Source: a virus. Taken from it: a DNA stretch of 64,000 bases. Below, piece after piece: positions 1 through 64,000 of the stretch. The position numbers were made by a program, and so were the translations under genes. The notes below the pieces were generated by a model that saw nothing but the letters and a program-made list of their open reading frames with translations, was not told where the DNA came from and ran no database searches. Where the stretch lies: positions 30,693-94,692 of IMG/VR virus record IMGVR_UViG_3300023197_000086; one strand, 5' to 3'. How positions within the stretch are numbered: position 1 is the first letter of the stretch; each line of letters starts with the position of its first letter.

Positions 1-267
1 CAACTGGACCGGCAAATCATCGCGACCCTGGTGGAGCAGTTCGAGTCCGGCCCGGCCGGGCTCCAAACACTCGCCGGAGCGATCGCCGAGTCCGCGGATA
101 CGGTCGAAAGCCATGAGCCGTATCTCACCCAGATCCGCTTTCTCGAACGGACGGCCAAGGGCCGACTCGCCACGGATCGCGCTCGGCGCTACGTCAAGTC
201 ACAGCGTCGGGCCGAGGCCAATGCCGAGCGTGCGGAACCGGCGACGATCGGCTCGCTCTTTGGATAG
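1..267 (+). CDS. ruvB: Holliday junction branch-migration helicase RuvB, C-terminal winged-helix part (5'-truncated by window)
   Basis: Frame is open from base 1: QLDRQIIATLVEQFESGPAGLQTLAGAIAESADTVESHEPYLTQIRFLERTAKGRLAT. This parallels the RuvB C-terminus (DRKLL..F.GGPVGL..LAAAIGEE..TIE..EPYLIQ.GFLQRTPRGRMAT). Confidence 0.85.
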   Translation, partial: QLDRQIIATLVEQFESGPAGLQTLAGAIAESADTVESHEPYLTQIRFLERTAKGRLATDRARRYVKSQRRAEANAERAEPATIGSLFG

Positions 268-282
268 GAAGGAGGGCAACGA

Positions 283-2376
283 TTGCCACCGCTGGCATTG
301 AACCCCGCCGACGACCTGGGACTGTTCGACTTCCAAGCAGAAGACCTGTCACGAATCGCTTGCCGTGACGCGGCGATCCTGTCATGGGAACAAGGACTGG
401 GAAAGACGTTTGGCGGGCTGATCTACGCCACCCTCAAGGGCGGACACCGTAACCTCATCATCGCCCCGCAATCGCTCTACTCGCAGTGGGAAGCGGATGC
501 CGCCAAGCTCGGCATCCGCCTCCACCGCATCCAGAACATGGAGGACGCCCTGCACGTGGGCCGGACCCAGCCCGAAGGCTGGTACTTCATCCACTACGAG
601 CTCTTGAAGGGCAACGGCCGCCCGAATCGGCGTGTCAAGGGCGGGCCCGAGGGCATGACCGGCCTACCGCCGAAGCTCAACGACGGCGAGGTCTGGCGGC
701 AAGGGCCGATGTGGGAGGAACTGGGCGGCGGTGCGACGAAGAAGTCTGCCGCCTACGCCTACGCCCACTACGGCCCCACCTGCCCGGCGTGCGGCGCCCG
801 CTGGCGCGGGGCGGGGGAGCTGCCGCCCGCCCAATGCCGGTGCGGCCACGTCAACGCCTACGCCGACCTGCGCACCGACGAGGACGAGGAACAATCCTTC
901 ATCACATGGTGTGTGAACTGCGGCGAGGTTGTGGACTGGAACGGCGTCAGCTGTGCGAGCTGCGGCCATCACCGCTACCGCGCCCGGCCCCGCTCGATCT
1001 ATCAGCTGTTGAAGCACTACGCCGACACGATCGTGGTGGACGAGGGCGTGAAGCTCAAGAACATCGAGTCGCTGCAAGCGCAGAGCGTCCATGCGCTGCA
1101 CGCCGACCACAAGCTGATCCTGTCCGGCTCGCCGATCAAGAACACGCTCGCGGACATCTTCTGGCTGTTGCATTGGGCGTTCGGCGAGGGGTCCGCGATC
1201 TTCCCGTACCGCTATCACGGCGGGCAGGCGAAGTTTATGGAGGACTTCTGCGTCTACTACCAAGAGGGAACGGATTACGAGCGTGGGAATACGAGCGGCA
1301 AGCGCTTCCAGCCCGAGATCACCAACGTGTCGATGTTGTGGCGCCTGCTCGGCCCGGCGATCTGCCGGCGGCGCAAGCGGGACGTGGAGGGGCTGGAGAT
1401 GGTGGACCGCACCACGCACTTCGTCGCCCTGCCGCCCGCCAAGGAGCAGCAGCAAGCGTACACATGGTGGATGCAGAACTTCGCCGAGTGGTTTCGATCC
1501 GTTCACGGCGGCGACGAGCGCATGATCGAGCTGCGCCAGAAGCTACTCGGCCAGCTGAACAAGCTCAAGCTCGTCACCACGATTCCGTCCTCTCAGAAGC
1601 TCGAAACCGAACTGGACGAGGACGGGCTGACCAAGGCTGGCTACAAGCTCGGCGACGGGCTGACGCCGAAGTCCGTGTGGGTCTTGGAGTCGTGCCTGCA
1701 GTGGACACATGAGGGGCACCAGACGGTGCTGTTCACGACGCTGCAGGACAACGCCAACTTCCTGTGGGCCGAGCTCAACCGGCTCGGCTTGCGCGCCACG
1801 ATCGCCAACGGCAACGTGCCGCCGAAGCAGCGCCAAAACGTGATCGACGACTTCAAGAAGGGCGACTACGACATCCTGATCGCCGGCACCGAGGCGGTTA
1901 ATTTGGGGCATAACCTGGAAAACGCCAGCCGGGTCATCATGACAGACTTTCCTTGGGAGCACTCAACTCTAAGACAAGCGATCGAGCGTGTCCACCGGCT
2001 CACGTCTCAGTACGATGTGCACATCTACATGCTGTATCACGAGGACATGATCGACGCCTACCACCTCGAGATGATCCGGCGCAAGGCCGACTCCAGCGAC
2101 ATCGCTCTCGAGGGCGAGGTCAACGACCAGCAGGAGCAGCGCGTCGATCTGTTCAAGATGGCGCAGCAGATGATGTCGGACTGGACGGGCTTCATGGAGA
2201 ACGGGGTGCCGCACCAGAAGGACTTGCGGGGCCAAGTCGCCAAGCTCGAACCTTACGATGTGACGAGCCTGCGCGAGCCGAGCCAGGACTCTCCAACCCA
2301 CACTGGTGCCACCGATCTGCAAGTGCAAGAGACCGTGTCCGAGGAAAACGAACTAGTCGAGCTGTCGTTGTTCTGA
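283..2376 (+). CDS. SNF2-family (SF2) helicase/ATPase with Cys-rich Zn-ribbon insertion
   Basis: Walker A WEQGLGKT, Walker B-like VVDEGVK, motif III ILSGSPIKN, C-lobe AGTEAVNLGHNLENASRVI..FPW...QAIERVHRL. Inserted CPACG/CRCGH/CVNCG/CASCG knuckles. Confidence 0.85.
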   Translation: MPPLALNPADDLGLFDFQAEDLSRIACRDAAILSWEQGLGKTFGGLIYATLKGGHRNLIIAPQSLYSQWEADAAKLGIRLHRIQNMEDALHVGRTQPEGWYFIHYELLKGNGRPNRRVKGGPEGMTGLPPKLNDGEVWRQGPMWEELGGGATKKSAAYAYAHYGPTCPACGARWRGAGELPPAQCRCGHVNAYADLRTDEDEEQSFITWCVNCGEVVDWNGVSCASCGHHRYRARPRSIYQLLKHYADTIVVDEGVKLKNIESLQAQSVHALHADHKLILSGSPIKNTLADIFWLLHWAFGEGSAIFPYRYHGGQAKFMEDFCVYYQEGTDYERGNTSGKRFQPEITNVSMLWRLLGPAICRRRKRDVEGLEMVDRTTHFVALPPAKEQQQAYTWWMQNFAEWFRSVHGGDERMIELRQKLLGQLNKLKLVTTIPSSQKLETELDEDGLTKAGYKLGDGLTPKSVWVLESCLQWTHEGHQTVLFTTLQDNANFLWAELNRLGLRATIANGNVPPKQRQNVIDDFKKGDYDILIAGTEAVNLGHNLENASRVIMTDFPWEHSTLRQAIERVHRLTSQYDVHIYMLYHEDMIDAYHLEMIRRKADSSDIALEGEVNDQQEQRVDLFKMAQQMMSDWTGFMENGVPHQKDLRGQVAKLEPYDVTSLREPSQDSPTHTGATDLQVQETVSEENELVELSLF

Positions 2377-2380
2377 GATC

Positions 2381-2568
2381 CCACCCGAAGGCGATAAGTT
2401 CACTTTTGGATGGCCACAATTCGCCTCTGGGTGGAAATCTCAATCTCGTCGGCCCGCGCCGAAGGCGATGCATAGCATTTTGGATTGGTGGATTTCGCCT
2501 TCGGGCGAGCAATCCCTCCACCCTGGCGATTGGTTTCATTATGGACTCCACAAATTCGCCAGGGCGGA
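2381..2568. repeat. Array of three inverted-repeat hairpins with equal-length 26-nt loops (GGCGAT-N9-TWTGGA-N9-TTCGCC); candidate structured ncRNA array
   Basis: Stems 2381-2394/2421-2434, 2459-2468/2495-2504 and 2517-2529/2556-2568. TGGA sits at loop positions 13-16 in all three. Outer stem sequences differ but stay complementary. Confidence 0.8.
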
Positions 2569-2655
2569 ATTAAGCGAGGTCGAGGCCACGAACGGGACAG
2601 GCGACCTATCGTCGATCACCGAAGCGCTGGAAGCATCTATCGAGGAGGGCTGACA

Positions 2656-2946
2656 TTGGAACAACCGCTACTGGAACTACCCGAGGTCGAAGAACCGAAA
2701 AGCGATGAACCGGACGCCCACTTGACCAATCTGCCCGATTGGGCACGGCAGCCGGAGAACTGCAAGCGGATCGGCAGGAAGCGAGGCCACCTGATCCGCC
2801 GGATCAAAAAGCGCCACGGCGACATCCCCAATTTCACCATGACGCCGACCGCCGACTTCTGCGTCAAGGTCCGGCCCGGCCAATGGTTCTGGACCCAAGG
2901 CGAGGACATCTTCGAGAGCGTGAAGGGCGGGGTCGATCGGCGGTAG
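2656..2946 (+). CDS. Hypothetical protein (TTG start)
   Basis: GAGGAGG RBS before TTG at 2656, in frame with track ORF 2485..2946. Confidence 0.6.
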   Translation: MEQPLLELPEVEEPKSDEPDAHLTNLPDWARQPENCKRIGRKRGHLIRRIKKRHGDIPNFTMTPTADFCVKVRPGQWFWTQGEDIFESVKGGVDRR

Positions 2947-3001
2947 GCATTGCCCTACGATCGCCTCGATAGGACCAGCAGTATGACAAGGGGCTGATAC
3001 G

Positions 3002-3409
3002 ATGGCCGAACACCGGATGCCGCAGGTCCGGGGCCGTTTCAATGACGCGTTGGACCACCTGGAACGTGAGTTCGATGCCCTCGACACCGAGATCCAAGCC
3101 GCCCGCGATCAGCTCGAAGGGCTGATGCCACACGCCAGCTTCCACTTCAAGTATGTCAAGTGCCGATCCGACTGCCAGTGCAGCAACGGCAACGGGCATG
3201 GCCCGTACGCCTACGCCAGCTATCGAGACCGCAACGGGCGGGTTCGGACCCGCTACATGGGCAAGAACCCCGACCTCCCCGAAGGGAACGTGGACCGCCG
3301 GACCTGGAACCGGATGCAGAACGAACTCAATCGGATTCGCAAGAAACGACAGACGTTGTGGCGCCGGGTCGAGGACGCCTTGGCGCTACTCGAAAGGAGT
3401 TCGGCGTGA
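3002..3409 (+). CDS. DUF6788-like small Zn-binding/coiled-coil protein
   Basis: YVKCRSDCQCSNGNGHGPYAYASYRDRNGRVRTRYMGK matches the KC..C.C..G.GHGPY...R..G....Y.G pattern, flanked by coiled coils. Confidence 0.6.
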   Translation: MAEHRMPQVRGRFNDALDHLEREFDALDTEIQAARDQLEGLMPHASFHFKYVKCRSDCQCSNGNGHGPYAYASYRDRNGRVRTRYMGKNPDLPEGNVDRRTWNRMQNELNRIRKKRQTLWRRVEDALALLERSSA

Positions 3410-3702
3410 TTGTCGAGCTATCAGAACGGGAAAAACAGACGCTCTCCGTCAAGGTTCACAGGTGGGCAAACGGACCTCGCGTCAATCAAGACATGCTCTA
3501 CAACGACCTCATCCACGAACTGATCGAGGGCATCGACTACTCGACTGTCGTCTTACCGGATGCGCCCAAAGTCTACACCCTCTACGACGAGTTCGGCCAC
3601 ATCCTGGTGAGTACCCACAACGAGCCCGACCGCGACGAGATCTGCCGCATCACCGAGGGCGGTGACGCCTACCCCCACATCGTTCAAGTCGAGGAGGGCT
3701 AG
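3406..3702 (+). CDS. Hypothetical protein (GTG start)
   Basis: AAGGAG RBS; GTGA start/stop overlap with the previous gene. Confidence 0.55.
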   Translation: MIVELSEREKQTLSVKVHRWANGPRVNQDMLYNDLIHELIEGIDYSTVVLPDAPKVYTLYDEFGHILVSTHNEPDRDEICRITEGGDAYPHIVQVEEG

Positions 3703-3706
3703 CAGC

Positions 3707-3880
3707 ATGAAGCAAGACAACATCAACCGATTGCTCGGAGTGCAGGCTCGTCTGCTCACCCTACGCTCCGGTGAGACAACGGAGGAGCACGATACCCAAG
3801 AGGAGGAGATCGACTGCATCTACGAGACCATTCTAAACGTGATGATCAGCGAGGGGCTGTTCGGCAGTGACACCGATTAA
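3707..3880 (+). CDS. Small hypothetical protein
   Basis: GAGGAGG RBS, acidic ORF, overlaps the ligase start. Confidence 0.5.
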   Translation: MKQDNINRLLGVQARLLTLRSGETTEEHDTQEEEIDCIYETILNVMISEGLFGSDTD

Positions 3881-4685
3881 CTGGCCTTCGATCCCCGAAC
3901 TGTCCGACACTCCGAACGGAAACGGACTACGGATGGCGCTCAAGCGGGACGGCAGCTTCGTCCAGCTCACTCGAGACTGGATCAAGGGGCGACGGATCGA
4001 CGCGGCCACCGGCGACTACATCGACTACACCGATCTGCTGGCTCCGTCATTCCCGATCGCCAACCTGCCTGAGAACACGCTGTTGGTGGGCGAGTACGTC
4101 GTTGTCGATGCCGACGGCCTCGACGACCTCCCCGCCACGGTCTCGGTGTTGAACAGCACGGAACCGCTTCGCCGCCAGCGAAGCCGGATCGTCCTCTTCG
4201 ACGCCGCCTGGATCGCCGGATACGACGTGCGGCCACGCCCCCAGCATGAGCGCATGGAGCTTGTGCGCCAAGTGGTCAACCGTTGCCCGTTGCCGGGCGT
4301 CGAGGCCGTCACGGAGATGGCTTATGACGCCGATCGCTACGACGAGATCGTCGAGGCCGGGTATGAGGGCGTGGTCGTCAAAGATCCGCACGCCCGATTC
4401 GGCAACGGCATGTGGAAGCTCAAAGGGCGGCGCGAATACACCGTTCGCCTGGGCGACTTCGAGTATGGCGAGGGGGAGATCCACGATCGTGCCGGAGCTT
4501 TCTACATGCAAATAAAGATCAACGGCCGTTGGGTTCACGCCGGCAAGGTCGGCACCGGGTTCTCCAGGCGCGAACGCAAACTGCTGATGGAGAAGGTGCC
4601 GGTCGAGGCGAAGGTCGAGGCGCTCGGCGTCAGCGAAGACGGCAAGCTGCGGCAACCGAGCTTCAAGGAGGTCATCTCATCGTGA
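3867..4685 (+). CDS. Compact ATP-dependent DNA ligase
   Basis: Motif I KRDG, motif IV-V EGVVVKDP..FGNGMWKLK, OB-fold GKVGTGFS, C-terminal LRQPSF. Confidence 0.85.
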   Translation: MTPINWPSIPELSDTPNGNGLRMALKRDGSFVQLTRDWIKGRRIDAATGDYIDYTDLLAPSFPIANLPENTLLVGEYVVVDADGLDDLPATVSVLNSTEPLRRQRSRIVLFDAAWIAGYDVRPRPQHERMELVRQVVNRCPLPGVEAVTEMAYDADRYDEIVEAGYEGVVVKDPHARFGNGMWKLKGRREYTVRLGDFEYGEGEIHDRAGAFYMQIKINGRWVHAGKVGTGFSRRERKLLMEKVPVEAKVEALGVSEDGKLRQPSFKEVISS

Positions 4686-5068
4686 ACGACAACATCCTGC
4701 ACATCTACGGTCAAACCCGTGAGCACGATCGCGTCTTCATCGTCGGCGACCGCACCGGACTCCGCGAACTCCAAGAGGCCATCCAGCACGCCCTCGACTA
4801 CCCTGACGCCGGACTCGGCTACGCCATGACCAACGACGGAGAATATTTCAGCGTCACGACCATCCTGATGGACGACGACTGGCAATCGGAGAACTGGCAA
4901 CAGATGGGCGTCCCCTACAGCGACGACTCCTTCATGTACGCTGCCGAGCAACGGGAGGATGCCATCTGGCCCCGCGATCTGATCCACAACGGGGAAGGTT
5001 GGCGCACCCTTATGGAGCGGGAGAACGCAATACGCGCCCGACGAAATCGAGGAAGGAGTGGTGGTTGA
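4682..5068 (+). CDS. Hypothetical protein (GTG start)
   Basis: AAGGAGG RBS; GTGA overlap with the ligase stop. Confidence 0.55.
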   Translation: MNDNILHIYGQTREHDRVFIVGDRTGLRELQEAIQHALDYPDAGLGYAMTNDGEYFSVTTILMDDDWQSENWQQMGVPYSDDSFMYAAEQREDAIWPRDLIHNGEGWRTLMERENAIRARRNRGRSGG

Positions 5069-5288
5069 CATGCAGTATCAAGAGGAACCCACCGTTTTCG
5101 AGTGCCCGTGCGGCCACAACTGGGCCGAGCGCTTGCCCGTCAACCTGCCGGTCGATGCCTTCATCGCCCGCTTGTCAGCGGCCTCCGTTTGCCCCAACTG
5201 TGGCGGGGAGACCGACGGCGACGTGATGATCCTGACCGGCGACCGGCGAGAAAGCGTGCTGGCTGAGATGGAGAAGAGTCCGATTTAA
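5058..5288 (+). CDS. Small Zn-ribbon protein
   Basis: CPCGH ... CPNCGG. Confidence 0.55.
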   Translation: MVVDMQYQEEPTVFECPCGHNWAERLPVNLPVDAFIARLSAASVCPNCGGETDGDVMILTGDRRESVLAEMEKSPI

Positions 5289-5297
5289 GGAGGTAGC

Positions 5298-5558
5298 ATG
5301 CCTAAATGCCAATGGCTCGGATCAACAGTAGACGAACATGGGAAACTCAAACTTGGCGGGGAACCGCAAACCTGTAACGAATGGGCCGCATTTGCTGTGA
5401 CTACCACGTTCTATGGGAATGAGGTCGAAATAGAAGGCCCCGAACTGCTTTGCAAGCACCATGCCAAGGAGACCTTAGGTGGCCTCCCAGAACGAGTTTA
5501 TGCCGAAAACGCATCCCGAAACATCCTTATAGAGCCAATCTCCGAGGCATCTGCATGA
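5298..5558 (+). CDS. Hypothetical protein
   Basis: AAGGAGG RBS; AT-richer than flanks. Confidence 0.55.
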   Translation: MPKCQWLGSTVDEHGKLKLGGEPQTCNEWAAFAVTTTFYGNEVEIEGPELLCKHHAKETLGGLPERVYAENASRNILIEPISEASA

Positions 5559-5568
5559 CCGCAAGTGT

Positions 5569-5604
5569 TCAGATTGACTACCCTGTGACACGGCGTTAAT
5601 CTGA
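5569..5604 (+). promoter_or_regulatory. Sigma70-like promoter (TTGACT-17-TAATCT) overlapped by an inverted repeat (possible operator)
   Basis: -35 at 5574-5579, -10 at 5597-5602. Arms TCAGATTGAC (5569-5578) and GTTAATCTGA (5595-5604). Confidence 0.45.
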
Positions 5605-5632
5605 CAGCTCCGTCTCTCTACCCAAAGTGCTT

Positions 5633-5670
5633 CGCGCCGGGCGGCTCAGCAGCGCCCGGCGCGTTTTCTT
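5633..5670 (+). terminator. Rho-independent terminator
   Basis: 11-bp perfect stem CGCGCCGGGCG/CGCCCGGCGCG, 9-nt loop, TTTTCTT tail. Confidence 0.8.
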
Positions 5671-5681
5671 ACCTCATAGGG

Positions 5682-5710
5682 TTGACAGACACTCCATGAT
5701 CGTATACCCC
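5682..5710 (+). promoter_or_regulatory. Possible promoter for the helicase gene (TTGACA-17-TACCCC)
   Basis: Consensus -35 with a weak -10 resembling TACCCT at 20409; followed by GGAGAGGAGG RBS. Confidence 0.4.
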
Positions 5711-5730
5711 TTTAGGAGAGGAGGCAACCG

Positions 5731-8700
5731 TTGCCCAAGACGACAGCCAAGCCGCTCATCAAACAGGCCGTCGATGCGCTTGCCGCCGCCTGCGACCAAG
5801 CCAGCTCGACCGACGAGGCCGGCTTCAACAAGTATGACACCAGCCTCGGCCACAGCCTCGCCGAGCGCCCCTATGACTCCTGGTCAGCGAGGCAAGAGTG
5901 GGCGGCATGGAAGATGCTGCGCAAATACCAAGGCCAACTGCGCAACATGGGCATCCAGTACGATGCCATCCCCAAGCCCGACGATCCCGAGGACTACGAA
6001 GTCCCCCGGCGTGTGTCATTGGACGAGGCGGGGGAATACTTCTGGATCGAGTTCCCTTTCGAGTGGAACCTCAAAGAGGCGGTTAAACAGAACGTGCCGG
6101 GGCGCAACTTCCACAAGGAGCCGCGCCCTCACTGGACCGCTCCGACGACCGCCGAGACGGCCCAAGCCCTCAAGCCGATTGTCGAGAGCTACGAGATGGA
6201 GCTCTCCGCGGACGCGGATCAGGCGATGCAGTCGTTGGAAGATGCACCGACCCACCAGCTCACCTTCACCGACGAGGCCATTCAGGTCGCCTTTCCGTAT
6301 GACCCACTGATGCTGAGCGAGGTCAAATCCGCGCCCGGTGCCACCTGGGATCAAGAGAACCGCGTCTGGACGCTGCCCCATGAGCTCGAAAGCATCCATC
6401 TCGCCAAGCGCCTGCAAGACGAGATGGGATTTGAGTGCGACGCCGACAGCCTCGAATCCGTTTACGGCGTCCGCAACCTGGACAAGCTGCTCCAACGCTT
6501 CGAGAGTGAAGTCGAAGCTGCGATCGCCGCCTCCAAGGCCGAGGACGCCGACCTCGAGGTGCCATCCCTCAATGGCACGCTGCGCCCATTCCAGCGGGCG
6601 GGCGCAAAGTATGCGCTCGACGCTCGACGCTGCTTCATTGCGGATTCCATGGGTCTTGGGAAAACCGTCCAGTCTCTAGCTACATTGGAGAAAGCGAATG
6701 CCTATCCGGCCATCATTGTCTGCCCTGCTTCCCTCAAGCATAATTGGCTGAAAGAAGTTCGCATGTGGCTCCCTCACCTGCGCCCCTACGTACTGGCCGG
6801 TCAGACGGGCCGCATCATCCCGGCCCACGATGCCGACGTGATTATTCTCAACTACGATATTCTCCATCATCGGCAGGAGCAGCTGGTCGAGATTGACTAT
6901 CAAGCTGTGATCTTGGACGAAAGCCACAAGTGCAAAAACCAACAAGCTCAGCGGACGAAAGCAGCACAGAATCTTGCTAAGCAAGCCGAGTATCGACTGG
7001 CCCTGACAGGCACGCCGATCACCAACAAGCCTTATGAGCTCGCCTCACAGCTCCGCATCCTGGATCGCTTGGAGGACCTGGGCGGCTGGCGGACATTCGT
7101 GGACCGCTACTGTGCCCCACGCCAAGAGGCAGGCCGTGTGAAATACGACGGAGCCTCGAACCTTGAGCAACTGAACACGAAGCTGCGCAGCCTGTGCTAC
7201 GTCCGCCGCACCAAGGAGGACGTGCTCAAGGATCTGCCGGAGAAGGCCCGCTCCGACGTGCCGATCGAGATCACCAACCTCGAAGAGTACCAACAGGTGG
7301 AGCGGGACGTGATTGACTTTCTCAAAAACGAGGTTGCCCGCGACGAGGCGTTCCGTCAGTCGATCGCCCACCTTCCCGAGGACGAACAGCGGCGCAAGAT
7401 CAACGAGCGCATGTCCGACAAGGAGGAGAAGGCCCGGCGTGCCGAGCGACTGGTGCAGCTGAACACGCTCAAGCGCGTGGCCGCTCAGGGCAAGCTGAAA
7501 CCGGCAATCGACTGGATCAAAGAGTTCCTGGCCAACGGGGAGAAGCTGGTCGTCTTCGCCCACCATCGAGAGATTCAGCGTGCGCTGTCCGAAGCGTTCC
7601 CTGATGCCGCCCATGTCTTAGCCGACGACTCGGGCCAAGCCCGACAGGCCAACGTGGATCGCTTCCAGAACGAGCCGGACTGTCAATTGATGATCGGATC
7701 GCTCAACGCAGCCGGCGTCGGCATCACACTGACAGCGGCGAGCGACGTGGTGTTTCTGGAACTGGCGTGGACGCCCGCCGATCACGACCAGGCGGAAGAT
7801 CGTTGCATTTTAGAAGGGGAGCCGATATTAACTGATCATGGTTGGAAACCCGTAGAGGACATTGCTGAAGGAGATCACGTAGTATCCCATGATGGATACT
7901 GCCACCGAGTGGTTGACACATACTCGCGAAAAGCCAAAAGCGCCTCACCCTTAAGAAGCAAAGATATAGCCGAAATCGAGGTTACGGGATGGCAACACCC
8001 TATTAAGGTAACAACAGACCATCAAGTTTTAACAACACGCGGCTGGCTACCAGCGGGTGACCTCAAACCTCGAGATCAGATAAAGATGCCTCAAACAACT
8101 GAGGGCCCTCCAATTCCCGAAATACCAATATCAGACGACTATCGATGCCGCCAAACATACACCACCCCTGGCCACAACTTGTTCGGTTCCTATTATGAAA
8201 AACAGCGTGTCAAGCCTCCTAGCAAGCAGCGGAACGGGAAACTTACCCCTCTCCCCAGAGCACTCTCTACAGATGAAGACACACTTTTTATACTAGGTTT
8301 TTATATAGGAGACGGGTACGCCTACACAGGTCATGGGAAGGGACGATTTGTTAGCTTTTGTGGACATGATGAAGACCACAATCATCTTCCCAGATGCGAG
8401 CTGTGGAGTAACAGTTTAGGGCTTTCTTCCGCATACGTGCATGACGCGCATAGCCACAGCTGTGAACTACGGATATACTCTGCCGAGCTAGCGTTTTGGT
8501 TCCAGGGGGAGATGGGACGAACACTAGAGTATAAACAGGTCCCAAAGTGGATCTTTGCCTCGTCTGTAAAGCAAAGACGGGAATTCCTCGAGGGATGGGT
8601 TGCTTCAGACGGATACGAAAGATTTCCATCGCGTGGCGGACAACTCCGCCGCGAGGTCATAACAGCCAGTAATAGACTCGCGGCAGACGTCACCCGCCTA

Positions 8701-9099
8701 CTAATTAGCATCGGAGAGAAGCCTTGTGTTCGATATGGACAAGAATCTGGCGCCTGGACCATCGGTTGGACTGAGGGAACTCTGCCAGCCCTCACAGTGA
8801 ATCAAGTACATCTCCGCACCTGCAATAAGACAGAGCGTGTATATGACCTAACTGTAGAGGACGCCCACACCTTTGTAGTTGGCACCGCGGTAGTCCATAA
8901 CTGCCACCGGATTGGTCAACATGATTCCGTCACATCCTGGTATTTGCTGGCCGAGGAGACGATTGACGAAACCATCAATGCGCTGTTAGAGAGCAAACGC
9001 GAAGTCGTAGACGCGGCGACCGAGGGCGCTTCCGAGCAGGCCCAAGACGACATCGTGAGCGCACTGATCTCCGACCTAACTGGCGGCGAGACGATGTGA
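5731..9099 (+). CDS. SNF2/SMARCAL1(HARP)-like annealing helicase precursor containing an intein
   Basis: Two N-terminal HARP-like repeats (FPF..KEAVK..PGR..WTAP; FPYDP..SEVKSAPGATWD...WTLP), ADSMGLGKT, ILDESH, LTGTPITN, GVGITLTAAS, motif VI QAEDR|CHRIGQ split by the intein. Confidence 0.9.
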   Translation: MPKTTAKPLIKQAVDALAAACDQASSTDEAGFNKYDTSLGHSLAERPYDSWSARQEWAAWKMLRKYQGQLRNMGIQYDAIPKPDDPEDYEVPRRVSLDEAGEYFWIEFPFEWNLKEAVKQNVPGRNFHKEPRPHWTAPTTAETAQALKPIVESYEMELSADADQAMQSLEDAPTHQLTFTDEAIQVAFPYDPLMLSEVKSAPGATWDQENRVWTLPHELESIHLAKRLQDEMGFECDADSLESVYGVRNLDKLLQRFESEVEAAIAASKAEDADLEVPSLNGTLRPFQRAGAKYALDARRCFIADSMGLGKTVQSLATLEKANAYPAIIVCPASLKHNWLKEVRMWLPHLRPYVLAGQTGRIIPAHDADVIILNYDILHHRQEQLVEIDYQAVILDESHKCKNQQAQRTKAAQNLAKQAEYRLALTGTPITNKPYELASQLRILDRLEDLGGWRTFVDRYCAPRQEAGRVKYDGASNLEQLNTKLRSLCYVRRTKEDVLKDLPEKARSDVPIEITNLEEYQQVERDVIDFLKNEVARDEAFRQSIAHLPEDEQRRKINERMSDKEEKARRAERLVQLNTLKRVAAQGKLKPAIDWIKEFLANGEKLVVFAHHREIQRALSEAFPDAAHVLADDSGQARQANVDRFQNEPDCQLMIGSLNAAGVGITLTAASDVVFLELAWTPADHDQAEDRCILEGEPILTDHGWKPVEDIAEGDHVVSHDGYCHRVVDTYSRKAKSASPLRSKDIAEIEVTGWQHPIKVTTDHQVLTTRGWLPAGDLKPRDQIKMPQTTEGPPIPEIPISDDYRCRQTYTTPGHNLFGSYYEKQRVKPPSKQRNGKLTPLPRALSTDEDTLFILGFYIGDGYAYTGHGKGRFVSFCGHDEDHNHLPRCELWSNSLGLSSAYVHDAHSHSCELRIYSAELAFWFQGEMGRTLEYKQVPKWIFASSVKQRREFLEGWVASDGYERFPSRGGQLRREVITASNRLAADVTRLLISIGEKPCVRYGQESGAWTIGWTEGTLPALTVNQVHLRTCNKTERVYDLTVEDAHTFVVGTAVVHNCHRIGQHDSVTSWYLLAEETIDETINALLESKREVVDAATEGASEQAQDDIVSALISDLTGGETM
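7804..8901 (+). mobile_element. Intein with LAGLIDADG homing endonuclease (366 aa)
   Basis: Begins CILEGEPILTDHGWKPVEDI; block B VTTDHQVLT; LGFYIGDG and FLEGWVASDG motifs; ends VYDLTVEDAHTFVVGTAVVHN followed by +1 Cys. AT-richer than the exteins. Confidence 0.93.
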
Positions 9100-9134
9100 T
9101 ATGACATTGGACGAACAGCCGCCGAGAGGAGGCG

Positions 9135-9389
9135 ATGATGCCGGGTACTCCTTTGGAGGTCGTACTGGCCGACCACGATCTGCTTGAGGACGGAGACCTC
9201 GATGGCTACGTGATAGTAGAGACCACAAAGCGGGAACGCGAAGACGCGCTTCCAGATCCCACTACACTTTACCTTCTCGGTGGAAAGCCTGTATCGGGGA
9301 AGAAGATTAACCAGCTCGCCGCCGAGGGTCGACAGATCGGATTCCCCGCGTTGAAGATGGTCAAAGAAAGGAGCGACGATATCCGATGA
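9135..9389 (+). CDS. Hypothetical protein
   Basis: GAGGAGG RBS; last gene of the rightward block. Confidence 0.55.
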   Translation: MMPGTPLEVVLADHDLLEDGDLDGYVIVETTKREREDALPDPTTLYLLGGKPVSGKKINQLAAEGRQIGFPALKMVKERSDDIR

Positions 9390-9398
9390 CGATAACAG

Positions 9399-10052
9399 CT
9401 AGACCGCCATCGCCTCCTCGTCCATCACCAAGTCCAACACGCCCCGGTGCTCACTCTCCAAGGCCCGCCGTTGCAGCACCCGGATCGCCTCCCGCCGTAT
9501 CTGCCCCGCCCGCACACGCGACACGCCGATCTGCTCTGCAATGGCCCGATCGGGCCACTGATCGCGATCATTTAGACCGAAGCTGTGTTCGAGGACGTAG
9601 CGTTGACGCGCCGGCATGAAGCGGAGCTGACGCTGGACCCATTCGATCCCGAGGTCTCGCAGCACATCCGTTTCCGGCTCATCCGGCGACGGGGCCACCG
9701 TGTTCGCCCAATCGTCGCCAGTCTCTTGCTCTTGTGATGGGGCATCGAGCGAGACGGTGCCGACGACCTCCGTGTTGAACTTGTGAATGACCTTGAGGGC
9801 ATATTGGTAAGCGTGGATCGCCCACGTTTGCAGATGGATGTTTTTGCCTTGGGCGAGCGAGGGAATGTAGATGTCGGGGGCGTCGGCAAGGCTTTGGGCA
9901 AGATCGCGGCTGCGCACAAATAGCTGGTGGGCCTGCCAAGCGGATAGTCCCGACGACGTGCGCGAGATACGCACGTAGCGGACAATGGCCCGCACGTCAT
10001 CCAGATGTCGATTGGCCGCTGTTGCGAAGTCGGTGATCGGCGAAGTGGGCAT
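9399..10052 (-). CDS. Phage sigma-70-like transcription factor
   Basis: Region-3-like VSLDAP..GDDWANTVA and region-4 HTH MPARQRYVLEHSFGL...DRAIAEQIGVSRVRAGQIRREAIRVLQ. Confidence 0.75.
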   Translation of the reverse strand: MPTSPITDFATAANRHLDDVRAIVRYVRISRTSSGLSAWQAHQLFVRSRDLAQSLADAPDIYIPSLAQGKNIHLQTWAIHAYQYALKVIHKFNTEVVGTVSLDAPSQEQETGDDWANTVAPSPDEPETDVLRDLGIEWVQRQLRFMPARQRYVLEHSFGLNDRDQWPDRAIAEQIGVSRVRAGQIRREAIRVLQRRALESEHRGVLDLVMDEEAMAV

Positions 10053-10773
10053 GACTCAACTCCCCAAATAGATGCGAAATCTCCTCATCCAGAAGCCTCT
10101 GTGCTTCGTCATACCGCTCTTGGGCCATCAATCTTCGGTAGGCTCGCAACTTCCGTTTGAGTTCTCGGATCTTGTCACCGTGGGGGAAGTCCGCCCGCTC
10201 GCCCCGATACCCAAGCACGGCCAACTGTTCGCCGACCTGGGAGCGACCGAGCACGGTGAGCGAAATGAGCTCCTTCGCCTCGTCGACATCCCCGTCTTCC
10301 ACCGCATCTTGCAACGGGCGCCAGAGCAGGTCGAGCGTGCCGACGCTCACGTCTTCGAGGGCGATCTGTTGTTCACCTTCCAGGCCAAGCTCGGTATTGA
10401 GACTTTCGGTCACGGTGCGGAGGGTGTCGTCGCGGATGAGGTCGACAAGGCGCTCGCCCAGACGGAGGGATGTGGACCGGGCGCCGGTGTGACGACTGAC
10501 AAGGCGCTTATACTCTTGCCAATCGTCAATGCCGAGCCGTTGCGGTGCCCGGACTCGCTTGGCCTCATCAAGGAGGATGCCGACGCGCTTGATTTGACCC
10601 CGCCCCTGCCAACGGCTCGGCGTGCGCGTCAGCGCGTAGAGCCGCATTGCGTAGTCGTCCGTGTCACGACACTTCTGCCACAAATCCTCCAGCGCCTCAA
10701 GCGTGTCGGATACCGTGGCATCCTGTAGATGGGGAAGATCAGCCGGCCCTACACCGCCGTGTCGCGCTTCCAT
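9997..10773 (-). CDS. Hypothetical protein
   Basis: Long helical ORF with GAGGGG RBS. Confidence 0.65.
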   Translation of the reverse strand: MEARHGGVGPADLPHLQDATVSDTLEALEDLWQKCRDTDDYAMRLYALTRTPSRWQGRGQIKRVGILLDEAKRVRAPQRLGIDDWQEYKRLVSRHTGARSTSLRLGERLVDLIRDDTLRTVTESLNTELGLEGEQQIALEDVSVGTLDLLWRPLQDAVEDGDVDEAKELISLTVLGRSQVGEQLAVLGYRGERADFPHGDKIRELKRKLRAYRRLMAQERYDEAQRLLDEEISHLFGELSHAHFADHRLRNSGQSTSG

Positions 10774-10865
10774 AAAACTCAGCCCCTCACCCCTGCAAGG
10801 CTCCGGCTTACGCTTTATACTTTCAAGTCATCGTCAACCGTCGCAAGCTCCCCTCCGGGCCTTCG

Positions 10866-11084
10866 TTAAGTTTGACGATTTAGCCACTCGAGGAACTCGG
10901 GTTCGCTTCCCCCACCACAGAACTCACAAGGAAACTCTTTAGAGGGCATCTCGCACTGCGGGCAACGGAAGCGCACCCCGAGCTCGCGGATTTCGCGCAG
11001 CCCCTCCTCGCTTAGCGCTCCGCTCCAATCCGACCTTGTGCGAGTCGTGTCGCGGGAGATGTCGTAGACGATCAGGCTGCTCAT
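10866..11084 (-). CDS. Small Zn-ribbon protein
   Basis: MSSLIVYD...CPQCE..CEFCGG; ATGA overlap with the patatin stop, GGAGG RBS. Confidence 0.55.
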   Translation of the reverse strand: MSSLIVYDISRDTTRTRSDWSGALSEEGLREIRELGVRFRCPQCEMPSKEFPCEFCGGGSEPEFLEWLNRQT

Positions 11085-12094
11085 GCCATTCCTCCTTCCT
11101 CTATCTTGCGCCGGGCAATCTCGCGTCCAGCCTGAATGCCTCGCTGGATGGCATCCGGCTCGAACTCCAGCGCACCCAGATGCTTCCGTTCCGGCTCGAA
11201 AATGCGGAACGTGGGACGGATGATCGTCTTGTAGTCGCTCTGCCGGTACGGCTGGACGTGGCTGTCGTTGGTCTGGATCGCCCGGTCGATGTCGTTGCGA
11301 TAGACCTCGTTCATCATCATGCCGAGCGTGCGCTGGCCGATGCCGAGCGCGTTCCAGGGCACATCCTCCTCGCGCTGCGGCAAAAGCGGAGTGGCCAAGA
11401 GGATATAGAATGTGGCCGTGTCGCCTTCCCGCCATCGTTCGCGCAGGATGTCGAAAGCGTCGGCTAAGGGGGCCATGTTCCGCACGCCCCCGTCCACATA
11501 ATGGCGCCCGCCGATCTTCACGGGCGGGAAAACGCCGGGGATGCTCGCACTGGCCAAGACAACCTCGGGCGGATCTTGCGGAGCCAGCCTCACCGACATG
11601 TAGCGCCCCGACTCGAGTTGGGTTACGCCGATCGCCACGTCGGGAGTGTCCTTGGGCCACGTTCCGTCATCCTCATGAGGCAGGCGAGAGCGACCTATCG
11701 GGCGATCCGTTGGAACCTTGGCCGGATTAGCCCAGCGATGGATCAGATCCAACAGTGGCCCGGTCTCGTACAGCGACGGGTTGCGGATCAGCGATACACC
11801 ATCCGTCCAACGCCACAGGCCGAGTTTGTGGAACAACGAAGACAGCGGGCGCCGTTGGTACACGTCCTCGGGGCCGTCGACCTGTTCGTAGGCACGCAAC
11901 AAGTTGAGCACCGCCGCCACTTGCGCCTGTCGCTTGGCCTGCGCCAAGACAGCCGCGTTCAATGCCCCGGCCGAGACGCCGGTGATCACATCGAAGTTGC
12001 GACCTTCCTTGCACACCAGCCAATCCAGCATCCCGGCCTCGACTGCGCCACGGGCACCACCGCCGCTCATCACCAGCACGTTGTGATGGGTCAC
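11081..12094 (-). CDS. Patatin-like phospholipase
   Basis: SGGGARG oxyanion loop, GVSAG nucleophile elbow, ASASIPGVFPPV and YVDGG catalytic Asp. Likely GTG start at 12094 after GGAGG. Confidence 0.9.
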   Translation of the reverse strand: MTHHNVLVMSGGGARGAVEAGMLDWLVCKEGRNFDVITGVSAGALNAAVLAQAKRQAQVAAVLNLLRAYEQVDGPEDVYQRRPLSSLFHKLGLWRWTDGVSLIRNPSLYETGPLLDLIHRWANPAKVPTDRPIGRSRLPHEDDGTWPKDTPDVAIGVTQLESGRYMSVRLAPQDPPEVVLASASIPGVFPPVKIGGRHYVDGGVRNMAPLADAFDILRERWREGDTATFYILLATPLLPQREEDVPWNALGIGQRTLGMMMNEVYRNDIDRAIQTNDSHVQPYRQSDYKTIIRPTFRIFEPERKHLGALEFEPDAIQRGIQAGREIARRKIEEGGMA

Positions 12095-12831
12095 GATGAT
12101 CCCTCCATGAGGAACAGATGCCACTCGCTCGGCAAATGTTGGAGCGCATGATCACGTGCCCATGCTTCGATGGCCTCGATCTTATCCGCATGATCGGCCG
12201 GTTCCTTGAGCCACTTGGCCACCTGGGCAACGGTCACTGGTTCAAGGGTTGGTTGTTCTGGAGGCGTAGCCACTTGAGCAAGGCGGCGCCCCATATGCTC
12301 CTCACTGATGCCGCAAACGGGCAGCACCGGGCATTTGTGCGACTCCAGCACTTGGTCGTTCCGCGTGTCGCGCATCCGCAAATGGCTGACAGGGACGACC
12401 ACCGCCAGCAGGTCGGGCAGGTGCAAGTTATCAATGCCCGCGCCCAACGGAGATAGGGTGAAGTTGGTCACGCCGCGTGTCAGGCCGCCCCGGCCGATGA
12501 AGTAAGGGAAGCCGAACTTGCCGAAATAGTCGGCGTTCCAGTCAAGGTCGCCTATAAGGTCGGCGTGCATCACGGTGGGGAACTTCACCATCGGCGAACT
12601 GTCGCCTCGCATCGCCCGAGCATACTCCTCGACCGACACAACCCGCTTCCAGACGAGCAAGTGCTCCTCGTCCAAGACGGCATGCGGCCACTCCTCGCGA
12701 ATCCAGTCCATCAGCTGATCGACCGGGACATCCCTCTCACCCTCCGGATCAAGAATGCTTTCCGCCGCGAACTGAACATGAACACTGGCATTTCGAGCAA
12801 CGAGCTTGCGATCCATGTACACGTCGGCCAC
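12091..12831 (-). CDS. Hypothetical protein
   Basis: 246-aa ORF, AAGGAGG RBS, GTG start. Confidence 0.65.
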   Translation of the reverse strand: MADVYMDRKLVARNASVHVQFAAESILDPEGERDVPVDQLMDWIREEWPHAVLDEEHLLVWKRVVSVEEYARAMRGDSSPMVKFPTVMHADLIGDLDWNADYFGKFGFPYFIGRGGLTRGVTNFTLSPLGAGIDNLHLPDLLAVVVPVSHLRMRDTRNDQVLESHKCPVLPVCGISEEHMGRRLAQVATPPEQPTLEPVTVAQVAKWLKEPADHADKIEAIEAWARDHALQHLPSEWHLFLMEGSS

Positions 12832-12862
12832 GCTTCCCTCCTTCTTATCCTACAAGATGACT

Positions 12863-12890
12863 CAATGCTTGACTTGTAATTCAAGCATTG
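12863..12890. promoter_or_regulatory. Perfect 10-bp-arm inverted repeat (operator or hairpin)
   Basis: CAATGCTTGA-CTTGTAAT-TCAAGCATTG, AT-rich, intergenic. Confidence 0.5.
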
Positions 12891-13490
12891 TTACGCCGCC
12901 GTCACACGGCGGGCTTCGGCAAATGTGATGGAAACAGCCAGCGCCGCCCACTCATCGCCGGAGATGCCGTACAGGGGGCCGGGTGGACAGTCCCATCCGC
13001 CTCCTTCGCACTCGGGGCATGTCGGCCGGCCGCGGCCGAACCAGCCGCGGCCCTTGCACTTGCCACACTTGATCGCCCCAATCGCTTTCTCCTCGCCGCC
13101 GAAGCGGTCGATCAGCGCCGCCCGTACGGTGGTGTCGTTGCCGGCGGCCGACCGATTCAGGTTCTGCACGACGCCGGGCACGTCGGCCTCGTGGTTCGGC
13201 TTCCGGCGATAGACGCGGGTGTAATGGTCGGGATGGCTGGACCACACCTCGATGCATCGGCCAACCATGACGGCCGACTCGAACACGTCGTCCTTCACGC
13301 TCATGCCGTAGCTGGTCACCATCTCGATCGCCAGATGGTCGGCCCGCCCGACATCGGCAATGGTTGCCACGTCCGCAACGACCTGATCGTTGTCGGCATA
13401 GTCGTGGTCGATGACGTCGTGCGCCTGAGCATCGTAGATGACCCAGGCGCTTTTCGACGGGCCCGGATCGACGCCCAGCACCCGACGCAT
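12891..13490 (-). CDS. RuvC-like Holliday junction resolvase with DnaJ-type Zn-finger insertion
   Basis: VLGVDPG, LAIE and DEWAALAV acidic triad; inserted CGKCKGRG...CPECEGGG. Confidence 0.75.
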   Translation of the reverse strand: MRRVLGVDPGPSKSAWVIYDAQAHDVIDHDYADNDQVVADVATIADVGRADHLAIEMVTSYGMSVKDDVFESAVMVGRCIEVWSSHPDHYTRVYRRKPNHEADVPGVVQNLNRSAAGNDTTVRAALIDRFGGEEKAIGAIKCGKCKGRGWFGRGRPTCPECEGGGWDCPPGPLYGISGDEWAALAVSITFAEARRVTAA

Positions 13491-13825
13491 CAGGCGACCA
13501 TCTCCGCAAGCGTAAGCTCGAGTCGACCGACCACTGTCACAGCCAGGATTGTCGCCCACCAACTGAATCCGTCCCCGTCGTCCTTCCAACCCCAATCGTC
13601 GGCGTAGCGGGGCACGACCCGGCGAACACAGTCCTTGACCGACTCAACGCCTTCCGAGTCAAGAATGAAGCCGTCGTAGACCAGCTCGATAAGCTCCTCT
13701 CGAATCTCGCTCTCCATCCGGCGGGCCCGACGCTGAACCAACACGTTGCCCAAGTCGTTGAAGACCTGAATGTGGACCTGCTCCACGTTGCTGTCGGTTT
13801 CAATTCGCTCGATATCCGCTGTCAA
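13490..13825 (-). CDS. Hypothetical protein (probable TTG start)
   Basis: AAAGGAGG RBS 6 nt before TTG at 13825. Confidence 0.55.
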   Translation of the reverse strand: MTADIERIETDSNVEQVHIQVFNDLGNVLVQRRARRMESEIREELIELVYDGFILDSEGVESVKDCVRRVVPRYADDWGWKDDGDGFSWWATILAVTVVGRLELTLAEMVA

Positions 13826-14162
13826 TGCGGTCCTCCTTTCGCCGCTCATAGCCCATGAGATACAAATCGTGGTCGGTGAGATGTTGGACACGCTGGCTTT
13901 CGTCAAGGACGGCGCACTTCACCCCGTCCGGCAGGATCTCGTTCAACGATTCCGCGACCTCGACGACCGACTCGTTCGGCATCGACTCGGGCACGTAAAC
14001 GACGATCAGATCGCCCTGCCTCGGTTGCAGATGCAGCACGTCGCGAATGGACTCAAGCTTGCGCAACTTGGCGAGCTGCCGATGCGCTCGGACGTTGTCG
14101 GCAACCGCGGCCACGGCGGTGGCGATCGCCACCGCCAAAGCCACGGAAAGCAGTGTCGACAT
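13800..14162 (-). CDS. Membrane-anchored hypothetical protein
   Basis: N-terminal hydrophobic helix LLSVALAVAIATAVAAVA. Confidence 0.6.
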   Translation of the reverse strand: MSTLLSVALAVAIATAVAAVADNVRAHRQLAKLRKLESIRDVLHLQPRQGDLIVVYVPESMPNESVVEVAESLNEILPDGVKCAVLDESQRVQHLTDHDLYLMGYERRKEDRIDSGYRAN

Positions 14163-14163
14163 G

Positions 14164-14910
14164 TCAGCACACCTTCCGGTTCTGCGTCCAAGCGTCGATG
14201 GCCCGCAAGAACGTGTCGTCGGTCAGCTTCTGCGCGACCCAAAGGTCGATCGCCCGCAGGAACTCGTCGTCGCTCAACAAGCAATCGCCGTCCCGGTCAA
14301 GCTGCTCCAGCCCCGTCCGCTCGGTCTCGTCACCCCCTGACGATCCGTTATCGTCGGACGTATTGATGTCAGCGTCGCTGAACACGGCGGTCCAGTACGG
14401 ATCATTACCCTGCCGATCGACGCCGATGCTGCGGGCCCAACAGCGCATCATGTTCTCCCAATGGCCGGACGACTCGCGCCATGCTGACACGACTTGCGAG
14501 GCGGTGGACTGACCACGCGCCACGTTCTCGGCCAGACGGTTCCACGCCAGATCACCGGCCCGATCCACGCGATCCGGCAGCTTCGGCTCACCTGCGCAAC
14601 GATGCCCGAAACAGCTTTGAGCCTTCATCGTCTCGTTGTGACTGGCGGCGGCGTCCGATAGCACGCGACTCGGGGTCAATCGTTGCCCCGAATCCGAGGG
14701 CCACTGTCGCCATTGGCCATCGGCAAAGCAGACGTCACTGCCCTGCCGCAGCGTGTTGATCTCGGCGATTGCCGCCTCCTCGGCATCGGTGAGATAGGCC
14801 GCACCATCGTCGACAACGCCGCTCGGTCCATCGAGCAGCGGCGCGCAACCGGTCGTTACCGCGAACAGGATGGCGAGGGCTCCTATCGCCCCCGCAATGC
14901 GGAGTGTCAT
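14164..14910 (-). CDS. Lipoprotein with CAP (SCP) domain and C-terminal EF-hand-like repeat
   Basis: Lipobox VTTG|C; CAP motifs LSDAAASHNETM..FGH, AENVARG, VVSAWRESSGHWENM; C-terminal LDRDGDCLLSDDEFLRAIDLW / TDDTFLRAIDAW. Confidence 0.85.
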   Translation of the reverse strand: MTLRIAGAIGALAILFAVTTGCAPLLDGPSGVVDDGAAYLTDAEEAAIAEINTLRQGSDVCFADGQWRQWPSDSGQRLTPSRVLSDAAASHNETMKAQSCFGHRCAGEPKLPDRVDRAGDLAWNRLAENVARGQSTASQVVSAWRESSGHWENMMRCWARSIGVDRQGNDPYWTAVFSDADINTSDDNGSSGGDETERTGLEQLDRDGDCLLSDDEFLRAIDLWVAQKLTDDTFLRAIDAWTQNRKVC

Positions 14911-14931
14911 GCTCAGCCCCTCCTCTGCAGG

Positions 14932-15150
14932 CTAGTGTTGCATCTGCTCGGCCAGCTTTCGCGAAACCCGAATGGGCTCGCGGCTGGCCCCTTCCCCGTC
15001 CGTTTGGAACTCGGCCATTAACGATCGGCCCTCGAGCCACGCGTCCTCAACCATGGGATCGTCTGCCGCAATTCGGCGAGCCAACTCCAACTCGAGCACG
15101 CTATACCCACCATCCACGCTGGCGACGGCCGTGATGTAGGTCGGCATCAT
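14932..15150 (-). CDS. Small hypothetical protein
   Basis: GGAGG RBS before MMPTYIT; the longer track ORF N-terminus looks spurious. Confidence 0.5.
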   Translation of the reverse strand: MMPTYITAVASVDGGYSVLELELARRIAADDPMVEDAWLEGRSLMAEFQTDGEGASREPIRVSRKLAEQMQH

Positions 15151-15203
15151 CGAGCCTCCCGTCATCAGGGTCTCGAGAACCGTGCCATGAAAGCCTGAGG
15201 AGA

Positions 15204-15296
15204 GTAGGCGGACAGCCCTCCGCTGGGGGAAAATCCGGCAGGCTAAGGAGGCAAACCTTCCGGCAAAACCCTGGCATCGTCGAGCTGCCCGCCTAC
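15204..15296. other. Long imperfect intergenic hairpin (possible structured RNA)
   Basis: Closing stem GTAGGCGGACAGC/GCTGCCCGCCTAC (12 of 13 pairs) with nested inner stems. Confidence 0.4.
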
Positions 15297-15316
15297 GGTT
15301 GGGCAAGAGGGTGGGG

Positions 15317-15715
15317 CTAATCATCATTACCCGATTCGTCAATCTCTTCCAACAACAGCTCCGCAGCCTCGTTCGGATCGTTCTCGCAGAGATGGTGATA
15401 AACCTTCTCCATGATGCCGCGCAGCCGATCCGCCTCGTCCTGAATCAACGGCTCGTAATCCCCCTCCTCCGAACGGGTGCCGATCATCTCACCCATCGAA
15501 TCCAGCTTGTTGGCAGCCGCCGAAAACGTGTCCGCCAACGACGTAAAGCAAAGAACAATGGGACCAGCCGTCGTCGTCTCAATGTGAAGCCACCCGCCGG
15601 GATGATTCTCCGATTCATCCTCAGTGGGCGATTGAATCTCGGTATGGAACGTGGCCGGCTCGCCCTCCATATAACCGGGCACCGCGCTGTATTGGATGAC
15701 GACTCGCTTGCTCAA
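15317..15715 (-). CDS. Hypothetical acidic protein
   Basis: AAGGAGG RBS, 132 aa. Confidence 0.6.
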   Translation of the reverse strand: MSKRVVIQYSAVPGYMEGEPATFHTEIQSPTEDESENHPGGWLHIETTTAGPIVLCFTSLADTFSAAANKLDSMGEMIGTRSEEGDYEPLIQDEADRLRGIMEKVYHHLCENDPNEAAELLLEEIDESGNDD

Positions 15716-15726
15716 GATCGGCCTCC

Positions 15727-15963
15727 TTACTGTTCAAATCCGATCCACTGAATCTCAGATCCGCACCACGGGCAGTAGCGGATCGGGCTATTCACAAGGC
15801 AATCCCCCGCTTCTAATGACTCCAATATCCCTCTCCCTTTGATTGCAGGCGCATAAACCTGGGTCGTATTGGACACCCCCTCTAGGATGGCACGCATCTC
15901 AGCACAGCAAGGATCAATCGACTCGGTTCCGCACGGCCTTCGATCGCTCATCCCTTCGATCAT
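15727..15963 (-). CDS. Small Cys-rich protein (CC...YCPWCG)
   Basis: PCCAEM...IRYCPWCGSEI pattern; GGAGGAG RBS. Confidence 0.5.
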   Translation of the reverse strand: MIEGMSDRRPCGTESIDPCCAEMRAILEGVSNTTQVYAPAIKGRGILESLEAGDCLVNSPIRYCPWCGSEIQWIGFEQ

Positions 15964-15971
15964 ATCCCCGT

Positions 15972-17042
15972 TCAAGACTGCTCCTCCTTCCGCGCCTGAT
16001 AATCCAACTCGCGCATATGCGACTCGAAGACCTCGACCAGCTGGTCGAGCGAGCCCTTGTGGCGATGACAGCATTCCACCGCATCGGCCATGACCTGTCG
16101 GTTATGCTCGGCGCTTGCGTTCGGATCCCAACCGCGCAAGACGATCTCCAGCTCGGAAAGGAAGTCCGTGCTCTGCCGACGCTGCTGGTGAACTTGAGTC
16201 TCGTACGGGAATCCGGCGAGAGGCATTTCCTCGCTGTTATCGTCCTCGGTCTCATCGTCCGGGGCGAGGCTGATGGCATCGTCATCTTCGGATGCCTCCT
16301 CCCCCTCGGTCCCCGCCGACGATGCCTCCTGTGCCCGCTCCAGATTCCGCTGCCGGCGCTCCTCTTGGATGCGCACTCGGAGGGCTGTGGGCGACCATGT
16401 GCGCGGGGAGTCGTTCGCCTCGCGCAATAACGCCAGCTTGCCCGCGTCATCGAGATGACTGGCCTCCAAGGCGACGCGGAAGTGGCTGTGCCAGAGGCGC
16501 GGGAACTCCTCGACGGGGTCGATGTTGGCACGCTCGAACAGGCGGTGGATGCGCACCCGCTTCTTCGCGCCCTCCTCGCCCGGCATCAGGTCCAGCTCGT
16601 CAATCTCGCGATCGCGATACCCGAGGCCCCGATAGTAGTTCCGCAACCGCTCGAGATTCTGCCGCAGCTGAGACCCCTCCGCCCGCTCCTCGTTCGGAAT
16701 ACGGGAGGCCAGCAGCGCGTTCTCGGTGTGATACATGCGGAGGGAGAGCTCGCGCATCGCCTCGCGCCCCTGGAACGCCGACTCGTCGTCCAGACGCTCG
16801 GCCATCTCCGTAAACGCCCGCACGTTCAGCTTGGCGCTGATGGCTTGGAGTACGGTAACGAAGGCCCCGAACTGCTCGGCGGAGACCGCCTCCCCGCCGA
16901 GCAGCACATCCATCATCTCACGCGCCCGCTGGTCAAGCTGTGCCGAGTCGTGCGTCGCCTCTGCAGGTGACGGGCTGGTAGTGCCCCCGACATCGTCAAC
17001 CTCTGGATTCACGGGCGACTCAGTTGGCAACCGGTTCGCCAT
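15972..17042 (-). CDS. Hypothetical phage DNA-binding-like protein
   Basis: LWHSHFRVAL..LLREAND..WSPTALRVRI resembles a widespread phage HTH-like module; GAGGAGG RBS. Confidence 0.6.
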   Translation of the reverse strand: MANRLPTESPVNPEVDDVGGTTSPSPAEATHDSAQLDQRAREMMDVLLGGEAVSAEQFGAFVTVLQAISAKLNVRAFTEMAERLDDESAFQGREAMRELSLRMYHTENALLASRIPNEERAEGSQLRQNLERLRNYYRGLGYRDREIDELDLMPGEEGAKKRVRIHRLFERANIDPVEEFPRLWHSHFRVALEASHLDDAGKLALLREANDSPRTWSPTALRVRIQEERRQRNLERAQEASSAGTEGEEASEDDDAISLAPDDETEDDNSEEMPLAGFPYETQVHQQRRQSTDFLSELEIVLRGWDPNASAEHNRQVMADAVECCHRHKGSLDQLVEVFESHMRELDYQARKEEQS

Positions 17043-17604
17043 GTCGCCCCTCCTCAAGCTGTTTCAACGCGCGCTCCTTCTGAGCGGCTACGCGCTCGCG
17101 ATCCGCCTCGCACTCGTCACACCGACACTCGGGATCGTGGTCGAGGCTCCGCTCGTCCGACTTGCTATCGCCGTTCGTGACTTCGCCCTCGGGCAAATAG
17201 GGGGTCAGGTTCTCGGCGATAGGGGCCATCTGCCCGTCGCGCCAGCCGTCCGGCTCGCCCTCGCCCGCCAGTTGGCGATCCAGCTGATCCTGCTCGCGCT
17301 CACGCTTGCGGGCATGGCGGCGATCCTCGAGGTACTGCGTCTTCGTGGTGCCCATGATCTCGTAGGCTTCGGAGCGGACCTCGCCGGGCGTCGGCATCCC
17401 CGGATACGCTTGGTGGGCCAGGGCCTGCCGCCCCGCCTGGAGGATCACGTCGCTCGACAGATCCCCGAGCAGGTCCGTCCAGGACTCGATCATGCCCTGC
17501 AACGCCTCCTCCTCGTTCGAACCCAGCTTCTCGCGCAGATTGGGAAACGTGCGGAACCATTGATAGAGAAACGTCTTCACCGCGCTGGCGACCTCGTTAG
17601 ACAT
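17020..17604 (-). CDS. Replicative helicase loader/inhibitor-like protein
   Basis: Directly follows the initiator; W.DLLGD..SDVILQA..ALAH..YPGMPTPGEVR pattern. Confidence 0.6.
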   Translation of the reverse strand: MSNEVASAVKTFLYQWFRTFPNLREKLGSNEEEALQGMIESWTDLLGDLSSDVILQAGRQALAHQAYPGMPTPGEVRSEAYEIMGTTKTQYLEDRRHARKREREQDQLDRQLAGEGEPDGWRDGQMAPIAENLTPYLPEGEVTNGDSKSDERSLDHDPECRCDECEADRERVAAQKERALKQLEEGRHGEPVAN

Positions 17605-18655
17605 CGACGATCCCCTCCTGTCCATTCTCCTGGGGAAGCCCGAACAGTTCGTCCAGGGATTTGCCCTGGCTGCCCTCCGTCTTGACGAAGCCGACGAAGT
17701 TTCCGTCGGAATCTAGATATTCGAGCCAACCATCGGCATTGAGCCACGTTTTCGGCATCTTCATCTTCTCTAGTTCGCGCCCTCGATCCTCCATGTCGAG
17801 CGCATAGGCGTGGGCACCTTGCTCAATCAGATCCGGGTCATGCCCCTGGCGAACCCTTTGACGCCAAACGTCATACGCGGCAGCTTTGTCATCATTCCGC
17901 GGATAGTGGGACCAGAAGCGCTCGAAAGCCTCCGGATAGCTGTAGTGGGGGCCCTTCATCGGCAGCTCCGAGCGGCGCGGATATTTCTCCTCCGACGGTC
18001 TGGCGTCGGCATCCACGTCCTCGATCAGCTCTGCCGTCTGCCCTTGCGGATTGTCGCCGTTCGGGGCCGGGTCCGCCGGGGTCGAAGACCCCACGGGGTG
18101 TGTCCTTACGTCTGGATTACCTTCACCTGGATTACCTTCCGATTCGACCCCGTTGCCGGATCGGGCTGCCGACGAGGGTTTTGAGGGTGCTTCACAAGGG
18201 GGGTGGGGTGATGTGTCATCACTAGGGTGGTGATGTGTGGTCACTACCCCTGGTGATGTGTCATCACTACCCCCTAGTGATGTGTGGTCACTACCCCCAG
18301 GGCTGGCCATCCACTCGGTCGGGTTGGTGAGGACGAATTTGTTGCTGCTGTAACTGCCGTTCTCCTTGGTACGCTGCTCCACGATGATCATTCGATGGTC
18401 CTTCAGTTCCTTAACGGCGTTGATCGCCCAGCGCCGCCGCGTATCCGGTTTGTCGCTTAGCGCGCTAAAGCAGGCGTCGCCGATGTCGCGATAGCTGGGC
18501 CACGCATAGCCTGACTGCCGGTTTGTGCGGCGGCAGATATGGGCGTACACGCGGAACGCCTTCGGTGTGATGTCGTAATCGTCCAGCGCGGAATGGACAA
18601 AGAGAATGCCGAACTCGCGGCGATCCTCAATCTCAATGCCCTGTGCGCTTGACAT
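17597..18655 (-). CDS. Replication initiator (replisome organiser; N-terminal HTH, internal iterons)
   Basis: AFRVYAHICRRTN..GYAWPSYRDIG...AVKELKDHRMI...SSNKFVL; C-terminal FERFWSHYPRNDDKAAAY..W..MPKTWLN..W. Confidence 0.85.
   Translation of the reverse strand: MSSAQGIEIEDRREFGILFVHSALDDYDITPKAFRVYAHICRRTNRQSGYAWPSYRDIGDACFSALSDKPDTRRRWAINAVKELKDHRMIIVEQRTKENGSYSSNKFVLTNPTEWMASPGGSDHTSLGGSDDTSPGVVTTHHHPSDDTSPHPPCEAPSKPSSAARSGNGVESEGNPGEGNPDVRTHPVGSSTPADPAPNGDNPQGQTAELIEDVDADARPSEEKYPRRSELPMKGPHYSYPEAFERFWSHYPRNDDKAAAYDVWRQRVRQGHDPDLIEQGAHAYALDMEDRGRELEKMKMPKTWLNADGWLEYLDSDGNFVGFVKTEGSQGKSLDELFGLPQENGQEGIVDV
18207..18293. repeat. Four 18-bp iterons inside the initiator gene (probable replication origin)
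   Basis: RGTGATGTGT(CA/GG)TCACTA at 18207, 18229, 18252 and 18276; each is partly palindromic (GTGA...TCAC). Confidence 0.85.
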
Positions 18656-18657
18656 AC

Positions 18658-19284
18658 TCAGCCCCTCCTCTTTATGGCATATTCAACCAGTAATTCGATT
18701 AAAGGTATCACCTGAGTATCATTGTTGTTAAGTTTGAACCATTCGCCATTGACGCGGTGTGGTGTCAGGAAATCATGGATATATTTTTCGGCCTGATAGA
18801 TATTCGATGATTTCCAGCTGTGGGCAATATCAATGGGCGTAGGCTGTGACTTAGATATTTGCGCGATCCGATTTGAGGGGAAGTCCTTGGTTACGCCTAC
18901 CTTATATAAACCCAGTGCGGAATTGCCACAGACATAGATATGGCCATCGTGTCTGTTATTATCACGCTGGTTTGAAGTATGCTGGCTCATTCCGAGGCGG
19001 TAGTTGAGAAATGCCCGGTTGAGCCCATACAACCTGCGATTGTCGAACGAATCAGAAACGATGTTCCCTTCTAGGACAAACCCGACCTCCACAAGTGGAG
19101 CGAGTTTGCGGCGAAGAGAACGTTGATCCATAATGCCGAGAAGCGAAGCCTGGAGCTGTTTCAGGTCGACGAATGCTCCTTCTCCCCACTGGTCAAGCCC
19201 GTCTAGGATTGCAGCCTGTAACCAATCACCAGTGATTCGTACAAGCTCCTCTCGGATGTAAACACGGCCAAGCTCTTGTGCCAT
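18658..19284 (-). CDS. wHTH replication-protein-like N-terminus fused to GIY-YIG (T5orf172-like) domain
   Basis: IREELVRITGDWLQAAIL..RSLRRKLAPLVEVGF; GHIYVCG..LYKVGVTK..NRI..AEKYIHDFL..RVNGEWFKL. RBS supports a start at 19284. AT-rich. Confidence 0.75.
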   Translation of the reverse strand: MAQELGRVYIREELVRITGDWLQAAILDGLDQWGEGAFVDLKQLQASLLGIMDQRSLRRKLAPLVEVGFVLEGNIVSDSFDNRRLYGLNRAFLNYRLGMSQHTSNQRDNNRHDGHIYVCGNSALGLYKVGVTKDFPSNRIAQISKSQPTPIDIAHSWKSSNIYQAEKYIHDFLTPHRVNGEWFKLNNNDTQVIPLIELLVEYAIKRRG

Positions 19285-19286
19285 AC

Positions 19287-19481
19287 TCAGCCCCTCCAAT
19301 CCAGCAGGATGGAAATGTGCCGCACTTGCCCATAGGTGGGAGATGTGATACCATGCAGGCATCCCATCGACATGGAATCATCGTCCTTTCTTTTGGCGAG
19401 GTCGGCGGCCACCGGCCTCGCCAAAGTTGCTTCCCGACGCTCTGTGCGCGCCGATATAATTTCCGTCCTCAGCCCCTGCAT
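19287..19481 (-). CDS. Small 64-aa ORF translationally coupled to the GIY-YIG gene
   Basis: AAGGAG RBS; stop 2 nt before the next ATG. Confidence 0.5.
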   Translation of the reverse strand: MQGLRTEIISARTERREATLARPVAADLAKRKDDDSMSMGCLHGITSPTYGQVRHISILLDWRG

Positions 19482-19566
19482 ACTGCGCTCCTTTTAAGCG
19501 GCCCTATCTGCCGCTGTTATGTTCTCATACCATTAGTTCCTAGCAAATGCTAATCGCCGGTCCTCC

Positions 19567-19595
19567 TTGACGACTGAGAGATGCTGTGGTAGGCT
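19567..19595 (+). promoter_or_regulatory. Sigma70-like promoter (TTGACG-17-TAGGCT) pointing antisense to the early operon
   Basis: -35 at 19567-19572, -10 at 19590-19595, TGTG upstream of the -10. Confidence 0.6.
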
Positions 19596-19600
19596 GCCTA

Positions 19601-19703
19601 CATAGCAGCGGGGCTCCCGCCGCTATGTGGCGAGCCCCATGAGACTCAGCCCCTCATACTGCTATGACTCGGCCTCGGCTCCTATCGCCGGGGCCGTTTC
19701 CTT
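19601..19703 (+). ncRNA. Candidate ~100-nt three-way-junction antisense sRNA with intrinsic terminator
   Basis: Closing stem CATAGCAG/CTGCTATG; hairpin GGGGCTC/GAGCCCC; hairpin ATGAG-ACTCAGCCC-CTCAT; terminator CGGCCTCGGC/GCCGGGGCCG plus TTTCCTT. Confidence 0.65.
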
Positions 19704-19725
19704 ATGCCGCATGATGTCTCCCACC

Positions 19726-20016
19726 CTAGTTGGTACTGATTGAGTCAATATCCGTCAACGTCTCCCGGTTCATCAGCGTTTGCAGCGACGACTGCACTTG
19801 GCTTTTCAAATATTGTGCGACGGCTTGGGCCGTCTCGTCCTGGTCGCGGCCCGTCACGCGCATGCCGCGGATGTGGGGCGAGGTAGCGACCCATTCCTGA
19901 TTCTCATCGTCCCAGGCAGCAAAGCAAGGGACTTGGATCGTGACGTTGAGTGGGTGATCCGGATAGTCCGGGTGCTCGAGGCTGAGGTCGAACTCAGGAT
20001 TGAATTGGTGACTCAC
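19726..20016 (-). CDS. HicB-like antitoxin-fold protein (no HicA partner seen)
   Basis: AWDDENQEWVATSPHIRGMRVTGRDQDETAQAV matches the HicB/DUF1902 N-terminal pattern. Confidence 0.6.
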   Translation of the reverse strand: MSHQFNPEFDLSLEHPDYPDHPLNVTIQVPCFAAWDDENQEWVATSPHIRGMRVTGRDQDETAQAVAQYLKSQVQSSLQTLMNRETLTDIDSISTN

Positions 20017-20326
20017 GTTGGGAAACCCCTTCCGCTTCGCTCGCCAAATGCTCGACCAGCTCCTTCAGCGTCCTCAACAGTGTTTCGCGCTCCGTCAGAG
20101 TGAGTCGGAGCTTGTGATTCACGTAGTCCTCGAGGGTGCCGGCGGCAAAGACCCACCGACCAGGGCGGGTCTCGATGATGCCCGACTCCTGCACCAAAGG
20201 AGTACTCCTACGACGCAGGTGATAATGCACCCAGGCGCGACCGTGCCCCAATGACGCCGCCAGCTGCAACATATGATCCATTGTCAGGTACACCCGACGC
20301 TCGGCCTCCGTAAGTCGTTGTGTCAT
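19994..20326 (-). CDS. Xis/Cro-like small DNA-binding protein
   Basis: First gene of the leftward operon; YLTMDHM...GRWVF..TLEDYV resembles excisionase-type wHTH. Confidence 0.5.
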   Translation of the reverse strand: MTQRLTEAERRVYLTMDHMLQLAASLGHGRAWVHYHLRRRSTPLVQESGIIETRPGRWVFAAGTLEDYVNHKLRLTLTERETLLRTLKELVEHLASEAEGVSQRESPIQS

Positions 20327-20334
20327 AGGTGCCT

Positions 20335-20363
20335 ATCGTAACTTTCCGCCTCCCGGCTGTCAA
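20335..20363 (-). promoter_or_regulatory. Leftward promoter TTGACA-17-TACGAT
   Basis: Near-consensus; only 8 nt between the -10 and the ATG at 20326. Confidence 0.75.
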
Positions 20364-20385
20364 GGCATGCCACATATGTTGAAGG

Positions 20386-20414
20386 TTGACAATCTCTGTA
20401 AGACCGTGTACCCT
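20386..20414 (+). promoter_or_regulatory. Rightward promoter TTGACA-17-TACCCT
   Basis: Back-to-back with the leftward promoter; 9 nt between the -10 and the ATG at 20424. Confidence 0.65.
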
Positions 20415-20423
20415 ATAGAAGAT

Positions 20424-20813
20424 ATGGCGACGACCTCGGTGGCAAACGACGCGGACTTGGAAAAGGCGCTCCGGCTGCTTCCGGATCGCATCCGCGACGT
20501 GGAATGCGAGCTGCACCGGCTCGAGACTCAGCAAGCGTCGGTGAAGGCGCGGATGGACCGTGCTGAGCAGCGGGTATGGAACGAGATCGTCTTTGCCCGC
20601 GACGAGGACGGGAAGAAGAAATACAGCAACGACGACCAGCGCAAGGCCGTGTTCAACCGTCAGGTCGATGAGGACGGCGAAGTCAGTGATCTTCGGCAGC
20701 AGTATCGCGATTTGGAGGTCACGATCGCGGACAAGCGGATCGAACTCACGTATGAGCAGAATCGACTCAAGGCCGCGTGCGCCGTGGCCCGACTCCGAGG
20801 AGGGTCCGACTGA
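20424..20813 (+). CDS. Coiled-coil protein of the recombination operon
   Basis: Heptad-rich; GKKKYSNDDQRKA motif; TGATG overlap with the next gene. Confidence 0.7.
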   Translation: MATTSVANDADLEKALRLLPDRIRDVECELHRLETQQASVKARMDRAEQRVWNEIVFARDEDGKKKYSNDDQRKAVFNRQVDEDGEVSDLRQQYRDLEVTIADKRIELTYEQNRLKAACAVARLRGGSD

Positions 20814-21610
20814 TGGGTATCCTGTCCGACAAGACTCAGCAACATCTCGGTCAAGAGCTGGATCAGGGGTTGGTGAAATCCCGACCCGACGGCTTCCCCT
20901 ACATTCCGATCCAGCACATCATCCAGCAAGCAAATCAGGTTTTCGGCTACGACGGCTGGAGCAGCGAGATCCTGTCCGGGCCGACGTTGGTCCATGAGTG
21001 GAGCGGGAAGAATAACGAGGGCCAGAACGTCTACAACGTCATCTATCGCGCCACCTGCCGAGTCAAAATCCACGACGACGAGGACCACTACGCGACGCTC
21101 TGGCGCGACAACGGCGGGACGGGCGCCGCCCTCAAGGCTCGCGACCCGAGCCGAGCTCACGACACGGCGATGAAGGCGGCGATCTCCGACGCGCAGAAGC
21201 GAGCCCTGTGGTCGTTCGGCAACCAGTTCGGTCTCAGCCTGGGCCTGGACGACCACCAACAGGCAAGCGGCGGACAGTCGGCGTCGCAGAACGGCGGCGA
21301 TGGCGATTACGACCATTCCAAGATGAAGGGGCTGGCGTCGCAGAAGCAGATCAACACCCTGCGGCAAGAGCTCGAAAATGTCGGCCGGAGCGAGGATGCG
21401 GCCTGTTCCTACATCGCCGACACGTTTGATGTCGCTATGGCATCCTTTGGCGAAGAAGGGCAAACCAATTTGCCCAAGTCCGTAGCCTCGCAGATGATCG
21501 ACTTGCTGAAGAACACGCCGGAGCAGACGGCGAAGAAAATCCGTGCCTATGAACCTGCCACGGCTTCGTCTGGCAGCGAGGCGCCGTCCAGCGAGGAAGT
21601 GCCGTTCTAG
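20813..21610 (+). CDS. Rad52/Rad22-family single-strand annealing protein (Sak-like)
   Basis: YIP..HIIQQANQVFGYDGWSSEI..ATCRVKI..GTG..HDTAMKAAISDAQKRALWSFGNQFGLSL. Confidence 0.9.
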   Translation: MGILSDKTQQHLGQELDQGLVKSRPDGFPYIPIQHIIQQANQVFGYDGWSSEILSGPTLVHEWSGKNNEGQNVYNVIYRATCRVKIHDDEDHYATLWRDNGGTGAALKARDPSRAHDTAMKAAISDAQKRALWSFGNQFGLSLGLDDHQQASGGQSASQNGGDGDYDHSKMKGLASQKQINTLRQELENVGRSEDAACSYIADTFDVAMASFGEEGQTNLPKSVASQMIDLLKNTPEQTAKKIRAYEPATASSGSEAPSSEEVPF

Positions 21611-21658
21611 TTGTGTCGCAATCCGCAAATTGGTAGGGAGGTTGATAAGAGGACCGAC

Positions 21659-22852
21659 ATGCAGAAGCCGACTGCCGAATTGAGCCTAGACACGCTATCC
21701 GACTATCTGGCCTGGATCAAGACTGAGTACGACTTGACCTATGACGACATGGTTGAGGGCGTCGACGTGGGGCGGGGCAGCCTGAAACAGGCAATTCACG
21801 ATCGGGCGTTGCCCCGCGACGGCTACGTTCTCGGCAAGCTTTTCGCCTTTGTGGAAAGCTATTTGAAGAGCATGGCAGAAAACCCTGTTCTCGCCGAGCC
21901 TTGCCATTTGGTCGGCAAGGGCCATCACTTGATGCGCGAGCGTCAATACCAAGAGGCGTTGGCTTGCTACGACAAGGCCATGCTCGAAATCCGCACTCCA
22001 CGACTATATCACGACACCCTGGTGCAGATGGCACGTGCCCATATCTCGCTGAATCAATATGACCGTGCGGTCGAGGTTCTGAATGAAATCAGCGACGCCT
22101 ATCCCGACATCCGGTTGAGTAAAACGGTGACCTGGGGCGGTCTCTATTTCATCCAAGGCGACTGGGATCGTGCTCGACCGATGCTCGAGGAGGCGGAAAT
22201 CCTAGCGCGGAACTGGTCGATCCGCGAGCTGCTGAACATCCGCGGGCGGCTGATCGGAATCCATCTTTACGAAGGGCGTCTCGATCGCGCTGAGGAGTAC
22301 GCCTGGCTGGCTGCCGAGGACGCGCGCTATCTCGACGACTATCGCTGGCTGGCCAAGCTCTTTATGACGTACGCCGACATTTACCACGAACAAGGGGATG
22401 CGGAGAATGTTAAGCGCTGCTTGGATCGCGGGTTGGAGCTGGCCAGTGGCGTGGACGCGTTTATGGCGCTGGCGCACCTTTATCGTCGGCTCGCTCGCTG
22501 GCATCGGGAACAGCACGATCCCCGAACGGCTTACGGGTATGCCCACGTCGCTTGCGAAATTGCCGAGATCCATCAGTTCAGCGACGCGTTGGTCGCCGCC
22601 TACGCCGAGTTTGCTGAGGCGCTGGCCGATCTCGGGCAGACAGGGCGGGCCGAGCGTTGGGGGCGCCATGCCTGCACCTTGGGGGACAATCATGGCTCCC
22701 TCCACGTGCCCGAAGCCTATATAGCCCGTTCCCGCACCGCCCCGACCGACGATGAGGCGCTTCAACTGCTAGACTGGGCCGAGCGCTTCGCCACAGAGCG
22801 GCACCAATACCTGAAACTCCCCGAGATTCGGCGTCGACGACGATCGACGTGA
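21659..22852 (+). CDS. N-terminal HTH plus TPR-repeat regulator (RRNPP-like architecture)
   Basis: LTYDDMVEGVDVGRGSLKQAI HTH followed by about 7 TPR-like repeats (GKGHHLMRERQYQEALACYDKAM; WGGLYFIQGDWDRARPMLEEA; YADIYHEQGDAENVKRCLDRG). Confidence 0.8.
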   Translation: MQKPTAELSLDTLSDYLAWIKTEYDLTYDDMVEGVDVGRGSLKQAIHDRALPRDGYVLGKLFAFVESYLKSMAENPVLAEPCHLVGKGHHLMRERQYQEALACYDKAMLEIRTPRLYHDTLVQMARAHISLNQYDRAVEVLNEISDAYPDIRLSKTVTWGGLYFIQGDWDRARPMLEEAEILARNWSIRELLNIRGRLIGIHLYEGRLDRAEEYAWLAAEDARYLDDYRWLAKLFMTYADIYHEQGDAENVKRCLDRGLELASGVDAFMALAHLYRRLARWHREQHDPRTAYGYAHVACEIAEIHQFSDALVAAYAEFAEALADLGQTGRAERWGRHACTLGDNHGSLHVPEAYIARSRTAPTDDEALQLLDWAERFATERHQYLKLPEIRRRRRST

Positions 22853-22913
22853 GCAATGTCTCCTGACATCTGGGGCGACTTCCTTTAGCATTAAGACAAT
22901 CCACTACGAAAGG

Positions 22914-23396
22914 ATGATGGATGGTATGAGGGGCAAGCTGACAGTCATGCTCGTTCTGTCCGTGTTCGCGCTCACCGGTTGCGGGGCAATCGACGGGTTC
23001 CCGCCTCACGACGACAGCGGCATGCCAGTCAATTCGACAGGCGCCAAATCCTGGGCCGGCGGGTTCGTCATCATCACGGGTAGCGCCGACCAACTTGGCG
23101 CGCTTAATGACCAGCTCATGGAGGCTGACGTTCTCAGCGAGCGGCCGTTGCTCATCCATCGGGCGCCGTTGGTGAACTGGGGCGATGGTGTGGCCATCAT
23201 GGCACAGTATCGCCTCTACGACGGCGCGTCCGTCGACACGCTGCGCAAGGCCCTCGATGAGATCGTGCCTGGAGAGCTGAACATTCGCATCCCCTCGGTG
23301 ATCGAGCACCGGGGCGACCCCACGGCTCCGGATCCGTGGAAGGGACGCCCTCCTCTCTTGGAAAGCCAGCAGAGCGAATACAACGATTGGGGCTAG
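22914..23396 (+). CDS. Lipoprotein of unknown function
   Basis: Signal MRGKLTVMLVLSVFALTG|C (lipobox). Confidence 0.7.
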   Translation: MMDGMRGKLTVMLVLSVFALTGCGAIDGFPPHDDSGMPVNSTGAKSWAGGFVIITGSADQLGALNDQLMEADVLSERPLLIHRAPLVNWGDGVAIMAQYRLYDGASVDTLRKALDEIVPGELNIRIPSVIEHRGDPTAPDPWKGRPPLLESQQSEYNDWG

Positions 23397-23406
23397 ACGC
23401 CGCTCA

Positions 23407-23435
23407 TTGACAAGCGGAGTTACCTGCAATACACT
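23407..23435 (+). promoter_or_regulatory. Sigma70-like promoter TTGACA-17-TACACT
   Basis: Near-consensus, upstream of 23507. Confidence 0.7.
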
Positions 23436-23506
23436 GGCTTGTACTCGCTCGTATAGCGACCCTAGCAGTATGAGGAGGCGGAAGCATCGAGCCGAGTCAA
23501 CAGGAC

Positions 23507-24073
23507 GTGATGTCTTGGTTGGGGGACCAAGACGAGACGAGCGAGGAGGACGGGCCGGCAGGCCGCTTTGCTGATCAGATCCGCGAGGTCTTCCCCTCGT
23601 TGATCAAAGGGCTTTTCCCGTCCGAGTTTTTCACGCTCGAAGGGCCGGTCAACGGCGAGTATCGGGTGGCCTTGACAACGGAGGACGGATACGAGGTGAC
23701 CCCGCTCGACCAACAACGGTGTGAGGTTGCCTTCGGCGAGTTCAACTTCCTGGTCGCCTATGACGCCGAAGACGGGTTGTACCATCTCGGCCTTATCGAC
23801 CATTGTCCGTCCTGTGGCGAGCGCCAACCGTCCGAAGAGATCGTCGATCTCGACTCGTTCCGACGACAACTGGCGGATTTCCAACCAACCCATCACGGAT
23901 GCAGAACAGGCTCTCCCCCACCGGGGTTTGCCGAGGAAGCGGACGAGCCAGTCGAAGCTGACAGCGAGGTCGCCTTGCGCATATTGGCTCGAGTTCTGTG
24001 GCCTTATCTCCTGCCGATTTTGCGCGAGGAGCTGGCCAATGTGGAGAAGGGAGACGACAGCAGTGTCGGATAG
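23507..24073 (+). CDS. Hypothetical acidic protein with CPSC...HHGC Zn-like motif
   Basis: 188-aa ORF. Confidence 0.6.
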   Translation: MMSWLGDQDETSEEDGPAGRFADQIREVFPSLIKGLFPSEFFTLEGPVNGEYRVALTTEDGYEVTPLDQQRCEVAFGEFNFLVAYDAEDGLYHLGLIDHCPSCGERQPSEEIVDLDSFRRQLADFQPTHHGCRTGSPPPGFAEEADEPVEADSEVALRILARVLWPYLLPILREELANVEKGDDSSVG

Positions 24074-24266
24074 CGAAACGCTAACCGTTCGAGACAACCA
24101 ACCGACGATCACGATCTACATCCCTCGGCGTTACCAAGACGAGCGCGTGCTCGACCGCCTGAAAACGCTGGCCAACGATCGCGACCGCTCCACCAACTAC
24201 TTGGCCGTTCAAGCCATCCGTGAATACCTCGAACGCCACGACGCCCAACAACCCGCCAAGACATAA
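24063..24266 (+). CDS. Ribbon-helix-helix (CopG/Arc-like) DNA-binding protein
   Basis: TITIYIP...LDRLKTLANDRDRSTNYLAVQAIREYLER; GTG start. Confidence 0.75.
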   Translation: MSDSETLTVRDNQPTITIYIPRRYQDERVLDRLKTLANDRDRSTNYLAVQAIREYLERHDAQQPAKT

Positions 24267-24275
24267 GACCGACCG

Positions 24276-24300
24276 CGAACGGGGCCACACGCCCCGTTCG
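24276..24300. terminator. Hairpin between convergent operons (likely terminator)
   Basis: CGAACGGGGC-CACAC-GCCCCGTTCG perfect 10-bp stem. Confidence 0.65.
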
Positions 24301-24406
24301 CCTTAACTTACATATCTATCACTTCCGTTATGCGTAAGACAAAGAGACCTCCCTCCGCGTCTGCCTGAGCAAACACGAAGGGAGGCTACCGGGTAAGGGT
24401 ATGGGG

Positions 24407-24769
24407 TTACGCGATCAGTTCGTCGATGGCGGCCGGGACAGCGTGGCTAAGGATGAGGCTCTCGATCTGGCTTTCGAACGGCTCGGGCACCCACGGGATG
24501 TCGGGGTCGATCTCCTCGTAGAGATCCTGGACGGTGATGATGACCGCTTCGCGTCGCTGTTCCGGCGTGAGGTCTTGGACCTGCTGGACGGCCCGGGTCA
24601 AGTCTAACCCGGCTCTGAAGACGAAGCCGAGCAGCGCTGTGACATCGAAGCCCTCGCTGCGGAAGGCGTCCTCGATGGTCGCCAGCCGATCCCGAAGCGA
24701 GTCGATGGTCGACTCGACGCGCTCCTGAATCTGCTGGACGTCAGAGCTCTCCATCGTCATCGGTTCCAT
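24407..24769 (-). CDS. Hypothetical protein (end of late operon; possibly lysis-related)
   Basis: 120-aa helical ORF; position only. Confidence 0.55.
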   Translation of the reverse strand: MEPMTMESSDVQQIQERVESTIDSLRDRLATIEDAFRSEGFDVTALLGFVFRAGLDLTRAVQQVQDLTPEQRREAVIITVQDLYEEIDPDIPWVPEPFESQIESLILSHAVPAAIDELIA

Positions 24770-24783
24770 GTCCGGCCCGTCAC

Positions 24784-25290
24784 CTACTTCTTCCCGGTGT
24801 CGGCGTCCTCGAAGCGCTGCAGCACCTGCTCGAAGCGCTGGACGGCCGAGTCGAGGGTCTGTTGGGTGGTCGCCGCCTGACGCTCGAGCGTGGACTGCAG
24901 GTTCTGGTTGTATCTATCCGTGTTCTGGTTGTAGTTGTCCCGCTGCTGGTTCTGGTTCAGCTGAGCGATGGCGTCTCCGCCCCACTCGAACGCCTTGCTT
25001 GCCTTCTCGCGAATCGGCTGCTGGCTCAACAGGATGAAGCCCGCCAGCGTAACAAAGAGCGCAAAGGCAATCCCGATGAAGAGGAAGGTCTGGTCCTGCA
25101 TCGCCACCTTCGACTTCAGGTAGTTCTGCTCAAGCTGCTCCTCCATGTCGGGGCGGTCGAACGGGTCGCGGGAGTTGTTGTTCGACTTCGCCTGCTCGTC
25201 ACCGAACAGCTGGGCCTGAGCGGACATTGCCGGTGCCGCCACCGTGAACGCGAGGGCGGCGATCAAGGAGAACACGATGAGTCGTGTCAT
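24784..25290 (-). CDS. Membrane protein (signal peptide, TM helix, Gln-rich coil)
   Basis: MTRLIVFSLIAALAFTVAAPAMSA; TFLFIGIAFALFVTLAGFILL. Confidence 0.7.
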   Translation of the reverse strand: MTRLIVFSLIAALAFTVAAPAMSAQAQLFGDEQAKSNNNSRDPFDRPDMEEQLEQNYLKSKVAMQDQTFLFIGIAFALFVTLAGFILLSQQPIREKASKAFEWGGDAIAQLNQNQQRDNYNQNTDRYNQNLQSTLERQAATTQQTLDSAVQRFEQVLQRFEDADTGKK

Positions 25291-25325
25291 AAGTCGCTCC
25301 TCCTTTAGCTACGTGGCTCGCCCTG

Positions 25326-25664
25326 TCAATTGGGCGCCTGCTGCCGTTCCGGCCAATTGGCAATTTCGCAGTCGGCGTTGGCCTGTCCGCGCCCCGCGCT
25401 TTGCCACTCCACCACCCAGCACGCGCCTGTCGCCGTGTCAACGAACAGGCACGTGCCGTTCGAACACGACATGCGCACATTGCCGGATGACGCCACGGCG
25501 GGTGTGTCCGTCGTCGGGCTTGTCGAGGACGACGGCTGTGGGGTGGAGATGACTTGAGGCGGCGGATCGGGGTTGATCACGCCGGCCAGCAATAGGTCGT
25601 AGCCGATTAGAGCGGCCAGCGTTCCGATGACGACCAGCGCCAAGGTTATCAACTTGGACGCCAA
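25326..25664 (-). CDS. Small membrane-anchored protein
   Basis: N-terminal TM helix, Pro/Ser linker, Cys-containing C-terminus. Confidence 0.55.
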   Translation of the reverse strand: MASKLITLALVVIGTLAALIGYDLLLAGVINPDPPPQVISTPQPSSSTSPTTDTPAVASSGNVRMSCSNGTCLFVDTATGACWVVEWQSAGRGQANADCEIANWPERQQAPN

Positions 25665-25770
25665 ACGCGCTTCCTTTCGATGTAGGACGGGCAGTCGTTG
25701 CCCATGGACTCAGCTCCCTCTTGCATCTTGCCGGATCACCTTGATGATCGTCAAGGGATCGTCAACTCCT

Positions 25771-26091
25771 TTACGCAATAGCCTCGTGAATCCGGATCAC
25801 ATTGAATCCTTGGTTCGGGAACGTCTCGACGGTGCCATCGCTGAAGGTGACTTCCCACTCGATCTCAAAGATGCCCGCCTCGTTCGTGTCCTCGACCTCC
25901 CAATTGTAGATCACGTCCCCTTCGCTGGCATTGGAGATCGTGGCGGGCTTGTCCACTTTGACACTTCCCGATCCGCGCTGGCGCATGTGGAACTGGACGC
26001 TGGCGCCGGTGATGTTGACCGCGTTGCCCTCGTCGTCCACGATCGAGCCTTGTAGGGATGGCCCCGTATCGCCGCGTTTGAGATGGAACAT
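25771..26091 (-). CDS. BppU N-terminal-like (Ig-fold) tail/baseplate adaptor
   Basis: KRGDTGPSL..DDEGNAVNITGASVQFHM..GDVIYNW..DT.EAGIFEIEWEVTFSDGTVETFP. Confidence 0.75.
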   Translation of the reverse strand: MFHLKRGDTGPSLQGSIVDDEGNAVNITGASVQFHMRQRGSGSVKVDKPATISNASEGDVIYNWEVEDTNEAGIFEIEWEVTFSDGTVETFPNQGFNVIRIHEAIA

Positions 26092-26525
26092 TAGCTCAAC
26101 TCCACGCCCTGACCGCTGATCGTGAGCTGGTCGATCTGCGAGAGGTCGTAGGTCTGATCCAGGCTGCCTGTGAAGAACAGGTGGTCATTGGCGCTCCCAT
26201 CGCCCTTGTCGTCGCTCTGGAACGTGACCACGACGAAGAACGAGTCCACGTCCTGCGAGGAATCGCTGGTGTCGAAGACCTTGTCCGCAATGATCGACTG
26301 CCAGTTGCCGTTCAGGTCTGAGTTGTTGAAGTCCGAGCCATAGGTCACCGTCTGGCGGGCATAGCTTCCGCCCTGCGGCTCGGTGGTGATGTCACCGATG
26401 TCGTTGGCCTCCGCCAGCCCGTCCGTCGCGTCGTTGTAGAGTCCGATCGTCAGGCTGGCGGGTTTAGTCGCGCTCTCCTCGAAATGTTCATCCAGCAGGA
26501 ACTCTTCGCCGGTATCATGGAGCAT
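26091..26525 (-). CDS. Acidic tail-associated protein
   Basis: MLHDTGEEF..IGLYNDATDGL..DITTEP..YARQ; sits in the tail module. Confidence 0.6.
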   Translation of the reverse strand: MLHDTGEEFLLDEHFEESATKPASLTIGLYNDATDGLAEANDIGDITTEPQGGSYARQTVTYGSDFNNSDLNGNWQSIIADKVFDTSDSSQDVDSFFVVVTFQSDDKGDGSANDHLFFTGSLDQTYDLSQIDQLTISGQGVELS

Positions 26526-28254
26526 CTTGAATCTGAACCTCCGTTTCGCCCACGTCGGGGATTTCGACATTGGTGCGACCGCGCTGGGTCGTGGCCACGT
26601 TCGTTGGCCCATGCTCGATGAGCACGACGTCCGTCGCGCCCGCCTGGGCGAGAATGGCATCGTTGCCCCCGGTCCGGCTGACGCGGCGACCGACGATCCG
26701 TCCAGCTTCCAGAACGGCGAACCGCAATTGAGCGACGGTCGCCGCCGCGAACTGGTGAACGAGGCCATCGGCGGTAACGGCGGTCACCGTGATTGGCGTC
26801 ACAGGTGTTGGGGCTGTTCGGACGCCACTGCCCGTGCCGGTCAAAACCTCCCAGGCAGCCTGAGCTGGGTCCGCCGGGGCTGTGCGCGTGCCGCTGCCCG
26901 TGCCTGCCAGGGTGTCCAGTACGGCATGGGCTATATCCGCTGGGGCGGTCCGCATGCCACTGCCGAGGCCGGTCAGGGGCGTCACCGACACCGATTCCGG
27001 CTGGAGGTTGGCGAGACGTTCCGTCTGGGTTGTGGCGCTCAGCACGGTGGCGACCATGCTCTGCACGGAAGCGACAGATGTGCTCTCGCTACGGACGCCG
27101 GCGTTCAGCGATGCCAGGGAGAATGTTTGCACTGTCGCCGGGGCGGTCGATGTAGAGCTGGCGCTGCTCCCGAGCGGCTGGAGCGACCACGACACGACGC
27201 TTCCGGATGCGGTTTCGGTGACAAGAGTCTCCTCGCTTCCCACGCTGATGAAGCTCGCGGGGTCGTTCTGGTTGGCGTGTTCGGTGGCAACCCAGTCTGA
27301 TGAAACTGCCCTGTCTAAATAACGAACCTCATCAATTAGGCCGTCGAAATACCGTGAGCTATCATCTTCTAAACGACCAACAATTAAAGGTGAGTCGGAA
27401 ATGTTTGGCGTATCTGAACTCTCGGCTGATGCCGCGACTTCATTCCCATCAACATAGACAGCGGAGTTCTGAGCATCTACCATCCCAGGCGTTTTAGTAC
27501 CACATACATGATACCATTGTTTCACATTTAGAGCATTATCTGCACGCCACCTGTTACTCCAAAAGTCGATAGCGGGCCGACCCTCTTTTACGGTAAACGA
27601 CAATCCCTCATCTGAGGCTCGGGTAGTATTGTTACCCATAAAGGAGGGGAAATCCGAATTCCAACTATTTCCATTCCACTTTATCCATGCGCACATGGTA
27701 AGTTCGGCGTCACCGCTAATTCCTAGGTTTTGGACACCCTTTAGGAAGTCATCACTCCCGTCAAATTCATAAGCGTCGCCAATCTTGCCTGATGAGCCTT
27801 GAGTTGCCCCATTAACATTCGCATCATTACCATTTCCAGTCGCATCTATAGCGTTGCCGCTTGACTCTTCAAGGTGGGAAACAGCTAAGTAGCCATTCGA
27901 CCAGACCGCGTTCCGCCCATTCGGATCGGTAACAGGCAGCGCCGAAGCATCCGAGTTGTCGTAGTAGACGAACAGATCCAAGTCACTCTGATCCGTCACG
28001 TCCGCAGCGGGTTTGAGCCAGAGCGCGCCCTGCTGGTTCCCCGTGTCGATGAACGAGACCTCATGCGGCACCAGCGTCTCGCCGTCCGAGGTGGTCACAC
28101 GCACGTCCCCGCCGTCGGACTGGACCTTGCTCCAGAACGACGACGGCATCTGGGCCAGATCCATGTAGACGGGGAAGTCGCTGTGCGTGCCCGTCACTTG
28201 GCTGGACTGGATCGTGATCGGGGCTCGTGCGCCCCAGCCGTCGAGAAAAGCCAT
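26515..28254 (-). CDS. Tail fibre/receptor-binding protein with DUF2341-like and LamG (ConA-like) domains
   Basis: FWSKVQSDGGDVRVT..LWLK; HLEESSG..DATGNGND..GKIGDAYEFDG..WYHVCGT..YFDGLIDEVR. Confidence 0.8.
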   Translation of the reverse strand: MAFLDGWGARAPITIQSSQVTGTHSDFPVYMDLAQMPSSFWSKVQSDGGDVRVTTSDGETLVPHEVSFIDTGNQQGALWLKPAADVTDQSDLDLFVYYDNSDASALPVTDPNGRNAVWSNGYLAVSHLEESSGNAIDATGNGNDANVNGATQGSSGKIGDAYEFDGSDDFLKGVQNLGISGDAELTMCAWIKWNGNSWNSDFPSFMGNNTTRASDEGLSFTVKEGRPAIDFWSNRWRADNALNVKQWYHVCGTKTPGMVDAQNSAVYVDGNEVAASAESSDTPNISDSPLIVGRLEDDSSRYFDGLIDEVRYLDRAVSSDWVATEHANQNDPASFISVGSEETLVTETASGSVVSWSLQPLGSSASSTSTAPATVQTFSLASLNAGVRSESTSVASVQSMVATVLSATTQTERLANLQPESVSVTPLTGLGSGMRTAPADIAHAVLDTLAGTGSGTRTAPADPAQAAWEVLTGTGSGVRTAPTPVTPITVTAVTADGLVHQFAAATVAQLRFAVLEAGRIVGRRVSRTGGNDAILAQAGATDVVLIEHGPTNVATTQRGRTNVEIPDVGETEVQIQDAP

Positions 28255-28257
28255 TCT

Positions 28258-28677
28258 TTAAGGGGTCACCACGTTGATCACGAACTCGCCGATCTCGGCT
28301 GGCGTGGCCAACTGGAGCACCATGATGATGCCCATGACGCTTGCCACGACGACGGCCGCCAAGACGCGGTTGTCACTGATCCAGTTGACCAACCGGGCCT
28401 GCGCCGATCGATCCCGCGGCGCCACGGCGTGAATGTCCTGGGACAGCTCTTTCACCTCGTCGCGAATCTGCTGGATGTCCTGCCACGTAGCGGCCTCGTC
28501 AATCTTTCCTTCCACCGCCTGCACCCGTGTGCGCAGCTGGCCGAAGGTCTCCGAATACTCGCGATGCAACTCCTGGTATTTGCGGTCAAGCTCGTTGAGC
28601 GTCTTGTCGATCCGGTCAATGTCACGCCGGAGCGAGTCCTTGATTTCGGCGATGTATTGCGCGGCAGGATCTGCCAC
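28258..28677 (-). CDS. Coiled-coil protein with C-terminal TM helix (holin-like)
   Basis: Heptads followed by VLAAVVVASVMGIIMVLQL. Confidence 0.55.
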   Translation of the reverse strand: MADPAAQYIAEIKDSLRRDIDRIDKTLNELDRKYQELHREYSETFGQLRTRVQAVEGKIDEAATWQDIQQIRDEVKELSQDIHAVAPRDRSAQARLVNWISDNRVLAAVVVASVMGIIMVLQLATPAEIGEFVINVVTP

Positions 28678-28686
28678 AGCGACCTC

Positions 28687-29439
28687 CTACGTCGCGGATT
28701 CCATCAAAGCGGCCAGCCATGTGGCGGCCTCGTCTTGCCAATGATGGGGGTGGATGGTGATGAGCAACCGTTGCCCGTCCCGGGTCTCGGCCTCCTCATT
28801 CAAGGAAGTGCCATGTGACGCGGGATCGAGCAGCGCACTGGCCACGCCTGGGGAGAAGACGCGGCCGAGCATCTCGCCTCGCACGTCCTCCGCCGCCCAG
28901 CCGAGCAAGCGAGCGGCGCCGGGCGACCAATAGGTGATCACCTCGTTGCACGCGGACACCACCGCCGCGCCGGTCTGATCAATCACGCCCTGCCACATCC
29001 CGTTGCATCGAATCTGGGGGGTCAAATCGCTCGCCGCGCCGACCACCAGCTTGTCGCCGTTGAGCCGGAACGGGATGCGCCGAATCCGGTAGTAGTGCCT
29101 CGCCCCGTCCACAGTTCGGAACGTCTCCATGCGGGTCGGATGCCTCTCGCCGCTGTCGACAACACCCCGTTCGGCCTCGTTGGACTGGGCGATCGCGTGC
29201 GAGTCGTCGATCAGGTCCTCAAGCCGGCGGCCGACCACCTCGTCGACAGCCAGCCCGAGCGCGTCGGCGAATGCCTGATTGACCATGCGATAGACGCCGC
29301 CTTCGTCCTTGGCGTACATGATCCCCGGCGCCGTATTGACGAGCTTCTCCGCCATGTCGAGGCGCTGCTTGCGGCTCTCGGTCAGCTGCTCTAGCTTCTC
29401 AAACAGTTCGGTCCGATGATCTTGCTCGCGACTGCTCAT
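28687..29439 (-). CDS. Stand-alone tandem PAS-domain protein
   Basis: APGIMYAKDEGGVYRMVNQAFADALGL..EVVGRRLEDL and ITYWSPGAARLLGWAAEDVRGEMLGRVF; no output domain. Confidence 0.8.
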   Translation of the reverse strand: MSSREQDHRTELFEKLEQLTESRKQRLDMAEKLVNTAPGIMYAKDEGGVYRMVNQAFADALGLAVDEVVGRRLEDLIDDSHAIAQSNEAERGVVDSGERHPTRMETFRTVDGARHYYRIRRIPFRLNGDKLVVGAASDLTPQIRCNGMWQGVIDQTGAAVVSACNEVITYWSPGAARLLGWAAEDVRGEMLGRVFSPGVASALLDPASHGTSLNEEAETRDGQRLLITIHPHHWQDEAATWLAALMESAT

Positions 29440-29813
29440 GTAATCCCCGTCCCATAGGACGGAAGGACCTCGATCGTGTGGCCGGCTTGATCGCCGGGGA
29501 AGTCGAGCGGGAATCCCTGACTCTCATATACCCAAATGAAGGCGGTGTAGGGCGACCACGGCTTGCGGAACACGTCTCGATCGGGCCAAACGCGAACGAC
29601 GCCGGTTTGCGGGCCGTTGCCGTCATCAGGCTCAACCGCCATGCGAATGTGGTCTTGGTTGCTGTCGTAGACCTTCTGGACGCGCTCGTTCTTGTCCGCA
29701 ACCACGACCTTCGCTCGGTTGCTGCCGATGGGATAGGGATTGCCTTGCCCGTCTTCGGCGGTCAGGTCGATTGCGCGCCCAAGCGCGTTCTCGCGGACCT
29801 TGACGGTTGCCAT
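29436..29813 (-). CDS. Hypothetical tail-associated Ig-like protein
   Basis: Beta-rich, in the tail module. Confidence 0.55.
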   Translation of the reverse strand: MATVKVRENALGRAIDLTAEDGQGNPYPIGSNRAKVVVADKNERVQKVYDSNQDHIRMAVEPDDGNGPQTGVVRVWPDRDVFRKPWSPYTAFIWVYESQGFPLDFPGDQAGHTIEVLPSYGTGIT

Positions 29814-29814
29814 C

Positions 29815-32800
29815 TCAGGTCACCGTGATCCCGAGGCCGGTCTGTTCCGTGGTCATGGTGGACTGTCCCTTCTGCACCGATAGGCTTAGGTTGAGTCCTT
29901 CCGTCGAAATGGCTCCTCGCGTTTGGAGCACTTCGATAGCCAATTTTGAGTCAATCTTGTGCGGGGCGAAAACGACCGCGCTGATCTGAGCCGCCGCATC
30001 CACGGCACCGGCAATTGCGCTGAACGCCTTGGCCCGGCGTTCGTGATCCCTTTTCGTCGCCACCTTGGCTTCGCTGGAGAGGATGGCGAACCGGCGCACG
30101 GTCACCGCCGCCTCGGTGCTGCCGTGCTGGTCCAGATTCGGATGGGCGATGGCCGCCTCGCTTGCCGCCAGTTGGCGCTCAGCCTTCATAAGCGCAGACT
30201 GAACATCAGCGGAAACCCCTTGCCCCGAGGTAATGGCGGCCTGTGCTTGCGAGACGAGCGTTTCGACCTCGGTGACCGCCGTGTCGACGGACGCGGTCTG
30301 GGTCCCCAAATCGGACACGGCGGCGTCCGCCTGGGCGGTGGCCGTCTCAAGATCGGAGACGGCTGCCTCCGCCTGCCCCAGGCTCTCACGAATGTCGCTG
30401 ACGGCAACTCTCGCCTGCGCTAGAGCATCTTCCGCCGACCGAACGGCGGCATCCACGCTTGCCAGTGGGGATTCGTCGGTCGCAATCGCGGTTTGAGCGT
30501 CCGACATCCGTTGGGCCACGTCGGCAACCGCAGCGTCCAACGTTGCTGTGAAGGTTTGCACTTGGCGTATGGCGGCGTCGACGTCGGCCTGTCGGGCCAG
30601 CACGTTGGACACGGCCGCCACGGTGTCGACGGCCTTGACGAAGACCTCGCGCACGGCGGCCTGGACGCCCGCGACCCGCTGATGCTGATCCTGAACGGCC
30701 GCTTCCGCCTGGGCCGTTGGTGTCGACGTGTCGCTGATCGCCGCTTGCAGCGAGGCGAGGCGACTTTCCTGGTCGCCGACTGCGGCGAGGGCGGCGCTCA
30801 CCACCTCCTCCGTGTCGGCAACGGCACTGTGGGTTGTCGCGGTCCGCACGATCGTGTCCACGATCGCCGCCTGCGTGTCGGCCAACAGCGTTTCGAGGTC
30901 GCCGACCGCTGCGGCAACGCTGGCAAGCCGGACGTGGGTCCGGTCGATCGCGGCTTGGGCCGATGCGGAGTGTGATTCGTCGGTCGTCACGGCGCCTTCG
31001 GCTTGAGCAGCGAAGTCCTCGATATCGTGAATTGCTGCCCGGGCAGATCCTGTCGGCTCGAGCAAATCGGAAGCGGCAGCATTGATTGCCGACTGGACGC
31101 TATCCGTGTCAGCAATCGCAGCTTGGGCCTTTGCAGATGGTGCAGGATGCCACCCATTAAAGCTCCAGAAGGCACCTTGGTCGGACTGGTTGTTGAAGTA
31201 AGTGGAGATTTCGTCAGCGGAGAGGGCGCGGTTGTAGACACGAACTTCGTCTATCTGGCCATCAAAATAGCCAAAACCGTCTATATGCCCCACATACAAA
31301 GGATTCGTTGTCGGGGTGATGTCCCCGCTGAGAGTGTTGCCGCCGACTTCAGATGCATCTTGGTAAAGAAGCATCTGATTTCCATCATATACAAGAGCGA
31401 TGTGAGCCCACTCCCCTTCTGTCAAAGAAGGAGTCCTGGCAGAACCGCCGCCATCCGAGGTTGTTATTTCTGTTTTAATTTCAGATGCGCCGTCGACGCC
31501 ATATATCCAATACTCCCTAGTTCCACTGGGGCCTTTTGAGACCAGGCCATCCCAACCAGGGAACGGAAGATTGTTGGGCTTGAACCACAGAAAGATAGTT
31601 ACGCGATCAGGGTCTAGGGCGGCATCATCGCTTACCTCGACAGTGTCGTCGTTTCCGTCGAAGCTGTAAGCATTGCCGACCTGCCCCGACACCCCTTGAG
31701 TCGCTCCGTTGACGGTGCCGTCATTGCCGTTCGACGTGGAGTCAAGCGCATTGCCACTACTTCTCCCGAGGTGCCAAACGCCTTTCGCCGAGCTGGGCCA
31801 GACGTTCTGGCTGCCTAGAGGATCGGACGGAGCGGGCGTGGTGGCATTGCTGTTGCCCGCATAGACCCGATAAGTGGTGTCGCTTCCCGCCTGCAACCCT
31901 TGAGCACGGAACCAGAGGATACCCGTCTGATTTGCATAATCGAATGCTTCTAGCTCAAACGCATAATCCGTGGTGCCTGTGGCGTCCCTTACCCGGATAT
32001 CCGAGCCATCAGAGGCAACATTGTTCCACCACTCCGAAGACATGTTTTCCAAGGCAATGGCGAGATCGTTGACCGGAGCCGCCACCTTGGCGCCCTGTGC
32101 GACAACTTCCTCGTAGCCCAACCAATCGCCAGAAACTTGTTCACTAATGGCTGCTCGGGCTTGCGCAAGATGATCGGTTTCCTGATCACCGACGGCGGCC
32201 AGAGCGGAGCTTGTCACATCGTCCGTGTCGGCAACGGCGCTGTGCCCGGTGGCGGTCTGCACGATCGTGTCCATGATGGCCGCCCGGGTGTTGGCCAACA
32301 GGGTCTCGAAGGCGGTCACGCCCCCCTCGGCGGACACGGTCGGCTCGATCAGATCGGAGACAGCGGCCTCCATGACCGACTGGAGAACGGCGAAGCGGCG
32401 CACCGTGATCGCCGTCTCCATCGAGGCACCCACTGTGCGGACCGTGTCGATCGCCGCCCGAGCCTGGGCCGTTCCCGGCCGATGTCCTGGATTCCGGTAG
32501 AGTGTATCGGCTTCGGGCGGCGTTAATTTCCGCGTCCATACCTGAAACTCGTCCAAGTCGCCGCTACCCGATTGTTGCTGGTTGCCATCCGAGTCGGAGC
32601 GCCCGTTGAGTCGGATCGGCGCTAGGACTCCGATGTCCTCGCTGGAAAGGTTGTTAACTTGGACACTGAGCGGTTGCTCCTGCCCATCCACGAAGATTTG
32701 GACACCGCTGGCGGCCTTACTGCCGTCATAGGTTGTGACAACGTGATGCCAATCACCGTCTTGAGCGTTAATGTATCCGCTGCTACCCGAGTCCTGGTGC

Positions 32801-34047
32801 ACCTTAATGGCATCATCGCTCCAGCTGTGAAGGATGTGGACGGCCAATTCCTCCCCGCCGCCACCATCCCACAGGTCCACGCCACGATGATCATCGGTTC
32901 GGTAGTTGACCGAGAGGACAGAGTTATTCCAGCCGGTAGTGCGAAGCCATACAGAGTAGGAGAACTCCTCTGAGGCTTTCAAATCCAGGTGGTGATCAAC
33001 GGTGATGGTGTCGTTTGATGAAAACGACACGCCATTTCCGCTCACGCCGGATACATTCGAGGGCGAACCGGAGACATCCCCGCTCAGCTCGTTCCCGCTG
33101 AGATCGTCGGCTACACCATCCGAGATGTCATCCAGCGACCAACTCAGGATGAAATCCGAGTCGAGCAGTTCGTGGGTTACTGCCGCGACCGTGTCAGAGG
33201 CGGTTTCCACCTGGGCCTGCAAGGCCGTACTGAGATCGCCGAACAAGTGCGCGTGGTCGTCAATGGCCGCCCGCATGCTCGACAAAGCCTCCTCCGTGGC
33301 CTTCACGGCCCCTTCGGCGTCGGCGGTCGGCTCGATCAGATCGGAGACAGCGGCCTCCATGACCGACTGGAGAACGGCGAAGCGCCGCACCGTGATCGCC
33401 GTCTCCATCGAGGCCAGCGCGGATTCGGCTGTGCGCACGGCGGCGTCGACCTGTGCTTGCGCCTCCTCGTCGCCCTTGACCGCGGCGAGCGTATCGCTCA
33501 GCGCGTCGATGGGGGCGACGATCGCGGCCTCGGTGTCCGCGAAGAGATCGGAACGCGCCTGCACTGCCGCCTTCATATCGCCCAACGATGTTTGTGCAGT
33601 TGCGATCGCGGCATCCGTGCTGGCTGTCGGCTCTTGGATCTGGCGGATGGCGGCCCGAGCCGTGGACACCTTATCCAGCACGTGCTGAACCGCGGTTTCC
33701 GCATCGGCCAAGCTCGTCTCGTCGACCTGGGTCGCCGCCTGCGCCGCCGCGGTCAACGTCGAGGGGTCGCTGATGGCGGCCAGTGTGCTGGCGAGCTGCG
33801 TTTCCACCTGTTCCACTGCGGCGTCAAGCGCGGCGGTGAACTCGCTGTGCTCCAGAACCCCCGCCTCGGCGCTTGTCAAGAGGTCGGACACCTGGGCGAT
33901 AGCCGTTTCCAGCGACGTGACGAAGGCGTCTTTGTCCTCGGCCAGCGCCGGTTCGGCTGTCCACGAATGATTGTCGAGCGAATGGACGGTGCTGTCGCCG
34001 CCGGCAATCCAGCTATGGCTGGACAGGCTGTGCGGCTTGAAGATCAT
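29815..34047 (-). CDS. Long tail fibre with Ala-rich repeats, two LamG domains and a DUF2341-like domain (1410 aa)
   Basis: Repeating TA.A.AAV units; LamG 1 (WSLDD..GDWHHVVTTYDG..GDLDEFQVW) and LamG 2 (WHL..EWAHIALVYDG..FDGQIDEVRVYNRALS). Confidence 0.8.
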   Translation of the reverse strand: MIFKPHSLSSHSWIAGGDSTVHSLDNHSWTAEPALAEDKDAFVTSLETAIAQVSDLLTSAEAGVLEHSEFTAALDAAVEQVETQLASTLAAISDPSTLTAAAQAATQVDETSLADAETAVQHVLDKVSTARAAIRQIQEPTASTDAAIATAQTSLGDMKAAVQARSDLFADTEAAIVAPIDALSDTLAAVKGDEEAQAQVDAAVRTAESALASMETAITVRRFAVLQSVMEAAVSDLIEPTADAEGAVKATEEALSSMRAAIDDHAHLFGDLSTALQAQVETASDTVAAVTHELLDSDFILSWSLDDISDGVADDLSGNELSGDVSGSPSNVSGVSGNGVSFSSNDTITVDHHLDLKASEEFSYSVWLRTTGWNNSVLSVNYRTDDHRGVDLWDGGGGEELAVHILHSWSDDAIKVHQDSGSSGYINAQDGDWHHVVTTYDGSKAASGVQIFVDGQEQPLSVQVNNLSSEDIGVLAPIRLNGRSDSDGNQQQSGSGDLDEFQVWTRKLTPPEADTLYRNPGHRPGTAQARAAIDTVRTVGASMETAITVRRFAVLQSVMEAAVSDLIEPTVSAEGGVTAFETLLANTRAAIMDTIVQTATGHSAVADTDDVTSSALAAVGDQETDHLAQARAAISEQVSGDWLGYEEVVAQGAKVAAPVNDLAIALENMSSEWWNNVASDGSDIRVRDATGTTDYAFELEAFDYANQTGILWFRAQGLQAGSDTTYRVYAGNSNATTPAPSDPLGSQNVWPSSAKGVWHLGRSSGNALDSTSNGNDGTVNGATQGVSGQVGNAYSFDGNDDTVEVSDDAALDPDRVTIFLWFKPNNLPFPGWDGLVSKGPSGTREYWIYGVDGASEIKTEITTSDGGGSARTPSLTEGEWAHIALVYDGNQMLLYQDASEVGGNTLSGDITPTTNPLYVGHIDGFGYFDGQIDEVRVYNRALSADEISTYFNNQSDQGAFWSFNGWHPAPSAKAQAAIADTDSVQSAINAAASDLLEPTGSARAAIHDIEDFAAQAEGAVTTDESHSASAQAAIDRTHVRLASVAAAVGDLETLLADTQAAIVDTIVRTATTHSAVADTEEVVSAALAAVGDQESRLASLQAAISDTSTPTAQAEAAVQDQHQRVAGVQAAVREVFVKAVDTVAAVSNVLARQADVDAAIRQVQTFTATLDAAVADVAQRMSDAQTAIATDESPLASVDAAVRSAEDALAQARVAVSDIRESLGQAEAAVSDLETATAQADAAVSDLGTQTASVDTAVTEVETLVSQAQAAITSGQGVSADVQSALMKAERQLAASEAAIAHPNLDQHGSTEAAVTVRRFAILSSEAKVATKRDHERRAKAFSAIAGAVDAAAQISAVVFAPHKIDSKLAIEVLQTRGAISTEGLNLSLSVQKGQSTMTTEQTGLGITVT
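32337..33414. repeat. 91-bp direct repeats (32337-32427 and 33324-33414, one mismatch) flanking LamG domain 1
   Basis: Encodes METAITVRRFAVLQSVMEAAVSDLIEPT twice; offset 987 bp = 329 codons. Confidence 0.9.
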
Positions 34048-35255
34048 CAGGCAACCCGCAGCAGGTCCGTCCAGTATTTGTGGCCGCCGGCGACGAGAAT
34101 GCGATTGAAGGTCGTGTAGGTGGTGTCCGCCGTGCCGACCTCCACGGTCTTGAGCAGTGAGTCGCTGGTGTTAAAGAGCTGGAGTTTGAACGTGCTGTCC
34201 TGATAGATCGCCAAGGCGAACTGATACCACTGGTCCTCGGGCGGGTCAAAGCTGACTACCGTTCCCAACGTGGTGGGCGTGCCGCCGTCGCGGCGGTGGA
34301 TGGCGATCTCGTTGGCGTCGTGATCCACGCGGAACCCGTAGCCGTCGCCGTTCACATCCACCAGCGCCAGAGCGTCGTCCCCGTCCCCGGCGTAGTTGGA
34401 CGGGCGGAAGACGTAGCCCCAGAACAGCACGCCGGGCGACTCGGCAAGATGGAGCCGCCGGATGCCGCCGTTCGGGTCGTTGTTATTCTGCTTGAGCAGC
34501 GAGTAGCTCCCGTCGAAGGCTTGGGCGTTGTCCTGAATGACCGTCCCGCTGCCGAAGTCGGACCAGTTCGCAATCCCATCCTCAAAGCTGTCCTCGAAGT
34601 GAATGTTGAGGAAGTCGGTCACGGCGCCTGACACCCGTGGCGGCGTCAGGGTGTCGACGCGACGGACGCTTACCTTCTGGCCCTGGAGCTGTAACTCAAA
34701 GCTCACGGAGCCGTCGGAGGCGGACATGCCTTCGGCCAGCGGCGTAATGCCGCCATCCCCGTTTGTCCAATCGCGTACGGCGGGGTAGGGGAAGACGATC
34801 AGCTTGGCATCGCCAAGCGGATTGTCCGCCTTGTCCGTAATCTCGTCGGAGATGAGCGCGGGCGTCCAGGCGGCGACAGGGGGGCTATCTTCCGAGTTCC
34901 CGTCGCCGTCGTAGCCGCGCACGACGTACCAGCTCTTGCGGTTCATGGGCGCATTGGTATCGACATAGCTCTCCACGTCTCCCAGCCCGGACGCGATCGT
35001 TTCCAGAACGCCCGTGTTGTTCAGCTCGTCCGGGGCTCGCAGCACGTCATGGTCGACGGCCGTAAACCCGGCCGACCAAGAAACGGTAATCTGTGTGCTG
35101 TTGTCGACTGCTAGGTTGACGCTTGACGGCGTGGGCTTGAGTGTCGAGCGATAGTCGAGCGACGCCGCATCCGCGACCGCTTTGGACCACTCATGTTCAG
35201 CGAGGGGTACAACCCCCTCAGCCCAAGCTAGTTGACGTGCCCATTCAGCAGACAT
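34047..35255 (-). CDS. Tail protein with fibronectin type III-like domain
   Basis: PSSVNL..ITVSWS..HDVLR..SYVDTN..YVVRGYDGDGNSEDSPPV. Confidence 0.65.
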   Translation of the reverse strand: MSAEWARQLAWAEGVVPLAEHEWSKAVADAASLDYRSTLKPTPSSVNLAVDNSTQITVSWSAGFTAVDHDVLRAPDELNNTGVLETIASGLGDVESYVDTNAPMNRKSWYVVRGYDGDGNSEDSPPVAAWTPALISDEITDKADNPLGDAKLIVFPYPAVRDWTNGDGGITPLAEGMSASDGSVSFELQLQGQKVSVRRVDTLTPPRVSGAVTDFLNIHFEDSFEDGIANWSDFGSGTVIQDNAQAFDGSYSLLKQNNNDPNGGIRRLHLAESPGVLFWGYVFRPSNYAGDGDDALALVDVNGDGYGFRVDHDANEIAIHRRDGGTPTTLGTVVSFDPPEDQWYQFALAIYQDSTFKLQLFNTSDSLLKTVEVGTADTTYTTFNRILVAGGHKYWTDLLRVA

Positions 35256-35603
35256 CTAGGTCCTCGTAACCGATCCTCCGGCCATGATGCGGATCGTGCC
35301 GCCGCTGGTGTTCTTCACTCGGATGAAGTTATCGTCGGTGGTGCGATAGGCGCGGTGTTCGATGGAGCCTAGGTCAAGAGCTTTGCTGGGGTCCTTGGGG
35401 TAGAACTGGATTTCGTTCCCGCCGCTGTCCACACGCATGATCTCAATGCTGTTGCCGCCGGGCCACTCGATCTCCTGAATCATGGCCTCGACGGTGCCCG
35501 ACGACGTGTCAACGCCGTTGTTGTTGTTGCCGGGATTGAGGTCGAGCGTCCCGGCGTCGGCGACCGATGCACTCCAAAACATGGCCTGTCCAAGCGTTGC
35601 CAT
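35256..35603 (-). CDS. Hypothetical virion protein
   Basis: Tight packing in the tail module. Confidence 0.6.
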   Translation of the reverse strand: MATLGQAMFWSASVADAGTLDLNPGNNNNGVDTSSGTVEAMIQEIEWPGGNSIEIMRVDSGGNEIQFYPKDPSKALDLGSIEHRAYRTTDDNFIRVKNTSGGTIRIMAGGSVTRT

Positions 35604-35613
35604 TTGTTATCAC

Positions 35614-35949
35614 CTATCCTCGGTAGATTTCGGTAGAACCTGGAACATTCCTGGCGTCATAGACAATTCCATACCGGGCTCTCTCGGAGATAGAGGTCAG
35701 GAAAGATACTGCGACAGCTCGGACAATGTGACTATGCCCGGTGTATGCCCAGACCTGGTCCCCGTTGGCGTCGATCTTGTGGACTTCAAAGTCGTCATCC
35801 CCCGAGTAGACGTTGCCGTCCGCGTCCACCGCGACAGCCTGGACTCGGTCACTATGCCCGGTGTATGCCCAGACCTGGTCCCCGTTGGCGTCGATCTTGT
35901 GGACTTCGTTGTCTTGAGCCCCCGAGTAGACGTGTTCTGCTTTGGGCAT
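35614..35949 (-). CDS. Two-blade beta-propeller-repeat protein (120-bp tandem duplication)
   Basis: VYSG..D.EVHKIDANGDQVWAYTGHS twice; 57 bp identical at 35731-35787 and 35851-35907. Confidence 0.65.
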   Translation of the reverse strand: MPKAEHVYSGAQDNEVHKIDANGDQVWAYTGHSDRVQAVAVDADGNVYSGDDDFEVHKIDANGDQVWAYTGHSHIVRAVAVSFLTSISERARYGIVYDARNVPGSTEIYRG

Positions 35950-35952
35950 CCA

Positions 35953-36342
35953 TTACTCCTTTCGTCGCAGCCGCAGGACGGGTTGATTGTCGAATAGAAT
36001 CCGGTACTCCACGGCGCGCACGGCCTTGCTCTGCATCTGCCCGCCGGGGCCGACGTTGGCGATGTGGTCGGTCTCGACCGGCGGCAACACGTCGCGCACG
36101 CCCTCGGGCACCTCGACCGACGCCGGCTCGATGCCGTTCGGCACCATGGGGAAGCCGTTCGCCGTGGCGTTGGTCGCCTCGATCGGGCCGACCGGCTCCC
36201 AACCGATTTCGACAATGGGGTCCCACGCCGTCCGGTTCTGGACCTCGCTGAACAGCGTCTGCCGACCGGCCTCGTCGATCTGCCGGATGACGGACCCGCT
36301 GCGCAAGCGGACCCACCAGCGGGCGTGGTGGACAACGCTCAT
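35953..36342 (-). CDS. Hypothetical protein
   Basis: GGAGG RBS before MSVVHHARWW; ATGA overlap. Confidence 0.55.
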   Translation of the reverse strand: MSVVHHARWWVRLRSGSVIRQIDEAGRQTLFSEVQNRTAWDPIVEIGWEPVGPIEATNATANGFPMVPNGIEPASVEVPEGVRDVLPPVETDHIANVGPGGQMQSKAVRAVEYRILFDNQPVLRLRRKE

Positions 36343-36608
36343 GACTCGGTCGCCTCCAGAGCGGCAATGATGTCGGTGATCAGGCTGTCCAGGTCCTCGT
36401 AGGGCCAGTCGGCGACCCCGCTGGCCGCAAACCGCTGCCCGAGCTCCAGTGACGTGACCTGCCAGCCCTGGATCTCGAAGATCTCGTTCGGATGGAACGG
36501 CAGGGCGGGCAGAATGTCCTTGAAGCCGTGGATTGGGAACTCCACGAACCTCAGCTTCATGCGGAACTGTTCGCGCAGCTTCGTCTTCTGCTCGTCGGTG
36601 AAGGGCAA
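36339..36608 (-). CDS. Hypothetical protein (TTG start)
   Basis: AAGGAG RBS. Confidence 0.55.
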   Translation of the reverse strand: MPFTDEQKTKLREQFRMKLRFVEFPIHGFKDILPALPFHPNEIFEIQGWQVTSLELGQRFAASGVADWPYEDLDSLITDIIAALEATES

Positions 36609-36620
36609 CGGTTGCTCCTT

Positions 36621-37793
36621 CTAGCCTCGCGTCCGCGTCACCCACGGGTGAGCGCGATGTTCGTTCGTCTGAGCCCATGCGTGAACGCGCCGGGCCCGCT
36701 CCACCTTGCTAGCATGACGGAGATGGGGGCGTAAGCGGTCCAAGGCTCTCCGCAACGAATCGACTCGCATGATTCGGATGCCCCAATAGTCGTGCAGAAG
36801 CCCGCGACCGTTGCCCGGGTGAACCTTCGTGCCGGCCTTGACCTCCACATAAGGCTCCGGCAATCGGACGCCGTCCTCGCACAGCTGTTCATAGCACTGC
36901 TGGATAATGCCTTGGTCTGTGGACCGAACGACAATCTGGGGCCACGTCTTCCCGCCGGGCGGCATTATCGAGCCTTCGGCGTCGATGTAGCCAGCCAGGA
37001 ACGCCCAAAATGCCTCATCGTGATTCAGGATGTCGTCGGGGATGCAGTCGTCATAGTCGAGCAGGAACTCGAACGACAGATTCAGCCGGTAGCGGACATA
37101 CTCATAGAGCTGACCTAATCGGTATATTTGGCGTTCGTTAAAATCTCCATAAGAATGGAACAGGCTGTGAATCAGGTCGATCTGGTCCGATATGGTGGAG
37201 CCACAACTGACTTCGACCGTGGCGCCTCCCGGATAGCGTCTGACGCGATAGAGGTCGCCCTTGGCGAAGCCCAGCATGTAACCCTTCTCCACAATGTCGC
37301 CGCTAAAGTCGCGGAAGTTCCGATGCCGGGTGAACGATTCCGTCTTGGTGCGGGCCTCGATGCCCCATCGTTCGATCCAGTTGCGGACCGTCTGGCGGTC
37401 GCACCCATAGCGGTGGGCAAGCTCGTCCAGCGTCCAACCCTCCGCGTAACGCTGCTCCAGATCGGCGCGGTCGATCTCGTAGCGTTGGCCGTGCTTCGAG
37501 GGCCGGCTCGCCACGCTGTGCCGATTGAGAACGCGCGTCACAGTTGTGCGACCACAGCCGATGTCACGGGCGATCGCATGTTTCGCCTCGCCAGCCTCGT
37601 AGCGGCGAACGATCTCCGCCTCCGCCTCAGACGAGATACGCTGATCTCCCGCCGGGCGTTGCGACACGCCCTGCTCACGGAGAATCGAGCGGAGGGTCGA
37701 CTCGCCCATCCGGTATTCTTTCGTCAGCTGCCGCATCGTGGCTCCGTTCTCGTACTGCTCGGCAATCCGCTCTGGATCGCGCTTTTGAGACAT
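36621..37793 (-). mobile_element. Free-standing LAGLIDADG homing endonuclease with three N-terminal HTH repeats
   Basis: YENGATMRQLTKEY / YEAGEAKHAIARDIGC / YAEGWTLDELAHRYGC, then YMLGFAKGDL and FLAGYIDAEGSI; interrupts the tail module. Confidence 0.85.
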
Positions 37794-37854
37794 TGAGGAT
37801 CACCGCCTGTAATTCACAAACGGTAAGCCCCAACATCAAGAATTTGGCTGTCCT

Positions 37855-38457
37855 TCACTCAACGACGCTTGCGCGGAACGCAAATTGCCCGCCTGACATA
37901 TGCTCGTGGTTCGCATCGGTGTCCACTAGTAGCTGCATCACGATGTGGTACGAGGTGAACGCCGAGGTATAGAAGTTGTCATCGACTTGGGCGGGCGAGT
38001 TGGAGGGGAAGTCTCCCCACACCTTCGTCGGTGTGCTCTGGCCGTTGTAGTAGTTGTGGCCGTTGGTGCCGTCCTCGATCGGGTCGCCGCTTTCGTCCAC
38101 CGTCCCGCTCGCCTGCTGATAGCTGGCCGGGGGCACGCCGATCGGATTGCTGTCCCGATTCCCCAGGCGCTTCTCGCCGTCGGTGCCGAGGGCCCAGGAC
38201 GGGTTGGTGTCGATGTACCAACGGATGTTTCGGATGTCGGTGAAGCTGCCGGTGTTCTCCCGCAGCGCGACGTTGACCCAGAAGGAGTAGCTGTAGTTGC
38301 CGCTACCGGCGGCGCCGGAGGGGAGGGCGATCGGATGCCAGTCGGACGTGCCGATCTGCAACGGGTCCACCATGTCCTCCGTGCCGAAGCCGACGGAGGT
38401 CACGACGGTCTCGGTGGGCGACGTTCCGGTCAATTGCACGATCTCAAGCGTGGCCAT
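37855..38457 (-). CDS. Hypothetical virion/tail protein
   Basis: Beta-rich acidic ORF in the structural operon. Confidence 0.6.
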   Translation of the reverse strand: MATLEIVQLTGTSPTETVVTSVGFGTEDMVDPLQIGTSDWHPIALPSGAAGSGNYSYSFWVNVALRENTGSFTDIRNIRWYIDTNPSWALGTDGEKRLGNRDSNPIGVPPASYQQASGTVDESGDPIEDGTNGHNYYNGQSTPTKVWGDFPSNSPAQVDDNFYTSAFTSYHIVMQLLVDTDANHEHMSGGQFAFRASVVE

Positions 38458-38464
38458 AGGGGAT

Positions 38465-38926
38465 TCACCTCACGTGGACGATGGCCTGTTTCTCGTAGAT
38501 GTGGCCGCTTTTTTCCTCGGGCGCGAGCACGCGGATGGTGTAGTCCTTGCCGGGCACGCCCTCCCCTACTGCCAGCTTGTAGACCTGTTCGTCGTTGCGA
38601 TCGACGCCTTGGTTGGTGATGGTTAGCTCGTCAGTGTCGGTGAGCTCCTCCCCCTGGACAATGATGCGAGCCGTTGCTTCACTGGAAGGGATGGTCTTCG
38701 TCTTGGACCGGACGTCGCCTTCCTCTCGCGTCTGCAACACGAACTGACCGCCGTTTTCCACCGAGTCGGCCAGGATGTCGCTGAGCATGATTCCGGCCTT
38801 GACGCGCACGTCGATGGGGCCACCGAACTGCACACCTTCGCCCAGCTCCTTGGCGAAAGGCAGCCTGACGGGGACGTTCATCTCCGGGGTTTTGGTCAGC
38901 TCGTCAACGATCTCGACGTCCGCCAT
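38465..38926 (-). CDS. Hypothetical virion/tail protein
   Basis: GGAG RBS; structural operon. Confidence 0.6.
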   Translation of the reverse strand: MADVEIVDELTKTPEMNVPVRLPFAKELGEGVQFGGPIDVRVKAGIMLSDILADSVENGGQFVLQTREEGDVRSKTKTIPSSEATARIIVQGEELTDTDELTITNQGVDRNDEQVYKLAVGEGVPGKDYTIRVLAPEEKSGHIYEKQAIVHVR

Positions 38927-38929
38927 CGG

Positions 38930-39778
38930 CTACACTCCGAACACGATTTGGATGACGGGGTCATCGTTCCACGAGATTTGTGTGCCCATCGGCACGGTGC
39001 GCCGCAGCCAAAGCGGGATCGTCTCGTTGGGACCGAGGTTGATGTGACCAATCGCGCTTGCCTCGTCGCTTGGAGGTGTGTTGGGAAAGACCAGCTCGGC
39101 CCCGTTGGTTCCCGGCGGCGATCCGCTCGTCCCGGCCCCGCCGGTGTCGGTGTAGTTCGTGTTGCTCGTCTCCCAATAGTCACTCGGCGAGCCCTGCGCA
39201 CGGCCGTAGACGCGATAATTGGTGGCTCCGGGAACGGCATCCCACGAAATCTGGATGGATTGCGTGCTTGATCCGTCCACCATTGCCGAGACTTCGGCTG
39301 AGGCGATCGTCTCCCCGTTGTCGGTCAAGGCCGTGACGACGTAGTAATAGGTGCCGCTTGAAAGCGAGCCTCCGCTCTGTGCGGAGGCCGAGACATTGGT
39401 GGGGGCGTCGATGACGGGCGCAGTGCCTTCGTTGGGGACGGAATAGGCGATGCCATTATTGCGGCCATCTCCGAGGCCGTTCGGGTCGAAGGTGACGTTC
39501 AGTTCAATCGGGGATGGTGAACCGTCCGGCAAGTTGCCCTGCACGACGTAGAGGATCAAGTCCAGCATGGACTCTTGGCCGTGCGTGTTCTTCAGGTAGA
39601 GGCAGCGATACTCCGTATCCCCGAAGAACGCCTCGTTGTAATGGACAAAGTCGAGCAGGTTGCTGGTCGGCGATGTCACTGCATGGTCCGAAACCTCACC
39701 GCCAAGGCTCTGCTTGCCGTTTGCGTTACTCTTCCCGCCGGATAGACGCCATTCCAGATCGGCCGCACCCACAGGCAT
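38930..39778 (-). CDS. Tail protein with FN3-like insertion
   Basis: EYRCLYLKNTH; APTNVSASA..TYYYVVTALT..IQISWDAVPGATNYRVYGR. Confidence 0.65.
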   Translation of the reverse strand: MPVGAADLEWRLSGGKSNANGKQSLGGEVSDHAVTSPTSNLLDFVHYNEAFFGDTEYRCLYLKNTHGQESMLDLILYVVQGNLPDGSPSPIELNVTFDPNGLGDGRNNGIAYSVPNEGTAPVIDAPTNVSASAQSGGSLSSGTYYYVVTALTDNGETIASAEVSAMVDGSSTQSIQISWDAVPGATNYRVYGRAQGSPSDYWETSNTNYTDTGGAGTSGSPPGTNGAELVFPNTPPSDEASAIGHINLGPNETIPLWLRRTVPMGTQISWNDDPVIQIVFGV

Positions 39779-40164
39779 TAGTATCCCTCAAAGTAGCTCA
39801 TGACGGGTTGATTGATGTCGAGGCCCTGCTCCGTCCGGCTCCACACCTGATAGGAGAATGTCCGATAGCTCCACGCCATCCGGAGCACGCGGGTCGAGAC
39901 CGTCAGCGACGGCTTCGCGTTGGTCCGGTTGATCCCGTAGGGCAGACTCAATTGGCGCGTGGCCTTCTGCGTCACCTCGTACTGCACGGTGAGCTGGCCG
40001 ACGTTGATGCTGTAACTGACCGCCAGCGATGTCCGGTTGAGTTCCAGCAGCTCCGCTCGCCACTGGCGGCCCGAGAGGCCGAGCCCGTGAAACAGCAGCG
40101 TGTTGCGAAATTCCGTGCCGGCCTTCCAGGTCTGACCGTTCAGCGACGGCGGGATGAAGATCAT
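39778..40164 (-). CDS. Hypothetical virion protein
   Basis: Operon packing. Confidence 0.55.
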   Translation of the reverse strand: MIFIPPSLNGQTWKAGTEFRNTLLFHGLGLSGRQWRAELLELNRTSLAVSYSINVGQLTVQYEVTQKATRQLSLPYGINRTNAKPSLTVSTRVLRMAWSYRTFSYQVWSRTEQGLDINQPVMSYFEGY

Positions 40165-40169
40165 GCATA

Positions 40170-40442
40170 TCAGGTCGTGATCCGGCGCTCAGACCAATCG
40201 GTGCTGCCGGTGTCCTCTTGACGCAGTTGCACACCCACGTTGATGCGGCTCTCGTTGGGAAGCTCGCCGACCGTGATGTCATAGGCCGCCGGCACCCCGC
40301 GCTTGCGCAACAGCCGTCGCATTTCCTCGAGCCGGTCGTCGCCTTCGAATTTGTCAACCTCGCTGTATTCCACACGGACTTCTTCGCCCGTATCGAGGAA
40401 GACCGTGACCGCCTCTTGATTGTTCTCGATCGTCCGGATCAT
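40170..40442 (-). CDS. Hypothetical protein
   Basis: GGAGG RBS; ATGA overlap. Confidence 0.55.
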   Translation of the reverse strand: MIRTIENNQEAVTVFLDTGEEVRVEYSEVDKFEGDDRLEEMRRLLRKRGVPAAYDITVGELPNESRINVGVQLRQEDTGSTDWSERRITT

Positions 40443-40729
40443 GATGCCTCCAAGCGTTGCGGGTCGACGTAGCGACCGCGGAACTCCTGAGCCGTGATCT
40501 CGATAAACCGCCCCGGCACTTCGGCAGCTTTGTCCTCCAGCGCTCGGGCGTACTCCTCCAGCGGGACAGCCACCCGCCAGACTTGGCGGGTCGGGTCATC
40601 ATCAACCGTCCGCGAGGCGAGCAGCACGGTCGGGGCCGGCACCTCGGGCACCTGATAGTGATTTTCGACCTTGACCCCATCGCCGCCGGTCTTCTCCACC
40701 GTCGCTTCGACGTAGTAAAACTTCTCCAT
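40439..40729 (-). CDS. Hypothetical protein
   Basis: Probable start MEKFYY at 40729. Confidence 0.55.
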   Translation of the reverse strand: MEKFYYVEATVEKTGGDGVKVENHYQVPEVPAPTVLLASRTVDDDPTRQVWRVAVPLEEYARALEDKAAEVPGRFIEITAQEFRGRYVDPQRLEAS

Positions 40730-40731
40730 GG

Positions 40732-41271
40732 CTAGATAATCTCGCTGATGCTGTGGTCGGTCCCCTGCGCCATCACGTCGTTTCGGGATTCCCAATAGGA
40801 GTCAAAGCTGATCGGGTCGCGGAAGATGGCGACGTGATCGCGCCCGTGCAGAGCGCGGATGTCCGGTTGCTCACCGATTTTGGCGGCGATGATTTCGTAC
40901 CACTGGTTCCGCTTGATCACGTCCGTCGGCAGAATGCTGTCGAAGTGGTCGGCGGCGAAGGAGTCAATCGCCAGGACGACACCGGCCCAAGGCCGGACGT
41001 TGAACCGACACGCCTCCAAGAGCTTGTAGTCCTCGCCGCTGGCAAAGATGTCGTCCTCCACCAACAGGTCGCCGTCGCCCACGACCTTGCGGACGTAGGT
41101 CGACTTGTTGTCGGTTCTGTTGACCAAAAGCTGGCCGGGATTGGCGAAGTTGGTGAACGAGGCGGTGGAGTCGATCAGATGAAAGTCTTGGGCTCCATCC
41201 GTCGTCGCTTCGCGCAGATTGACAGACCCGTTGATCGGGACGACCGTCGAGTATCGCTGTCCAATTGGCAT
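40732..41271 (-). CDS. Hypothetical virion protein
   Basis: Operon packing. Confidence 0.55.
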   Translation of the reverse strand: MPIGQRYSTVVPINGSVNLREATTDGAQDFHLIDSTASFTNFANPGQLLVNRTDNKSTYVRKVVGDGDLLVEDDIFASGEDYKLLEACRFNVRPWAGVVLAIDSFAADHFDSILPTDVIKRNQWYEIIAAKIGEQPDIRALHGRDHVAIFRDPISFDSYWESRNDVMAQGTDHSISEII

Positions 41272-41277
41272 GGAAAA

Positions 41278-42441
41278 TCACCAGAAGTTTTGATGGTACG
41301 TGCGGCGAGAGCGCATCTCCTGTTCGTCTTGGAATATGAGCGACTGATTCGGGATCAGCGCGTTCTGCGTAGTCGGGATGCCCATGATCCACGCCTCTCG
41401 CCAACGCGTCCGCTCGATGTTGCCGGTATCGTCGTCGCGCAGCGGAGCCAGTGGCTCTTTGGTGAAGTTCTCCACCAACCCAAAGTTCTCGTCGTGGCGC
41501 ATGAGCCGGAACATGGATTCCGTCTGCTCGTTGAAGATGAACTTGCCCGTTGACTCGGCCTCCGGCCAGATCTCGAAGTACGTGATCGGCTCGTTGATGG
41601 TGGGCGGGGTCGACTTGGACTCCTCGGCGTCCGGCTCGAACTTCACCATGGAGCGTGTCCCATCCATGTTGGTGAGCTGCACGCGGGCCTCGCCGTCCGA
41701 GGTGGCTCGCCACTGGCGATAGCGGAAGCCGAGGTCGCCGTCCACCTCCTGGAAGTCCACCAACCCGGTTGCCGACAGGTTCGCATCCAGCGTCATGTCC
41801 CCCATCTGGCCGTTCAGCGATTGCGCGGTGGCGTAGAAGATGTCGCCGGCGCTGACGGGCATCTTCATCTCGCTGGGCGTGTGGACCGGCGGCACCGAGG
41901 ACTTCACCAGCGAGTGCTGGATCAATGTGTGCCCGCTGTCCGGCGTCACCGACGGCCGGTAGTGCCACACGCTGAAACTGATGATCTGCGCGGCGGCGAC
42001 GACCGTCCCGTCCGGCTTCTCCCACAGCGGCGGTGTGGCCGAGATTTCGACGGTTTGCGCCGCCCCGGCCCGCTGAATCCGCATCTCGCCAATGGTGAGC
42101 AACGAGTCCTGTTGCTTCGTGACGTCCGTGTCCGTGCTGACGCTGGTGTTCGTGCTCCAGTCCCAGTAGGAGAAGTGGCCGGACGTGACGAGCTTCCCCT
42201 TCTTAACCGTGTTCTTCTCCACGGTCGTGTGCTTGTTGATCGTCTTGAGCACGGGGATGTTGGAGAACGTGTTCATGTTGTGAAGCTCGCTCACGTTGTA
42301 CTGGAGCGCCGGATGCGCTTGACCCGCGACCGTGACAAGCGGGATCAGTATGTCACCGGGGCTGACGTTGTCGAAGGTCAGCACGCTCCCGTTGCCGTTC
42401 GCGTCGCTCTTGATGAGAGACCAATTGCCGAATGTCGCCAT
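41278..42441 (-). CDS. Hypothetical tail/baseplate protein
   Basis: 387 aa, beta-rich, AGGAGG RBS. Confidence 0.6.
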   Translation of the reverse strand: MATFGNWSLIKSDANGNGSVLTFDNVSPGDILIPLVTVAGQAHPALQYNVSELHNMNTFSNIPVLKTINKHTTVEKNTVKKGKLVTSGHFSYWDWSTNTSVSTDTDVTKQQDSLLTIGEMRIQRAGAAQTVEISATPPLWEKPDGTVVAAAQIISFSVWHYRPSVTPDSGHTLIQHSLVKSSVPPVHTPSEMKMPVSAGDIFYATAQSLNGQMGDMTLDANLSATGLVDFQEVDGDLGFRYRQWRATSDGEARVQLTNMDGTRSMVKFEPDAEESKSTPPTINEPITYFEIWPEAESTGKFIFNEQTESMFRLMRHDENFGLVENFTKEPLAPLRDDDTGNIERTRWREAWIMGIPTTQNALIPNQSLIFQDEQEMRSRRTYHQNFW

Positions 42442-42449
42442 ACGTCCTC

Positions 42450-42809
42450 CTATGCGAAAAACTTGCTCCGACGCATGATCGAGAGCATGAACAGTTCGCG
42501 ATGCGGGGCGATCGTGAGGTCATGGCCTGCGACGTGGTCCATGGCCAGATCACCCAGGTGGAATCCCTCTTCCGGACTGAGCGGATGCGGCTCGGGCGTG
42601 AAGAAGAACGGCTTGCCGTCAATCTCCTGCCAATGGTTCTTCTGAATCCACTGATCGTTCTGTCGCAGGAAGATGCCGAAGTTGTTCAGGTTGATCCACA
42701 TGTCGCCTTCCACCACATGCGCGTAGGGATCGCTGGTCGGGTCGTTAAAACGCCGGTAGACGACGGCGTCGGAGGTATCGCGTCGGTTGAGCGATTCCTG
42801 CATGACCAT
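42450..42809 (-). CDS. Hypothetical tail/baseplate protein
   Basis: EGDMWIN..FHLGDL pattern seen in fibre-associated proteins. Confidence 0.55.
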   Translation of the reverse strand: MVMQESLNRRDTSDAVVYRRFNDPTSDPYAHVVEGDMWINLNNFGIFLRQNDQWIQKNHWQEIDGKPFFFTPEPHPLSPEEGFHLGDLAMDHVAGHDLTIAPHRELFMLSIMRRSKFFA

Positions 42810-43475
42810 TTAGACCAACCTCGCTGCAATGACGCCCAAGTCCTCGCCGACCGTGTCGAGGTTCGGATCCTGGGCGTTGCGATCAATCTGGATGCCGAGC
42901 ATCTGGTCGACGTTGTAGATGCCGATGTCGAACTTGAGGTCGGCGACGATCGGCGACCCGTTGTAGGTGAAGGGAACCGTGATCGGCGACTGGAACGCGC
43001 CGGCCGGTTGGCCGGTTGCCACGTCGACGGGGCGCACGCGCACGTTGAGGGAGGCGTCCCCCGTGTTGGAGCCGATCATGATCACCTTGACCTGCACGAA
43101 GTTCTGGAAGTCGTTGTCCGAGTTCTGGAACAGCACCACGTCCTGAAATCGCATGAGCTCGGCTTTGTTGACGCTGTGCCGCAGCACCCTTGTGGCAAGG
43201 CCGTCGATCATGCCGATGTCGGCGGGCTGGAAGTTGGCGTCCTCGGCAGGCGTGCTCAGCATCTCGCCCACGGCATATCGCCAGCGGTCGGCCAGAATGG
43301 CGTCCTTGTAGGCGTTCAGGTCGAATTCCAACGACTCCCACATGGACGCCCATACGTTGGGGTCGACGTTCAGCCCCGCATCGTCGTGCCAGTCCTCGGG
43401 CGCGATCCGCTTGTCGGGCGGGGTGTGGGGGAATCGGAATTGGTTGATGCTGACGCTAGGGGGCATCGTTGTCAC
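42810..43475 (-). CDS. Hypothetical baseplate-region protein
   Basis: Operon packing. Confidence 0.55.
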   Translation of the reverse strand: MTTMPPSVSINQFRFPHTPPDKRIAPEDWHDDAGLNVDPNVWASMWESLEFDLNAYKDAILADRWRYAVGEMLSTPAEDANFQPADIGMIDGLATRVLRHSVNKAELMRFQDVVLFQNSDNDFQNFVQVKVIMIGSNTGDASLNVRVRPVDVATGQPAGAFQSPITVPFTYNGSPIVADLKFDIGIYNVDQMLGIQIDRNAQDPNLDTVGEDLGVIAARLV

Positions 43476-44448
43476 ACCTGACTTTCTGTAGGAACGCCTC
43501 CAGATCGCCGGCGATCCGGCTGCCGCCGGTGCCGTGATGGTCGGCCAGCGACTGATCGGCGATGGGGCCGCCGGTCGCTTGGTCGTGGATCTGGAAGCCG
43601 TTGATGCCGCGCAAGATCATCTGCACCCCCGCGGCCTTAACCATCTGCGCAAATTGCACCAACTCGTAGAGCGGATAGTCCGCATAGCGAATCCTCGCGC
43701 CTCCCTCCCGAACCTGATGGCTTGCTTTGCCGTGTTCGGGATGGCTGTCCGGTAGTACCATGAAGGCGTCCCACCTGAAAGTCGCCCAGATGGCGTCCCA
43801 CGGGATCTCCACGACGACGGCGGCGTTCAGATCCTTATATGTTCTGAGGTCGGGGTCGCTAGCCGCGTCGACCTCCATCATCGGAATCTCGTTCTCCCAG
43901 ACGTAGAGGTCGCGCTCCTCAATCGGCCGGTCGCCGGTATGGGGATTCGGAAGTGGCTTGATGTGGGGGCGGGTCAGGCCCATCAGGTACGGCTTGTAAT
44001 CCTGCTCGTCCTCGGGGGTGGAAATGCGAGCCCCGAGCCAATGGAGCATCCACCAGATCAGCTTGCGGATGTGGGGCACCGTGGCCTCGCTGTTCTGTTT
44101 GAACAGCTCCATCCGCAACCGCTCGCGCAATGCGTCGCTGGACTCGGTCTGCCCTGTCCGGTTGTCCACCCGGGGATAGACGTCGTAGTCCGCGGCAATC
44201 CGTTCGAGGTGGATGCCTTCTGCCCGGTCGATCGACCACGCGTCGAGGATGGCGAGCAGGGCGACCAGCGCCCGACCGAACTCCCCGGCGGCCACCCGGA
44301 GAAAGCGGCCTTTGAGCGAATCGCGGACCTCCTCGACAAACGTGTCCTTGTCGACGTGAGGCAACAGCTCCTCAAGCAGATAGGTCCACAGCTCTTCTTC
44401 GGCCTCTTCCTCGATCTGCGGCTCGTTCGTCGTCATCGGCATGGGCAA
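43456..44448 (-). CDS. Baseplate wedge protein (P2 gpI / DUF2612-like)
   Basis: IDRAEGIHLERIAADYDVYPR..ESSDALRERLR..EATVPHIRKLI; lies two genes downstream of baseplate J. Confidence 0.6.
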   Translation of the reverse strand: MPMPMTTNEPQIEEEAEEELWTYLLEELLPHVDKDTFVEEVRDSLKGRFLRVAAGEFGRALVALLAILDAWSIDRAEGIHLERIAADYDVYPRVDNRTGQTESSDALRERLRMELFKQNSEATVPHIRKLIWWMLHWLGARISTPEDEQDYKPYLMGLTRPHIKPLPNPHTGDRPIEERDLYVWENEIPMMEVDAASDPDLRTYKDLNAAVVVEIPWDAIWATFRWDAFMVLPDSHPEHGKASHQVREGGARIRYADYPLYELVQFAQMVKAAGVQMILRGINGFQIHDQATGGPIADQSLADHHGTGGSRIAGDLEAFLQKVRCDNDAP

Positions 44449-44457
44449 TCGTTGTCC

Positions 44458-44835
44458 CTAGACGCGGGTGGGCCGCATTTGCTCGAACTGCGGATTTTTG
44501 AGGCCGTGGTCGCGCTCATGCCGATGCGGTTCATGGACGGTAAGGATCGGCAAGACCATGCCCATCTCGGCATCCAGATCCACGTTGCGTCCGAGGCCGA
44601 AGCCATACTCGGTGTACGCCTTGTCGCGGACGAGCCGTTCCACTTCCTGTCGGTAGATGTGGTTCCAGGTGCCTTGCGGGTCGTTGATGACGAGGTTCGG
44701 CATGGCGGCCACGTCCCACAACACCCGCATGTGGCGGGCCTGGACTCCGTGATGCACGGCCCAGTCCATCGCTCGCGCCAGCGCGTCAACGACCTGTTGT
44801 CGACAATGGCGGCAGTCGGTGTAGAGCACTTGCAT
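44458..44835 (-). CDS. Hypothetical protein
   Basis: AGGAGG RBS; CRHC motif. Confidence 0.55.
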   Translation of the reverse strand: MQVLYTDCRHCRQQVVDALARAMDWAVHHGVQARHMRVLWDVAAMPNLVINDPQGTWNHIYRQEVERLVRDKAYTEYGFGLGRNVDLDAEMGMVLPILTVHEPHRHERDHGLKNPQFEQMRPTRV

Positions 44836-44846
44836 GTCGCCTCCTC

Positions 44847-46529
44847 CTAGCGGATCTCCACGCGGACGGCGTCCACGTCGGTGATCGCTTTCTCCGTGAC
44901 CTCGATCGGAAGGTTCTGCGCCTCGAACGGATCGCCTTCAAAAGCGATCTCGATAAGCGGGGCGCTGAGTCCGCGGACGGTTTTGACGGCGGCGTAGAGC
45001 GCGCCGAGGTTGACGGCTTGGCCGGGCGGCAACCCGTTGTGCTGTTGGGCAAGGTTGTCGGTCCCGCCGACCTTGGTGATCGTCGCGTCCTGCACCATCC
45101 GCCGGCCTTCTCCCTCCGGCGGAAATTCCCGTGTGGCCTCGCCCGTAATGCGCACGAAGACACGGCGCTCAACCGCCTCCTGCCAGCGCATCTTGCGCGG
45201 GCGCCCTCGGAAGTCCTCGCGGACGAACTCGATATTCCCCCACAGCCGGATGCCGCCATGCGCAACTGTGGTCAACGCGTCCGCGATACGCTGCTTGGAC
45301 GTGCTGCCATAGATGATGGGCGACAGGCTGTTGGCGGGCAGGCCGTTCGGCTCGTCGTGTGGCGAATCGTTCTGCTCGACCTTGACAAAGCTCATGCCCG
45401 GCAGGTCGCGCAATCGGGCTTCGATCGACTCCGGCGTCCCCGCCCCCGGCTTGTAAAGCTGTTGGCGGCGGCGCATCTTGAACGCCGTCTCGCTCTCCAG
45501 ATTGGTTCCCTCGAGGAAGTCGCCCCGGATGCGCTGGTGGATGGTGAGCTCGAGCGCGTTCCCGGTGTCCTGATTGCCCAGCCGCAGTTGTGGCCCGGAC
45601 GATGCCTGAACGGCCTTTAACTCCAGCTGGTCGTGTGTGCTGCGCTCGAGCAGCAGGGGGATAATGCGCAAGTTGGACACGGCGGGGTCAACCAGCAGGT
45701 CGATGTCCTCGAACGTCCACCGAACGCTGCGCGTCTCGCCGCCGTCCATGTCGAACTCCTGAGCACTGGTGGCGCCGACGAACACGCCCACGTCGTCGTC
45801 GAGGATGGTCCACTTCACCGCAAACCGCGCTGCCGAACTGGACGGGTTGCGCATCTTGATCTCGAACCCGTCGACGGCAGCGGCATACTTGACGTTGCTT
45901 ACCGGGAAGACTTGATGGTTGGCGACGTTCTCCCGGTCAATCGTGACGTAGCCGGCGTCCGGGCCTGTTATCGCATTGGCGTCCTCAATACTCTGGTTGT
46001 GGACGGACAATCCGCCGGGCTCGACAACAGTGTTGATGGCGTCGGCGGCAACGCGGGTGATGAGGCCCCGCTCCACCGACTCCGCCGGTACGGCAGCCAC
46101 GCCGAAGTCGTTGATCTTGAACCCGCGCAGCGGACGATAGTCGAGGCCGGCGTTGCTTTGGGCGATGACGGCGTCGGCGTCGAACTGCTGGCCGGGGCTG
46201 CCACTGAACACCAGCATGCCGCGGGAACGTGTGGCGTCCTGGCGTTCGAGAATGCGGTCTTGGGCGCGATCGACCAACGACGTGCCGGTGGCGTGCTCGG
46301 CAAAGCCGTTCCAGTAGGTGCCCTCGATCATGCGGTGGACGTTACGCGCCAGCAGCACCACCGTCATCAGCGGGGCCATCACCTCGGAGTCGTCGGAGAG
46401 ATCGGGGATCTTGCCGGTGATTTCCTCCCACTCTTCGCTCAAGTGGGTCCGGGCGTCGTTCTCGATCTCCGGCCCGAGCGAGGGAATCATCCCGCCAGTC
46501 GTGACGCCGCGATTGCCTCGATCAACCAT
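44847..46529 (-). CDS. Baseplate J-like wedge protein
   Basis: GTSLVD..RQDATRSRG..F.GSPG; G..LESETAFKMRR..GTPESIEARLRDLPGM..VKVEQN. Confidence 0.8.
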   Translation of the reverse strand: MVDRGNRGVTTGGMIPSLGPEIENDARTHLSEEWEEITGKIPDLSDDSEVMAPLMTVVLLARNVHRMIEGTYWNGFAEHATGTSLVDRAQDRILERQDATRSRGMLVFSGSPGQQFDADAVIAQSNAGLDYRPLRGFKINDFGVAAVPAESVERGLITRVAADAINTVVEPGGLSVHNQSIEDANAITGPDAGYVTIDRENVANHQVFPVSNVKYAAAVDGFEIKMRNPSSSAARFAVKWTILDDDVGVFVGATSAQEFDMDGGETRSVRWTFEDIDLLVDPAVSNLRIIPLLLERSTHDQLELKAVQASSGPQLRLGNQDTGNALELTIHQRIRGDFLEGTNLESETAFKMRRRQQLYKPGAGTPESIEARLRDLPGMSFVKVEQNDSPHDEPNGLPANSLSPIIYGSTSKQRIADALTTVAHGGIRLWGNIEFVREDFRGRPRKMRWQEAVERRVFVRITGEATREFPPEGEGRRMVQDATITKVGGTDNLAQQHNGLPPGQAVNLGALYAAVKTVRGLSAPLIEIAFEGDPFEAQNLPIEVTEKAITDVDAVRVEIR

Positions 46530-46554
46530 AGTGACAGACGATAAACGGAAGGGA

Positions 46555-46983
46555 TCAGGCTTGTAAGCCGTCCGGGAATGGCACGTCGAACTGCTCCTCC
46601 AGCAACAGGCCGTTCACCAGCTCGGCCTCGATGCGCACGGACCAGATGCGATTCTGCCGGTCCACCGTGATGTCGACCGGCGAGATCAAGCGGTCGACAC
46701 GCGGATCCTTCATCACTTCCCGAGCCGCAATCGCCTTAAACAGGTTCTCGTCGGCCGGCTGGTTGTCGCCGCGCAACGTCTGCCAATAAGGGATGCCGTG
46801 CGTGACGTTCCAGACCATCGACCCGCGCCACAGCATGAGGCGGCGATGGGCTGCTTGCGCTACCGTCTCCGCGTTCTCAACGACCTTCAGCCGTCGGGTG
46901 GCCGGATTGAACTCCCAGTCGAGGAAGTCATGCCCGATCTGTTGATGCTTGAACGTGCTGGTGCCAATGTACGGGTTTGCCAT
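46555..46983 (-). CDS. Baseplate wedge/sheath initiator (gp25/W-like)
   Basis: LKVVENAETVAQAAHRRLMLWRGSM.WN..HGIPY. Confidence 0.7.
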   Translation of the reverse strand: MANPYIGTSTFKHQQIGHDFLDWEFNPATRRLKVVENAETVAQAAHRRLMLWRGSMVWNVTHGIPYWQTLRGDNQPADENLFKAIAAREVMKDPRVDRLISPVDITVDRQNRIWSVRIEAELVNGLLLEEQFDVPFPDGLQA

Positions 46984-47001
46984 GGACTCAGCCCCTTTGG
47001 A

Positions 47002-48909
47002 TCAGAACCAGCTGCTCACGGTGTCCCACACCTTCTTCGCGCCGTCGACGATCTCCTTGGCTTGCTCGAACGCCTCTTCGCCCTTCTCAACCGCCTTGTC
47101 GACGTTGCCCTTTTGAAGCTCCTGGGCGGCCTCTTTGGCGTCCTCGCCCGCATCCTTCGCATCCGAGGCGACCTTGGTGACGGCCTCGCCCGCATTCTTC
47201 GCCTTGGCCGCCTTATCGGGGGCGACGTCGGCCGCCTTGTCGAGAAACTCCTCAGGCGACTTGTCGGTCGCGTCGAGCACGTCCTTCACCTTGGTGTTCT
47301 TCAGGTCTTGCAGGTCGGACGCACCGGCCTTGTCGACGAGGTCGCTGGCGGTGTCCGAGCCGAGCGCGTCCTGAATCTTCTTCTGCGGAATCCCGAGGCT
47401 GTTGGCCGCCTCGCCGAGCGTCATATTCTCCATCTCCGAGATCGACGGGATACCGGCTTCGTCAAGCAGCCCCTCGACATCCGAGGGGGCGCCCATCTTC
47501 TCCAGCATGTCCTCTTTGTTCTTGGCCCCGAGTGCCTGGGCGAAGTCGTCCGCCGACTTCCCGGCCGAGTCGGTCAGGTCTTCGACCTTCTGCTCGAACA
47601 TGTTGGGCGGCGGGTTGTTGCCGTCCTCGTCCTCGACGTTGACGAACGACATCCCCGGAGGCTGCGGCTTGCATCGGCGGTGGACCGACTCGCCGCAGGG
47701 CACGTCGGAGGGCGGGACGTGATAGACGATCCCTTTGGCATGGATGTGCAGCCAGCCGTCCTTCTTGTAAACCCACTTGCTCAGAAACTTGGTGCCCGGC
47801 TCGTCGACGGCCCCGAAGACCGTGGCATCCTCCTCTTCGAGGCCCGGCATTTTCGGGTCGCCTTCGGCGCGACCGCCGAAGGGCATGACGACAATATCTT
47901 CCAAGCTGTAGCGGTGGGACAACACGGGCAGATTGGTGGCGGTCTCGGACAGCTCCGGCAGCCCTGACGACGGATCTTTGCTGTACGGAATCTTCTCAGT
48001 CGAGGATGAACCGCTGCTGCTGCCGCCGCCGCCGTTGCCATCGCCTCCGCCGTCACCGCTGTCGCCGAACGGCAGGTCCACGGGGAACATGTCGCCCAGG
48101 CCCTGAGCCATCTTGTCGACACCGTCGCTCAGGCTGTCGACGGCCTTGGACACGTCCGAGTCCTTCCCACCCAACAGGCTGCCGATCCCGTCGCTGATCT
48201 TCTCCAACCCCTCAGACAGACCGGGCACGTCGTCGGGCATGGGCAGCCCGAGTGAGCCCAACCCCTCAGCGATCTTAGAAGGGCCGGGGATGGGCAGCTT
48301 CCCGCTCTGCGCCTGTTCAATGAGGCCGCCGATACCGGGCAGGTCGGTGAGCGCGTCCTCCGCCTCCTCCTGACCCTTCTGCATCTCGGGCAAAGCGTTT
48401 TTCAGATTGGAGATGCTGTCGGCCAGCTTCGGCACGGCGTCGTCCGCGTTACCCTCAGCCAGCTTCTGCAACCCATCAGAGAGGTCCGGGGCGCTGCCGG
48501 AGACCGACCGTGCCCCCTCGGCGGGGGAAGTTCCGCCCAAACGCGCTGCTCGCCGATCCTTGATCAGCTTCGCGGTCGGCACCATCGAGGCGATGCAGAA
48601 GACCATGTCCTTCGGCTCGGGTTCGAGCTTCATGGCATACCGCCCCATCCGATACCAACCGGCGGGGACCGCAGGCTGGTTGTCCGCATCGAGCGCAATG
48701 TCCTCGCGCTCTTGCTCGTAGCGGTGCGGCATGTAGATGGCCCGGTCCTTGGGCGTGACCACCAAGCGGTTCGTCTCTCGGTCGAAGTCCTTGACCACGG
48801 CCCAGAATGCCGTGGTCATCTTGTCCCGCTCCTGGTGGATGAGGCGGACGAACTTGGCCGTCAGCTTGTTCAGGTCTGCAAACTCTGTGCCCTGGTGGCC
48901 GTCACTCAT
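47002..48909 (-). CDS. Baseplate spike (Gp138/gpV N-terminal OB fold) with long helical extensions
   Basis: TAFWAVVKDFDRETNRLVVTP..VP..LEPEPKDMVFCIAS..HRYSLEDIVVMP. Confidence 0.65.
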   Translation of the reverse strand: MSDGHQGTEFADLNKLTAKFVRLIHQERDKMTTAFWAVVKDFDRETNRLVVTPKDRAIYMPHRYEQEREDIALDADNQPAVPAGWYRMGRYAMKLEPEPKDMVFCIASMVPTAKLIKDRRAARLGGTSPAEGARSVSGSAPDLSDGLQKLAEGNADDAVPKLADSISNLKNALPEMQKGQEEAEDALTDLPGIGGLIEQAQSGKLPIPGPSKIAEGLGSLGLPMPDDVPGLSEGLEKISDGIGSLLGGKDSDVSKAVDSLSDGVDKMAQGLGDMFPVDLPFGDSGDGGGDGNGGGGSSSGSSSTEKIPYSKDPSSGLPELSETATNLPVLSHRYSLEDIVVMPFGGRAEGDPKMPGLEEEDATVFGAVDEPGTKFLSKWVYKKDGWLHIHAKGIVYHVPPSDVPCGESVHRRCKPQPPGMSFVNVEDEDGNNPPPNMFEQKVEDLTDSAGKSADDFAQALGAKNKEDMLEKMGAPSDVEGLLDEAGIPSISEMENMTLGEAANSLGIPQKKIQDALGSDTASDLVDKAGASDLQDLKNTKVKDVLDATDKSPEEFLDKAADVAPDKAAKAKNAGEAVTKVASDAKDAGEDAKEAAQELQKGNVDKAVEKGEEAFEQAKEIVDGAKKVWDTVSSWF

Positions 48910-48918
48910 GAAAAATCC

Positions 48919-50322
48919 TTACGGAGGAAGCGCGGCTTGGAGTGGCTTCGCCTTGAGCTTTGAATAATATTCGTCCCCGAATGATGAGCCGACGTGCTCG
49001 ACCGATTGGACCTGGAATTGGACTGTGTTGCCGTTGAACGCCTCCGATCGGACCCGACACCAATGCATCGGCAAAAGGCCGGGACGCAACATGGCTTTGA
49101 TATCCCATTCGGTAATTGACTTATAGCTGCGCGACGGCGTCTTGACGCCTTGCCCGCCCTGGGATTGGACGCGGCCTTCGGGGAACGGGCCATTCTCGCC
49201 TGTGACGACATCTTCGGCCAAGCCACCGGCCCCGCGGTTGACCAGCTGTTCCGCGAGAGGTGGAGCGGGTCGGGTCGCTCTCTCCAAAAGCCCGGCTTGG
49301 CCGCCACCGCTCCCTTCATCTTCAGCCGGTTCGTTATTCGGATTGGTCACATCGTCGTTCATCTGACTTTCCAGATTCGGTGTGGGATTGCCGACCAGGC
49401 CGCCCTCCGCACCGGGTTCGAGTAGAACCCCGGAGTCGAAAAGGCGGTCTTCGATACCCCCTTCCTTCGGGATGAGCAACACCTCGTTGTTCGTCACGTT
49501 GGCATCTAGGTTCATGTCGTTAGCCACGTCGCGGATAGCGGCGCTGATCGTCTGCGAGTCGAACGCCTTCGACTTCTCGTAATTCGGTTCCTCGAGCGCC
49601 GGGATCGACCGAATGCGCCACGGCAGCGGCTGCAGGTCGAGCAGCTTGCGCAGCACGCCGATCTTCGGGCCGGCGCCGGTGCTGACGCCCTGGGCGGTGT
49701 AACCGCGAAAGGCCATGGTGTTCGCCGTAAAGTGCCACACCGTGTCTCGGTCCTCGTGCTCGGGCCAGATCTTCATCACGTCGCCCCAGAAGATCAGCGG
49801 CGTCCAGTCCTGCCATCCGGCGTAGACCTTCATCTGCAAGCCGGACGGCATCTGGTTCATAATCTGTTCCGACGAGACACCCGATCCGGCCATCGGGCCG
49901 AGTTGCGGGTGAATGGCGGCCTGGTCGAGCACGGTGTCGCGCTCAAAGAGGTCCTGGATGGCGAGCATGGTGTCGATGTCGATGTTGTAGATGCTCACCA
50001 TCGCCGGGTTCTGGCCGCCCGTGCTCTCGCTCTGCCCGGACGCCTGTACCTCGAACTCGATCGCCCAGTTGTGCTCGGGGCTGTCTGAGGGACTGTAGTG
50101 CTCAAAGGCGTAGAAGGGCTTGAAGTCGAGCGTATGGCCGACGCCGGGAACAAATTGGCGCCCCGCGTCTTCCATACGCTTGCGCACCTTACGCTTGATC
50201 TGCTCCACGTCACGCGGGAACTGGCTGCTTAGATCGTCGGGCACGTCGGTTGTCCGCGGCGACGGCAGCAACAGCGGCTTGCCGATCTCGATCCGGATGC
50301 GGCGCTCCCACATGTTGGGCAT
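48919..50322 (-). CDS. Baseplate hub (gp27/late-control-D-like)
   Basis: WERRIRIEIG, IEFEV, AMVSIYNI, VYAGWQD..LIFWGDV, IKAMLRPGL..RVRS..FQVQSVEHVG. Confidence 0.75.
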   Translation of the reverse strand: MPNMWERRIRIEIGKPLLLPSPRTTDVPDDLSSQFPRDVEQIKRKVRKRMEDAGRQFVPGVGHTLDFKPFYAFEHYSPSDSPEHNWAIEFEVQASGQSESTGGQNPAMVSIYNIDIDTMLAIQDLFERDTVLDQAAIHPQLGPMAGSGVSSEQIMNQMPSGLQMKVYAGWQDWTPLIFWGDVMKIWPEHEDRDTVWHFTANTMAFRGYTAQGVSTGAGPKIGVLRKLLDLQPLPWRIRSIPALEEPNYEKSKAFDSQTISAAIRDVANDMNLDANVTNNEVLLIPKEGGIEDRLFDSGVLLEPGAEGGLVGNPTPNLESQMNDDVTNPNNEPAEDEGSGGGQAGLLERATRPAPPLAEQLVNRGAGGLAEDVVTGENGPFPEGRVQSQGGQGVKTPSRSYKSITEWDIKAMLRPGLLPMHWCRVRSEAFNGNTVQFQVQSVEHVGSSFGDEYYSKLKAKPLQAALPP

Positions 50323-50374
50323 GGCGCGAGAAGGTTACATGAAACGCGAGGGGGGGCGAAAGTTCGGGCTGCCG

Positions 50375-50794
50375 TCAGCGCTGCTTCGTCGGCGGGCGTC
50401 GACTAGGGTTCTCCAAGGCGTAGTACAGGCTCACGTCCGTGCCCAGATTGTCCAACGTCAATCCGATGTGCATCCACTTGAGCCGTCGATCGAAGGGGAC
50501 GATATGGAGGGCGCGGAACTCGGGGATCCAGTGGAGGCCGTGCAGTGCGTCGATGCCATAGGTCAGCTTACGGCGGGCCAGGATTTCGTCGTCGTTCTCG
50601 ATCTGGAGCAGCCAAAAGTGCGCGTAGTCGTTCCAGTCCAGTTGGAAGATGAAGAAGCGACGGGCGATCGTCTGCTGCCAACGGTAGGGGTACCGGCGTG
50701 CCACGTCCTGCGGAACGGGCAACTGTGTCGTGGTGACGATCGTGGACTGGTTCGGCAGGCGCGTCATGCGCCCCTGGCTGTCGAAAAGCGCCAT
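50375..50794 (-). CDS. Baseplate plug-like protein
   Basis: YPYRWQQTI..FIFQLDWNDYAHFWLLQI; lies between the Dit-like gene and the hub. Confidence 0.65.
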   Translation of the reverse strand: MALFDSQGRMTRLPNQSTIVTTTQLPVPQDVARRYPYRWQQTIARRFFIFQLDWNDYAHFWLLQIENDDEILARRKLTYGIDALHGLHWIPEFRALHIVPFDRRLKWMHIGLTLDNLGTDVSLYYALENPSRRPPTKQR

Positions 50795-50796
50795 CC

Positions 50797-52542
50797 TCAG
50801 ACCCCTCGCTCCATCGCGTCATGCGGCACGCCCATCCACGATCCGACAACCAGCGCGATATCCTGAAGCTCGACCAGCTCGTCCGAGAGCTGGTGAAAGA
50901 ATGTGCCGGTGTAGACGGCCAACACGCCCTCGAATGTCGCGGCTGAGCGCATCTGGCGAAACGCCCGTTGCTGTTCTTCCGTCAGGTCGTTGCCAACGCT
51001 TTCCGAAGCCATCTCGGCCAAGATGCCATACGGCCGTTGACCGCGATCGCCCTGAACACCAAGCCCACTTGCCATCCGCTGCTCCCAAGGAATCGGCTGG
51101 TTCAGGGGTCGCTGGCCGCTGGCTGGCGTGCTATTGTCAGCGCCAAATGCGGAAGTGAACTCGTCGCCGAACGGCAAGACTTGGCTGGCTGCGCTCTTAA
51201 CAATAGGGTTATCGAGCGCGGTCTTCACCGCACCCGCCCCTGGAACGGCCGCTGCGGCCTGATCCACTAGTGTGTTGAACCCGAGGTCGCCGCTCATGGC
51301 GTCCATAACCACACCCGCGCCCGGCACGTTGTTCTCCACAAACGATTCGGCCGCCCCGACCAATGGCCCGGTGACAGGATTTTCCTTCAAATTGGAATAG
51401 GTGTTCTGAACCTTGTTAAAGGCGTCCTTGGCGCCCTCGACCACATTGCTCAACCAGCCGCCGTCGTCCTGCTTGGGCTCGTCCTTCCCCTTATCCTCGG
51501 TGGGCTTGTCCATCTTCTGACCGGTCGTGTTGTCAGGCTTCGCTTTGGTTGGCCCCTTAGTCAGGTTGTCCAATCCACGCTGGCCGCCGGGCGGCGTGCT
51601 GCCACCCGCTGGAGGCGAGTCATTGGGAGCGGGCGGAGAGGCATTCGTCGACGGGCTGGCACTGGACGGGCCGCTGCCGCCGTTACTGCTGCCGCCGTTA
51701 CTGCTGCCACCGCCGCCCTCCCCGATGTTCTGAACCTTGGAGGATTCCTTGCGCCGTAACGTCAGGCTGACCTCATAAGCGTCACCGCTGGCGGGTGCGA
51801 ATTCGCCGTTGGCCGACGGCACCTGCTTGGTGCTCGTCCCCAAGTGTTCCGAGTTGATGTCCACGACGAGGAAGGGTTCGTCGGTGAAGGGCGGGAAGTT
51901 GGTAACGATCGAGACGCGCTCAGCCTTCTCCTTCATCTGGACGATGCGACTCATGGCATCATGACGGTCGCGCAGCTGCGGGCGGGGCGGCCAGTAGGCG
52001 TTGCCGAAGAAGCCGCGCACCTCGATCTCACGGTTCTCCCGCATGGCGTCGTCGGCAAACTTATCGCCCTGCTCGTCAGGGTGTTCGTGCGGCGTCAGCC
52101 GCTCGGAAAGCGTTTCCACCTGCACGCTCTGCAGAAACACGTCGCCGATCATGATGTTGCCCTCGTTGCTGGCCCCGGTTGAGATGCCCTGGACTTGACT
52201 GATGACCTCCTCTTCGGCCGTCGTTCCCGAGGCCATCTGCTCGGCCTCTTCGGGGTCAATAGGAAAGCCGCCCTTGTCGAGCTTGAAGCGCGAGGTCATC
52301 TGCTTCACGCCGTCCGGAATCTTCGACTGCGCCTGTTCGACCGTCTGCTCGGCCTCTTCGATGACCTCCTCGGTCCCCTTCGGGCCGACCCGCTCGGCCA
52401 TGTCCTTCGCCTTCTTCAGGCTCGGATCCTTCACCATGTCGGCCGCTTGGTTGGCCAGCTGGTTCCCCGGCTCGAAACCGAGCGCGTCCGTCACCTTCTG
52501 GACCGTGCTAATGCCTTTCTGCAGATCTTCAATCAAACCCAT
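50797..52542 (-). CDS. Dit-like distal tail/baseplate protein with low-complexity extensions
   Basis: GDVFLQSVQVET..LTPHEHPDEQG..ADDA.RENREIEVRG; follows the tape measure. Confidence 0.65.
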   Translation of the reverse strand: MGLIEDLQKGISTVQKVTDALGFEPGNQLANQAADMVKDPSLKKAKDMAERVGPKGTEEVIEEAEQTVEQAQSKIPDGVKQMTSRFKLDKGGFPIDPEEAEQMASGTTAEEEVISQVQGISTGASNEGNIMIGDVFLQSVQVETLSERLTPHEHPDEQGDKFADDAMRENREIEVRGFFGNAYWPPRPQLRDRHDAMSRIVQMKEKAERVSIVTNFPPFTDEPFLVVDINSEHLGTSTKQVPSANGEFAPASGDAYEVSLTLRRKESSKVQNIGEGGGGSSNGGSSNGGSGPSSASPSTNASPPAPNDSPPAGGSTPPGGQRGLDNLTKGPTKAKPDNTTGQKMDKPTEDKGKDEPKQDDGGWLSNVVEGAKDAFNKVQNTYSNLKENPVTGPLVGAAESFVENNVPGAGVVMDAMSGDLGFNTLVDQAAAAVPGAGAVKTALDNPIVKSAASQVLPFGDEFTSAFGADNSTPASGQRPLNQPIPWEQRMASGLGVQGDRGQRPYGILAEMASESVGNDLTEEQQRAFRQMRSAATFEGVLAVYTGTFFHQLSDELVELQDIALVVGSWMGVPHDAMERGV

Positions 52543-52548
52543 AGGGAA

Positions 52549-55500
52549 TCAGGTATGCTTGGAGCTTCGATCCTCGTTGGGGGCCCGTTCGCTCAGAGCG
52601 TTGTCGATCGCTTGCTCGATGTCCTGAACCACATGCGGACGGAACCGGCGATACTCGGAGCGGACGCTCTTGCCCGCCTCTTCCCCGATAGCGCGGGCTG
52701 TCTGCCGGTCGACGTTGCGGCCGACGTTGACCTCGACGTTGAAGTTGATCTCGGGGGTGACCTGCACCGATCGACGATCTTGGGACTGGCGTTGGGGGCG
52801 CTCCGGAGCGGGCGGTGTCGCCACATTAACTTCGGGGGCTGGCGCAGCCGGAGGAGTCACTACTGGTGCTGCAGTCGGGCCACCCCGATCTCGGACGGTC
52901 CGGATGACCTCGCGTCCCTGATGGGCAGCCTGGACATCAGCCATCAATCGACGGTCGATGATGACCTGTCGGCTGGCGCCGCGAAGGTCGGCGTTGACGC
53001 CAGCGAGGTCGCGGTTGAGCGCTTCGCGAATCTGCCCCCGTCCCTCGCGCATCCCCTGACTCATTTGCTCGAAGATGCCCTGCCCCATCTTGCGCAGGTT
53101 GCGGAATGGCCCGCGCTTGGCAGGGCTCTGTGGGAAGAACCCGGCGATCCATTCCATGATGTTCTGAATTTCGTCGCCAATCGCACGGAACGGAGCTAAG
53201 AAGAAGTCGCGAACGGATTGCCCCCAAGACTTGATCGTGTCGAGGAAGGAGGTCAATGCCCCGGGGAGCGTGTTCGTAAAGAAGGTTCGAACCTTGTCCC
53301 AATTCGTGATGATCAGAGTTGCGGCAATTGCAACAAGCCCGATAATGCCGGTGAATCTGCTGATCAACGCCCCCGCCGCAGCAAAGGCTCGCCCGACGGA
53401 CATCACGACGGTTCCCAAACGACTGACCAACAACGCTCGACTGGCAGCCGCAACCAGACGCCCGCCCAGCAACGATGCCCAGCGCAGTGTCGCGATCGAC
53501 GCCCCCACGACGAATCCGATAAAGCGGCTTTGAATCAGTCGCCGGATGGACGGAATGATCGAGGTCCGAATGACAATGCTCCAAGCCTTCAGAGCCGGGA
53601 CCAAGCGGGCCTGGATGATAATGGAGCTGCTGATCAACACGCTGATGAACTGTCGACGCAGGAAGCGGACGAACGGCACAATGTCACGATTGGTTGCCAA
53701 CCATGCAGCCCCCATTGCTCGAATCGCCGGGATGGTTCGCGACACCACCCCACGCATGGCGCGCAAGGCGGGGACGGCTCGGATGGCAACGACACGGCGC
53801 ATCCGTCGCAGCTGGGTACGTACCGCCCCGGTCCGTTGGCTCATGATGTCGATGGCCGCGGACGAGCGCCGAAACTCTTCGGACACGATTCCCACCGCCC
53901 GGCTGGCTCGCGGCATAATGGCACTCAGGCGTTTCATCCGAGCGATGAAGCTGCCGACCGCACCGGCCACGTCGCTGACGACGAACTGATAGGCCATCCA
54001 ACCGAACTTCCCGGCTTGGACCGCCAGGAACAGCCCACCCAATGCTGAGGTGAGGGCAATCACGGCGCCGGTCAACTGGCGGAATCCAGGGAGCGAGATA
54101 ATCTCGCGCACGATGTTGAGGATGCCGCCGAATAGCTCCATTGCGACCCGGAACACGGCGGTGTCAAATGCCTGCGCAAATGCGTCCTTGATGGCGGCCA
54201 GCGAGCCCCGGATGGACTGCAGCGCCAAAACGAAGTTGGACGGATCGGGAATCTCGCCGTCGTTGATCTCGCGCAGCTGGTCGTTGATCTCGCCGAACAG
54301 CAACCGGGCTTTCTCCAGCTTGCCCAAGTCGTCGAAGCTGGCCGCGCCGCGGAATCGGGCCATCCGGTCGAGCAAGTCGTCGGTGAGCGGCACGCCCAGG
54401 TTTTTGATCTGGTCGATGTTGCCCTTGATGACCTCGGTGGCGAGCTTGCTCGACTTGGTGAAGGTCAGATCGAATGTGCCGCTAAGGTTCTCGGCCAGTT
54501 GGCGAGCACGTTCGGTCAAATCCGTCAGCTCTCGCTCGGACGTCACGCCGATGCTGCGGAAGGCGGCGCCGAAGTTGCCCACCATCTTGAGCGCCGTGGC
54601 ATTGGCGATGTTCTGCACGTTGCTAATATCGCGGGCCAAGTCCTTGGCCGCCCCGCTGGAGTCGCGGAAGACGGCTTCGACCTTGGCGTAGTTCTGGCGA
54701 ATCTTGAGGGCTTCCTTCGCCAGCGAGCTCATGATGCTCACCACGATGCGGAAGTTCATCGCGGCGATGAACAGGCCGAAGGTCTTGAAGGTGAGCTCCT
54801 GCACGCGCTGGGAGAGGGCGCCGAACGTGTTGCTCAGCCCGGCCCCGATCTCGCGCATGGCAACACGGAAGCGACCGAACCGCTGTTGGAGTAGGCCCAT
54901 GTTCTCAAACTGGCCCTGCACCGCCTGCCGCGAGGCGTCGTTGATGCGGATCATCGACTCCACCGCCGCTTGCCGGTTGCGCTGACTCAGGTTGGTCAGC
55001 TCGCGCATCGCCTCTTGGTTCTGAACCAAGTTCTGCTGGAAGCGGCCTTGGGCATCGGCGGCCTGGCTGGAGAAGCGCTGCACGTCGTCGAAGCGGCCGA
55101 GCAGGTTCCGGCGTGCCTCCTCGTTCAGTTGCGAAAACTGTTCGAATTCGGCTTGGAATTGCTGGAGATTCTGCAACTCTTGGGCGCCAAGCCCTCCGCG
55201 TGCCACCTTGCCCTGCTGGGCAGCCTGAAAGGCGCCCTGGATCTGCTCGGCCCGTTGTCGGGCGAACTGTTGGATGCGCGGGTCGTCCTGCAGTTGCTCG
55301 AGGAACGCCGTGCTGAACTGTTTGCCCCCGGCGGCCAGGGATTGATCCATGGTGCTGCGCACCACGTCCTGGAACTCCTGTTGGGGGAGTTGGACCAACT
55401 GGCGGAAGCGATCGCGGAACTGCGGGTCGCCGACGAAGTTGACAAAGTCATCGCGGAATCGGCCCAGGCCTTGGTCACGCAGGTCAACAAATCCCTGTTG

Positions 55501-56022
55501 TACGTCACGGACTTGGCTGCCCAACCGGGCGGTGAGGTTAGGCATCACGCTCAGGGCGAAGCGCTGCTGGTTGAGCGTCTGGGTCTGCACGCGATATGCC
55601 GACGTGATCCGTCGATTCATCTCTTGCAACTGACGGCTGGACTGGTTGATCTGTTCGGTCCGATTGGCCTGCCGCTCCAACATGGCGGCGCCTTCGCGAT
55701 GGGCGGCGATCTGCTCCTCCGACTGCAGCAGCACGCTTTCGCCGCCGGCAAGCATCTGTGAGAAGAATCCGCTGGAGCTCATCATTTCCGAACGGAACCG
55801 CTCGGAGAGGTTGGCGAAGGAACGCATCTGTTCCGAGGCTCGCCGGGCCGCGACCGTCTGCTCGTTGGTGAGCGTGCGCCCGGCCTGCAGCGCTCGGAAA
55901 GTGGAATTGGCCGACCGCTGGGCCTGACGGACGGATTCGTTAACTTGGCGACGGTGTTGGGCGAAGCCGCTGTTTCGGTAGCGAGTCGTGATGAGCTGTC
56001 GTAGCTCTCGGACCGTCGCCAA
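52549..56022 (-). CDS. Tail tape measure protein (1157 aa)
   Basis: Long helical ORF with hydrophobic segments, GIVAIAATLIITNWDKV, downstream of tube and chaperone. Confidence 0.85.
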   Translation of the reverse strand: MATVRELRQLITTRYRNSGFAQHRRQVNESVRQAQRSANSTFRALQAGRTLTNEQTVAARRASEQMRSFANLSERFRSEMMSSSGFFSQMLAGGESVLLQSEEQIAAHREGAAMLERQANRTEQINQSSRQLQEMNRRITSAYRVQTQTLNQQRFALSVMPNLTARLGSQVRDVQQGFVDLRDQGLGRFRDDFVNFVGDPQFRDRFRQLVQLPQQEFQDVVRSTMDQSLAAGGKQFSTAFLEQLQDDPRIQQFARQRAEQIQGAFQAAQQGKVARGGLGAQELQNLQQFQAEFEQFSQLNEEARRNLLGRFDDVQRFSSQAADAQGRFQQNLVQNQEAMRELTNLSQRNRQAAVESMIRINDASRQAVQGQFENMGLLQQRFGRFRVAMREIGAGLSNTFGALSQRVQELTFKTFGLFIAAMNFRIVVSIMSSLAKEALKIRQNYAKVEAVFRDSSGAAKDLARDISNVQNIANATALKMVGNFGAAFRSIGVTSERELTDLTERARQLAENLSGTFDLTFTKSSKLATEVIKGNIDQIKNLGVPLTDDLLDRMARFRGAASFDDLGKLEKARLLFGEINDQLREINDGEIPDPSNFVLALQSIRGSLAAIKDAFAQAFDTAVFRVAMELFGGILNIVREIISLPGFRQLTGAVIALTSALGGLFLAVQAGKFGWMAYQFVVSDVAGAVGSFIARMKRLSAIMPRASRAVGIVSEEFRRSSAAIDIMSQRTGAVRTQLRRMRRVVAIRAVPALRAMRGVVSRTIPAIRAMGAAWLATNRDIVPFVRFLRRQFISVLISSSIIIQARLVPALKAWSIVIRTSIIPSIRRLIQSRFIGFVVGASIATLRWASLLGGRLVAAASRALLVSRLGTVVMSVGRAFAAAGALISRFTGIIGLVAIAATLIITNWDKVRTFFTNTLPGALTSFLDTIKSWGQSVRDFFLAPFRAIGDEIQNIMEWIAGFFPQSPAKRGPFRNLRKMGQGIFEQMSQGMREGRGQIREALNRDLAGVNADLRGASRQVIIDRRLMADVQAAHQGREVIRTVRDRGGPTAAPVVTPPAAPAPEVNVATPPAPERPQRQSQDRRSVQVTPEINFNVEVNVGRNVDRQTARAIGEEAGKSVRSEYRRFRPHVVQDIEQAIDNALSERAPNEDRSSKHT

Positions 56023-56037
56023 GTTAACTCCCTCCGT

Positions 56038-56296
56038 CTACGAATCCATGCCGTACTGTTGACGCAGGTTCGGGTTCTGGTGCGCCCCGATCGATCCGAG
56101 GAACGGGTGGACGTTCTGCTCGGAGGGATCGGGGGCGTCCTCGTCGCCTTCCTGTTCGTCCTCCGGCGTCTGGAGCTCGATGTGGAGCTGCCATGCTTCG
56201 AGCATTTCCAGATACGTCCGGGCGGGCCAGTGGATCGCCTCTTTCAAATCCACGTTGAAGGCCCCGTGGAAGACGAACTGCCAGAAGATGTAGTAG
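56038..56296 (-). CDS. Tail assembly chaperone C-terminal (GT-like) segment, probably reached by frameshift
   Basis: Protein-like sequence NYYIFWQFVFHGAF..WPARTYLEMLEAW begins at the chaperone stop, in the +1 frame, with no evident start or RBS. Confidence 0.5.
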
Positions 56297-56818
56297 TTAC
56301 GCCTGGCTCTCCTTCTCCGAATCCGTTTGGTCCTGGAGCTGCTGTTCTCGTTGGTTAAGAAACGAACGAGCCCCGCTCCACTTCTCCCACGTCTGGACGA
56401 GATAGACGACGCCGGGAGCGAAGCGACCGGGGACCGAGTAGATGTCGATGGAGGGCGAGATGTGCTCGGAGAGTACCGCGTCGTAGTACTCGGCGGTGTT
56501 GCGGTCGATCTCCATCGCCGCGTTCTCCAGCTCCTCGTCCTCGCCCACATCGGCCTTCGGCTTGCCGACAAGATCCGCGAGCTCGCAGAGCTCTTGGATC
56601 GTCGGCTCACCCAAGGTGTAGTCCTGGCCGAACATCTGCACGGTCGTGGTCTCGAAGTTTTCCAGGTCGATCGGAGTGGAGCGCAACTCCTCCAGCGAGA
56701 GGCGCTGCGCTCCCTCCTGACCCTTCTGTGACTTCTTGCCTTTCCGTGTCGCCGGTTGGGCGTCCGCTTGTTGCGGCGTGGCTTCGTTCGCCTGTGTCGT
56801 GCGCTCTTCCTTGCTCAT
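56297..56818 (-). CDS. Tail assembly chaperone
   Basis: Between tube and tape measure; MFGQDYTLGEPTIQELCEL. Confidence 0.7.
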   Translation of the reverse strand: MSKEERTTQANEATPQQADAQPATRKGKKSQKGQEGAQRLSLEELRSTPIDLENFETTTVQMFGQDYTLGEPTIQELCELADLVGKPKADVGEDEELENAAMEIDRNTAEYYDAVLSEHISPSIDIYSVPGRFAPGVVYLVQTWEKWSGARSFLNQREQQLQDQTDSEKESQA

Positions 56819-56851
56819 CCCCGAAACCTCCTCCTATGTGTTGTGAGTCGC

Positions 56852-57268
56852 TTAGCCGGCCAGCTTGAACGCGCCCCGAATGGCCACCTCAACGGCGTTG
56901 AGGTCCGGGGCACCCCGGGCCTCATCCGGCATTGAGGGGAGGGACGCGAACGGGCTCTTGGCCGTAAAGCGCGTGCTCTGGTTCTTGTCCGTGAACGAGC
57001 AGCTGAACGGGCGACCGCGCAGGCCCGGCAACGTGCTTTGGCGCCACTGCGACGAGGGCTTGACCCGCACCGTCAGCGTGCCGAGCGGGGCGTTGGAGAA
57101 GACCATCAGCAGGTCGCCGTTCTTGCCGAGCATGTAGGAGACCTCGTCCTCGTCGAACGAGAACTGGAGGGCGTCGGCCTGCCGGTTGAGCTGGTCAACC
57201 GGCGTGCCGTCCGTCTGGCAGGTCGCCTTTTTACTGAACGTTACGGTGTTGTACTGGCTCAGACTCAT
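56852..57268 (-). CDS. Tail tube protein (DUF3277-like)
   Basis: DEDEVSYMLGKNGDLLMV.SNAPLGTLTVRVKPSS; follows the sheath. Confidence 0.75.
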   Translation of the reverse strand: MSLSQYNTVTFSKKATCQTDGTPVDQLNRQADALQFSFDEDEVSYMLGKNGDLLMVFSNAPLGTLTVRVKPSSQWRQSTLPGLRGRPFSCSFTDKNQSTRFTAKSPFASLPSMPDEARGAPDLNAVEVAIRGAFKLAG

Positions 57269-57271
57269 GGG

Positions 57272-58828
57272 TTATGCCACCCCTTCCGTCTGCGCCCCGG
57301 CCTGGACCGAGTTGGTCGAGGCGTTCGCGGGTTCGATGAACTCGACAGTCAGGTAGCCGGTGACGCGGATCTCGCCGATGAACAGCAAGATCGTGGCTTC
57401 CCACGTCAGGCTGTAGATGCGGTTTTTGTGATCGGTCGTCCCGGCCACGTCCTCGAAGTCGGGCGCCATCACGTTGAACAGCGCCGTGTCGTCCGGTTGC
57501 CGTCGGGCGACGATGCGGCGGTCGCGCTCCGAGTTCCGGTCCAAGACGAACTCGGTGCGCTCCACGATCAGGTCGATGCCCTCTTGGTCGTAAGGCAGGC
57601 CGCCGCTGTGGATGGCGGGCGGATTGGACAGAAGCTCCACCAGCTGAAACTCCATGTCGATGGTGATCCGGTCGACCTTCTGCTGCACGTCGCCGAAGTT
57701 TTCGTTGGTCGCGAAGTCGTCGGTCCAGACGGTGCGCCCGACCCGGTTGGTCCAGATGGTGTTGAGGAACGCCGCCCGGATGGACTGCAGGTCGTCGCTC
57801 GTCCAGGCGTCCGAGCCCCACACGTCGCTGTCGGTTCCGGACGGGATGCCCGAGACCTGCATGTGGCGCAGCCAGAACGAGCCCGGCGAACGGGGGAAGC
57901 TCTGGCCGAAGGCCACCATGTCGGGGAAGCCGTGCAGGATGTTGTCGGGCAGGATGTAGAACTTGACGCGCGGCGAGTTGATCGACGACGCCTCGGAATC
58001 GAGGTCGCTGATCGTCTCCTTGTTGCTCGCACCGCCGCCCGACAGCGTGATGGCGCTGGCGGCCGATGCCGTGTCACCGGCACTGCCGCCCGAGCCGAGC
58101 TTCATCGTGAACGTCTGCGCCGTCTCCTTGGTCGTGTTGACCGCGTCGATGATCTCTTGGAGCGTGCTGGTGATGGTGCCACTGCTGTCCGTGGCAAGGC
58201 TGACCACCAGCCGCCAGTTGTTGGTGTCGTTGATCGACTCCTTCGAGACCGTCAGCGGGGAGTCATTCGTACCAGGATCCTGCAGAACGGCCTCGTAATC
58301 GTTGGCGATCTGGCCGGGCCAAGTGCCTTCTGCGACGAGGTCGTCCCCGTTTCCGAGGTCGAAGGTGGCGCTGGCCGGATCGCCGGGGTAGCCGCTGGTG
58401 TGATAGATCGTGACGTTGGCCTCGATCCAGGCGGCGATCTCGCTGCGGTCGGCCGGGTCACGGGTAATGGCGGCGACGTGGTAGAAGAACAGGCCGTGCT
58501 GCTTCACCAAGTAGATGAGCATATCCGACCAGTCCGTCGGGGCCGGCGGATCGCTTTCCATAATGCGTGCGACCCACATCTCCTGCGGCGAGGGTTGCGT
58601 CTGCGCGAAGATGTCGAGCGTCGCCTGATACGTTCGGCTCTCGGTGCCGAAGTCGTCACCGACGCTCGAGACCGCCGTGTCGCCTGCGTACAGTTTGCGG
58701 GACTCCTCGCTGATGCCGTGATCGTTGGTGAGCAGCAACGCGCCGAACCGCTTGAACGAGGAACGGAACGCGTCGGTAAATACATCTACCTGAACATCAC
58801 TGCTGGGGACAGAAGCCGGTGTTGCCAT
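57272..58828 (-). CDS. Contractile tail sheath protein (DUF3383-like)
   Basis: SDVQVDV..FGALLLT..VGDDFGTES..IFAQ..P..MWVAR; C-terminal GLPYDQEGIDLI. Confidence 0.85.
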   Translation of the reverse strand: MATPASVPSSDVQVDVFTDAFRSSFKRFGALLLTNDHGISEESRKLYAGDTAVSSVGDDFGTESRTYQATLDIFAQTQPSPQEMWVARIMESDPPAPTDWSDMLIYLVKQHGLFFYHVAAITRDPADRSEIAAWIEANVTIYHTSGYPGDPASATFDLGNGDDLVAEGTWPGQIANDYEAVLQDPGTNDSPLTVSKESINDTNNWRLVVSLATDSSGTITSTLQEIIDAVNTTKETAQTFTMKLGSGGSAGDTASAASAITLSGGGASNKETISDLDSEASSINSPRVKFYILPDNILHGFPDMVAFGQSFPRSPGSFWLRHMQVSGIPSGTDSDVWGSDAWTSDDLQSIRAAFLNTIWTNRVGRTVWTDDFATNENFGDVQQKVDRITIDMEFQLVELLSNPPAIHSGGLPYDQEGIDLIVERTEFVLDRNSERDRRIVARRQPDDTALFNVMAPDFEDVAGTTDHKNRIYSLTWEATILLFIGEIRVTGYLTVEFIEPANASTNSVQAGAQTEGVA

Positions 58829-58841
58829 AAAACACCTCGCT

Positions 58842-59516
58842 CTAAGACGAGGGTTTCGAGACCGTGAACGTCTCGGTCTTGCGCACGGTCCCGTCTACAT
58901 CCTTGACGGTCTTGGTGAGCTCGATCGTTCGCACGTCGCGCACGATCTGCGTAAATCGCTCCTGCACGTTGAACACGAGGTCGAAGGTCCATCCGGGCAC
59001 AACGTCGCGGTCGGTGGGCGGGGTGAACGGCTCGCCCAGGGGCAACGGTTGCTCGTCCGTGATGTCCTTGATCTCAATGCCCGTCTGGTGCAGCTCTACA
59101 AGGCCGGGCTTCTGAATCCATGCAGATAGGTCGGTTAGGATCCCGGTCGCCTTGCGCCGGGGATTGGCATAACTCGCGTTGGTGTCCTCGAAGACGCGGA
59201 CCTCCACCGTTACCGGATGGTGGTAGGCGAAGATCATCTCCAGGTCCTTATCGAACGTGTCCGGCTCGATCACGCCGTCAACCAGCCGCGTGTCGCGGGC
59301 GTCGATCCGCGAGGGATCGAAAAAGGCGGAGCGGTTGATGTTCAAGATGTGGAAGAAGATCGCCGGCGTCATTTCTTGGGCAGGGAATCCGGGGTTGTTC
59401 GGACTGTTCTGGGCCACGTTGTTGTCGGGAACAGCGGTGGCCGCCATGAACCCGTTCCCCAGGATCTGCATCAGGTTTGCCAAGTTGTAGAGGCTCGACA
59501 GGTGCAGATCAGCCAT
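58842..59516 (-). CDS. Neck/tail terminator-like protein
   Basis: Immediately before the sheath; WTFDLVFNV pattern. Confidence 0.6.
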   Translation of the reverse strand: MADLHLSSLYNLANLMQILGNGFMAATAVPDNNVAQNSPNNPGFPAQEMTPAIFFHILNINRSAFFDPSRIDARDTRLVDGVIEPDTFDKDLEMIFAYHHPVTVEVRVFEDTNASYANPRRKATGILTDLSAWIQKPGLVELHQTGIEIKDITDEQPLPLGEPFTPPTDRDVVPGWTFDLVFNVQERFTQIVRDVRTIELTKTVKDVDGTVRKTETFTVSKPSS

Positions 59517-59904
59517 TCGTCTTCAATCCCTCCGGCGACTTGCGAATCAGATACATCACGTGCTCGCCCCACCCGGGGCCGAGTTGCGACACGTCCATCT
59601 CGCCCTGGACCTGATAGACCGTCCCGCCGCGCAGCTGTCCCCGCACGATGTGGCCGCCGTCGATGACGAACGCCTTCTGCGGCAGCGGGGCGTAGCGGCG
59701 ACGGACGAACAGGAATTGGTCGCCCTCCTGCAACTGGCCAAACTCGGTCATCTCCCACTCGAACTCATTGGCCGGGATGAGCGCCCCGCGCACCGTGGTC
59801 GGTGCGGTCCTTGTCACTTGTGGCTTGTGAAACTGATCCTTGGTTCGCGTGACCGATTGCAGGACCAGCTGGCGCTCATGTCGCAGGATGGCCGTGTCCG
59901 ACAT
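59509..59904 (-). CDS. Head-closure protein
   Basis: TVRGALIP..EGD.FLF..GTVYQVQG; position. Confidence 0.6.
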   Translation of the reverse strand: MSDTAILRHERQLVLQSVTRTKDQFHKPQVTRTAPTTVRGALIPANEFEWEMTEFGQLQEGDQFLFVRRRYAPLPQKAFVIDGGHIVRGQLRGGTVYQVQGEMDVSQLGPGWGEHVMYLIRKSPEGLKTNG

Positions 59905-59906
59905 GA

Positions 59907-60590
59907 CTAACTCTTGCTGCCCTTGTTCTTCTTGCCGCCCTTCTGGTAGTTGGCCGAGATGAGACCGGCCCGAGCCAACGCATCTTGCAGGTCTTCCTTC
60001 GGCGGCTGGCCCTCAACCGGCTTGCCGTCGATCTTGACGGTCTCCGGGTTGTCGTGGGCGAAGGCGAGCATGCCGTGATAGTCGGTCGGGTCCGGGGCAT
60101 CCTGAGTCGCCGTCGACGCATCCTGCTGCGGAGCGTTGACGGTGGCCGAGGCAGATTTCGAACTCGTCGGCTGCCCCGTCTGCGGCAGCCCGATGTTCTT
60201 GCTCTCCAGGCCGTGGTCCATGCGGTAAATCTTGCGTCGGGCCGCCTCTTGCACGATGGACCGGTCGGCACTCTCCGCAATCTCGGCCAGCTTGGCCCGG
60301 TCGGTGAGGCGCCAGATGATCATGTTGGCGAGATTTTCGGGGTAGGCGTTGATGCTGTGCTCGCCGTTGGCGACGGCCTCGATACCGGCCTCGATCACAG
60401 CGGCTTGGTCCTTGTGCTTGAAGCCGCCCCGGTCCAATGGCATGGCGAGGAAGCGCTGGAACTTACGATCCTTCTGAGCCGCCTGCCACTGCGCCTCGGT
60501 CAGAAAGTTGTTGCCGGGGGAGAGCGTGACCACTTCGTCGTTCAGCATGAACGGCCGGTCCTGCGTTCCGCCGTGTTCAATCAAGTGCAT
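59907..60590 (-). CDS. Hypothetical virion-associated protein with C-terminal LEM/Rho-N-like helix pair
   Basis: MLAFAHD..PPKEDLQDALARAG; AAGAGG RBS before MHLIEH. Confidence 0.55.
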   Translation of the reverse strand: MHLIEHGGTQDRPFMLNDEVVTLSPGNNFLTEAQWQAAQKDRKFQRFLAMPLDRGGFKHKDQAAVIEAGIEAVANGEHSINAYPENLANMIIWRLTDRAKLAEIAESADRSIVQEAARRKIYRMDHGLESKNIGLPQTGQPTSSKSASATVNAPQQDASTATQDAPDPTDYHGMLAFAHDNPETVKIDGKPVEGQPPKEDLQDALARAGLISANYQKGGKKNKGSKS

Positions 60591-60603
60591 GGGTATCCCT
60601 CTT

Positions 60604-61209
60604 TCATGACGAGCGCGCACGGCGGTCCCGCACGCGACTGTCGATATGTCGGATCAACTCGCCATCGTCGATAAGCGGCGTGCCTCCGGCGCGAAACGTC
60701 AGCGGCGGCTCCAACCCGCTCTTGATGACGCGCACGATGGCGAACTCCATTGACTGCCCTACCTGGGCCGCCACCTGACGGGGCGTGCGCTTACCAGCGA
60801 CCACGTCCTCAATCCCGCGTCGAATGACGTCCTCCAGCCGTTCCACGTTCCGGTCAAAGCTGATGCGCAACGGGGCGCGCTCCGGGATGTGAATGGACTG
60901 TGTCGACTCGGGAATCCAGATCCCGAATTTCCAAAAGAGGAATCCGCGCATATCGTCCGTGACCGGAATCGTGAGCCCAAATTCATTCATCCACATGAGT
61001 TGCGCCATCGAGATGGACTCACCGGCCACGCGGCCCGCATCGCTGAACACCCCCACCTCTATAAAGAGGTTTTGGAAAGGGCGTAAGCGCTCTTCGATCT
61101 CCTCCGACCACTCGTTAGCGATCTCCATTGCGCGGAAGCCGCCAGGGGTGCTATGGACGCCGCGATGAAAGACGTCGATCTGTTGGACCAGGGTGGTGTC
61201 TCGGGGCAT
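60604..61209 (-). CDS. Tail completion / HK97 gp10-like neck protein
   Basis: IEVGVF..SMAQLM.MNEFG..HIPERAPLR.SFD. Confidence 0.75.
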   Translation of the reverse strand: MPRDTTLVQQIDVFHRGVHSTPGGFRAMEIANEWSEEIEERLRPFQNLFIEVGVFSDAGRVAGESISMAQLMWMNEFGLTIPVTDDMRGFLFWKFGIWIPESTQSIHIPERAPLRISFDRNVERLEDVIRRGIEDVVAGKRTPRQVAAQVGQSMEFAIVRVIKSGLEPPLTFRAGGTPLIDDGELIRHIDSRVRDRRARSS

Positions 61210-61212
61210 AAG

Positions 61213-62169
61213 CTAAACCGTCCCCTTCCCGACGCCGACCGTGCGGCGGAACTGGCGCCGGAAGCGTTGGGCCAAGTCCTCGTCGTACTCCTCGATCACG
61301 CGTGGCGAGCCCAACGAAGAGTCGATCGGCATGGGCATCTTGGTGTCGAACAGCAGCCACCCGGCATAGAAGGTTTCCGCGTCGCGTCGACGTTCCTGGT
61401 GGACGATCTCCCACGTGTCGCCGATGCCGAAGGTGAAGTCGGCGGCCTCGAGCGTAAGCTCCACGTCGTTGGTGACGCTGGCGATGGCCGTGTGGCCTTG
61501 GCGCAGCCGTTGCGCCTGCAGGTTGCCGCCGACGAGAACGTGGTCCACACCGCGATGGATATGGTGGTCGAGCGGGGGATCGTGGCTGTGGCCGAGGTTG
61601 CGCACCGGCCACCCGGATTGGAAGCCCCGCGCCAGAAAGTGGCCGTCGTAGTCGATCAGCTTTCCGTCCGCCGCTTCGGAGGCGTGGCCCGTTACCGCGA
61701 ATCGCTCGCGATAACGGGCCACCTCCGTCGCAGCATTGTTCAGCAAGTCTTGCAGTTGCAGTTCGAAGCTGTCGTTGGTGAGGTCGACGATGCTGACGTT
61801 CGGTTGCGAGTTGCCGCCAGTCACGCCCGCGTCGGCCAAGGCGACCTTGTCGCCGGGCTCGCGAGCGATCACCACGACCTCACGTCGGCTGTCGCCATTG
61901 GAGGGCGGGTCCGTTTCCGTCACCGTTGCCGAATCCACCGCGTCGAAGGCCGCTATGGCCGAGGCCAGTTGATCGAGGGTCGTGTCGTTGTCGGTGTCGA
62001 AGTCTTGCGTCACCAACTGCGACTCGACCCGCAGCTCGATCGTGTTGGCCGCAACCAAGGCGGCATCGAACTGGATGGCCTGGACCTGCGTTGCCCCCTC
62101 GCTCAGTGCGTTCAGCACCGAGTTCGGGATCACGCGACGCAGGTCGTTAACGGTGGCGAACGGCGTCAC
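61213..62169 (-). CDS. Head-tail adaptor with inserted domains
   Basis: PFATVNDLRRVIP N-terminus typical of adaptors; position. Confidence 0.6.
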   Translation of the reverse strand: MTPFATVNDLRRVIPNSVLNALSEGATQVQAIQFDAALVAANTIELRVESQLVTQDFDTDNDTTLDQLASAIAAFDAVDSATVTETDPPSNGDSRREVVVIAREPGDKVALADAGVTGGNSQPNVSIVDLTNDSFELQLQDLLNNAATEVARYRERFAVTGHASEAADGKLIDYDGHFLARGFQSGWPVRNLGHSHDPPLDHHIHRGVDHVLVGGNLQAQRLRQGHTAIASVTNDVELTLEAADFTFGIGDTWEIVHQERRRDAETFYAGWLLFDTKMPMPIDSSLGSPRVIEEYDEDLAQRFRRQFRRTVGVGKGTV

Positions 62170-62172
62170 CCG

Positions 62173-62607
62173 TCACCCCTCCTCGGGCTCCTCGTCGTCC
62201 GCGAGCCGCGACGGGTCGAGATATTCGTTCTCGACCAGGGCGGCCTGGACGGTCTCCTTGCTGTCGTTGCCCTTGATCGGGCGACCGTCGACGAGCACGC
62301 CCTTCGCTTTGGCGAAGGCGATCAGCTCCTTGTGGTCCTCCGGGTCGTTGAGCACCTCGTCCTCGTCGGGTTGAGGCTCGTTGCCGGTCTCGCCCGTGTC
62401 GTCGGTTGCCGGAGGCTGGTCGACGTCCGGCTCGGGAGCCTGATCCGGCGGCTCCTCGGTGGGAGCAACCGTTGCCCCTTCGGGCTTGACCAAGCCGATC
62501 GCCTTGTAGTGCTCGGCTTCGTGAACGGGCATCTCGACAACGCCCTTGCGCTGCCCCTTGTAGGACAGGTTGCCGACGATCTGGACACGTTCGGTCTCTT
62601 CAGCCAT
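62173..62607 (-). CDS. Small acidic head-associated protein (HeH/LEM-like C-terminus)
   Basis: HKELIAFAKAKGV..SKETVQAAL. Confidence 0.55.
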   Translation of the reverse strand: MAEETERVQIVGNLSYKGQRKGVVEMPVHEAEHYKAIGLVKPEGATVAPTEEPPDQAPEPDVDQPPATDDTGETGNEPQPDEDEVLNDPEDHKELIAFAKAKGVLVDGRPIKGNDSKETVQAALVENEYLDPSRLADDEEPEEG

Positions 62608-62624
62608 CCGTTATCGCCTCCTCG

Positions 62625-63071
62625 TTACGGGATGGGCCGACGCGGCACCTGATCGGTGCTCTTCTGCGGGCCGTAGGCGATGGCGGCCACAAACGCGCCT
62701 GGCGTGCCGCTGCCGTTGATGGTCAGGTTGAGCCGGATCCAGTCCTGGAAGCCCAACACGCGGAAGCGGTGTGGCCCCGAGTTCGCCGACGGGCTGTTCA
62801 CCGTCAGGGTGGCGCCCGCGTTACCGCTGTCGGCCTCGTTGTAGTCCGCGGCCGTGTCCGTCGCCGCGTCCTGCAAGATGGCCACCAGTGAGTCAACGGT
62901 TCCGCTAAGGGCACCGACGACGAGATCCACCGTCAGCTCCTCCAGCACGTAGCTGGCATAGGGGTTGACCGTCGGCCCGTTGATGGTCGTCCCGTCGCTG
63001 GTGATCTCCTGCGGCGGAAGCAGCAGGAACGATTCCGTATTCGCGAGAATGTGGCTGTCAGGCATCGTCAT
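62625..63071 (-). CDS. Capsid decoration/head fibre-like protein
   Basis: Directly after the major capsid gene; beta-rich, ..WIRLNLT... Confidence 0.55.
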   Translation of the reverse strand: MTMPDSHILANTESFLLLPPQEITSDGTTINGPTVNPYASYVLEELTVDLVVGALSGTVDSLVAILQDAATDTAADYNEADSGNAGATLTVNSPSANSGPHRFRVLGFQDWIRLNLTINGSGTPGAFVAAIAYGPQKSTDQVPRRPIP

Positions 63072-63085
63072 GATTCACTCACTCC

Positions 63086-64000
63086 TTAAACAGCGACCCG
63101 ATCGGTCACGGCCATGCCCTGCTCGTGCTGCATCAGCAAGTCGTCCTCGACGTTGGCCTTGAAGAAGACGAGACCTTCCTTGAAGCCGAGCGACGTGTCG
63201 GCCGCGATCTCGAGAGCGGCGCCGCGCCCGATCAAGACCTCGCTCCAGTCACCGCCGAAGACCTCCGTCTGGCCGGAGCCGTTCAGGTCGTTGTTGATGA
63301 CGTGACCGGAGAAGAGGTTGTGGCCGTTCAAGCTACCGGCCGAGCCCGGCGGGCCGATGTTGCGGTCGAAGAGGAAGCCGCCCACCGACTCCACGACGTT
63401 GTCGTTGGAGTCCAATGCGCCCTCGCGCAGCTGCCGGAGCCGCTGCACGGCGCGCGGGGCGGTGACGTAGGCGGTGAACTCGGCCCCGTTCTCGTCGATG
63501 ACGGTCTCCAGCTCGAAGACGTCTGCCGAGCTGAGCAGTCCGCCCACACCGTTGTCTGGAGTGACCACGACGATGTTCGGGTGGTTGCGGATGCCGAGTG
63601 GTTCGTCGCTGCCGCCGTTGCCGTAGAAGAAGTCGTGCTCCTCACGCTCGGCAATCGACTGCGCCATGTCCTCACGGACCTGACGCTCGACGTTGATCTC
63701 GGCGCGGTTCATGAGCTCGTTGGACGTGGAGACCAGCGCGCTCAACAGCTTGGGCTCAATGGACTTCGAGCCGTAGCGCATCTGGCTCTCACTGACCGAG
63801 TTGGCTTCACGCCGGCGGTAGGCTGTCGTGCCCTGGATCTTCGTCGGCCACGTGACGCCCTTGCCCTCGATCGTCACTTCCTGCACGTCCGTGCGCTGCA
63901 GGACGAGGCGCGACCGGAGCATGTCGATGAGCTCGGCACGCTCCTCGGTGGGGACCAAGTGGCCGCCCTCCGGGTCGCTACCGGCCAGCAGGCTCTTGCG
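63086..64000 (-). CDS. Major capsid protein, HK97 fold (5'-truncated by window)
   Basis: Frame open to the window end: DPEGGHLVPTE..; SKSIEPKLLSALVSTSNEL; EEHDFFYGNG..EPLGI; FGGDWS..; F..GLVFFKA..D. Confidence 0.9.
   Translation of the reverse strand, partial: RKSLLAGSDPEGGHLVPTEERAELIDMLRSRLVLQRTDVQEVTIEGKGVTWPTKIQGTTAYRRREANSVSESQMRYGSKSIEPKLLSALVSTSNELMNRAEINVERQVREDMAQSIAEREEHDFFYGNGGSDEPLGIRNHPNIVVVTPDNGVGGLLSSADVFELETVIDENGAEFTAYVTAPRAVQRLRQLREGALDSNDNVVESVGGFLFDRNIGPPGSAGSLNGHNLFSGHVINNDLNGSGQTEVFGGDWSEVLIGRGAALEIAADTSLGFKEGLVFFKANVEDDLLMQHEQGMAVTDRVAV

What the first reader, a model, noticed from the sequence alone, without database searches (positions are those of the whole stretch)
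19567..19703. Candidate multi-target antisense sRNA that would silence the replication operon (P1 C4 / P4 CI-like logic)
Seen: a sigma70 promoter (19567-19595), a tight three-way junction (19601-19666) and an intrinsic terminator (19670-19703), all on the plus strand, opposite the early leftward mRNA. The second hairpin displays ACUCAGCCC in its loop. The segment 19643-19662 is complementary to the start region of the next three genes in a row: 18 of 19 nt over the ATG of the 64-aa ORF, and 12 nt at the RBSs of both the GIY-YIG gene and the initiator. It also matches the starts at 10773, 14910 and 46983. Established: P1/P7 C4 and P4 CI are structured RNAs that maintain immunity by pairing with repeated targets upstream of small icd/kil-type ORFs. 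Inference: an RNA-based lysogeny or copy-number switch with a seed hitting early and late genes, possibly a new family. Alternative: the mirror fold on the minus strand presents an RBS before a 5-codon ORF (MGLAT, 19640-19623) and acts as an attenuator or decoy.
Basis: partly seen in the sequence, partly recalled or inferred. Interest (0 to 1): 0.85.

Follow-up and report, generated by a model that had tools for sequence, protein, structure and literature searches.

The report
Antisense small RNA before phage replication gene
An uncultured 111-kb phage very likely encodes a ~100-nt antisense RNA just upstream of its replication-initiator gene, and its exposed loop is the exact complement of a ribosome-binding-site motif shared by about a dozen of the phage's genes, so it is a candidate RNA partner for such "start-associated" motifs, whose function is still unknown.

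Summary
Plus-strand TTGACG-17-TAGGCT (19567-19595), a structured core (19601-19666) and a hairpin with U-tract (19670-19706) are all present. The 9-nt loop ACUCAGCCC is complementary to AGGGGCTGAG.

What tools add:
- AGGGGCTGAG is a genome-wide start-associated motif: 13 exact copies against 0.23 expected, all in gene orientation. Ten precede ORFs of 60 aa or more.
- The promoter belongs to a real phage promoter class, TTGACN-17-TANNNT: 11 copies against 0.7 expected. Five sit 6-10 nt before an ATG, giving leaderless mRNAs.
- The unit is conserved in the only relative found, including both promoter hexamers, the U-tract and a compensatory stem change.
- The 5-codon ORF is not conserved, and the 64-aa ORF looks non-coding.
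- Four 23-nt iterons lie inside the O-like initiator gene, so the spacer is not the origin.
- There is no Rfam match (C4 included), no integrase or ParB, and no public RNA data.

Verdict: an antisense sRNA gene is likely (about 0.7). In position it resembles lambda pO-oop-tO or a plasmid countertranscript. Trans action on all motif-bearing RBSs is plausible but untested (about 0.3). The lysogeny/C4-family reading is unsupported.

The parts
19567..19595 (+). Promoter of the candidate sRNA: TTGACG, 17 nt, TAGGCT. The expected start is A19600 or A19602.
   Evidence: One of 11 genome copies of TTGACN-17-TANNNT, against 0.72 expected; other spacers from 13 to 22 nt give 0-2 copies. Five class members sit 6-10 nt before an ATG. 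The homologue TTGACT-17-TAGGGT is the only class match in L009 and L010.
19601..19666 (+). Structured core. P1 is 19601-08/19659-66, P2 is 19610-38, P3 is 19639-43/19653-57. An alternative fold replaces P1/P2 with a long 5' hairpin but keeps P3.
   Evidence: MFE -55.8 kcal/mol, z = -4.9. All pairs are kept on the + strand in both haplotypes. The alternative three-hairpin consensus comes from RNAalifold.
19644..19655 (+). Anti-motif segment GACUCAGCCCCU. Nine of its bases (19644-19652) form the P3 loop.
   Evidence: Loop bases are unpaired with probability 0.99-1.0. It is the exact complement of AGGGGCUGAGUC. Duplex energies are -24 to -28 kcal/mol with RBS targets.
19670..19706 (+). Intrinsic terminator: a 10-bp stem (9 G-C), a 7-nt loop and a U-rich tail.
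   Evidence: Found by the scan. It has the second-longest stem listed anywhere in window 1-60000; only the 18-pair hairpin at 24386-24347 (-) is longer. It carries a compensatory C-G to U-A change, and the relative has a better U-tract, UUUCUUUUCC.
19466..19486 (-). Second pairing site on the leftward mRNA, GCAGUAUG(C)AGGGGCUGAG. It covers the AUG of the 64-aa ORF.
   Evidence: 18 identical positions plus a 1-nt bulge relative to 19645-19662. The GUAUG-N-motif arrangement is kept in L009 and L010. Duplex energy is -34.8 kcal/mol in the window and -29.6 in L009.
19287..19481 (-). The 64-aa ORF. It is probably non-coding, or at most a translated leader.
   Evidence: Substitutions by codon position are 9/12/14, and GC at codon position 2 is 0.52 against 0.36-0.47 in real genes. 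L009 has a frameshift and the RBS is lost to a 9-nt deletion in L009 and L010. It has no homologues.
19286..19295 (-). Start-associated motif at the RBS of the T5orf172 nuclease gene (18658-19284).
18657..18666 (-). Start-associated motif at the RBS of the replication initiator gene (17597-18655).
   Evidence: The initiator matches phrog_270 and O-like families.
14912..14921 (-). Start-associated motif before the CAP-domain gene (14164-14910).
10778..10787 (-). Start-associated motif before the 258-aa gene (9997-10773).
46987..46996 (-). Start-associated motif before the baseplate-wedge (gp25-like) gene (46555-46983).
20335..20363 (-). Early leftward promoter TTGACA-17-TACGAT. It gives a leaderless 110-aa gene, and its transcript runs through the spacer into the replication genes.
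18206..18297 (.). Four tandem 23-nt iterons inside the initiator gene, the likely origin of replication.
19497..19515 (.). A 6-bp hairpin just upstream of the second pairing site. It looks like a terminator on the + strand, with a weak tail.
   Evidence: Found. It carries a compensatory G-C to A-U change in L009 and L010.

Best explanation
Window 19567-19706 (+) is a self-contained gene for a small antisense RNA of about 100-105 nt. Transcription starts at about 19600-19602 from a promoter of the phage's own class and stops at the 19670-19696 hairpin with its U-tract.

The RNA is made opposite the 244-nt spacer of the early leftward operon, which is driven by the promoter at 20363. It lies directly upstream of the replication module: a leader region, an inserted T5orf172 nuclease gene, and a lambda-O-like initiator that carries its iterons internally.

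Whichever of its two competing folds forms, one hairpin exposes the 9-nt loop ACUCAGCCC. That loop is the complement of the phage's start-associated RBS motif.

Inferred mechanism: loop-initiated base pairing with the leftward mRNA at three kinds of site.
- The fully complementary spacer.
- A conserved 15-18-nt site 177 nt downstream, over the AUG of the leader ORF.
- The RBS of the initiator (11-12 nt).

The expected result is lower expression of the replication genes. This resembles lambda OOP or plasmid countertranscripts (CopA, Inc RNA). The same loop could reach every other motif-bearing RBS.

What is shown: the sequence signals, their enrichment, conservation and pairing potential. What is inferred: transcription itself, the direction of regulation, and any action in trans.
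For: Promoter:
- TTGACN-17-TANNNT occurs 11 times against 0.72 expected, and spacing is almost exclusively 17 nt.
- Five members are placed for leaderless ATGs, and most others precede genes.
- Both hexamers are conserved in L009 and L010 while the spacer varies.

Terminator:
- It has the second-longest stem of any + or - strand terminator-like hairpin in window 1-60000.
- The U-tract lies only on the + strand and is conserved or improved in the relative.
- One compensatory pair change occurs in the stem.

Structure:
- z = -4.9.
- In the three-way-junction fold all 35 pairs hold on the + strand in both haplotypes. The four non-Watson-Crick positions are G.U on the + strand and C.A on the - strand.
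- The 32-nt block around the loop hairpin is invariant, against 89% mean identity.

No coding alternative:
- The mini-ORF start is lost in the relative.
- No + strand ORF follows the promoter.

Context:
- Iterons lie inside the initiator gene, so the spacer is not the origin.

Pairing potential:
- The loop is unpaired with probability at least 0.99.
- Duplex energies are -24 to -35 kcal/mol.
Against: - None of the public RNA runs listed holds the locus, so there is no expression data.
- Only two independent haplotypes exist: window/L013 and L009/L010. Covariation power is therefore minimal.
- The strand argument from G.U pairs depends on the fold. RNAalifold prefers a three-hairpin fold in which the minus strand scores better (-61.1 against -54.6 kcal/mol), and in that fold the window has one C.A mismatch on the + strand.
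- Single-sequence energies are equal on both strands, -55.8 and -55.7 kcal/mol.
- The -10 hexamer is weak by the E. coli consensus.
- The host is unknown. The 'Salinibacter' label comes from a 7.6-kb MAG contig. PMC3155529 reports no genome-wide SD signal in S. ruber, whereas these phage genes carry strong SD sequences.
- Nothing shows the sign or the target of regulation.
Confidence: 0.55

Rival explanations
1. The conserved structure acts in cis within the leftward (minus-strand) mRNA. It could be a leader element presenting a motif copy in a hairpin loop, acting as a decoy or sponge for a motif-binding factor, as a ribosome standby or attenuator element, or as a processing site. Under this reading the plus-strand promoter and terminator signals are incidental.
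For: - The spacer copy has the same orientation as all 13 motif copies.
- The minus strand folds as stably as the plus strand.
- It has the better RNAalifold consensus.
- Another structured motif copy without a real gene exists elsewhere in the genome, at genome position 4352 between tRNA-like sequences.
Against: - The only start codon served by this motif copy is lost in L009 and L010, ATG to ATA.
- There is no U-tract after any minus-strand hairpin, so no attenuator terminator.
- It does not explain the conserved -35 and -10 hexamers of an enriched promoter class, nor the conserved + strand U-tract.
Confidence: 0.2
2. It is a DNA-level element. The inverted repeats and motif copies are protein-binding sites, part of the replication origin, or recombination junctions for gene-cassette exchange, and not RNA.
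For: - The region lies next to the initiator gene.
- It contains several inverted repeats.
- The T5orf172 gene, absent in L009 and L010, sits exactly between two copies of GGAGGGGCTGAGTATG.
Against: - Four clear 23-nt iterons lie inside the initiator gene, as in lambda O.
- Stems keep pairing through compensatory and G.U changes.
- There is no iteron-like array in the spacer.
Confidence: 0.1
3. This is a P1 C4 / P4 CI-type immunity RNA that maintains lysogeny or plasmid-prophage copy number by silencing early and late genes.
For: The logic is the same: a structured RNA whose exposed bases pair with repeated RBS-overlapping sites in the same operon.
Against: - There is no C4 covariance-model match in the window or the whole genome, even at E <= 10.
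- The RNA would be antisense with its own promoter, not processed from the sense transcript.
- No integrase or ParB is present in the 87%-complete record.
- No icd/ant-like gene was recognised.
Confidence: 0.08
4. The signals are a chance co-occurrence with no function.
For: The -10 element is weak and the U-tract is interrupted.
Against: - z = -4.9.
- There are 30-nt invariant blocks.
- The promoter class is enriched about 15-fold.
- Terminator-like hairpins are otherwise depleted in the window: 8, 8 and 5 found against about 14 expected per 20 kb.
Confidence: 0.05

Closest known systems
Phage lambda pO-oop-tO (OOP antisense RNA)
   Same: A short RNA with its own promoter and intrinsic terminator. 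It is transcribed against the early operon immediately upstream of an O-type initiator gene that holds its iterons internally. It is expected to act by pairing with the early mRNA (PMC5869508).
   Different: There is no sequence or structural homology. OOP overlaps 52 bases of cII (PMC5869508), whereas this RNA would end about 20 nt before the stop codon of the upstream 96-aa ORF. OOP has no loop matching a genome-wide RBS motif.
Plasmid countertranscripts (R1 CopA/CopT, IncI/IncB Inc RNA, pT181 RNAI)
   Same: An antisense RNA encoded in the leader of the replication-initiator mRNA. Recognition would be by loop, and a leader ORF start could be the blocked site (from established knowledge of these systems).
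   Different: There is no Rfam match to any ctRNA family. The replicon is a 111-kb myovirus-like phage, not a plasmid. Leader-ORF coupling is not shown, and the ORF looks non-coding.
P1/P7 C4 and P4 CI RNAs (Rfam RF01695)
   Same: A structured RNA that masks RBS-overlapping repeats in its own operon.
   Different: The covariance model does not match. C4 is processed from the sense transcript, by established knowledge. No lysogeny module was found here.
Start-associated sequences (SAS) of Cluster K mycobacteriophages
   Same: A short asymmetric motif in 11-19 copies per genome, lying a few bases before (mostly ATG) start codons. It is in one orientation, contains an SD-like core plus conserved bases that cannot pair with 16S rRNA, and is sometimes overlapped by the upstream stop codon (PMC3203893).
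   Different: The sequence differs (AGGGGCTGAG(T) against GGGATAGGAGCCC), as does the phage lineage, and the host is probably different too. No ESAS-like 17-bp inverted repeats were sought. Here a candidate RNA carrying the complement is identifiable. For Cluster K the partner is still unknown (PMC3203893, PMC11373665, PMC12699233).

Membership tests
Rfam C4 (RF01695; P1 C4 / P4 CI) | Match to the family covariance model | tested here: not met
   No hit at the gathering threshold in the window. None at E <= 10 in 19200-19800. None at E <= 10 in the whole 111-kb genome.
Rfam C4 (RF01695; P1 C4 / P4 CI) | RNA lies on the sense strand upstream of an icd/ant-type gene and is processed from that transcript | tested here: not met
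   The candidate is on the opposite strand with its own promoter. No icd/ant-like neighbour was recognised.
Lambda OOP-type antisense RNA (functional class, no Rfam model) | Own promoter and intrinsic terminator, convergent with the early operon, next to an O-like initiator gene | tested here: met
   Promoter class. Terminator. Initiator matches phrog_270 and O-like families. Iterons lie inside the gene. All of this is computational only.
Lambda OOP-type antisense RNA (functional class, no Rfam model) | Overlaps the 3' end of the upstream regulatory gene (cII) and triggers RNase III cleavage | tested here: not met
   The U-tract ends at about 19706 and the upstream ORF stop codon is at 19726-19728. 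Cleavage cannot be tested with these tools.
Plasmid ctRNA families in Rfam (CopA, RNAI, ctRNA_pT181, ctRNA_pGA1 and others) | Match to a family covariance model | tested here: not met
   Searches list no such family.
Start-associated sequence (SAS) class | Many copies of one asymmetric motif, far above chance | tested here: met
   13 exact copies against 0.23 expected, with a simulation maximum of 3.
Start-associated sequence (SAS) class | Copies lie within a few bases of start codons and in gene orientation | tested here: met
   12 of 13 copies have ATG or TTG 1-6 nt downstream, and 10 of these precede ORFs of 60 aa or more. All follow the local gene direction.
Start-associated sequence (SAS) class | Cluster K consensus GGGATAGGAGCCC | tested here: not met
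   The motif here is AGGGGCTGAG(T). It is an analogue, not a member.

The most novel reading that the evidence does not exclude
The start-associated RBS motif of this phage is the landing pad of a dedicated phage sRNA. One ~100-nt antisense RNA, through a 9-nt loop, would bind the ribosome-binding sites of about 11 dispersed genes and co-ordinate their translation. Those genes include the replication initiator, a nuclease, a baseplate protein and a peptidase.

This would be the first identified RNA partner of an SAS-type motif. A partial parallel exists in K1-type Cluster K mycobacteriophages. There the single reverse-oriented SAS copy sits in the apical loop of a conserved, covarying hairpin on the sense strand. 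The loop does not track the SAS in Ekdilam.
Probability: 0.27. Interest if true: 0.85.

Novelty: new variant of a known kind. Interest (0 to 1): 0.6.

Why it matters
Antisense RNAs next to phage and plasmid replication genes are a known kind of control element, but this one belongs to no described family.

It also links two things that have not been connected. One is a genome-wide start-associated RBS motif. The function of such motifs has been open since 2011 (PMC3203893) and was still called unverified in 2024-2025 (PMC11373665, PMC12699233). The other is a specific, structured RNA that displays the exact complement in a loop.

That turns "what reads SAS-type motifs?" into a simple reporter experiment with compensatory mutations. 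The analysis also defines, from sequence alone, the promoter class and the leaderless-mRNA usage of an uncultured phage lineage with no relatives in the phage databases.

Tried and rejected
Searches for relatives:
- Initiator against viral contigs: none found.
- Initiator against 5.8 billion proteins: only L009, L010 and the distant L011.
- Initiator against 1.84 billion representatives: many N-terminal-domain homologues, but only two full relatives.
- The 96-aa neighbour and the 64-aa ORF: nothing new.
- Six exact DNA patterns in viral, metagenome and genome collections: only the known MAG contig plus chance 18-19-mers.
- Tail sheath against IMG/VR and cultured phages: none. blastn of the locus against phages: none.
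- L013 is identical to the window, so it adds nothing.
- L011 has no motif and no homologous leader, so loop/target co-variation could not be tested.

Expression: no public RNA run was listed.

Rejected readings:
- Origin of replication in the spacer is rejected, because the iterons are inside the initiator gene.
- The MGLAT leader peptide is rejected, because its start is not conserved.
- The 64-aa ORF as a conserved protein is rejected.
- tRNA-like element is rejected, because ARAGORN finds none.
- A second plus-strand sRNA spanning 19363-19520 was considered (TTGCCC-17-TACCAT plus the 19497-19515 hairpin). Its -35 is outside the promoter class and its U-tract is weak, so it is left as unexplained conservation.

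Method caveats:
- The G.U strand test was first read as clear plus-strand support, then downgraded because it depends on the fold.
- duplexfold on the full-length RNA gave uninformative long-loop structures, so short segments were used instead. A forced-fold energy comparison was unreliable.

Full report
WHAT THE WINDOW IS

The window is bases 30693-94692 of a 111,451-bp IMG/VR virus record, 61% G+C, estimated 87% complete. Tail sheath, baseplate hub and wedge proteins identify a myovirus-type phage. No related record was found in cultured phages or IMG/VR.

Around the finding, two promoters at 20363 (-) and 20386 (+) drive divergent operons. The leftward operon reads in this order:
- a leaderless 110-aa gene;
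- a 96-aa gene (19726-20016);
- a 244-nt spacer (19482-19725), which holds the finding;
- a 64-aa ORF;
- a T5orf172/MUG113 nuclease gene (18658-19284);
- a replication initiator (17597-18655; phrog_270, O-like, HTH_36), followed by further genes.

THE OBSERVATION

- TTGACG-17-TAGGCT lies at 19567-19595.
- The fold of 19597-19710 (+) is a three-way junction followed by a hairpin. Energy is -55.8 kcal/mol, z = -4.9, and none of 200 shuffles folds as well.
- The scan lists 19670-19696 as a 10-pair, 9-G-C stem followed by TTTCCTTATG.
- The second hairpin loop is ACUCAGCCC (19644-19652).
- The stated complementarities are correct.

THE COMPLEMENTARITY IS A GENOME-WIDE START-ASSOCIATED MOTIF

- AGGGGCTGAG occurs 7 times in the window, always on the minus strand.
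- It occurs 13 times in the genome against 0.23 expected, with a maximum of 3 in 100 simulations.
- Every copy follows the local gene direction. Twelve of 13 have ATG or TTG 1-6 nt downstream.
- Ten copies precede ORFs of 60 aa or more. These have mixed functions: initiator, T5orf172 nuclease, CAP-domain protein, papain-like peptidase, gp25-like baseplate wedge, and several unknowns. A one-mismatch variant precedes a DUF6788 gene.
- The extended consensus is (A/G)AGGGGCTGAGT(C).

This is the behaviour described for the 13-bp start-associated sequences (SAS) of Cluster K mycobacteriophages. Their function and partner, "either RNA or protein", remain unknown (PMC3203893; still open in PMC11373665 and PMC12699233).

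Three copies serve no real gene:
- the spacer copy (19654-19645);
- a copy just after the ATG of the 64-aa ORF (19477-19468);
- one outside the window, between tRNA-like sequences.

The two leader copies share an extension, GCAGTATG(C)AGGGGCTGAG.

THE ONLY RELATIVE

The initiator and the 96-aa neighbour each have a single relative, with 57-58% and 82% identity. It is a 7.6-kb contig binned as a Salinibacter sp. MAG (L009) and a near-copy from a Logan assembly (L010). L013 is identical to the window.

The whole 440-nt stretch 19287-19725 aligns at 89% mean identity, with invariant blocks of about 30 nt. In L009 and L010 it lies directly upstream of the initiator. The low-GC T5orf172 gene is absent there. 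In the window it sits between two copies of GGAGGGGCTGAGTATG.

What the relative shows:
- The start codon of the 5-codon ORF MGLAT is ATA.
- For the 64-aa ORF, substitutions fall 9/12/14 over codon positions, and amino-acid identity (about 66%) is lower than nucleotide identity (about 82%). L009 has a frameshift, and the RBS is removed by a 9-nt deletion.

I therefore treat the whole 440 nt as a non-coding leader, possibly with a translated but unconstrained ORF.

IS THE PLUS STRAND TRANSCRIBED?

The best evidence is the promoter.
- TTGACN-(17)-TANNNT occurs 11 times in the genome against 0.72 expected (maximum 3 in 60 simulations). Spacers of 13-16 and 18-22 nt give 0-2 copies each.
- Five members lie 6-10 nt before an ATG that opens an ORF of at least 110 aa, the signature of leaderless mRNAs. 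This includes both divergent early promoters. Most others precede genes with an RBS.
- The plus-strand site at 19567 is a member of the class. So is its homologue TTGACT-17-TAGGGT, the only class match in L009 and L010. Between the two haplotypes the hexamers are kept while the first spacer bases differ.
- By the leaderless examples the start should be A19600 or A19602, the foot of stem P1.
- No ORF of 60 aa or more begins within 180 nt.

Second, the terminator.
- Terminator-like hairpins are depleted in this phage: 8, 8 and 5 per 20 kb against about 14 expected.
- The 19670-19696 stem is the second longest listed, after the 18-pair hairpin that closes the late operon at 24386-24347.
- Its U-tract exists only on the plus strand and is better in the relative, UUUCUUUUCC.
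- One stem pair changes C-G to U-A.

Third, the pairing pattern.
- In the three-way-junction fold all 35 pairs hold on the plus strand in both haplotypes.
- The four non-Watson-Crick positions are G.U on the plus strand and C.A on the minus strand.
- This point is weaker than it first looked. RNAalifold prefers a fold of three consecutive hairpins, in which one window position is C.A on the plus strand. In that fold the minus-strand consensus is more stable, -61.1 against -54.6 kcal/mol. Single-sequence energies are equal, -55.8 and -55.7.
- Both folds keep the loop hairpin, and the nine loop bases are unpaired with probability at least 0.99.

No public RNA run was listed for the locus. I put the existence of the RNA at about 0.7.

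WHAT IT IS NOT

- No Rfam family matches. C4 fails in the window, in the locus at E <= 10, and in the whole genome.
- No tRNA was found in the window.
- It is not the origin. Four tandem 23-nt iterons with internal dyad symmetry lie at 18206-18297, in the linker region of the initiator gene, as in lambda O.
- No integrase or ParB domain was found in the record, so a role in lysogeny or plasmid maintenance has no support. The record is 87% complete, though.

LIKELY MECHANISM (INFERRED)

The RNA is fully complementary to the spacer of the polycistronic early mRNA. Its loop and 3' flank also match a second, conserved site 177 nt downstream that covers the AUG of the leader ORF. That match is 18 positions with a 1-nt bulge and -34.8 kcal/mol in the window, and 15-16 positions and -29.6 kcal/mol in L009. 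The loop also matches 11-12 nt of the initiator RBS in both phages, about -27 kcal/mol.

The simplest reading is a countertranscript that lowers expression of the replication module, by duplex formation and cleavage and/or by RBS masking. In position it corresponds to lambda pO-oop-tO, which sits immediately upstream of O and opposes the early transcript (PMC5869508). It also corresponds to plasmid leader countertranscripts. It differs from OOP in not overlapping the upstream coding region.

Because the loop is the exact complement of the consensus motif, about -24 kcal/mol for the 12-nt core, every motif-bearing RBS is a potential trans target. Whether the motif exists for this RNA cannot be decided here. 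The one relative has the same loop and the same motif, so co-variation is untestable.

A PARALLEL WORTH RECORDING

Pope et al. noted that K1 mycobacteriophages have one SAS copy in reverse orientation, not associated with a gene start (PMC3203893).

In Anaya that copy lies in the 385-nt gap between gp96 and gp97. On the sense strand its complement, CCUCCUAUCC, is the apical loop of a GCGCGG/CCGCGC hairpin set in a 10-bp outer stem.

The region is conserved in 138 Cluster K records. In an alignment of ten phages the hairpins are kept, with 10 of 42 pairs showing compensatory changes and many sense-strand G.U pairs.

The loop equals the anti-SAS in seven K1-like phages. In Ekdilam, however, the loop differs (CCUCCUUCCCC) while its 17 SAS copies remain canonical. 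The parallel is therefore suggestive, not a demonstrated rule. None of the three papers consulted mentions such an RNA.

VERDICT

- Observation: confirmed.
- Interpretation: partly supported. An antisense sRNA gene before the replication module is likely. Multi-target action is possible but untested. The lysogeny/C4-family part is unsupported.
- Novelty: a new variant of a known kind, namely a phage or plasmid antisense regulator of replication genes. The unusual feature is a loop matching a genome-wide start-associated motif.
- Caveat: the host is unknown and the Salinibacter label is weak. PMC3155529 reports no SD signal in S. ruber, whereas these phage genes use strong SD sequences.

Noticed in passing
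window 18206-18297: Four tandem 23-nt iterons, consensus TGGTGATGTGTnnTCACTACCCC, each with internal dyad symmetry. They lie inside the O-like initiator gene at about residues 119-150. This is a lambda-like origin within the initiator gene.
   Followed up: partly
window 20335-20363 (-), 20386-20414 (+), 23407-23435 (+), 5574-5602 (+), and 7 sites outside the window: Phage promoter class TTGACN-17-TANNNT, with 11 copies against 0.7 expected. Five copies sit 6-10 nt before an ATG, so several early genes are probably translated from leaderless mRNAs.
   Followed up: yes
window 18658-19284 (-): The T5orf172/MUG113 nuclease gene has low G+C (0.32-0.5) and is absent from the relative L009/L010. It is flanked by two copies of GGAGGGGCTGAGTATG. 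It looks like a mobile insertion, and the start-associated motif may serve as a recombination junction.
   Followed up: partly
window 19335-19400, 19392-19425: A 77-nt block with a single difference from the relative, far above the 89% average, followed by a 17-bp hairpin (19392-19425). It contains a weak promoter-like TTGCCC-17-TACCAT on the + strand. Its function is unexplained.
   Followed up: partly
window 19335-19343 and 19717-19725: Perfect 9-nt complement GGTGGGAGA / TCTCCCACC, 373 nt apart, bracketing the whole non-coding leader. Eight of nine positions are kept in the relative on either strand. It may be a long-range helix or chance.
   Followed up: partly
L026 (Mycobacterium phage Anaya JF704106) 39850-39900, and alignment A4: The single reverse-oriented SAS copy of K1 mycobacteriophages lies in the apical loop of a conserved, covarying sense-strand hairpin, in the non-coding gap before the last genes. 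It is a possible anti-SAS RNA. The loop does not match the SAS in Ekdilam, Amgine or Keshu.
   Followed up: partly
genome C1 about 9400-9602 (-) and about 3990-4118 (-), outside the window: Two further class promoters are followed by 125-155 nt without an ORF but with strong hairpins, one of them terminator-like. They are possible additional small RNA genes.
   Followed up: no
L001 1250-1640 (-) = genome C1 about 4090-4480: Two tRNA-like sequences with GGTTCGAATCC T-loops flank a start-associated motif copy. That copy sits in the loop of a CCAUG/CAUGG hairpin and precedes only a 12-codon ORF.
   Followed up: no
window 24347-24386 (-): An 18-pair hairpin with a U-rich tail just downstream of the 24407-24769 (-) ORF. 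It is probably the main intrinsic terminator of the late leftward operon, and it was used here as the yardstick for terminator quality.
   Followed up: no
L009 1114-1890 and 3113-3928: The related contig carries Ku and an ATP-dependent DNA ligase (an NHEJ pair) a few kb upstream of the conserved leader.
   Followed up: no
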